DNA from: Podarcis filfolensis
Lineage: Eukaryota
DNA: 64,000 nucleotides
Strand: one strand, 5' to 3'
NCBI GenBank assembly: GCA_964270895.1
Contig: OZ185437.1
The notes below the pieces were generated by a model that saw nothing but the letters and a program-made list of their open reading frames with translations, ran no database searches and was not told the DNA's origin. Numbering within the stretch: the first letter of the stretch is position 1; every line of letters begins with the position of its first letter. This document shows, one piece after another, positions 1-64,000 of this stretch. The position numbers were made by a program, and so were the translations under genes.

Positions 1-603
1 TTTGATTTATTCTGTGCCTGGTGGGTTGTTTTTGTTAATCAAGTTAATAAGATTTAACACAATCTTGGTCACAAGAGCTGTGTGTGAAACTACTGTCATG
101 CTTTTTGTCATCCAGCCCTGTTGCACTATCAGTTGCCATTCTTTTCTCTTGCATACATACAGTAGTCCATAAACTGGAAAGAGATTCAGCAATGTATTCT
201 TTTTAATGCTTATAGAGTTTGCAACAGTTAAGGTTGCTGTTATTTTTTTAAATCAATGCTATCATAAACAAGTCAATATAAACATTGTTGTGCTCTACAC
301 AGGAAGACGTCCCACCCCTGCTTTACCCCTTAATTCTCAAAGCAGGCTTCTGTCAACATTGGGAGGCGGACTGCAGCTCTGTGATTTCCTTAAGAGATGG
401 AACATTTCAGATGGGATATAAAAAGCAAACTCTCCAACCTCATAATCCCAGCTATGAATTACTATCTATATTTACATGATAGCCACCATGATGCTATGGC
501 TATGGAGTCCCAGTGATGTGTACATTTCTCTTGCTCAGGGATGCCAAGTTAGCAGGTGCTAACCAGTCTAGGTTATTTTACACCTCCCTAAGTTACAGCT
601 TAA

Positions 604-955
604 GGGACACTGGTGGCGCTGTGGGTTAAACCACAGAGCCTAGGACTTGCCAATCGGAAGGTCGAGGGTTCGAATCCCCGCGACAGGGTGAGCTCCCATT
701 GCTCGGTCCCTGCTCCTGCCAACCTAGCAGTTCAAAAGCACGTCAAAGTGCAAGTAGATAAATAGGTACCGCTCTGGCAGGAAGGTAAATGGCGTTTCCG
801 TGCGCTGCTCTGGTTCTCCAGAAGCGGCTTAGTCATGCTGGCCACATGACCCAGAAGCTGTACGCCGGCTCCCTCGGCCAATAAAGTGAGATGAGCGCCG
901 CAACCCCAGAGTCGGTCATGACTGGACCTAATGGTCAGGGGTCCCTTTAGCTTTA
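604..955 (+). mobile_element. Sauria (POM-type) SINE
   Basis: tRNA-like head with GGTTCGAATCC B-box; 14-bp TSD AAGTTACAGCTTAA (590-603, 956-969). Confidence 0.9.
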
Positions 956-1311
956 AAGTTACAGCTTAACCCAGCAGCCCTGCCTTTTCTCTTTATTCTT
1001 TCCCAAGCATCTGGGCATCGTGATGCACAAATATCCATTCTTCCTACTCCCATGAAACCAAGTTACTTGGTTTGCATTGCCATAGTATTTAGGCAGCTAA
1101 TGTCATAAAAGTGTTTTTGTAAGTGATGTGTGCTTTTGAACTTACTTCCAGGTAATTATGCTTTGAAATGTGGGCTTAATTAATTTTAACCAAAGTTAAA
1201 TGATACTTGTATGGAAGCCAAACAGCATAGTTAGCCTGTCTGCTAGGTTTTCCTCTGTTCTCTTCTTAAAATATTGCCTTTCGTATTTTTTATGTATAAC
1301 TGTACATCTAA

Positions 1312-12707
<11,396 letters not shown>

Positions 12708-13156
12708 TCCATACTTGAACACAGTGAGTGCCTACTGAAATGTTAGCAATAATTTTAAGTAGAATGTAGTATTGCTCAAGCTTTATGCACAATTAAAACA
12801 TAACTTTTTAAAATCTGGTTGTCTTGAAATTGCACCATTTACAGGAATGTGCATTTCCAGATTTGAAAAATATGCTTATTAGAAAATTGAAACAATACTT
12901 TTTTATATAGCTGTCATGAGATATATAGCAGTCTTCTGAGCAAAGCCTGCTCTAAATATACATAACAGTAATCATACTGAAGTTGGTTGGTCTAGTCTGG
13001 GTCTGGCTAGTGCCTAGGGATTTTAAATCATGCAGCTCTATGGATACTAATAATAATAGGACTTATTTGAAGTAGTTTGAGAATAATGGCCTTAATCTAA
13101 CATCTAATGGGGTTTTATTGGCTTATGGTACATTGATTACATCTTCTCATCTTCAG

Positions 13157-13835
13157 GGAGGAAACCTTGTACATAAAGCAGTAATTGTCAACACTGAAGT
13201 TTTTGTCTGCTCATGAGTACCAACATCTTGATCGATGGAGTTCAGAAATACTGGAAATTATGCTGACTTGTAATTATTTTCAAATTCTATCTATTCACTG
13301 TAATGTATTCTAATACAGTGCTGTAGTAAAGCTGGTGGATTATTTTGTTAAGTTTCAGTTTTGATACATTTTGGTTTAGAGTAATAACTTAATACTTAAG
13401 TTCATTCTTGTTTTGTAGCTTATAGTAGTTTTGTTAGATGGAAGAACTGCACTTCATAGAATAATGTTGATAAAAGTTCTTATTTACAAGGAAAAGTAAC
13501 AATGAGGCAAACAGATCTTCCCCTCTCCATCTTAAATTTAAAATTAGCCCGATTCTGTGGGTTCTGTGTACTGCATCTTTTTTATTGGTAAGATGTAGTG
13601 TATTGACATATTTGCATGCCTAGTGAGTCCCACCTGTAGATTAATAGTGGGTCTATAAATGGCAATGGTAGAATACTGTAATTTTATGAGAACTTTATGC
13701 ATTAACATTTGGCTTCCAGAATCTTCTCTTTACTTGCACAAAAGACTAGTTTTAAGAGAATAAAGGATTAGTGTTTTCATGGATCTATAGTTGTTATGTT
13801 TATTCTTGCTAAATAAAAGCTTTTTAAACATGTAT
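13157..13835 (+). other. DDX43: Probable DDX43 non-coding last exon (3'UTR), polyA signal AATAAA at 13812-13817
   Basis: gtgagt donor at 12724, pyrimidine tract plus cag acceptor at 13155-13156, downstream AATAAA; end coordinate approximate. Confidence 0.5.
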
Positions 13836-15129
13836 CATTTTCATATAGCATGTTCCAGAACTTGCCAAACGGTAGTAATCTGCCTTGCTATAAGATTGTG
13901 AGTCAAACATTGTATCATAATTTGTTTCAATGACTAAAGCACTTCACCTTCATGTGCTGTGTGAGAAGGATTATTCAGTCTCTAGTTTCTAGTTTTGTTG
14001 CACTTGAATATAATTTTCTAGTATGAACAAGAAATAGAAGCAGAGATTGGGATTAGCCATTTCCTATTTATATATCAAATGGATCCTGGGGAATTCTGTG
14101 CAACAAAATATGGTCTGCATTTAGCAATACTGTTGTATACCTATGCACACAAAAAAGCTGGTCATTTGCAGGAGGGCAAACACACACACTCCAAAAGTGC
14201 CCCTAATTAAACATTCTCTTTCTCCCCCATAATTGCATGTAACTTGCTCCCACAGGAAGATATGCACCCAACTGGGGAAATGTCCCATTGTCCTTGCCAA
14301 ATCAGTTCTCTATGCATGTGCACTTTCTCAAATGTTCCTACAATATAAAGGAAAGGTGCAAATAAAATACGAAGCTTTCCTTTCCAAATGTTTAACAGTG
14401 GCAGGGAAGTGATTTGACGCCTGCCTGGAAATGTTTTGAAAGAGCAAGCCATAACTGGCATTGTAAATTGTTGATTTGTACTTGCATCAAAGTACTGAGT
14501 GCAAAACACATAATGAAAAGCGGTCTTTATATTGTGGTGTTATAAACTATACACACTATCTCTACTTACTCAAAGAAAGTTGAAAGTGAGGTACCAGATC
14601 ACAGAACTTTCTTTTTCCTCAGCCCACTTCCTAACTATGCAAGAGCCTATGTATTGCTGCTACCAGCAATTGACTTTATCATGAGACTCTGACCATTAAA
14701 AGCAGTGAGAGAGCATAGCAGTTTTCTTAGAAACCAAGTTCACCACTGGAGCCAGGAATTTATGGCATATGACAGTATCTCACTACCAGTGGCTATTGTA
14801 CCCCCATGAGGTAACGTCATAGCTGCTGGCCACTAACTTTAAAACCCACATAAGTCTCAAGTTTCCTACTCTCCATGGGGTTATGTTCACAGCACCCACT
14901 GGGCCTTCTCAAAAGGGTATGTGCATGTGAGTTTGCTTGTGAGAGGACAGCAAACACTGTCCAACCTTTTTCTTGCCTGCCAGCTACCAGCGATAGCCTA
15001 AGCTATGCATGGGGTGCAGTAAGTTGTCCCATGCCTATCTCCACTTGGCTCCAGAAAGTAACACTGAGAGAATGGGCTTCAGCCCCATTGTAGTTATGCT
15101 GAGAATTCCTCAGGGCAGTTTTATCCCCC

Positions 15130-15860
15130 ATACCATTCAACAGTTATATTAAGCCATTGGGGGAGCAGCCATAAGGGGAATTGGAGTATTATGTCATCAG
15201 TATGCTGACACCCAACCCTCTTTCTCCATATCAGTCAGATGTGGCCCTGCAGTAGCTGGACTGGTGTGTGTGCACAATGGTGGGCTGGAAGAAGGCCAAC
15301 TTGAATCCTGGTAGGACTGAGGCTGTGGGTGAGTGGTTTTCCAGATCAGGGAAATAGGTCAGTTGCCCTCTTCTGAACGTGATTGCACTCCCTCTAAAAG
15401 AGCAGGTACATTGCTTCGGAGTACATCTAACTTTGTCACCAGAGGCCAAAGTGACTTCACTAGCTAGGACACCTGTCAATTAAGGATGGTGTGAAAGCTA
15501 CAATATTTCAGGCAATGACAACTTCCAGATTGCGGTAAGCCAGTACGCTGTATCTGCTGCAATTAGTGCACAATACTTTAGCAAGGCTGCCGCAGGTGGT
15601 GCCCAACTGACAGTGTGAAACACCTGTGCTGAATTGCACTGGCTGCTTAAATACTACCAAGACAGGTTTAAGGTTTTGCTATTGGTATACAAGGCCTTGA
15701 ACAACCCAGGACCATGATAACCTTGCAAAAGTCTTTGCCCTGTCTGGTCAATTCTTGGAGAAATTCTTTACCTTGCATACTTGTTGCCGGTCACTTGGTC
15801 TTACGTCCACTAAAACCAGGAGTTTTGGTGTGGCGGCAATGGTTCTCTGGATTGTACTTC
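15130..15860 (+). mobile_element. Decayed L2 LINE (RT C-terminal region)
   Basis: cagtatgctgac-acccaac (QYAD-TQ) and downstream L2-like peptides with stops and frameshifts; ends approximate. Confidence 0.6.
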
Positions 15861-15889
15861 CAATGTTTATCAGGTAGATACCTATAGTG

Positions 15890-16096
15890 CAGGCACGGCC
15901 AACAGGTAGATTACTGAACGTCTGTGGTAGATCACTGGTAGATCACATTTTTGCCCTGCACCCCCCAAAAATGGGCTTTCCTCCCTAAAGAAAGCTCAAC
16001 AACTGACCTGAACCCCCAAAAAGGTAAGGGGGTAGATCACTGCCAGTTTTTAACTCTGAGAGTAGATCACAGTCTTTTGGGAGTTGGCCACCCCTG
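15890..16096. mobile_element. hAT-type MITE
   Basis: CAGGCACGGCCAAC...GTTGGCCACCCCTG; 8-bp TSD CTATAGTG/CTATAGTA. Confidence 0.75.
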
Positions 16097-16407
16097 CTAT
16101 AGTACTAAGGCATAAGTGTAAAACTCACATCTTCAACAAATAATTACTGGAAGGGTGATCAAACTGTTGATGTATTAATCTGATTTGGTTTTGGTGTATT
16201 TGAGTTACTAAGTCTGATTTATGCTTTGGCAAGAAGGTGGTCACTTTGCGGGAGGGGCAACTCACAATTATCAAGTGTTTTCTGCCTTTCAAGCAAGTAG
16301 AAGCATAATCCCACTTTGTGGTGTCCTTGTAATCCTTTCAGGTGAGTACCCATAGTGTCTTTCAATTTCATTCATAATTCTTTGCATGAATTCAAGTACT
16401 GTAGCTC

Positions 16408-16413
16408 TTTATT
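16408..16413 (-). terminator. Candidate cGAS polyA signal (AATAAA on minus strand, 6 nt after the stop)
   Basis: TTTATT on plus; use is unverified. Confidence 0.3.
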
Positions 16414-16419
16414 TTAAAG

Positions 16420-16762
16420 TTACAGGAAAAATATAGGAAACATATTGTTTTGCTCACTTTCAATTACTTTTGCAAGTGCATTACATTTTGTCTTTTCAAC
16501 TGTCTGAAGCAAGTTGAACTCAGGTATAAAAAAGTGTTTTAACTCGGCCGCTCTGAGACAACCCACAAAATAATCCAGTAGTCTGTTGAAACATTCGTGA
16601 AGATTTGCTGCAAGCCATTCATCATCACGGGGCCACTTGGTACATGCATGAAGAAAGGCAGTTTTGGCAAAGTAAGAGTGGAATTTTTCAAACTGATTTC
16701 TGTTTTCATGTTTTGTTTTAAGCTGCTCCAGCAAATACTTCAGAAGCTTAAGACAATCTTTC
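16420..16762 (-). CDS. CGAS: cGAS exon 5 ([15 protein letters not shown]...FIPEFNLL...NNMFPIFFL*)
   Basis: caacag acceptor; TAA stop. Confidence 0.95.
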
Positions 16763-19700
16763 CTGTTGAGAAATAATAAAAAACACTGTGAAATATGTTA
16801 TTCTGAAACACACATCCTACTAGGAACAATTGATTTAACAGGGATATTTGCTATACACAGACCTGCTTGGGACAGGTTGTGCTATTAGATGGACTGTGTT
16901 GGACTTTTAGATAGCATAGCTTAACCTTTGCCACAAGTAACTTTCATCTTCAGTTCCATAAATGCTTCTAGAAATTGCCTTCCTCACATCATCAAGTTTT
17001 AAATATATACATTTCATTTCTCACCAGTGCCATGCCCTCTAGTTAAGTGCTGTCTCTGAGCTAGAGGGGATGGCAGTGGTGAGAGATGAAAAAGAAGAAA
17101 AGGAGATAGTTATGTTGGCTATGTAAGGATCAACATTCAGAAAATAATTTCCAATTACTATATAGCACTGAATCTTTAAAAGGTAGGATAGGACCCAATA
17201 GTAGGCTGCAACATGAGCACTACCATCATGGAAATACATGACAGAAGATGAAGGAATGGGTTAAAAGTGGTTCCTGATTGCGAGGAGATCGGAGAATTTT
17301 TAAACTATAACAATCTTCCAGCAATTCCAAGTGAAATAATTAAACATCTTAATGCACCAATTACAGCCATGGAAATTCAACAAGCAATCAAGAATGTGAA
17401 ACCAGGGAAGTCACTGGGTCCAGATGGACTGTCAGCCTGCTATTATAAGAAGCCGAAAGAAGCCCTATCACGACCTTTACAAGAGGTAATGAACTATATA
17501 CTAGCCAAAGGCGTAACACCAGAGAAATGGAAGGAAGCATTTGTTACATTAATTCCCAAACGGGACAGACCTAACACTTATTTCAAGCTACAGACCAATC
17601 TCATTACTCAACAATGACTATAAACTTCTTGCACACATCCTGTCAGAGAGATTAAAAAAGACTCTGGGAGAAATAATCCATGAAGACCAGGCGGGCTTTC
17701 TCCCTGGACAACAAATGAATAGTAATATAAGAAATATTATTAATATACTGGGGCACCTAGAAATCAGAAATGACAAACCAGCAGCTCTCATGCTAGTAGA
17801 CACAAAGAAGGCGTTTGATAATATCTCATGGAGCTTTATGAAAACACAAATTAACCTAATGGGATTTGGAGATATCTTCTGCAGAGGAACAGAGGCAATC
17901 TATACGGAGGAGAGAGCAAGACTCATTATAAATAGCAACATCACAGATAGCTGTAACGTAAGAAAGGGGACAAGGCAAGGATGCCCCCTGCCCCCATTGC
18001 TATTTTAGTACTGGAAATCCTGAACAAGAAGATAAGAGAAGATGAGAAGATAAGAGGTGTAGTAATAGGAGGGAAATCTTACAAACTAAAAGCTTTAACT
18101 ACAGAGAACCCAAAAGAAAACTTCTTAAGAACATTAGAATTGATAAATGAATTTGGACAGGTGGCAGGCTTCAAGCAAAAATAAATAAATTACTAGTTAA
18201 AAATATGGAGGTTCAGGAAAAAAGTGAGATCTGTGGCTTGGAAATCAGTAAAAAAGTTAAATATCTGGGTATATGGCTCACAGCAAAGAACATCAATTTA
18301 TTTCAAGATAATTATGTCAGCACCTAGAAGGAGATAAAAAACAATTTGGAAATTTGGAGTAGGCTAAATATTTGCTTTTAGAGAAGAATTTCTATGATAA
18401 AAATGAGTGTGCTTCCAAAAATTATATTTTTGTTTCAAACTATCCAGGTGATAGGAACAGTGAGCTGCTTCAAAGACTGGCAGAAGGATTTACTTGAAAT
18501 GTCAAAAACCCCAGGATTAAGCACCAATTATTAATCAACATAAAGGAGAGGGGAGGTTTTGCACTACCGTATCTGAAACTAACATGAAGTAGCATGTAGT
18601 TGACACTACAAACCACGGATTTGCTGGATCTAGAGGGATTTGACAATAGATACAGCTGGCATGCTTATTTGGGTTATGAGAAGGTCAAAGTACATAAAAG
18701 CTTCTTAAACCATGTGGTTAGGAAATCTCTATATACAGTGTGGGCCAAATATAAGGCCTTACTAGAACCCAAAATGCCTTGGTGGGTGTCCCCAACAGAG
18801 GCATTCTTGGTTAAAAAGAAAAATATGAGAGGTAATTGGGCAACCTATAAAGAATTGCTGGAAGAAAAAAAATAAGTTAAAACTCAAAAAATTCTAAGAA
18901 TCCGAAACTACCTAACAGACTGGATGCAATATTTTCAACTGAATGACACTTTCCAAAAGGACAAAAAATTGGGTGTTTCCACAGATCCTTTGAGACTCCA
19001 AAAAGATCTGATCCAAACTAAATACAAACCAGTCTCTAAAATGTATAGGTTCCTCCTTGACTGGGAGGTCAAGGAGCAGGAAGTAAAATCAGTAATGGTA
19101 CAGTGAGCTAGGGATTTTGGTTATAACATCTAAACGGAATCATGGAAGAAGCTATGGAGGGAAGATATAAAATTCACTGCGTGTTATAATCTAAAAGAGA
19201 ACTGCATGAAAATGCTCAACAGGTGGTATTTAACACTGGCCAAAATGGTTAAATCTAGGTCAAACACATGTTGGAAATGCAGGGAGGTGGAAGGCACAAC
19301 GATCCACATGTGGTGGAATTGCAAAAAAAATCAGAGAATTCTGGGAGATAATATACATGAAACTTAAGAAAATGTTTAAATGTTCCCTCCTCAAGAAGCC
19401 TTAAGCCTTCGCTAGAAATAAGCAATGAAATCCCAAAAAAATTTAAGAGAATTTTCATGTATGCAGCAACAGCAGCTAGAATTTTAATTGCAAAGGCCTG
19501 GAAAAGAGATGCTATCCCATCAAAACTAGATTGGCAGAACAAAATGCAAGAATGTGCAGAACTAAATAGATTATCAGCAAAATTCCGAGATGTCACTGAC
19601 CAAAAATTTAATAGGACGTATATAGAGTCTATCCTAGTTGAAGAATGTAACTTGGGAATCACAATGGGGAGACTGGAGGTCATGATCACAAAATGTCACC

Positions 19701-22700
19701 TACAATAAGAATTAAGCATGGAATGAATGTTTTATTTCCTTCCTTTCTGTTGATTGCTTTGTGCCGTATTTTTAAAATCAATAAAGCACAATTAAAAAAG
19801 GGAAAGGGGAAAAAGTGGGTCCTGATTGAAGATACTTGCTATATATAGGTTTAAACCATGGTTTCCTGGCTTAGATGCAACAGAAAAGTGTTATTTCCCA
19901 AACTCAAAAGTTTTGCACAGGCACAACGCTCACTCTCTGTACAATAAATCATAGTTTATTAGTCTAACATAATTACCTCAGAGTCAGTGAATGCCAGCTG
20001 ATTTAAGTGCACATTCTTTAATATAGGCTTTTGTTAGTCACCAACAATAGCTGGGAGATTAACAGAGCAATCCAAACTCCCTTTGTGCTGAAGGAATAGA
20101 AATGAGGTGTAGGTGTCTCTCTGCCCATCAAGTTCAAGTTTTATTGCGGCAAAAGCCAGTAACACTAAACACCACAAGATCAAACAAAAAGAGATCAACA
20201 ACATCAGAAAGGGGGGGGAAAAAAAAGATTACACAAGGGAACTTTGCAGTGTGCCATTCAACAGAAGAGATTTACGCTTCCTGATTGCTAAAGTGCAAAA
20301 TTTGGCCACCTCATATGATATTGAGCTTGAGGAATCTTCCAGAAGGTATTTTCGTAGAATTTCGGGGGAGGATTCCAAATAATGTTGTAGGGGTATAAAT
20401 TTTGATAAAAGCGGCAAAATAAGTTGAACTCGTTCTTCACTATAAAATTCGCAAAATAGAAGGATGTGTGTGACAGATTCTACCTTATTAGACATACAGG
20501 GGCAGAGACGCACATGCATTGGTACCCGCGTGAATTTGCCGTACAGCACTGCTGAGGGCATTGTCTCAAAGCAGGGTCTAGAGAAAGCCCATCTATAAGC
20601 TTCGTTAGTGATGTTAGTTAAGTAAGGGGCAGCTGCAAAATTAGGCCAAGCTTTTAAGCATCTATACGTCTCCAGGAGTAGGGCGACTTCTTGTTGTAAT
20701 TCGACATCGTAAAGTCTCTGAGTGACAATTGCTTTTGCCTTGTTCAGAGTTTCAATAAAAAGATTTTCAGGGTTTAGGCCAATTTGTTTGATCTTATTAG
20801 TTATTTGCATAAGCCAAGGAGGATAGGGAGCTGCGGCCAGGAAGCAAGCTAACAGTCCCTTAGGATTGTAATGGATTTTCAGCCAGAGGGATATTGCTTG
20901 CTCCCAGACTTTTAATTCCACTCTGGGCAGTCCTGCCTCTTGCCTTAAGACTGCATTAGGTGTACACTTTGGGGTAGCAAATAATGATCTTAAGAATTTT
21001 GATTGTACTGTTTCAAGGGTCTTAAGGTTGGCAGAGGGGCTAATTTGAGAGCCATACAGGAGTTGGGCTAGAGATTTTGCCTGAAAAACTTTTAGGGCCA
21101 TCGGGAGGAAGCCAGCTCCTTTCCTTCTGAATAATCTAAGGATGGCATTTGCACTTCTTCCTGCTGATATAGCTGATGTGGTCAGGTGTGTTGACAGTTT
21201 GGCATTATAAGAGAAAGTAATGCCTAAGTATTGGAAGGTCTTAGTCTGTTCAATGGCGTTTCCCTTTACGCTCCAATTATCTTTCCTGAAGGAGCGGTTA
21301 AAATGTACAATTTTGGTTTTGGCAAAGTTAATTGTTAACAGTTCAGTGTTACATTGGTCACTAAACTTTCCTAAGGCACGTTTCAGGCCCACTTTGGTTT
21401 GAGAGAGAAGAACAGCGTCATCCGCATACATTAAAACTGGTACTTTTCTGCCGTTAGAGAACACGGGGGGGTGGGTTTCGATTTCACGGCAACATGTGAC
21501 CAGGGAGTTAACATAGATGTTAAATAAAAATGGGGCTAATAGGCATCCATGTCTAACTCCCCTTTGGACTGGGATTTCTCTAGAGAGTCTGCCGTCCTGT
21601 GCGAGTCTTATCTGGAGGGTAATGTTCTCATGAAGCTTAATCATCAGAAGTAATAACCTTCTGTTAATACCCATATTGGCCAATTTGGCCCAGAGCCTAC
21701 CCCTGGATACAGAATCAAATGCTGCCTTTAGGTCCACAAAGGCCGCATACAATGACTTTTTCCAATGTTTCACATACTTATAGACAAAATAATCTAACAC
21801 TAAGCAGTGATCTATGGTAGAACGTCCAGATGTAAACCCTGCTTGTTCAATTTCTAGCAAGTCATTATGATCTAACCATTCACATAATTTTAAACATAGA
21901 TGTTTTGTATAAAGTTTACAGATCACATTCAGAAGACTAATTGGTCTATAATTAGCTGGGTCAGAGGGGTTGCCCTTTTTAAATATAGGAACAATTATAG
22001 CCAGTCCCCAATCTTTAGGGATTTCAGTTGTCTTATCTCTCTGCCCATCCTAACAACCTCAATAGCTTCTTGGCAACCTCCACTTGTGGAGTGACACACT
22101 GTCACTCTGTTGGCACCAAGATCTCCCTTCTGCATATGTGGTTGGAATTGCCACTGGTTGCAAGCCCCAAATTGGGATTTTCCACATGTTTTATTATTTT
22201 TCCTCTTAAGAACATGGCAGTTAGTCAATCACTAGACCAGAGGTCGGCAAACTTTTTCAGCAGGGGGCCGGTCCACTGTCCCTCAGACCTTGTGGCGGGG
22301 AGGACTATATGGGGGGGGGGAATGAACGAATTCCTATGCACACTGCATTTTAAATAAAAGAACACAGCATGCAAGAGCACCAGGCAGGCCCCACAAGTAA
22401 CTCAGAGATGCATTTTAAATAAAAGGACACATTCTACTTAGGTAAGCCACCAACCCCCCACGACTCTCTCCTCCCTTCTCCACAGCACTGGATGAGCCCC
22501 AGTGACTGCTTACCTGTGTCTTGCAAGTGGCAGGGGCTGGCGGCGGAGGGAAGATGAGTGGCACGCGAAAGGGCTCTGGAGAGGGGCTGCTTTAAATGAT
22601 GGCTGCTCAAGCGCTCACACAGCTGCTCCTGGCACCAATGAAGCCCTTCCCCTTCCTCCCAGCATTAGGCAGGGCGGGGAGAAGCCGGGAGGAGGCACCA

Positions 22701-25700
22701 CCACGTGGGGGGGGATGGCACAGGCTGAATGGTCAGCGGCAATTCCCCGGGCCGTCTGTGGCCAGATCCAGAAGGAAATTGGGCCAGATATGGCCCTGGG
22801 GCCGTAGTTTGCCGACCCATGTGTTAGACAGTTGTCACAGGGAGTTTTACCATATTCAATCATTCTTGATTTGAGCCTATGGAGATTCTGAATTTTGGCA
22901 CTACATCCATTTTATACCTCTAAACGATAGTTTGGCAGTACATTTAGTTGAGAGTTGTAGCCAGTAAATCCTTACAATTTCCCAGTTTCCTAAGCATTTT
23001 CTAGACTTATATAGTGGCTAAAACTGACAAAGCAAATAGGAGAACGGTAGTTAAAGATACTAACCTGCAGCATCTTTGTCCATTTTGTTCACAACAGGTC
23101 TTTGAGTTGCCATGATTAGTCATTATAGCCTTCTCAATATGTGAAAAAGAGAGTCGCCAAGTGTTTTCTAAGTTTTTTTTTTAAAAAAAGAAACAATGTA
23201 AAATATTGGAAATCTCTCTTTAAATAACATGTTGATTGAGCTATTTTTTAACTGTTTATTAGTGACAGATTATGTGACCCTTTAAGCTACTATGTGAACA
23301 CTGAAACTCATAAGCAAAAACTTGCAGCTGTGGAAAGGCACAACTTTTGCCCTTGTGCTGGTTCTGGCCTAAATGCTGCCACTGTGCATAGATATGCTGA
23401 GCAAAATCCAAGTCAAGTGGTATCTTAGCCTTGGAAAAAGGAATACAACCCAGTTCTTCACTTTTCTGCTTGTATAGGAAGTTTAGCTACCATGAAGCAG
23501 AGAGCTTATCCCACTGTTGTTCAATTGTGCCTTTAGGATTGGTCTGATGACTGTTGCCCAGCTTTAATATTCTTTTAGAATATTAGAATAAAGAATAAAA
23601 GAGATTCCTTCTTAAGAAATAACAGAACAGGGACCCTGGTACTTCAAAACATTTGTTGTTATTTACAGCACATAGAAAGAATAACCAATTACTGCAGTCT
23701 CTTGAAAATAGTCTACCACCACACAACAGCTAGAATACCTGATACAATGACATGACTTTGTGCATTATGTATTTAGCCAAATATAAGCTTTAGTACCTAT
23801 TAAGCACTTTCCATCTTTGGCAATCTTGGGCACGAGGTAGAGTGGTTCGTTTAAAAAGGCATTCTTTACTTTTCTTCCTAGCCATCCTGCAATATCCAGG
23901 CCATTCCTTGTACTTTCACACCAGTTCCGGTGCCGAAATTCCAAAGCAAGAATGATATCTACCGATATAACGGAGGGAGGCTTTCCAATGAGAAGGGTTA
24001 CTGCTGGGCATCCAGGCTTCTTTCTCTCTACATGCACTTCCACATCCAGATCTGTTGATAGCAACAGCAACAATCTAATACAAACCAATTTCATTGTGTT
24101 TCATTAAGATTTCCCCACCTCACAATGACTTGAACAGGAAGTTAAGAATATGTACTTAAAACAATATAGCCAAGTAAGCAGCATCAACTTCAGTTATGGC
24201 ACTTAATGCCAGCAGCTAACACAGACCTTGGAAAAAACAATGTGTTAGTGGCACTACAGTTCTGCTATTCTTACTCTGCAACAAAAAACTAAATTCCAAT
24301 TTAAACACTATGTGGTGAACAAGAATATAACACAATTATTAAGGAAGCTGTAGGCTGGATTCAACAAACAGGCTAGTGGAAGCCTGCACAAGGATTTCTG
24401 CCAGTGCAACAGGTCTTGTCAGCTTTCTGCTCCCCAAGTACCCCCCTCCAAATAGGCTCAGAGGTGGGTGGAAGAACTTCCAGAACAGGGAGGAGAGGGG
24501 ATATAATTCCATTGGGCGAGCTGATATGCTTGTGCTCCTAGAACATTTGGGAAAGGGTGATGTTGAATTCTTTGCAGTATATTTTGGGTTATCTCTTAAA
24601 ATATACAATATTTAATGTTTCCCAATAAAAATAATATCCAATTTGTATAGTAAATGTTTACAATACAAAGTCAATTTTATATTGACATTCTTCTAACCAA
24701 ATATTTCAGTTCAACTAACTTTTTGTTATGGCAAAAATGGCAGGTGTTCAGCATTTAAAATTAACATGACTTTCTGCTTATCAAACTAATGTTTCTAATG
24801 TTTCTATTAAACTAGATGTTTAACTAACTTTCTGCTTATCAAACTAATCTTATCTTCCATTTCAAGCAGCTGAGTTTTCCAATTCCATTGCAGAAATCCT
24901 ACATTACTATTTCTAATTGGACCTATAAATTTCAGTGCGACTAGAGAGCATTCATCTGTTTGCACACAGTATTTGAGGAGGGTTGCTTATCTCTGAAGAG
25001 GAAGGAAAAAAATTAATGTAATGAATACTTACCCTTATTTTTTTTTACTTCTTCTATAATAATGTTCCTCAGTGCTGACAGCATATCAGAAGATGAAAGA
25101 TGCATTTTGTCATCTAAAAATTTAGCTAGATGTGCCTTTTCTCCAGGGTTCCTTTTCAATTTTACATAGAAGAAAGCACCAGAAGCAGCAACATTGCAGG
25201 ATTCTAGTTCAACTCTCATATCTGGTACTTTGAGCATAATATCAAATTCATTTGGGTTAGAAATCTGCAAGACAGACAAAAACATTTCTCACAATTTACT
25301 GTGTCCCAGAATGTGTTAATAACTTGTGTTCTCATGACTCCAGACTAAAGGTCATCCTTACAGCCCTCTGGAGACAACCACTGAAAAGTGCTTCTGCGCA
25401 GTCATGTCATTTGAAATACCCTTGCTAGGTGCATAATAGTGATCAAAACCCACACACATTTGCTTACACCCACAGGCTGGCAGCCTCAATGGCACCCCTC
25501 TGGAGGCTTCATCTGGGGCAAAAATGCTTTCCCCCACCCCATAGCTACAATGAGAGGTCTTTCTTTTGCCCCATGCTTTCCCTGGGAAAACCCGCTGTTT
25601 ACTGCTGAATGGGAACAAACGTCAATCTTCAGAAAACTGACATTTGTTCTGATTCAGTGGTAAACGGGTTTTCCCGAGAAAAGCGATGGGATAAAGTGCT

Positions 25701-27055
25701 TTCAAACTGCCCAGCTGCATGGAGGACCGCCACATAGACGTACTTTCCAGAAGCCTCAACAGGAGGGCAATAATGCTGACATCATCCCCAAATCTCAGCA
25801 TCCACGACTACAGTGTTTTTAAGTCCTTCCAGTAGCACCTTAAAGACCAACTAAGTTAGTTCTTGGTATGAGCTTTCGTGTGCATGCACACTTCTTCAGA
25901 TCCACTGAAACAGAAGTTGCCAGATCCTTCTATATAGTGAGAAGGTGGGGAGGGGTATTAGTGTTTTTAAGGTTTGGGATCTGGCAGCTTTTGGACCAGC
26001 AAGGAAAAAATGCCCCGAGCGGTCTCCAGCACTGCATCTTCCATTACCTTCAGGCGCTCGTAGTAACTGCCGGTGCCCAGCACTTCGACGCAGGAGAAGC
26101 ACGCTTCACTCTTTATTGCTGTTACCAAGATGTCCCTGACATCGTTAACCAGCTGCGCGGCCTTGGAGCGCTCCTCTTTAGCTAGCCTGAGCTTCTCCAG
26201 CACCTGCCTCAAGCTGCGTTTGCCCCTCGGGCCAGGCTCCTTGAGAAGCAGCTTCCCTCGGGCGCCGGCTTCCTTCCCCGCCTTCTCCTGCTCTCTCTTT
26301 CGGGAATCTCTCCTCCCTGCGGAGGCGCTTTCTTTGCCTGGCTGGCCGACTTCTTCCTTCTCCTTGGGGAGAGGCTTCGCCTTCTGGGAAGCGACCCGCT
26401 TGTTGGGGGCAACTACTGCGCTTCCTCGCGGGGCGGGCTCTAGTTTTACCAGAGCACACATAGCCTGCTCGGCTTCCCCCGCCTTTTGCGCGCCCTTTTC
26501 CTTCCGGGAAGCTTTCTTTCCACTCGGGGCAGCAGCGCCGTTTGCTGCTTCGGCTTCGGGCCGTTCCACTGCCGAGATAGTGTATTTTTCCAGCGCCTGC
26601 GTCAGGCTTGTGATGCCGCTCGCGCCAGGCTCCTTGGGAGCAAATGTGCTCTTCAGTTTCCTCCGGGCCCCCCCTACGGTTTTCCCCTGGTCTGGCGGCT
26701 CCTTCTGGGAGCCTTTCTTCCCACTTTGGGCAGCAGCGCCGTTCGCTGCCTGCAGGGGTTCCTCGGCGTCGGCGCGCTCGCCTGCACCGAGCGTGAGCTT
26801 TGCCAGCGCTTGCCACAAGCCAGGCTCCTCGGGAGCAAGTTTGCTCTTAGCTTGGTCCGGCTCCTTCTTCTTCTGGGACGTTTTCCTCCCACTTGAGGCA
26901 GCAACTCCTTTCGCCGCCTGCTGCGATGCCCGGTCTCCCTCGTCGCCCCGTCTGCCCTTCCCTCGCCCTTTGGATCCCGCAGTGCCTCCGTCCCCTTTCG
27001 CTGCCGGGGCCGCCTCGCCCTTCCTCGCGCCTCTCCCGGCTCCACCGCGCCCCAT
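16420..27055 (-). CDS. CGAS: Cyclic GMP-AMP synthase (cGAS/MB21D1), 5 exons, 646 aa
   Basis: complement(join(16420..16762,23065..23167,23797..24051,25033..25264,26048..27055)) = 1941 nt. Contains the NTase motif GSYYE..KIS.PNEFD, catalytic D in [25 protein letters not shown] and the zinc thumb [16 protein letters not shown]. Confidence 0.96.
17281..19810 (+). mobile_element. 5'-truncated L1-clade LINE (ORF2, frameshifted), antisense in cGAS intron 4
   Basis: GKS.GPDG, W..A.VTLIPK, DQAGF, D.KKAFD, G.RQGCPL, KYLG, C-terminal WW.C; AATAAA plus A-rich tail; 18-bp TSD AAAAGTGG(T/G)TCCTGATTG at a TT|AAAA site. Confidence 0.88.
20130..22035 (-). mobile_element. 5'-truncated RTE-X-like non-LTR retrotransposon, open 601-codon RT plus Cys/His C-terminus
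   Basis: [44 protein letters not shown]-terminal [13 protein letters not shown]; AATAAA plus (CTTGAA) tail; perfect 14-bp TSD TCTCTCTGCCCATC (20116-20129, 22036-22049). Clade assignment is from motifs only. Confidence 0.82.
22238..22821. mobile_element. hAT (Charlie-like) non-autonomous element in cGAS intron 4
   Basis: TIR CAGAGGTCGGCAAACT / AGTTTGCCGACCCATG; flanks CACTAGAC/TGTTAGAC. Confidence 0.75.
23065..23167 (-). CDS. CGAS: cGAS exon 4 ([33 protein letters not shown]; zinc thumb)
   Basis: Not in the ORF track; read by hand; ttag / gttagt. Confidence 0.95.
23797..24051 (-). CDS. CGAS: cGAS exon 3 ([19 protein letters not shown]...SVDIILALE...YLVPK...KCLI)
   Basis: aacag / gtacta; third catalytic Asp. 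Confidence 0.95.
25033..25264 (-). CDS. CGAS: cGAS exon 2 ([11 protein letters not shown]...VKLKRNPG...EEVKKNK)
   Basis: tgcag / gtaagt; catalytic E-x-D. Confidence 0.95.
25824..25959 (-). mobile_element. Penelope-like element 3' end in cGAS intron 1
   Basis: Identical to the 6090 copy over >70 nt; 12-bp TSD AGTGTTTTTAAG (25812-25823, 25960-25971). Confidence 0.82.
25866..25903 (-). ncRNA. Minimal type I hammerhead ribozyme motif, sense in cGAS intron 1
   Basis: GGAU-CUGAAGAA-GUGUG/CAUG/CACAC-GAA-AGCUC-AUAC; core intact, one stem I mismatch. Confidence 0.75.
26048..27055 (-). CDS. CGAS: cGAS exon 1 (336 aa: long basic N-terminus, spine helix, GSYYE)
   Basis: Strong Kozak GCGCCATGG at 27055; AAG|gtaatg donor. 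Confidence 0.9.
26180..26920 (-). repeat. Degenerate in-frame ~195-nt (65-aa) tandem repeat within cGAS exon 1
   Basis: Anchor GCCAGGCTC/GGCGGGCTC at 26231, 26432, 26624, 26819 (spacings 201/192/195); second anchor GGCAGCA at 26528, 26729, 26897. Confidence 0.75.
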
Positions 27056-27169
27056 GGCGCCAGAAAAAGATGTCCTCGCTGCGGAGCTCAGCGTCTCCTG
27101 TGTCGGCGCCCCGCGCCCGCCCCGCCACATATGAACCTGCTAGCCACGTGAACGGCCGCATCCTGAAGG

Positions 27170-27181
27170 AGAAACGAAACT
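27170..27181 (-). promoter_or_regulatory. ISRE (AGTTTCGTTTCT, Mx-type) in the cGAS promoter, with E-box CACGTG at 27145-27150 and GC boxes at ~27109-27126
   Basis: Exact motif 115-126 bp upstream of the ATG, within a CpG island. Confidence 0.65.
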
Positions 27182-27419
27182 TATCGGCTGCGGGGAGCGT
27201 GTCTGAACCAGCTTGCTCCCTCCCTCCCCGTCTTCCTTATTTTGGGTTGCCCAGTCAAGTCAGGGGATGGAGCAAGTCCCCTTTGAGGAAGTACGAGGGC
27301 AGTTTAGAGAAAAGGCGAGCGAGACGCAGCATGAGAGAAGTTTATACAGTAGGCATGCGAGACATGGAGACAGTGGCTAGAGGAAAGTCCCCGCTGCAGC
27401 CTCCCTCATAGCATTAGAG

Positions 27420-27890
27420 CTGGCAGGCATTCAATGAAGTTGAAGGTGGGGACATTCAAAGCAGGCAAAGCAAAGTACACCTCCATGCAAGGCACAGCTA
27501 AACTATGGAATTCCTTCCCCCAGGAACCAGTGAAGGCCACCAACCTAAGTAGCTTTAAAAGAGGAATAGGCAAAGGGCCCATCCACATTTTCATTTGCAG
27601 TAAACAGCAGGTTTTCTTGGTGAAAGCTGTGGGACAAAAAATAAGCCCCTTGATCCTGTGGCCAGAAATCATGGCACAAAGGAAAGTGTGGATGGGCGCA
27701 GCCAGGGTTTTTGTTAGGGGGGGCAGAACCTCATGTTTGTATTGATCTAGGGGGGATAGCTGCCCCCCTGGGCTATGCCCATGGATGGGCAGAAATTCAT
27801 GGAATAGCAGGCTACTGCTGGCTACTAGCCACTATCAGACTTGATGCTTCTGAATACCAGAGGCTGGAAACAAAAGGATGGGAGAGAGCA
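27420..27890 (+). mobile_element. CR1 LINE 3' end (interrupted)
   Basis: KL.VG.F...K.KY...Q...KLWNS.PQE.V.AT.L..FKRG peptide; CR1-like 3'UTR; ends approximate. Confidence 0.65.
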
Positions 27891-27916
27891 CAGGAACTAT
27901 TTTTTTATATACATAT

Positions 27917-28250
27917 CGGGTGGCACTGTGGGTTAAACCACTTGCCAATCAGAAGGTCAGCGGTTCGAATCCCCACAACGGGGTGAGCTACCGTTGCTCG
28001 GTCCCTGCTCCTGCCAACCCAGCAGTTCAAAAGCATGTCAAAGTGCAAGTAGATAAATAGGTACCGCTCCGGCGGGAAGGTAAACGGCGTTTACGTGCAC
28101 TACTCTGGTTTGCCAGAAGCAGCTTAGTCATGCTGGCCACATGACCCGGAAACTGTGCTCCCTCAGCCAATAAAGCGAGATGAGCGCCGCAACCCCAGAG
28201 TCGGTCACGACTGGACCTAATGGTCAGGGGTCCCCTTTACCTTTACCTTA
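27917..28250 (+). mobile_element. Sauria SINE
   Basis: Core plus ACCTTT tail. Confidence 0.88.
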
Positions 28251-29729
28251 CAGTATTAGCTTAGGTCTACCCATATCTCCCTGACTGGGGAACTGTTCCC
28301 CTCAGGATCCAAAATAATCTCTGATCAAAACTGTTTTGCACAATTACAGATAGAGAACTTTGACCTGCAGCCCACAACAAGCTTTGAGATGAGATAATTG
28401 AACTGATCTGGCCTAACGCTTGTTGCAGAATATTTAACCAAGATGCTAATAGCCAAAATATGTAGGAAGCAGTGGCAGCTGCTCCCCATTGGAACTGGTG
28501 GGGCAGAAAGCCAAGTGTCTTATGTCCAAAGCGAGCTAAGGCCAGATCCTCTTTTTCTCTATGCATTTTGGCCAGTCTTACTTTTCTAGAAAAAGGTGCT
28601 GGAATCCAACATGAACACCTCCCTTATTCTCTTAGATTGGCAATGGTATCCACCAGAGGTGTGCCGGAACTGAGTTCCAACAAGTTCTGGCTGGGGGAAA
28701 CACTCTGAATTTTTGGCTATTGACATAGGTACATACCCTTGATGGTGTCTTGCATTCAGAGAGCTGGACCAAATGCAATTCAGGCCCATCTCATAGAGGG
28801 CACTTTCCCAGAGGTGTGGGTATTATCATTTGGGGTGACCCAAACTGTACTGTGGGTTACACACACCCAGTTCCTTTTTCTGTAATTGTCCTCTGGAGAT
28901 AATGTACATTCATGAATGGCCCACAAAAACAACAGGTTTTGATTGTTTAAACTGCTGCTCTTGAAGGAAGAATCTCCACCCAGATCATGGAAACATATGA
29001 GATGAGGCCATTTCGGGTTTAGGGGCATGTGGGGTTCTTTTTAAGATTTCTGACTTAGGTGTGTTTCTAGCTTTTGTGCAAATAAGGATCTGGGAACTAG
29101 TAATCAACTTTAGCTTGCTGTGCCAGCAACAGTGAGGTAATCTAGACTCACAGCAATAGTTCATGCTTGAATTTGCCCACTGTCAAACTTAGATTTCAAA
29201 AGAAAATAAATCAAGTTTATTTTCCCTGACACGGATTCTTCTCCAATGACAGCATGGGGCTGGGTTAAAAATAATTTGGTTTGCACAATTTATCTCATCC
29301 TTTTACTCAACAGAAAACCTGCTCATGTAATTTTTTTTTGTACTAAAAGCAACAACACTGGTATTACCACTCTTACTTGTTTAGTCATGGCATGCAGGTG
29401 GCACTTTTCTCATAAATGAATCCGCTTGCTGGGAAACGCTCTGCTTACTGAATGTTGAACCAGGTGCGTAAAAGCATTTCTGTACTTTTCAATTTGCTTT
29501 GAACAGGAACAATGAACAACTTCAACAAGAAGCTTCCCATTTTTATATTGCTGCATAGAGAAAAATCTGCACATGGGAAATTCCTGCCTATCACACAGGT
29601 ACTGGATAGGAAAAAAGATGGCGGCACATTTCCTTCCTGTTTCTGATGTCTGTGTGCAGGAAAGAGAGGACAATTGCGTTGTTTTTTTCTAGTGCAGTAC
29701 AGGAAATAAGAGCACATCACTATTGCATG

Positions 29730-29801
29730 GATGAGCGACGCAACCCCGTGGTCGGCCATGACTGGACCTAATGGTCAGGGGTCCCTTTACCTTTACCTTT
29801 T
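29730..29801 (+). mobile_element. Sauria SINE 3' fragment
   Basis: gatgagcg...ctggacctaatggtcaggggtccctttacctttacc. Confidence 0.8.
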
Positions 29802-30979
29802 ATGTCTATACATACTTAGTCCTTCACCCATATCTTATCCCTACAAGTTGGAAAGTGGGTAGAGGCAGTTTTTAGTGGATAGGCAGATGGCAGAGAAAGA
29901 GTTAAGTAACCCTTTCCCCCTTCCTCTGCACCTAGATTTTAGCCTATCAGGAACTTTTCCTATGATGAAACAGAAACACTTAATGAGACCTAAAGTAGTT
30001 TGTTCCATAGTGGGGAAGGAGCATGTGCAGCAGTTTCCCTTGCAGAGATGACCATGGTCACACACACATCATAGATTTAAGTTGCATGGCTTCCTGCAAA
30101 AAAATCCCAGGAATTAATTAACAGTGCTGAGAACTGTGGCTCTGTGGAAGGCAAACTACACTTCCCATAATTCTTTGGAGGAAGCCATGTGCTTTAGATG
30201 AGAACGTGACCCACGCTGACAGTTTTTGCTGGCTACTTGCAGCAGCTCACCCATTGGATAAAGCTTTCCTACAATTCAATGTTTTGGCGTCTGATTTTAC
30301 AGGGATGGAATATCCATGCGTTTAAATGCGGTTTCCACTTCTGGCAAAGTTCCTATGACTCGTAGCTGCATGTTGGACTGAGAGTCCCCAATACAGTAAT
30401 AGCTTTTGCATCAGGGTGTCACGGTGACAGGAGAAAAACTTGCAGCCCCCACACAGCTGCATGTACCCGCCTCCACTGTGGCACACCATCAAGGAGCATC
30501 CAAAGATGCCGACAGCTGCATCAGTTCAAAGAGCAACAGAAAGCGCTGCAATCCAGAAAAGAAAAGTTGCTGTGTTCTTGCCCCCCGGGAAACCCTGCTG
30601 TAAAAAACAAAACCATGAACAGATGCATGCCGCCCTCTCTGCCAGCAACAGCCTGCCGCTCGGTGAGCGAGAAGACCTCTTCACGAGCGCACTTTCAGCG
30701 TCGTATTTTGAATAAAAGGCCGGCGGCGAACGGCGCGCTCCCTTCGAAAGAGCCTCCCACCGCGACTCCTGCCGGTCGATCCTTCCAGTCCAGTTGCAGG
30801 CGCGCATGCGGGAAGCGCCCCGATCCTTGCGCAGCGGGTGGAGCCGGCCGTCTCGATGTCACGGGGCAAGATGGCGGCGCCCTTGCGTGGCGCGGAGTAG
30901 TCGGTGCGCGTCCCGCGCTCCTTCCCGCCGCCGCGCCGACCTGAAGGAGCTTCGGCGGGTCTTTCTGTCCGGCCTCGGG

Positions 30980-47055
<16,076 letters not shown>

Positions 47056-47149
47056 ACAGTGCTTACTGAGCAAAACCCATTGAACTGTTTGTGTTCCTGC
47101 AGCCTGTGGTTATCCGGTCATTCACATACCATGTATGTAATTGCTATCC

Positions 47150-47155
47150 AATAAA
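47150..47155 (+). terminator. MTO1 polyA signal AATAAA
   Basis: 95 nt after the stop codon. Confidence 0.6.
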
Positions 47156-47952
47156 TAGACAAGAGCTACCAGAGTGATGTCATCTTACACACAAAGGATG
47201 ATCCAGTGAATAATTAGTCCAAAAAGCTGAAAAACTTCCAGAACACCGCAAAGGCACCACTAGCCAGAAAAAGTGGCAATGTCAGATCAGGTGTTGAAGA
47301 AAACTTTTAACAAAAGACTAGAGAAATCTGTTTCCTGCTTGCAATTTCTCGTCACTTCCTTTTCTGCTGCCTTTGCTGCCACCTATAGTACTGAAAAAAA
47401 TCTCATCTTAGTGCATATATTCCTCTTAAGCAAGGGAAAGATGTTAACAGGCTTCCTTTACTTGAAAGTAGTTGAAACACTTGCAGGTATGTTTTTATTT
47501 AAGCTTATGCTCAAATCCAAATTTGTTTTCAGACATAAAATGTATCAGTAGGTTAGAATCAGGACCTTGTTCTCAATAAGGCTCTGTTAGGTGTTGCTAT
47601 GGTGGGAATATAGTCTTTACCTGCTGTTTATGGAGTGGAAGAACACACTTACACCCAGAATAGATGGAGCACTGAACTGAGGTCTATGGTTTATAAATCC
47701 AGTCAATACAGCTGGGAATTATTTCTGAGTCAACCCAACTAGAGGCTTGCGCTCTCAAGATTTAGGCAGTGCGCAGTACAAGTATAGGGGTTTGATGCTT
47801 GGGAGTCTACAAGTTCAAAAAGCACATGATGCCTGGAACCAGTCCCCTGACAAGGTAGTGGGCTGTTTACCCAGCCTTGGGAAGGTGGTGAGAGGGCTCT
47901 GGGACACCCAAGAGTTATGAAAGACAGCTACTGGAAATTAGTAGACCACATT

Positions 47953-48259
47953 GGGACACAGGTGACGTTGTGGGTTAAACAAGCCTAGGGCTTGCAGATC
48001 AGCAGGTCGGTACCAGTTCCTGCCAACCTTGCAGCTCGAAAGTACGCCAAAAAAGTGCAAGTAGATAAATAGGTTACGCTCTGGAGGGAAGGTAAACAGC
48101 GTTTCCGTGCGCTGCTCTGGTTCACCAGAAGCGGCTTAGTCATGCTGGCCACATGACCCGGAAGCTGTATGCCGGCTCCCTCAGCCAGTAAAGCGAGATG
48201 AGCGCCGCAACCCCCGAGTCGTCTGCAACTGGACCTAATAGTAAGGGGTCCCTTTACCT
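47953..48259 (+). mobile_element. Sauria SINE (internally deleted)
   Basis: Core, tail, TAGACCAC flanking repeat. Confidence 0.85.
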
Positions 48260-50596
48260 TAGACCACGTTAACTATGCTATATACTTCGATACAACTAAC
48301 ACAAACACGTCTGTGCTACACAGAAAAGCTATCCTACCTAGAAAAAAGAGCCATAGAGGTAAAGTAATTCTAGACTCAAATTTATTGAAGATAAAAACTA
48401 AAAGTCCAAGTGTTTGCTTACAAAATTTAGTTTTTTCATTAACCCAACATAAGTAAACTATCACATATGCATTGGAAAGCAAACTAACCTATTGGAAGTG
48501 AATTGTCAGACATGTATCAAAATGTCCACGTTGCTATGCGTTGGGTTTAATAATAAAGGCAGTGTTTAGCATTGGCAGCTATTAGCTCTAAGACACAGAA
48601 TACACAGAACCACCATGGTCATTTTGCAATGGCAAAACTAGCCCTCTACATCAAAGTGTAATGATGGCCAGTTTAAGCACTTTAGAATCAAATTTACTCT
48701 CAGCCTTGAGTCTCTTGCAACCTCTGTCCGAATGCCTTTACTATCTTTATCCAGTTGTCCTATAGGAGCATATTGCTTTAGCACACATAGTAGCTGCCTG
48801 ACTACAATGTGCAATTTAGGATCCTTATTTGTTAAGTGTTCCTATTCCATATAAGACCCATTTTAGGCAAAACTATAAATTGCAAAGAAAGGTAACTGGA
48901 GAGATAGCACCCATTAACTCTTATCTGCTTATTTAAGGCAAAATTCATGTGCATCAGTCCTTAAAAATGCCAACTCCAACGCCCATTAACAAGGTACCAC
49001 GCTGCTTTTTCAAGCTTAAATTTTCAGCTGCTAGGGCAAAGGGGTTTTGAGGCTGGAAAGGGAAAAACCCAATAGACCACTTTGCATGAACATCCAGGGA
49101 ATTTTCCTGCAGGCCAGAGTTTGTAACTTCAAGAGCCGAAAGCCTTAATGACATTTTGCCATTATTATTTTCAATACCCACGACTCATTAAAATCTTTTA
49201 AAGTTACACTTGGTAAAATATCATTTGGTCAGACTCTAGATGAAATGAATAAGGGCAATGATCCAGTTAGTTCAACTTAAAGGTCCAGTTGATTTCAATA
49301 GGCATAAAGCACATGGCACAACTTCTACACCTTGAATTCAGTTTTATAAATGTCTTAACTTTTGTTAGAATGCACCCTAAAATTGCTGGTAGAATTTTAA
49401 ATCTGGAGTATTTGTGATAGCTACCAAAAGCAGGACCCAAATATCCATTACTCCAATCCATCAGAGCTGAAGCTAAGAGAATATGAAGTTTAACTACAGA
49501 AAAGCAAGGCCATTTAATTTGGATGCCACACCCCATGCCTCAAATTTACTGGAGGTGGAAAAACTAAGAACAAGTTATTTGTATAACAAGGACTACTTTT
49601 AATAATAGAATTTGATCACCTTCGATGCTGTCAAGTCAACCAACATAAGCTATAGTATAGTGTAATATTTACCACTGTGTCCAGTGTTCCTCAGAAAACA
49701 GGACAACTCAAACTAAAGCTATCTGAAGCTAGAACTGCTAGTTGAACACTTTTTAAATGTCCAATTTTGGCCCCTTTGTAGCAAGGCTCTCAATCATACT
49801 CGTTTGGCACAGCACCTAGAATCTGGTTGTTGGTGTTGATCTATGCTGTGTACTGGAAGCTGGTTTTACACAAGGAATCACAAAGGGGTGGAGAGCATGC
49901 TGTTTTCACACGAATTATTAATTCATGATCTATTTTTGGAAAAGGTTTACCAATTTCATGATCTTAAATGACTAGCCTGAGGATCAAGTAAAAATCTAGC
50001 CTCTCATTTCATAGCCTACTACAATTCTTAAGTTAGCAGCAAAATACTATTGAGAAAACCTTAGTGACTTCAGTCATGTTAATCCATAACATTCCAATTT
50101 ACATTACAAATATTCTACCAGAAGCAAAGCTTCCAACTTGTGTGGTAAGGTAAGAACGCAAAGCTTTAATCAAACCAGCAACAGTTAAAAGTAGTCACTG
50201 AAACTTCAAAGCTTAACACTAACATCTTGGAACAGAAGAAACCAGCTACCAACTATGTGTGCTTTGCTTAAATAAGAAAATGACAGATTTCAAACATGTA
50301 ATCCTAAAAATTTAGTAGGATTAAGCATGCCAAAACACTGCAGAAAATTTAGCTACTCAACTCCTTGATCCCAGCTCAATTCTGGGTGAATATTGGCAAA
50401 GATAAGAAGTTCAGAAGGCTTTTTCCACCCTAGCCTTTTGTGTGTTGCAATGTTTTAAAATATTAACATACCAGTATCAAGGATAAAGTAATTCCTTTTT
50501 ACCTTTGAACTTTGCAATAGGCCCAAGTCTATTACCAAGTATCCAAAGTGTAACTATTAGCCCCAAAGAACACAGAGACTTTGCATTAAACTTTGT

Positions 50597-50602
50597 TTTA
50601 AT
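50597..50602 (-). terminator. EEF1A1 polyA signal ATTAAA
   Basis: TTTAAT on plus, at the end of a 3'UTR resembling the mammalian one; GU-rich tract downstream. Confidence 0.7.
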
Positions 50603-50858
50603 GGTCTCAAAATTTGTGACAGATTTTGGTCAAGTTGTTTCCATTTAAAAAAGGTTACTGATTTTAAAAACTAATAACTTAAGAACTGCCACGAAACAAA
50701 TGGTCCACAAACATTCCTTTCCTTCTGAAGCTTTTACGATGCATTGTAATCATTAACCAGTCTTTTACTATTAAACTTAAATGGCCAATTGAGACAAACA
50801 GTTCTGAGACCATGCTTCCACCACTGATTAAGACTGGGGTGGCAGATGTACAGAATTT

Positions 50859-53710
<2,852 letters not shown>

Positions 53711-54980
53711 TTAGTAGATGGTTCTCTTGCTCTTCAGATAAAGCACCTTGGAGGTGTGGAGGGAAAGAGGAATGTAAAAAACCACCACTAGCTTTTATAA
53801 AAAGAAATTGCAGTTAAAGCAGAACCCCCTAGTGGAGAGGAGCGTTAACAACACGAGTAGAAGACGCCATGCGGGCTGGCCGTCCAAGGCCGGTTATCTG
53901 CTCTCTTTGATTGAAGGGATCGAGGCCGAAACTAGGCCCAAGCCAGCTCCACCCACCGCGGGAGGGCGCGTGAGAAGGGGACGGCGACCACGACGAGGCT
54001 AACTTGGGCTAGAATTCCCCTCATAAACTGTTCTCAAGACCCTACTGCGTCGTGGCCATTACAGGATATAAGGAAAGAAGGAGGTTTTTTTAGGCGGGGG
54101 AGAGAAGGGCGGCTCCCGCTCCTTTGTGTCGTAAGCCAAGCGAGCACGAGCCCGGGTTGGGTCGGGGAGGGGGATGAGTAAGGAAGAGCGAAGCGTGCCG
54201 AAGGTTCGCGTATTGGGGGGGGGCGGCGGGAGGGGGGTGTCCGGTGAGGAGCGGTAGTTGAGCCACTCGTTGGCTGGCACGCGCGCCCCGCCCGCCCTCC
54301 ATTTTGTGACGGCAGCAGCGGCGGCGGCCATTTTTTCCCCTCTTCCTTCTAAGCGGAAAGCGGGGGAAAGGGCCGAGAAATGGGGCCTCTTGTAGGTAAC
54401 AAGAGAAGAGGATGGGCCGTCGTGTGTCACGGGGCCAGAACTAAAGCAAGAGTACAGTGGAAGAGGCCGCTATGGGAAAGCGGGGCTGTTTTTTAAAGAC
54501 AATCATGGGGGCACACCTGCCACGACCGCAGCCGGCGCCCCCATCCCGCCCCACCGAGGATGCCGCGTTTCTCCCCGAAGGGAACACGACACGTGTCTTC
54601 GGAACCCTCCCTCCTTCCTTCATTGGCACACTGAGGAGAACGGATGCTCCTCTCGGACTCCCCTCCCCCACCCCACACGAGACACACAATCCCCCCCATT
54701 CCGCACACACCGGGGCATTGTTATTTTTTGAGGGGGGCGGACTCAGGGGTGGAGGAACCCATTTGGGTCGCGGCCAAGGCAACTGGGCATGCGCATGCAC
54801 ACTTCCCCACCATCGCCCGCCCCCCGGCTTCAAACCGCCGCTGTCCCTCTCTCCCTCGGCCCCCCTACCAGTCGCCAGGAACGGCTCTTGGCCGTGCGAG
54901 GACCACGTGGGCTTCCCTCAGTCCCCGCCCCCCTCCCAGGCCTGGGCCTATGAACGCGGCCCGCCCGAAAGCCAGCTTAC

Positions 54981-55013
54981 CTCTGAAGCAGCGGCAAACC
55001 CGTAGCGAAAAAG
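54981..55013 (-). other. EEF1A1: EEF1A1 non-coding exon 1 with 5'TOP tract (CTTTTTCGCTACGGGTTTGCCGC...AGAG|gtaagc)
   Basis: Near-identical to human exon 1 as recalled (CTTTTTCGCAACGGGTTTGCCGC); 30 nt below the TATA box. Confidence 0.88.
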
Positions 55014-55035
55014 GCAGAAGCCGAGAGCGGCGCCC

Positions 55036-55043
55036 TTTATATA
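55036..55043 (-). promoter_or_regulatory. EEF1A1 TATA box (TATATAAA)
   Basis: Canonical spacing to the TOP start. Confidence 0.9.
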
Positions 55044-56120
55044 GTTTGAGCCGGGAGGGCGGCGGCCTGAGAGACACGTCACGGCTCCCAGCGTTCCATT
55101 CGCTGCTTCTCGGCTCCCCCGCCCTTCGCCCTCCCGCCCCGCACGCCTCCCCTCGAGAGCTGCGTCTAGGGAGAGGGGCAAAACACCCTCTCTTTCACGG
55201 AAACGTAACTTTCTATTGAATCGTCCCTCTCCCCTCTCGAAGTCGCATTTCGTGTGCGGAGGGCGTTGAGAGTTTGGAGACACGCCCTCTTCCCTCCTGC
55301 AATGCCAGAGTTGGGTTGAGCGGGTCAGTCCAGCTTTCATCAGTCCCAGCCCATCCCCCCCCCATAGTGCCTGGCTGGAGGGAGCGCCCATCCCCCGGCC
55401 GTATCCTCCTTTCACACATGCACGCCGCCGAGTCCTCCCTAGTTTCTGTCCCCACACTTCCCACCCGTCTTCCCACCTCGGCGCTTCCCTTTAATTCACT
55501 CTTGGGAGCATGTCTCACCGAAAAGCACATTTTTGTTTCACTTCAGTCCTTCCCTTCCTGTTCCTCACACCGTAAGTCACCGTAGCTATGCACCCGAAGC
55601 ATGCATGCATCCTTCGCCCGCTCTTTACGTTATACTCATTCATACATCTCTCCGTACCACGCCACGCAAAAAACCCCCACGCTCTCTTATCTAGACGCAG
55701 TAGATTTTGCCCCTTCCCCTCCGCAGTGCCTTACCTGCGAAATAAGCAATATTTCTCCTCGATTTCTTCTGAAGTTTCATTTGCGTTTAAAGCTACTGTT
55801 AACCACAACACCTAAGAGCTTCAATTTATTTTTAGGAATGTTATTCATGCACATTGTAAAATTTGAATACAAAGAGCATCAGCGAGGCTTGGAAACACAA
55901 GAGCATTCCCTGCCTTTTCATTGTTTATAACTGCCTTTTACATTTATTTCATAAACGACAGAAACATATTGCCATATTTCAAACAATGAAAATCCGGACA
56001 GTTGTTGAGCTTTGTATGCCAACCCTAAATTTGAAGAAATGATACAGCCCTGCCATGAAAACACCGATTGTCACCAATCCAGCTAAAGTTAGTTATGCTT
56101 AAATCTCAAATGTTTAAGAG

Positions 56121-56320
56121 CATAATAAGAGGCTGTGGGATCAAGCCAGTGGCCCATCTAGTGCAGCATCCTGTCATCACAGTGGCCAACCACATGCCTG
56201 TAGGAAACCCACAAGCAGGATTCGAGCCCAAGAGCACTTCCCATGCTTTCCAGCAACTGTATAGAAGCATTACTGCCTCCAACCGTGCAAGCAGAGCACA
56301 ACCTTCATGACTAGTAGCTG
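56121..56320 (-). mobile_element. CR1 LINE 3'UTR end
   Basis: Reverse complement of the typical CR1 terminal hairpin and tail. Confidence 0.6.
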
Positions 56321-57799
56321 TAGGCTGAAGTTACATGTGATTAATGTGCCCCGTTAAGTTTAGTTGCACTTCAGTGTACAATGGTTATAATCTTATCTGC
56401 TCTTATTTGGGAACAAGCCCTGGTGAATTCAGTGGAATTTACTTCCCAGTAAAATACACACAGGACTTCTCTAGACTGAGCATAACTTGGAAGTAAGCTA
56501 ACCATGGACTTGTGCAAACTGCAAAGTAGAATTCAGCAGGGTCTTTTGCTGTCTTAGTTTTAATTCTATGCCATTGGCAGCATCTGCAACAGAGGTAGTC
56601 GCTATTCCTTTCTTAAAGATCCTTCTGAGAACCTATTAAATGGCAAAAAGTATAAACTGAAAAAACTTTTGTCCTTTCACTAGCCACTTGTTTTTGACAT
56701 GTGACAAATAAATCACAGACAAACTACTTTTCAGATAGTGATTTGAAATAGCTCCAGGCACACTGGGGTGGTGGTGGGAGAAATCCAAAAGATTTGCATT
56801 CACAGACAGAGTGGTATCGGGGCTCATTCACTGTGAGCTGCTTCACTGATGTAAGTATAAACAAAGTGGTCAGTCAGTTTGCTAATTCCTCCTTAAGGAA
56901 ACCATAATCCATAAATTGTTTAATGTTCTCCAAAGCATTAAAATGCTCCTTCAATCCTGAGCATGTTTACTCAGAAGTAAGTTCCACTCTATGGAATGTG
57001 TGTTGAACTTTATTTTCCTCCCACTGATCTCAGGCTACAATCCTACCTAAACACACCTACTTTAGCCCCATTTAAAACAGTCCTATTAAAAAAAACAATG
57101 GGCTTCCAATGCATGCATTACGGATTATGCTATGTATGGAATTTATTTCTTGGTGAACCTATTGAGAATAAGGCTGCAAGTCACATTGGGCTCAAGTACT
57201 TGGAGACTTCACTATTTTGTTTACTTTAGAGGTGACCTTCTTTAGGTTTCTCAGAGGACAACTAATCATTACTGAGTAAAAGAGGCATGCACTAATTACA
57301 GACCCACAGTAGATAAAATTCACAGTTCCCCAGATTCTCACAAAATCTTTCCCACATTGCATACCTGGAATGGGGGTGCTGAAGATTCCTTTTGGACTTG
57401 TAGGCCTTCTGATTGCAGCAGGAAAGTTAACTAGGCTAGACAGGGATCCGCAATGGCATGAAGGAAAGCAGCTGCTTAAACAAATACAAGGAACTTGCTC
57501 ACAAGGATTTTTGTATTTGGCAATAACAGCTCAGGTAAAATCTAGGCATAATCTTAGTGAATACTGAAGGCTGAAATCCTAACCCCATTTACCTGGGAGT
57601 AGATTCTGTTCAACATTTTTTTAGTCAGCCTGCGCTGGCCTTCAATTTTGAAATCCCCCTCCCCCAAAGTACCCCCTCAAGCCTAGCAACACCTCAGGTG
57701 AACACAGTACATTCACTAGCCAAAGGCAGTTAAAAGAAAAGAACATAAAATTACACAAACTGCATATGCCACTTGGTATTCAGACCAGCAAATAATCCC

Positions 57800-57990
57800 T
57801 TTTCTAGAACCTGCCAGTCAGGTAGGAAGCAAAACCACTAGAGCGTGATGCCCCCAATTTCTATTCTAGACGGTGACCCAGAAGCATACCATTGTCAATT
57901 ATATTGAAAACCACTATGAGATCCAGGAGAGTCAACAGGATTACACCTCCCTGTCTTCTTCCCTGTGTAGATGATCCACCAGTGCAGTCA
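57800..57990 (-). mobile_element. Decayed L2 RT fragment
   Basis: LLTLLDL.V.FNII D.G.LLG..., G...L.WF.SYLTGR-like peptides. Confidence 0.55.
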
Positions 57991-60373
57991 AACCAGTTTA
58001 AACTTCAAAAGGTGGTCTGGAAGCTAGGTGATTTTATGGATGGTGATAATAAGGAAGTGTGTTAATGTCTGACATTAGTATTGGTTGCTTTCGCCAAGCC
58101 AGTTCCTTTAGCCTTGGGAAAATGAATCCGTAGGTTCCATATACCCATAAAAATTAATGTGATAATTCCAGATCCTCATTCCCCCTGCCCCAGTTGTCAA
58201 ATAGCAGCATGGTTTAAAAGTAGCAAGTGGTTTACTTTTGATCCCATTTAAGAAGTACACCTAAGTCGTGCAGAAAGGCACCCTAACTTGATGAATGAGA
58301 ATTTGGAAAACTGCAGGGCTTGGAATATCTGCTCTTCCTTATAAAGGCAATTTGCATTAATTACCTATATAAAGTTCCCTCAAAAAGACTGCAGAAATAC
58401 TGATTAGAACTGAAAAGACTAGTTTGGACTGTCGGAACTACTAGTTTCTCTCAAGTACAAATTGTGGGAGGTATATGAATCCCAAACAGATTTGCTTTGG
58501 GATGGATCGGGAGAAATGGTTACCAACTGCAGGTTACTCTTCATTAATTACAGAGGAACCCCTTTATAGTAGAAGGCCAGACGCAAAAGAGGTCAGTGCT
58601 CCTGGATATTTAACAGTGGTACAGAAGAGAGGGTTTCAGCAAGTGTAATTTGTCATCCTAGCCTTGTCCTCTTCTCTACCTGGTCACACTAAGATGCCTC
58701 TTCCTTCACTCACCTCCACAGTTCCCTTTCAAATATGCCTCACTGTGGCTTGGGGAGAGGGTTTTTTTAATGGAGATCACCATCAACTGCCAAGACATGT
58801 TAATGAAAATCGGTCTGTTATGGTGATGGTAGAGACTTGACAAGCGAAGTTCAGTAAAATGCCCCTCTTATCAAAGTATGGATTATTCAAGTGATCTTCC
58901 AGATCACTTGATCTTACAGAGAATAGAACTATCTCAGTGGGTGGGGGGGGGGAGGAATTTAAATTGCAGTCTAACTATCCAATTGATATGCAGCTCAAAC
59001 ACTGAGGAGAGCTAGAAACTGAAGTGACCAGTTAAGAATCTCATTAAGAAAATGTAATAAAGGTCACTATGGAGATTGATTCAGATGGGGCAATATGAAA
59101 GTTCAGACTTCGCTCACAGACAAAAGGTGGGAGTAATCTCCACACATATCTAAGAATAGAGGACAGCAGGATATGGAGGGCACAATCTTTGACTCTGCAA
59201 GTGTGAATCTCAAGATGGCGACAGCATTGACATGGAGTACTTGTAATGTTGCCATGCTTTGTTTTGAACTTCCTTCTGCCTCTCTGTGCTTTTAACATAG
59301 CGGAAATACAAACATTTGCAGGTGATATTGCTTATAAATTGCCTCCACACTGTGACTAATCTGTGCCTAACAGTTTCTGCAATAAACCTATAAAAGCCAC
59401 AGGAGCAAGGTCGGAACCTTTATCTGAACAGTTGGTAACTGTATTTACAAGCTGGAAGACCGTTATGATGGTATCCTTGGTACTGTTGTGAATTGGGGAA
59501 GGAGATTAGGTTGTATGATGCCTAAGTCAGTGGAATTAAGGTGGCAAATCCCAAAAGAGGACAGAGCTCCTGTGGCTTTAATAGTCATGCAGGAGGGCAC
59601 ATTCCAGCAGGTGTTGTTTGCATGACCATTGTTAAAGGTATAGGAGCCTTGCCATTTCTTTCTTCTGGCCATCCTATATGAAATCAGCACCACCATATTC
59701 CTATCCTGTATGTAGCAAATTAGTACGTTAGGGAGACAGCTGAACGAAAATATCTTCATCGGCATCAGTTTTTTCTTCTGTGGAAAGGGAATAGTTTTGT
59801 GTTGACGAATGCTGAATCCTGTGACAGTCCCCGTCACTGCAATTTGATATGATCCATTCTAGACACAGGTTTATTATCTCACCTGCTCCTTGTAAGAACA
59901 AAGGCTGCAATCCAGTACATACTGGACTGGCATTTAATGCAACAGGACTTGCTTCTGGCTGGGCATGCATAGGATTGTGCTGCAAAAAGCCTTTGAAAAG
60001 ACCATAGTGCCTTTGTGAACCGATATCATTCATTGTAGAGGAAGGTGATTTTGTCAGCTCTGTCAAAGGTTAAAAACTTTCCTCTCAAAGGTTTCTATGT
60101 AGACTTTAGCCTTGTTGGCTCATTTTCTCTTGTGAGTCATCGTTCAGGGCATTGGCACTCAGTATGGCATGCAGAACTGTCATACTCTGCCAAGTTGTCA
60201 CGTCAGCTGTGAACATTCCAGAATATCATATAATGTAATCGTCCCTCCCTTGCTGCCTGTAGGGGTATTGCGCCTTTAGCAGCTACTTGACATGCAGAAA
60301 GTTAACGTGTAGCTTTCCACATCTCCATGCTGAGAAAAGCTGCACCAGCTGAATTTATGCTTGTTGTGCAACT

Positions 60374-60613
60374 GGATTTGGATTTGATATCCCGCCTTTC
60401 ACTCCCTTTAAGGAGTCTCAAAGCGGCTAATATTCTCCTTTCCCCTCCTCCCCCACAACACACACTCTGTGAGGTGAGTGGGGCTGAGAGACTTCAGAGA
60501 AGTGTGACTGGCCCAAGGTCACCCAGCAGCTGCATGTGGAAGAGCGGAGACGCGAAACCCGTTCCCCAGATTACGAGACTACCGCTCTTAACCACTACAC
60601 CACACTGGCTCTC
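60374..60613 (-). mobile_element. tRNA/CORE-type (MIR-like, Squam3-like) SINE
   Basis: Minus strand begins gagagccagtgtggtgtagtggttaagagc (A-box); CORE gctgggtgaccttgggc. Confidence 0.78.
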
Positions 60614-62446
60614 AACTGTTAAAGAGGCACAGAATCTCTGTTGGAAGAACAAAAAGTAGAAAGTCCAGATAATGAGAAAGGAGGAAAGAAAGGAATATTA
60701 TAAGAATTTAAACCATCAGTAAAACATACTTATATGCTAGGGAATAACTATGTTGACTCTTTAAATAGTTTCTGTGTGCTCAAGGTGGTAGATGATCCAA
60801 ATTTTAGAGCAAAACAAAAGCTAAAGCCAACACATTGCAGTGACATAAAACATTGTTGCTCATAATGAAAATTGAAAGCAAACCTCTCAGTGCCTGGAAG
60901 TTTTCCTAAGCTTTGCACAGTTGCCACCCATCCCATCAAGTTCTCTGTGCAGTTTAAATAGACAGTAAGAAGCAAAATTCAATCTATAATAAAATCCTTT
61001 AATCAAACAAAAAAATTACAAAGCAGAAAGTGCAGCAACCCCCCCCCCAATTTGTAACTAACTGATATATTGACTTCAGTTGTGCAGTAATGTTATTGCT
61101 TTATTGTGATTCTTTTAGTGTAAGCCACTTTGGGTAGTTATGATCCTGAGAAGGGGAATAAAAATCATTTAAATAAAAAAAATTATATACAGTAAATGAT
61201 GGTAGTGAGAAAAGTTCTTTGCCACCATACATGCCCCCTCTTAGGCCTACACATGGGTTTTGTGAAGTGTTCAGTAAGATTTGGCAATAATTTTTCATCA
61301 CAACACCAAGTAAAACATGTCCAAAGGATAGTGGAACCTCTGTCCTACCACACCCTGCTAATGTAATAAGAATTTCCCTTTTTATCTGGTACCATCACTA
61401 AAAAGTTAAGAGTTGTACACATGACGAAGGGTTCTTGCATTGCATCTGTCTGAGGTTAACCAAGACTGAATCTGCCTTGGGTTGACCAGAGCAGTTTGAC
61501 ATTTTACGAAGCCTCGTTTTGTTTGTTTTATGTAACCCTTATGAACAATTAAATATCTGAATTTGCCATGATTTCTATTGCTGGTTTTCAAGTGAGTGCT
61601 CAGAAATATATCCTTTTGTTTTATACTATCAGTTTATATATTGGCAATAATGCTACCTGCTCAATCTGTGCATAAACTTCTGGTGAATTTATATCCTTCC
61701 ACGTTTCCACCACAGTCCCCCCCCCCCCCCGTGCAATCAGCGAGGCTTACACAATCAAGACTTGTTGGCAGCTCATCAGACAGCCTACGTTGGAGAAATC
61801 TCATAGGATTAACTCCTCATTGTGCAGTGCCAGCTAAAAATGTAATATAAATAGGAAATGCTGCACAGATAAGTTGTAGAATGTGGATCCATGATGGAAA
61901 TGTACATGGGACTGCACTGGTAACTTTAGTATGGTGGCTTAATTCAGCGTTCCTCAACTTGGTGCCCTCCAGTTGAAGCAGATGAGAATAGCCCAAGATA
62001 TCTGGAGGGCACCAGGTAGGGAAAGCTGGCTTAATTACATAGAAGTCCGCAAGGAGTTTGGAATCTATCTTCGTGATATTAGGATTTTCCTCTTTAATCT
62101 GAAGCTCTGTATGGAAGCAAAACCAGAGCTCCTGGATCAATCTGCCAGTATTTACATAAATTGATTTTGTAAAGCAAGCGAGGACAGAAGGCAAATCAGG
62201 ATATACCGATCTCTGTCTGGTTTACAGTAGAATGGCAAGGGTTTCTGACTCCCAGTTGTTCAAAAATCACAACACAAAATGACTTATCCTACCTAATTAG
62301 GCTGCTGAGGTGAAGAAAGCTAAACAGGAGAGGATTTTTGTGTGAAAAGATGGTGATCTCAATCCAGTTCTGGTATGAAATCAAATCCTTCAATTCAGAA
62401 TGTGCTCAGAGGCACCTTGTCCTTTAATACTACCTGTATGTCTTTC

Positions 62447-62703
62447 GAAGAAGAAGAAGAAGAGAAGTTTGGATTTGATATCCCGCTTTATCACTATCCT
62501 AAGGAGTCTCAAAGTGGCTAACATTCTCCTTTCCCTTCCTCCCCCACAACAAACACTCTGTGAGGTGAGTGAGGCTGAGAGACTTCAAAGAAGTGTGACT
62601 AGCCCAAGGTCACCCAGCAGCTGCATGTGGAGGAGCGGGGAAGCGAATCCGGTTCACCAGATTACAAGTCCACTGCTCTTAACCACTACACTACACTGGC
62701 TCT
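62447..62703 (-). mobile_element. tRNA/CORE-type SINE, second copy, with (TTC)n tail
   Basis: Near-identical to the 60374-60613 copy. Confidence 0.78.
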
Positions 62704-63559
62704 TTTGCACCTGCTTCTGCGTAGGAGGTTTTGGGATCCGGCTAAAAAAACAAAGTAGATCCAACACATTTGAAATCTGTCTACCTCTGTTGTAAGGACC
62801 ATAAATAACATCTGAAGTGTGTATCGTCAAGAGAGATAGTAAAATTCCCATTATCTGAACTTCCATTATCCAACTGCCCCTTATGCTTTGGCTTCCCCCT
62901 AATTTCTCTCTTCATAATTTCATGTTGATCCAGCCATATTCAGTGATCACTTCAGAGTCACAGAAGATGAGCAATACATCACATGTGTTGTTAAAGGAAA
63001 CAGCCTACATACAGGTCCTAAAAATACACAAATATTTTTGCAAATATTTTTTTATGATGCTTGTGAATGCTTGACTTCAAATAGCAACTACAGGCTCAGT
63101 TGCAGATTTGATAGGTGAAACACCGCTGCATCTAAAATTGGCATTCAGATTATAATGAGGACATCCACATTTGTTTTTGAAAACAGTGTGAGGAGAGGGG
63201 GTGCACTTCTTGTGGTGAAGAAGAGATATTTTCTTATTAGCACCTCATTATTTGCATCTCAGTTCCAGGGCAGGGGTAACTAACCTGTGGTCCTATCATA
63301 CCTGATGGTTTGCCCTGTTGTTGGCTGTGCTTAATGAGAGTTGGAGTCCAACAATATGTGGAAGGCCGCAGGTTCCTCACCTGTTCCATGGTTTAGTCAG
63401 AGCTTTGAAAAGGAAGAACCAAGCTCTGGTGGGTTTCCTTATCTCAAACAAAGCCGAGGAGAAACCTCTGGAACAACATCTGAAGCAAATGTTTTCAACA
63501 TGCCAGTGACTTCTGAGATTTGGCTTGCTGTTGTAGGCCTAGGAACGGCGAATGTTGTA

Positions 63560-63801
63560 CAGTGGTACCTCAGGTTACATACGCATCAGGTTACATACAC
63601 TTCAGGTTACAGACTCCGCTAACCCAGAAATAGTGCTTCAGGTTAAGAACTTTGCTTCAGGATGAGAACAGAAATCGTTCTCCGGCGGTGCGGCAGCAGC
63701 AGGAGGCCCCATTAGCTAAAGTGGTGCTTCAGGTTAAGAACAGTTTCAGGTTAAGAACGGACCTCCAGAACGAATTAAGTACTTAACCCGAGGTACCACT
63801 G
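63560..63801. mobile_element. Tc1/mariner MITE (same family as 38611, opposite orientation)
   Basis: TA-CAGTGGTACCTC...GAGGTACCACTG-TA. Confidence 0.85.
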
Positions 63802-63954
63802 TAATGGCGAATGTTGTGTATGAGGATGGGGTCCTTACCAGCCCCTGCCCCTGAAGGGGACATAAAAATAGTTCAAGTTAAGGAAAGGAAAGCTCTTTGT
63901 CACCAACAAGCCTCAGTCTGTGCCCTTTAGCAAGTCACTGCGCTAGGTCCTGAA

Positions 63955-63974
63955 ACAAACAAACAAACAAACAA
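63955..63974. repeat. (AAAC)n microsatellite
   Basis: aaacaaacaaacaaacaaac. Confidence 0.9.
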
Positions 63975-64000
63975 GAATCCCCTCTTTAGGCATCTTCCTC

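Follow-up and report, generated by a model that had tools for sequence, protein, structure and literature searches.

The tail of cGAS controls DNA binding, condensates and localization, yet nearly all work on it concerns the human and mouse proteins. A window of 64,000 nucleotides from Podarcis filfolensis (GenBank assembly GCA_964270895.1, contig OZ185437.1; “the window” designates this whole stretch) contains a cGAS gene whose first coding exon raises the question of how a segment belonging to the folded core of the enzyme came to be present in additional copies in its tail, and of whether these copies are functional elements or mere passengers of a tail expansion. A preliminary description of the window had suggested that the exon carries two extra, diverged copies of the start of helix alpha1, that this may be a feature of squamates, and that the copies could act as additional helix or nuclear export segments.

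Gene model and repeat units of exon 1

The locus is, as judged from its sequence, an intact and transcribed five-exon orthologue of vertebrate cGAS (MB21D1), for which DNA-stimulated synthesis of 2'3'-cGAMP is only predicted (Table 1). The database protein nearest to exon 1 is the cGAS of Podarcis muralis (90% identity for exon 1, 89-98% for the remaining exons), followed by that of Zootoca vivipara and by two Lacerta agilis paralogues, and the closest proteins carry the Pfam domains PF03281 and PF20266. The catalytic motifs of the Mab-21 core are distributed over the first three exons (GSYYE closing exon 1, NEFDIM in exon 2 and SVDIILALE in exon 3) and occupy columns that are invariant across an alignment of 63 sequences. 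The Zn-thumb motif H-x5-CC-x6-C, a stretch of 16 residues split over exons 4 and 5, is likewise present, and its residues H543, C549, C550 and C557 are invariant in the orthologue alignment. With vertebrate cGAS the window gene has in common the NEFD and SVD motifs of the core, its Zn-thumb (H..CC..CC) and the general arrangement of a disordered, Lys/Arg-rich tail (residues 1-~160 in human cGAS) followed by a Mab-21 core that opens with the spine helix alpha1. Compared with the human protein, the window tail is ~117 aa longer and is built from four units of 56-67 aa, two of which hold a copy of the first helix segment of the core.

Table 1 Coordinates of the cGAS exons and of the repeat units of exon 1 within the window
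Feature	Position	Strand	Description
cGAS exon 1 CDS	27055..26048	minus	336 aa; ATG 27055-27053, donor GT 26047-26046
cGAS exon 2	25264-25033	minus	begins with a stretch of 11 residues; with catalytic Glu/Asp
cGAS exons 3-5	24052-23798, 23171-23064, 16764-16423	minus	open; Zn-thumb H..CC..CC motif
Unit u1	26726..26893	minus	aa 55-110; basic SGRK..KKKE, EEPG, helix-like stretch of 12 residues, AANGAAA
H1, additional pre-helix EPG and helix start within u1	26774..26830	minus	aa 76-94; aligned to aa 273-296
Unit u2	26525..26725	minus	aa 111-177; stretch of 21 residues, helix-like stretch of 16 residues, AANGAAA
H2, additional pre-helix EPG and helix start within u2	26561..26635	minus	aa 141-165
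Unit u3	26330..26524	minus	aa 178-242; older, degenerate (stretch of 18 residues)
Unit u4, parental	26150..26329	minus	aa 243-302; stretch of 23 residues leading into the true spine helix
True catalytic-core start	26168..26242	minus	aa 272-296; LEKLRL at aa 286-291 = human 169-174

The human numbering was obtained by alignment with solved human cGAS cores from the PDB, in which window residues 278-336 align to the first 59 core residues, the counterpart of window residue 336 being residue 219 of a 522-aa chain. This yields an offset of +117 and reproduces the equivalence of human L165 with residue 282, and the N-terminus extended by ~117 aa, that had been put forward in the preliminary description. 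The proposed exon 1 length of 336 aa was likewise confirmed by the gene model, and its donor (AAG/GTAATG) by spliced contigs. Such contigs, derived from three RNA-like runs of three studies, link position 26048 to position 25264 on the minus strand and omit 783 nt with GT..AG ends. The runs represent a species that is ~4% diverged and that possesses an extra Arg codon, as does P. muralis; their RNA status is deduced from the spliced joint, and the 26048/25264 joint was absent in a DNA-like run of the same organism. The RNA contigs are uninterrupted over 26048-27168, i.e. across all of exon 1, and, since they span this exon as well as its splice to exon 2, the repeats are contained in the mature mRNA. 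An Rfam scan of the intron 1 region (25600-26100) returned no family at E<=0.01.

The start codon (context GCCATGG) opens the sequence MGRGG, which is kept in all lacertids compared. An upstream ATG at 27130 (25 codons 5′) is in frame in Podarcis only, its position being mutated in Zootoca and out of frame with stops in Lacerta, and MGRGG is therefore the conserved start. The repeats are located downstream of both candidate start codons, which runs counter to the possibility, previously named as an objection to their relevance, that translation begins beyond them.

Exon 1 is composed of four tandem units of 56-67 aa, the fourth of which continues into the true spine helix. Unit boundaries were placed at the recurring SG[KR][KR] motif (aa 55, 111, 178 and ~245), and the EP[G/A] motif is found at aa 77-79, 142-144, 206-208 and 273-275 with a spacing of 65, 64 and 67 codons, as had been noted earlier. 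Units u1 and u2 each hold a diverged pre-helix EPG motif plus ~15 helix residues, these copies being referred to as H1 and H2, respectively. The alignment between u2 and u4 takes in a basic SG-KK-S-K patch, then GAR-KL and EPG, then S-L-x-Q-x-L-E-K of the helix and finally E-R, and the duplicated block therefore crossed the boundary between tail and core.

The relationship between units was assessed by local alignment against 1000 composition-preserving shuffles at the protein level and against codon shuffles at the DNA level. Protein similarity was pronounced for u1-u2 (z 14.2, 0/1000), for u2 and the true-helix unit u4 (z 10.5, 0/1000), for u1-u4 (z 5.4, 0/1000) and for u3-u4 (z 5.3, 1/1000), while u3 displayed no significant protein similarity to u1 or u2 in the same test (z 1.6-2.4). 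The corresponding DNA values were z 12.2 for u2-u4, z 10.2 for u1-u2 and z 8.6 for u1-u4. The true helix start (26158-26246) is connected to both copies by DNA matches of 54-57 nt with 63-78% identity, the upper value being that of H2 over 54 nt, and by one 30-nt match with 90% identity. A separate repeat search retrieved the second motif of the preliminary description, AANGAAA..SGKK, as three 64-nt DNA copies with 70-77% identity. Similarity at both levels, combined with a regular spacing of 64-67 codons, is what an in-frame segmental duplication leaves behind, and the earlier claim of two extra diverged copies of the helix start is thus supported by protein as well as DNA.

A tail that is rich in Lys, Ala, Gly and Glu could in principle generate apparent repeats through its biased composition, or repeats could arise by mis-assembly, and Tandem Repeats Finder, applied to 25900-27200, reported nothing but a CGCCC microsatellite in the 5′ leader, the divergence of the units being too great for their recognition. 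Whole-exon self-alignment produced a long uninformative path owing to composition, and unit-wise tests were used instead. Nevertheless, the protein and codon shuffles never matched the observed u1-u2, u2-u4 and u1-u4 scores, DNA identity reaches 90% over 30 nt, and five further, independently assembled copies of the gene show the same architecture, as do the RNA contigs; an artefact of composition or assembly is effectively refuted by these observations, and its probability is considered to be negligible.

Distribution among lacertids and other vertebrates

Exon 1 DNA was compared with that of P. lilfordi, P. muralis, Zootoca and both Lacerta agilis paralogues, with one assembly per species. 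Units u1-u4 are kept in frame in all lacertid gene copies, including both tandem paralogues of Lacerta agilis. Orthologous u1 units are 89-98% identical and orthologous u2 units 87-98%, as opposed to 73-78% between u1 and u2 in lacertids; the units group by position and not by species, so that the u1/u2 duplication is older than the split between Podarcis, Zootoca and Lacerta. In P. lilfordi, exon 1 encodes 403 aa and includes one further 67-aa copy of u2 with 97% DNA identity to its neighbour; as this is observed in a single assembly, the extra unit, which by its sequence is a recent gain, is a candidate copy-number change. The duplication is therefore in frame, transcribed and positionally orthologous in three genera, with a copy number that varies within Podarcis.

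In order to place the re-copying among vertebrates, the helix start of each of 112 cGAS orthologues was compared with the tail of the same protein. The six lacertid sequences stand out (z 2.1-7.0, against a median z of -0.16), and the only non-lacertid to do so is a flatfish protein with a 533-aa tail. In this own-helix/own-tail test a helix re-copy was absent in Rhineura, Salvator, Elgaria, Anolis, Hemicordylus, skinks, geckos and tuatara, and among the same 112 orthologues also in turtles, birds and mammals; the nearest outgroups in the scan were Rhineura (an amphisbaenian) and Salvator (a teiid). The idea of a squamate feature therefore holds for lacertids and fails for the other squamates compared, and the re-copying is, on these comparisons, lacertid-specific among the squamates scanned. 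A helix-start profile constructed from non-lacertid orthologues missed the copies, all scores being within the shuffled range; what the copies resemble is the helix of the lacertids themselves. By eye, counterparts of the u3 sequence can be discerned in the tails of Rhineura and Salvator.

Internal tail repeats of some kind were found at z>6 in 12/112 orthologues, by prefix/suffix local alignment with shuffles, and these derive from differing units; blastp of each tail against itself returned the diagonal only. The repeats of Rhineura floridana (~136 aa, three times), Anolis sagrei (units of ~40 aa), Salvator merianae, the turtle Emydura, the bat Molossus and the wallaby Notamacropus (short PPVLQEKK-type repeats) are separate expansions in the same disordered region. 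They are confined to the tail, whereas the lacertid units extend to the helix start. Across orthologues, the cGAS tail is a general repeat hot spot. No description of tail repeats in reptile cGAS or across cGAS orthologues was found in an incomplete literature search, and novelty is accordingly provisional.

Fate of the copied helix starts

A CRM1 nuclear export signal has been reported for human cGAS by Sun et al. (2021; cited in PMC11266671, with a protocol paper in PMC8261000), namely 169-LEKLKL-174. This signal corresponds to LEKLRL of the window protein, and the ten parental residues at aa 282-291 represent the orthologous site. The ten-residue H1 segment shares its hydrophobic spacing, as predicted from sequence alone: the class-1a arrangement phi-x3-phi-x2-phi-x-phi (L-x3-L-x2-L-x-L) is matched by H1 in 5/6 lacertid sequences (window aa 80-89 and 4/5 others), the exception being Zootoca with a Trp at the first position. 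H2 deviates from the consensus in most species. It fits strictly and in register only in Zootoca; the window copy fits loosely with a Tyr at the third position, this position is Cys in P. muralis, P. lilfordi and Lacerta, and the last of these also lacks the first hydrophobic residue. The human signal is part of a folded helix, in contrast to the lizard copies, which are located in a disordered context. The class-1a hydrophobic pattern is common, and in the copies it is inherited from the parent helix.

With respect to structure, full-length P. muralis cGAS (63-sequence alignment) was taken to stand in for the complete window protein, and AlphaFold2 modelled its residues 1-300 as coil with pLDDT below 50, the first helix beginning only at residue 308 (= window L282), and left the copies undocked from the core. 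For the window exon 1, the true helix was predicted at 282-326, with additional short helices of 7-9 residues at 79-87 and 151-157 (pLDDT about 50). The alignment depth in the tail amounts to five or six sequences, which makes the disorder call weak evidence. Helix prediction for the repeats, which the preliminary description had named as a check, accordingly gave none in P. muralis and only these short segments in the window protein; models and sequences together lean weakly against the extra copies being conserved functional helices.

At the position where the true helix has the Glu of LEK, both copies probably had GGA (Gly) ancestrally, judging from the lacertid comparison. Within Podarcis, Ala or Glu has taken the place of this Gly on four separate occasions, namely in window H1, window H2, P. 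lilfordi H1 and one P. lilfordi H2. The LEK of window copy 2 would then be a change derived in this species rather than an inherited one. Of the earlier statement that the copies resemble the LEK helix, the sequence similarity stands, but not a continuous descent of LEK itself, given the ancestral Gly and the derived state in window copy 2. The resemblance of this copy to the true helix is in part due to the derived LEK. The Gly replacements may explain why weak helices appear in the window model only. Their coincidence with those helices hints at selection for helicity, not at decay.

Pooled across genera, dN/dS was 0.34 in the true helix start, as against 0.69 in the non-helix tail, ~0.76 in H1 and 2.4 in H2. 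Two phylogenetically independent pairs show 2 synonymous and 19 non-synonymous changes in H2. By Fisher tests this ratio of changes differs from that in the remaining tail (p=0.033) and in the true helix (p=0.049), and its non-synonymous excess over neutral was not significant (binomial p=0.07). H2 thus appears to evolve at or above the neutral rate, an excess that could equally mean diversifying selection. With a dS of about 0.1, the lacertids compared are closely related, so that the power for detecting constraint on segments of 20-25 codons is low and conservation by itself says little.

Origin, alternative readings and significance

The reading that we regard as probable is that a stretch of ~60 aa was duplicated in tandem on the lacertid lineage, with a longer basic disordered tail as its outcome and with the helix fragments mostly carried along as passengers. 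This stretch would have reached across the junction of the disordered tail and the core, and would have taken in a basic patch rich in Ser and Lys, GAR-KL, EPG and ~15 residues from the start of spine helix alpha1. The event would date from after the separation of lacertids from amphisbaenians and teiids, with unequal crossing-over in a permissive disordered region as the most likely mechanism, and it would have placed the extra units u1 and u2 upstream of the older, degenerate u3 and the parental u4. The gain of a third extra unit in P. lilfordi suggests that the expansion is still active. The helix fragments would largely no longer be stably helical, or would never have been so, and would evolve without detectable purifying constraint, H1 alone keeping an export-signal-like hydrophobic spacing by descent.

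The main effect of such a duplication would be a longer, more multivalent basic disordered tail. The window tail of 271 aa contains 56 Lys/Arg residues and has a net charge of +24, to which u1 and u2 contribute 20 Lys/Arg and a net +5, and the longer tail could exert a modest tuning influence on DNA binding and on condensates. Published work reports that the disordered N-terminus governs how cGAS interacts with DNA and the properties of its condensates (PMC11761673), as well as its nuclear and centromeric association (PMC6391843). Since the tail is tied to DNA interaction, condensates and nuclear association, a modest effect on DNA-binding valency is the safest functional inference.

Two other readings assign a role to the copies themselves. 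According to one of them, the extra helix starts would be functional short linear motifs, H1 (and H2 in some species) serving as a CRM1-type export signal or as a DNA-contacting amphipathic helix, so that lacertid cGAS would be shifted toward the cytoplasm or would have changed its sensing of DNA length. The class-1a spacing of H1 in 5/6 sequences agrees with this, as does that of H2, in register in Zootoca and loose in the window; the parental segment holds the reported human export signal, although that assignment comes from one study. The spacing is inherited, however, and hence no sign of selection, and H2 has lost it in Lacerta, while in two Podarcis species Cys occupies one of its hydrophobic positions. 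While the weak helices predicted in the window protein, the repeated replacement of Gly by Ala or Glu and the in-frame retention of the units in every lacertid gene copy are in its favour, no helix is predicted for the copies in P. muralis, the copies are flanked by Gly/Pro-rich sequence, and H1 has a dN/dS near 0.8 while that of H2 exceeds 1. On balance, motif function of this kind is judged to be unlikely.

According to the other, the copies would be mimics or decoys of the N-terminus of the spine helix under diversifying selection, for example absorbing a viral antagonist or protease aimed at that surface, or acting as an intramolecular competitor that tunes autoinhibition. The surplus of non-synonymous changes in H2, which sets it significantly apart from the rest of the tail, the copy-number difference between Podarcis species and the tandem cGAS duplication in Lacerta agilis are compatible with such a role. 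Yet the same surplus falls short of significance against neutrality and is also predicted by relaxed constraint in a young duplicate, no partner is known, and AlphaFold2 leaves the copies undocked from the core; we therefore hold this to be very unlikely. The combined notion that H1 (and H2 in some species), once freed from the core, forms exposed CRM1 export signals or diversifying helix mimics, and so provides a localization or an evasion of antagonists that is tunable by repeat number, is unlikely. If it were true, the extra unit of P. lilfordi and the recurrent Gly-to-Ala/Glu changes would represent ongoing adaptation.

If, in line with tandem duplication and passenger helix fragments, the copies are inert, exon 1 would be a tidy case of neutral repeat turnover in the disordered region of an immune gene, and nothing more. 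The locus also demonstrates that the boundary between tail and core is evolutionarily movable, a piece of the folded core having been copied into a disordered region. Lacertids and other vertebrates furthermore offer natural tail variants, most lacertids having two additional units and P. lilfordi three, besides the unrelated arrays of Rhineura, Anolis, bat, turtle and wallaby, which may be used as constructs to determine how tail valency and an export-signal helix placed out of its context affect sensing.

The 5' leader and the start of annotated models

Table. Features in the cGAS leader and first intron of Podarcis filfolensis (window coordinates) and in Lacerta agilis
Feature	Location	Remarks
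In-frame upstream ATG	27128-27130	weak context, CAT ATG T
CGCCC pentanucleotide microsatellite	27107-27126	3.8 copies; cGAS 5' leader
SINE-like insertion	25824-25960	~140 nt; cGAS intron 1; contig depth
Two tandem cGAS paralogues (L004, L005)	CM020418.1, 35.708-35.738 Mb	Lacerta agilis

For P. muralis and P. lilfordi, NCBI annotates the start of translation at the counterpart of the upstream ATG, yielding products that are 25 aa longer. Since this codon is conserved neither in Zootoca nor in Lacerta, both models are probably over-extended at the N-terminus. The mRNA contig does, however, extend to 27168.

A high-copy element in intron 1

The intronic element, which is flanked by A-rich sequence, reached a summed word depth of ~1.4 million in a DNA-like run and of 20-74 thousand in RNA-like runs, and in the related species the site is empty, a DNA contig joining 25811 to 25960. 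The huge contig depth, together with this empty site, therefore identifies the element as a very high-copy, SINE-like insertion that is specific to the lineage of the window. No Rfam family was matched at E<=0.01 over window positions 25600-26100.

Tail repeats in other species

The two Lacerta agilis paralogues are separated by ~8 kb and both contain the tail repeat units; one of them carries a deletion immediately ahead of the true helix (the start of spine helix alpha1) and is devoid of GKEAGA..GKLLP. The cGAS of Rhineura floridana (P0006 / L006), annotated at 957 aa, contains three near-identical repeats of ~136 aa in its tail (self-alignment z 47 relative to shuffled controls), and its conserved MGRGGAG start is preceded by a leader of ~93 aa that is probably an annotation artefact.

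Among the 112 orthologues analyzed, only one protein from outside the lacertids shows similarity between the start of its helix and its own tail (z 4.6): the cGAS-like protein of the flatfish Limanda limanda (P0014; 909 aa, of which 533 aa form the N-terminal region), which also contains strong internal repeats (z 21). This protein might represent a second, independent case in which the helix start has been re-copied, or else a fused gene model.

Follow-up and report, generated by a model that had tools for sequence, protein, structure and literature searches.

The cGAS gene in the window analysed here (the whole stretch of 64,000 nucleotides from Podarcis filfolensis, contig OZ185437.1) carries a small RNA motif of the self-cleaving type on the sense strand of its first intron, which raises the question of whether this motif could act on the transcript of an innate DNA sensor or has simply travelled there with a mobile element.

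Host gene and hammerhead motif

As judged from the protein sequence of its exons, the host gene is cGAS. With the exons searched singly, one at a time, exons 2 and 3 matched the Pfam domain Mab-21 and the last exon matched Mab-21_C, the last exon reaching 1.6e-30 against solved cGAS chains versus 1.7e-7 against Mab21L1. Exon 1 was assigned to cGAS because the downstream exons identify the gene. It ends with ...YYERLK at 26048, exon 2 begins with ISNPNEFD at about 25264, and the intron between them holds the motif.

26048-27130, minus strand: cGAS exon 1, coding part (open reading frame; identity via the downstream exons)
25265-26047, minus strand: cGAS intron 1, 783 nt, GUAAUG...UUGCAG (from the end of exon 1 and the start of exon 2)
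25866-25903, minus strand: minimal type-I hammerhead motif (read from the sequence and found by descriptor search)

Read 5' to 3', the motif consists of the 5' strand of helix I (GGAU, 25903-25900), the catalytic box C3-A9 (CUGAAGA, 25899-25893), an extra bulged A between A9 and G10.1 (25892), helix II with its loop (GUGUG/CAUG/CACAC, 25891-25878, closed by the G10.1-C11.1 pair G25891-C25878), the GAA of G12-A14 (25877-25875), a palindromic AGCU at 15.x-16.x (25874-25871), C17 (25870), which is a non-G as required and places the predicted cut between 25870 and 25869, and the 3' strand of helix I (AUAC, 25869-25866). The AGCU palindrome would permit an intermolecular helix III in a dimer. Helix I of this copy has three pairs and one G25902-A25867 mismatch, with 4-5 bp expected for the class, and an AUG in loop II opens a short reading frame that stops after 9 codons. 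The catalytic boxes, the unpaired nucleotide before 10.1 and the palindromic 15.x-16.x are together those of a minimal type-I hammerhead. The initial annotation had listed the core, a 5-bp stem II, the palindromic AGCU, a CUC cleavage triplet and the G-A mismatch in stem I, all of which are present, and its assignment to the minimal, dimer-type Penelope type-I hammerheads with a palindromic helix III is supported.

A relaxed descriptor (CTGANGA, 8-30 nt, GAAAGCTH) matched three times in the 64-kb window versus 0.12 matches expected, and each of the three lies in a copy of the same repeat family. The Rfam hammerhead models (Hammerhead_1, _3, _II, HH9 and HH10) gave no match at the gathering score in the 64 kb and none at E<=10 in the 301 nt around the motif. 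The initial annotation had named a search with Hammerhead_1 as a check on its reading, and this negative result is expected, since the curated models want a helix III hairpin, which is absent from the motif, so that it is not evidence against the motif. The hammerhead motif in cGAS intron 1 is thereby confirmed as a real feature at the level of sequence.

The insertion and its repeat family

The motif lies within a short insertion, the parts of which could be delimited on the minus strand as follows.

25960-25971, minus strand: upstream copy of the target-site duplication, CTTAAAAACACT (exact match; empty site in relatives)
25824-25959, minus strand: 136-bp insert, a 5'-truncated hammerhead-carrying copy of a Penelope-type retroelement (bracketed by both duplications)
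25824-25865, minus strand: tail 3' of the cut site, ending with GGAAGGA at the duplication junction and holding the polymorphic sites of the family (end point shared with the third copy; family variants)
25812-25823, minus strand: downstream copy of the target-site duplication (exact match)

The 12-bp duplication CTTAAAAACACT is perfect, with two exact copies on the minus strand of the 64-kb window and about 0.01 expected by chance. Between them the insert runs, 5' to 3', through 58 nt of pLTR-like sequence, the hammerhead and the 42-nt tail, and makes up about a fifth of the 783-nt intron. The splice donor GT begins at 26047, the duplication begins 76 nt into the intron, and the predicted cut falls after intron nucleotide 178, leaving 605 nt between the cut site and exon 2. 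Both the 136-bp Penelope-end insertion with its perfect duplication, as the initial annotation had described it, and the distances that it gave from the donor to the insertion and to the cut agree with the sequence.

The orthologous site is empty in contigs of three related species (runs X4, X5 and X14). In run X14, one contig of 2269 nt joins 25581-25811 directly to 25960-26200. It lacks 148 nt, with 12 ambiguous letters, and this gap equals the insert plus one copy of the duplication; in the contigs of runs X4 and X5 the gap at this site is 150 nt. Presence or absence of the insert across lacertids had been proposed as a check in the initial annotation; its absence from three relatives, with an exact empty site, indicates an insert that is not conserved and is confined to the lineage of the window's species. 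A flanking duplication with an empty orthologous site, and copies cut short to differing extents on the 5' side that share one 3' end (the "tail") downstream of the hammerhead, are the marks of a Penelope-like insertion and were found here; they support the view that the insert comes from the end of a Penelope-type retroelement, which duplicated its target site at insertion.

Two further copies of the family, which account for the other descriptor matches, lie on either side of the gene.

6068-6262, minus strand: second family copy, forming a hairpin of about 90 bp that is nearly perfect and has the 5' half of the hammerhead in its loop (sequence, blastn and fold)
36560-36730, plus strand: third family copy, hairpin form, upstream of cGAS, with one substitution in helix II (sequence, blastn and fold)

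Both are inverted duplications, an arrangement that is a further mark of Penelope-like insertions, with the junction inside or beside the palindromic helix II. They fold into long perfect hairpins with the motif buried, at -151.5 kcal/mol for the copy at 6068-6262, some 10 kb downstream of the cGAS stop codon, and -123.5 kcal/mol for the copy at 36560-36730. The right arm of the latter shares the GGAAGGA end point with the focal insert. Sensitive blastn revealed no inverted partner of the focal insert in the 64-kb window, the cGAS transcription unit included, so that the earlier statement that this copy has no inverted arm stands. The copy at 6130 was considered as a dimer partner in cis and rejected, since it lies about 10 kb past the stop codon and is locked in its -151 kcal/mol hairpin. 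No open reading frame for a telomerase-like reverse transcriptase with a GIY-YIG endonuclease was found in the window; its sole reverse transcriptase, at 20232-22049, has an RVT_1 match and, by eye, a LINE-type motif.

The focal copy is young, differing from the copy at 6090-6169 at one of 80 positions, namely the helix I mismatch. In the contigs of the relatives and in the copies at 6068-6262 and 36560-36730, the family consensus of helix I is GUAU/AUAC, a perfect 4 bp; position 25902 carries the pairing base in about 99% of family depth, and the G-A mismatch of the focal copy is private. The 78-bp family core reaches a summed contig depth that exceeds the flanks about 10^5-fold in the three relatives (1.2-2.9 million over 25834-25905 versus 11-40 in the flanks), a value derived from 4,000-5,400 contigs per run that gives an order of magnitude and not a copy number. 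Family depth climbs stepwise in the 5' to 3' direction from 25977 to 25834, a stepwise 5' loss that is expected of 5'-truncated retrocopies, and over 25906-25977 it amounts to 4-20% of the core depth. Variants above 10% occur at 25843, 25858 and 25862, with 25864 at about 5-10%, and none was seen between 25865 and 25901 in the relatives' contigs. Since the core is intact and holds no variant above 10% inside the motif, the family's ribozyme is probably functional in some context.

The family may tentatively be classified in another way, as a short non-autonomous, retrozyme- or SINE-like derivative of Penelope pLTRs rather than a set of truncated copies of an autonomous element, a classification that we regard as possible and somewhat short of probable. 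The highly abundant core spans no more than about 78 bp and breaks off sharply at 25901-25903 in most family copies, the hairpin form is frequent and has a common extra 5' module (loose ends at 25824), and the 9-codon frame in loop II is unlike the ORF of Anolis Poseidon, which starts in stem II. Animal retrozymes have also been argued to be non-autonomous Penelope derivatives, with a reptile consensus of about 176 bp (bioRxiv 10.64898/2026.07.22.740005). However, a longer subfamily continues beyond 25959 in the relatives (loose ends at 25960), which fits 5' truncation of a longer element, and tandem arrays of the hammerhead family were not seen in the window. The question of autonomy has no bearing on function.

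Predicted fold and likely fate of the intronic copy

Folding predictions with ViennaRNA suggest that the catalytic box of the focal copy would be engaged in another structure.

25890-25917, minus strand: predicted competing hairpin, in which ACUUCU..UUUCAG of the insert pairs with CUGAAGAAGU and buries C3-A9 (ViennaRNA)

This hairpin is the minimum-energy structure in the 55-nt segment, in the 160-nt insert and in the whole 783-nt intron, with pair probabilities of 0.87-0.89 and with C3, U4 and G5 unpaired at a probability of only about 0.02. The hammerhead-competent structure is predicted at -2.1 versus -9.8 kcal/mol for the minimum, a gap of 7.7 kcal/mol. Helix I of the focal copy has a pair probability of at most 0.035 in the local fold and below 0.001 in the whole intron, and helix II reaches 0.65-0.71 in the whole intron; in the consensus-like copy at 6068-6262, helix I forms with a probability of 0.86-1.0 in the local 55-nt fold taken without the inverted arm. 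According to these values, which come from nearest-neighbour folding that takes no account of tertiary contacts, proteins or the order of folding during transcription, a stable and self-sufficient active fold would not be expected in the pre-mRNA, given the energy gap and the lack of a helix III in the monomer. The "free-folding" hammerhead of the initial annotation is contradicted by the same predictions, as the catalytic box pairs with the insert's own upstream UUUCAG at about 0.89 and helix I forms at less than 0.1% in the intron.

Dimerisation would offer little remedy. Helix III is possible only between molecules, the 4-bp AGCU/AGCU duplex contributes about -2.5 kcal/mol, and such a helix would probably be too weak for pairing in trans, with an implied affinity in the millimolar range. 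The 14-nt palindromic helix II could form a duplex of -25.2 kcal/mol versus -4.1 kcal/mol per hairpin. A domain-swapped dimer through helix II was considered as a route to activity and rejected on geometric grounds, as the AGCU segments would lie at opposite ends of the duplex and form no helix III.

In raw RNA reads of a relative (run X23), the family core is covered about 300-deep on each strand and shows no pile-up of read ends at 25869/25870, a test that would not register cleavage if fewer than about a fifth of the molecules were cut; 5'-OH and cyclic-phosphate ends are also poorly captured by standard RNA libraries. Published experiments could detect no cleavage by a lone minimal hammerhead, and cleavage by dimers was weak and for the most part confined to Mg2+ levels that are unphysiological (PMC4209133).

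The feature is therefore very probably a young, 5'-truncated copy of a highly repeated Penelope-type family, an ordinary inactive relic and not a regulator of cGAS. Target-primed reverse transcription would have brought it to an A-rich site in cGAS intron 1, 76 nt from the intron start, and only in the lineage of the window's species. The family probably keeps the hammerhead since the element itself uses the motif, presumably in tandem or dimeric form and/or together with its own protein, and the solitary intronic copy is most likely catalytically silent, because it lacks a monomer helix III, has a mismatched helix I of three pairs and holds its catalytic box in the predicted hairpin. Splicing would probably remove the intron, which would then be degraded together with its passenger insert, without a ribozyme effect on cGAS. 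The insert, its duplication, the empty site in the relatives, the abundance of the family and the fold predictions are direct results, and from them we infer that the focal copy neither cleaves nor has a regulatory effect.

It is improbable that the insert affects cGAS by a route without a ribozyme, in which an acceptor-like site and structured RNA would lead to cryptic splicing, exonisation or slower intron removal. The insert does hold a polypyrimidine-CAG acceptor-like sequence, CUUCUGUUUCAG/UGG, at 25905/25904 (sequence 25916-25904), and a possible weak donor, AAG/GUGCUA, at about 25841-25833, and it adds about 150 nt of structured RNA to a short first intron of 783 nt, but the downstream donor is poor. 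Intronic transposon insertions are mostly neutral.

Very improbable is assisted cleavage, in which the silent motif would be cut once the reverse transcriptase/endonuclease of an active element binds the adjacent tail, and only in element-expressing cells. The hammerhead of Anolis Poseidon cleaves only with the element's protein and does not depend on the active site of the endonuclease (PMC11167929), the focal copy retains the 42-nt tail, where the Anolis protein begins reverse transcription (PMC11167929), and the family motif is invariant over thousands of contigs. Nevertheless, the window holds no Penelope reverse transcriptase gene, the protein-binding region of the Anolis element comprises the first 172 nt of its ORF (PMC11167929) and far exceeds the 42-nt tail, and the obstacles of a weakened helix I and a competing hairpin would persist. 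Furthermore, no RNA-seq reads start or end at the Anolis cut site in vivo (PMC11167929), and the effect would fall equally on every sense intronic copy instead of being specific to cGAS.

The proposal of the initial annotation, that the solitary hammerhead cuts the cGAS pre-mRNA, either co-transcriptionally or through helix III pairing in trans with a Penelope transcript, and thereby lowers the mRNA or frees an exon-1-only RNA, appears extremely improbable. It can draw on the intact catalytic core in sense orientation, on the lack of a long inverted arm in the focal copy, on transcripts of the family core on both strands in the relative, and on the CPEB3 intronic ribozyme as a precedent for tuning a host gene (PMC10919898). 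Against this, the site is empty in three relatives, the core is predicted to be sequestered with helix I below 0.1%, the trans helix has 4 bp at about -2.5 kcal/mol, single minimal hammerheads are inactive in vitro (PMC4209133), and the 605 nt to exon 2 would be transcribed in about 10 s at 3.5-4.1 knt/min, whereas the CPEB3 ribozyme has 9931 nt downstream and a half-life of 2-3 min. Splicing is moreover undisturbed when a slow hammerhead cleaves the intron and is blocked when a fast HDV ribozyme does so (PMC2995048). Tuning of the cGAS pre-mRNA, or a retroelement-sensitive switch, is thus unsupported, given an insert confined to one lineage, its predicted misfolding and the weak helix in trans. 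If the ribozyme did act on cGAS, retroelement activity would be linked to innate DNA sensing; no finding here points there. That a dormant hammerhead is reshaped by the element's protein or by an abundant family transcript, with the cGAS pre-mRNA then cut 178 nt into the intron in retroelement-active cells, has an equally minimal likelihood, and would, if true, mean that a retroelement blunts the DNA sensor of its own cDNA.

For the inactive relic that we favour, the caveat in the initial annotation that a lone monomer may simply be inactive turns out to be the best-supported outcome, in view of the predicted misfold and the published inactivity of monomers. An intact hammerhead core should accordingly not be equated with an active ribozyme, since a private mismatch in helix I and a competing hairpin can silence it.

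Comparison with known systems

The CPEB3 HDV-like ribozyme and the amniote HH9 and HH10 hammerheads resemble the focal copy in placing a motif of the self-cleaving type on the sense strand of an intron in a protein-coding gene. Unlike the focal insert, which occurs in one lineage, they are conserved at an orthologous locus in mammals or amniotes, and they are active monomers kinetically matched to a long downstream intron, whereas the focal copy is of the dimer type, is predicted to misfold and has 605 nt downstream. Closer in kind are the non-LTR retrozymes (Cervera & de la Pena 2020; Li, Clavereau & Pollet 2026), short non-coding type-I hammerhead repeats and kin of Penelope pLTRs with dispersed monomer copies, many of them intronic; in Xenopus, some 44% of the retrozyme copies overlap an intron (bioRxiv 10.64898/2026.07.22.740005). 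Tandem arrays and circular RNAs are the defining features of retrozymes; the lacertid family forms no tandem array in the window.

Anolis carolinensis Poseidon (PAc, PMC11167929) is likewise a lizard Penelope-like element with a hammerhead at the pLTR end and AT-rich target DNA, its insertions end at a fixed internal point 3' of the hammerhead, and no in vivo ends are found at its cut site. In contrast to the lacertid family, with its 9-codon frame and no linked reverse transcriptase in the window, the PAc ORF starts in stem II, with the cut 26 nt after the start codon.

The closest likeness is to the minimal Penelope hammerheads (Cervera & de la Pena 2014, PMC4209133), which share the type-I arrangement of CUGANGA and GAA, the unpaired nucleotide between A9 and G10.1, the G10.1-C11.1 pair, a short helix I (4 bp in the lacertid consensus) and a palindromic 15.x/16.x replacing a true helix III. 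They too are mostly dispersed single copies from truncated elements, with some opposite-strand pairs 100-700 bp apart. The focal copy differs from them in its private helix I mismatch, and its helix II has 5 bp and a 4-nt loop in a perfect 14-nt palindrome versus 7-8 bp in the trematode families (PMC4209133); the lacertid family itself is absent from that survey, whose reptiles are turtle and snakes only. Set beside these systems, the copy in the cGAS intron is a matter of routine annotation, one more dispersed, transposon-borne minimal hammerhead of a known class that happens to lie in an interesting gene, and the insert in one species versus the precisely empty site in three relatives provides a clean natural experiment on Penelope hammerheads in sense orientation within introns.

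Features of the host intron and its insert

Five cGAS exons were delimited on the minus strand from stop-to-stop frames, each exon being searched separately, and the matches to Mab-21 and Mab-21_C together with those to solved cGAS chains (last exon, 1.6e-30, versus 1.7e-7 to Mab21L1) identify the gene as cGAS. The exon-1 ORF, which covers 26180-26920 (minus strand), is long (387 aa to the donor) and had no Pfam match. Intron 1 spans only 783 nt (26047-25265, GUAAUG...UUGCAG), the end of exon 1 reading ...CUGAAG/GUAAUG with the donor G at 26047, and it holds the focal copy, a 136-bp Penelope-type insert (25824-25959, minus strand).

cGAS exons and parts of the insert (all on the minus strand; hammerhead parts read from the sequence)
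Exon 1: ends ...GSYYERLK at 26048 (stop-to-stop frame)
Exon 2: begins with ISNPNEFD near 25264 (Pfam Mab-21)
Exon 3: within 24100-23768 (Pfam Mab-21)
Exon 4: near 23180 (stop-to-stop frame)
Last exon: 16797-16423 (Mab-21_C)
25971-25960 and 25823-25812: 12-nt target-site duplication CTTAAAAACACT, flanking the 136 nt
25903-25900: helix I 5' strand, GGAU
25899-25893: core CUGAAGA (C3-A9)
25892: single extra A
25891-25878: helix II, GUGUG-CAUG-CACAC
25877-25875: GAA box
25874-25871: AGCU
25870: C17
25869-25866: helix I 3' strand, AUAC

The hammerhead reading of the initial annotation was thus recovered letter for letter, including one helix I mismatch (G25902-A25867). The predicted cut falls between 25870 and 25869, 178 nt into the intron and 605 nt before exon 2. 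The 12-mer CTTAAAAACACT occurs twice in the 64 kb, both times flanking the insert, against 0.01 occurrences expected. A relaxed motif descriptor gave three matches in the window, which has no N runs, against 0.12 expected, and all three are copies of one repeat. The Rfam hammerhead models, a search that the annotation had proposed, gave no match to the motif even at E<=10; a motif lacking a helix III hairpin should give this outcome, which still counts as a failed membership feature for the hammerhead class.

Other elements accompany the insert in cGAS. An unrelated second repeat lies in intron 1 (25438-25689), with summed contig depth of 5,000-25,000 in relatives versus 11-40 in the flanks and between-species indel differences at 25573-25644. 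The long intron between exon 4 and the last exon contains, in sense orientation, an open 606-aa reverse-transcriptase frame (20232-22049, minus strand; Pfam RVT_1, 3.7e-34) with the LINE-type motifs NYRPISLL and YADD. The insert itself supplies a polypyrimidine-CAG acceptor-like site, CUUCUGUUUCAG/UGG (25904-25916, minus strand), about 143 nt past the exon-1 donor, and a weak donor-like AAG/GUGCUA near 25841-25833; judging by such signals, exonisation of insert sequence would be possible.

A young copy of an abundant family

DNA contigs of three related species and RNA reads of one were aligned to 25150-26200 (4,000-5,400 contigs per run). All three relatives yielded a single-copy contig spanning the site without the insert: in run X14, one 2269-nt contig passed from 25581-25811 directly to 25960-26200, a skip of 148 nt with 12 ambiguous letters that equals the insert plus one duplication copy exactly, and runs X4 and X5 showed a 150-nt skip there. 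These empty sites mark the insert as recent and lineage-specific, and the perfect duplication claimed initially is genuine. The core (25824-25901), in turn, is massively repeated in all three relatives, with summed contig depth of 1.2-2.9 million versus 11-40 in the flanks, a measure that is not a copy number and is taken as an order of magnitude only.

Family depth drops stepwise toward 25977, some copies running past 25959 (loose ends at 25960). Such a profile is that of retrocopies truncated at the 5' end, derived from a longer element with the hammerhead on its sense strand. The base giving a perfect helix I (GUAU/AUAC) makes up about 99% of family depth at 25902, so that the G-A mismatch is private to the focal copy. 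Variants above 10% sit in the 42-nt tail, within 25824-25864, at 25843, 25858 and 25862 (30-60%), with a further one at 25864 in about 5-10% of family depth. None above 10% was found within 25865-25901 across thousands of family contigs from the three species; the source copies of the family have thus conserved the motif, a pattern suggesting that source elements keep the ribozyme under constraint.

Within the window, an 80-nt core of hammerhead and tail is common to three copies at 94-99% identity, the helix I mismatch being the sole difference of the focal copy from that at 6090-6169. The copies at about 6068-6262 (minus strand; copy 1) and 36560-36730 (plus strand) are near-perfect inverted duplications with arms of about 85-90 bp. 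The arms meet within the 14-nt palindromic helix II or next to it, so that template switching at this palindrome is suggested. Both copies fold as near-perfect hairpins (-151.5 and -123.5 kcal/mol) in which the motif is buried, and their transcripts, if made, would be long, perfectly paired double-stranded RNA. The two also have in common an extra 5' module (GTTACAG...CCGTGT.GGTCTGCC...A-rich), which is also the commonest continuation in the relative's RNA reads (loose ends at 25824). The 64-kb window holds no inverted partner of the focal copy, as had been noted.

These family features agree with published Penelope-like elements. Their pLTRs carry minimal hammerheads in which helix I is short, a base between 9 and 10.1 is left unpaired, G10.1 pairs with C11.1 and positions 15.x/16.x are palindromic, and the copies are mostly single and truncated, some being paired on opposite strands (PMC4209133). 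The Anolis lizard element Poseidon has a tail downstream of its hammerhead, because reverse transcription begins internally, and AT-rich target DNA (PMC11167929). This feature set supports the identification as a Penelope-type element end with a dimer-type minimal hammerhead. No reverse transcriptase/GIY-YIG ORF linked to the family was found in the 64-kb window, and the family may instead consist of short, non-autonomous derivatives such as a 2026 preprint argues for.

Predicted folding and cleavage

The insert had been described as free-folding, and ViennaRNA nearest-neighbour predictions, which take no account of tertiary contacts, of the order of folding or of proteins, run against this. 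For the 55-nt segment around the motif, the minimum is -9.8 kcal/mol versus -2.1 kcal/mol for the hammerhead-compatible structure, and in the minimum-energy fold the catalytic box CUGAAG is paired with a UUUCAG that lies upstream within the insert itself. Helix I pair probability in this context is at most 0.035, versus 0.86-1.0 in the consensus-like copy 1 without its inverted arm. When all 783 nt of the intron are folded, the competing hairpin reaches 0.87-0.89, helix I pairs stay below 0.001 and the unpaired probability of C3, U4 and G5 is about 0.02, helix II persisting at 0.65-0.71. Since these folds bury the catalytic box, the description is unsupported.

Helix III is possible only intermolecularly, where AGCU would pair with AGCU over 4 bp at about -2.5 kcal/mol; such a duplex would have roughly millimolar affinity, far from anything that two nuclear transcripts would attain in trans. 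Pairing between molecules is far stronger through the 14-nt palindrome of helix II (-25.2 kcal/mol), and in a domain-swapped dimer formed through it helix III still could not form.

Published single minimal hammerheads show undetectable cleavage, and dimers and trimers cleave weakly, mostly at unphysiological Mg2+ (PMC4209133; summarized in PMC6765202). The Anolis Poseidon hammerhead cleaves only with the element's protein present, and its cut site coincides with neither the start nor the end of any RNA-seq read (PMC11167929). Raw RNA reads of one relative, of which 94% continue into other loci with strands about equal, had no end pile-up above threshold at any core position, a weak, family-level form of the proposed RNA-end check that cleavage in under about a fifth of molecules would escape.

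Consequences for cGAS

Given the empty sites, the predicted misfold, the published inactivity and the 605-nt gap, the proposal of a cGAS regulator or retroelement-sensitive switch is unsupported. Cleavage assisted by a protein or partner when the element is active would be very improbable. Most likely, this short intron carries the insert as a passenger that is young, neutral and catalytically silent. Elements of this kind commonly sit in introns; in Xenopus, about 44% of the retrozyme copies have an intron overlap (2026 preprint). As far as the summary of Dye et al. 2006 and Fong et al. 2009 in PMC2995048 goes, splicing stayed efficient in vivo when a hammerhead cut the intron, and only the fast HDV ribozyme aborted it. 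In CPEB3, the only regulatory ribozyme of an intron that has been studied well, a half-life of 2-3 min is matched to 9931 nt of downstream intron transcribed at 3.5-4.1 knt/min (PMC10919898), whereas the 605 nt left after the cut in cGAS would pass in about 10 s at that rate; to compete, a ribozyme in this intron would have to rank among the fastest known, and its class is among the slowest.
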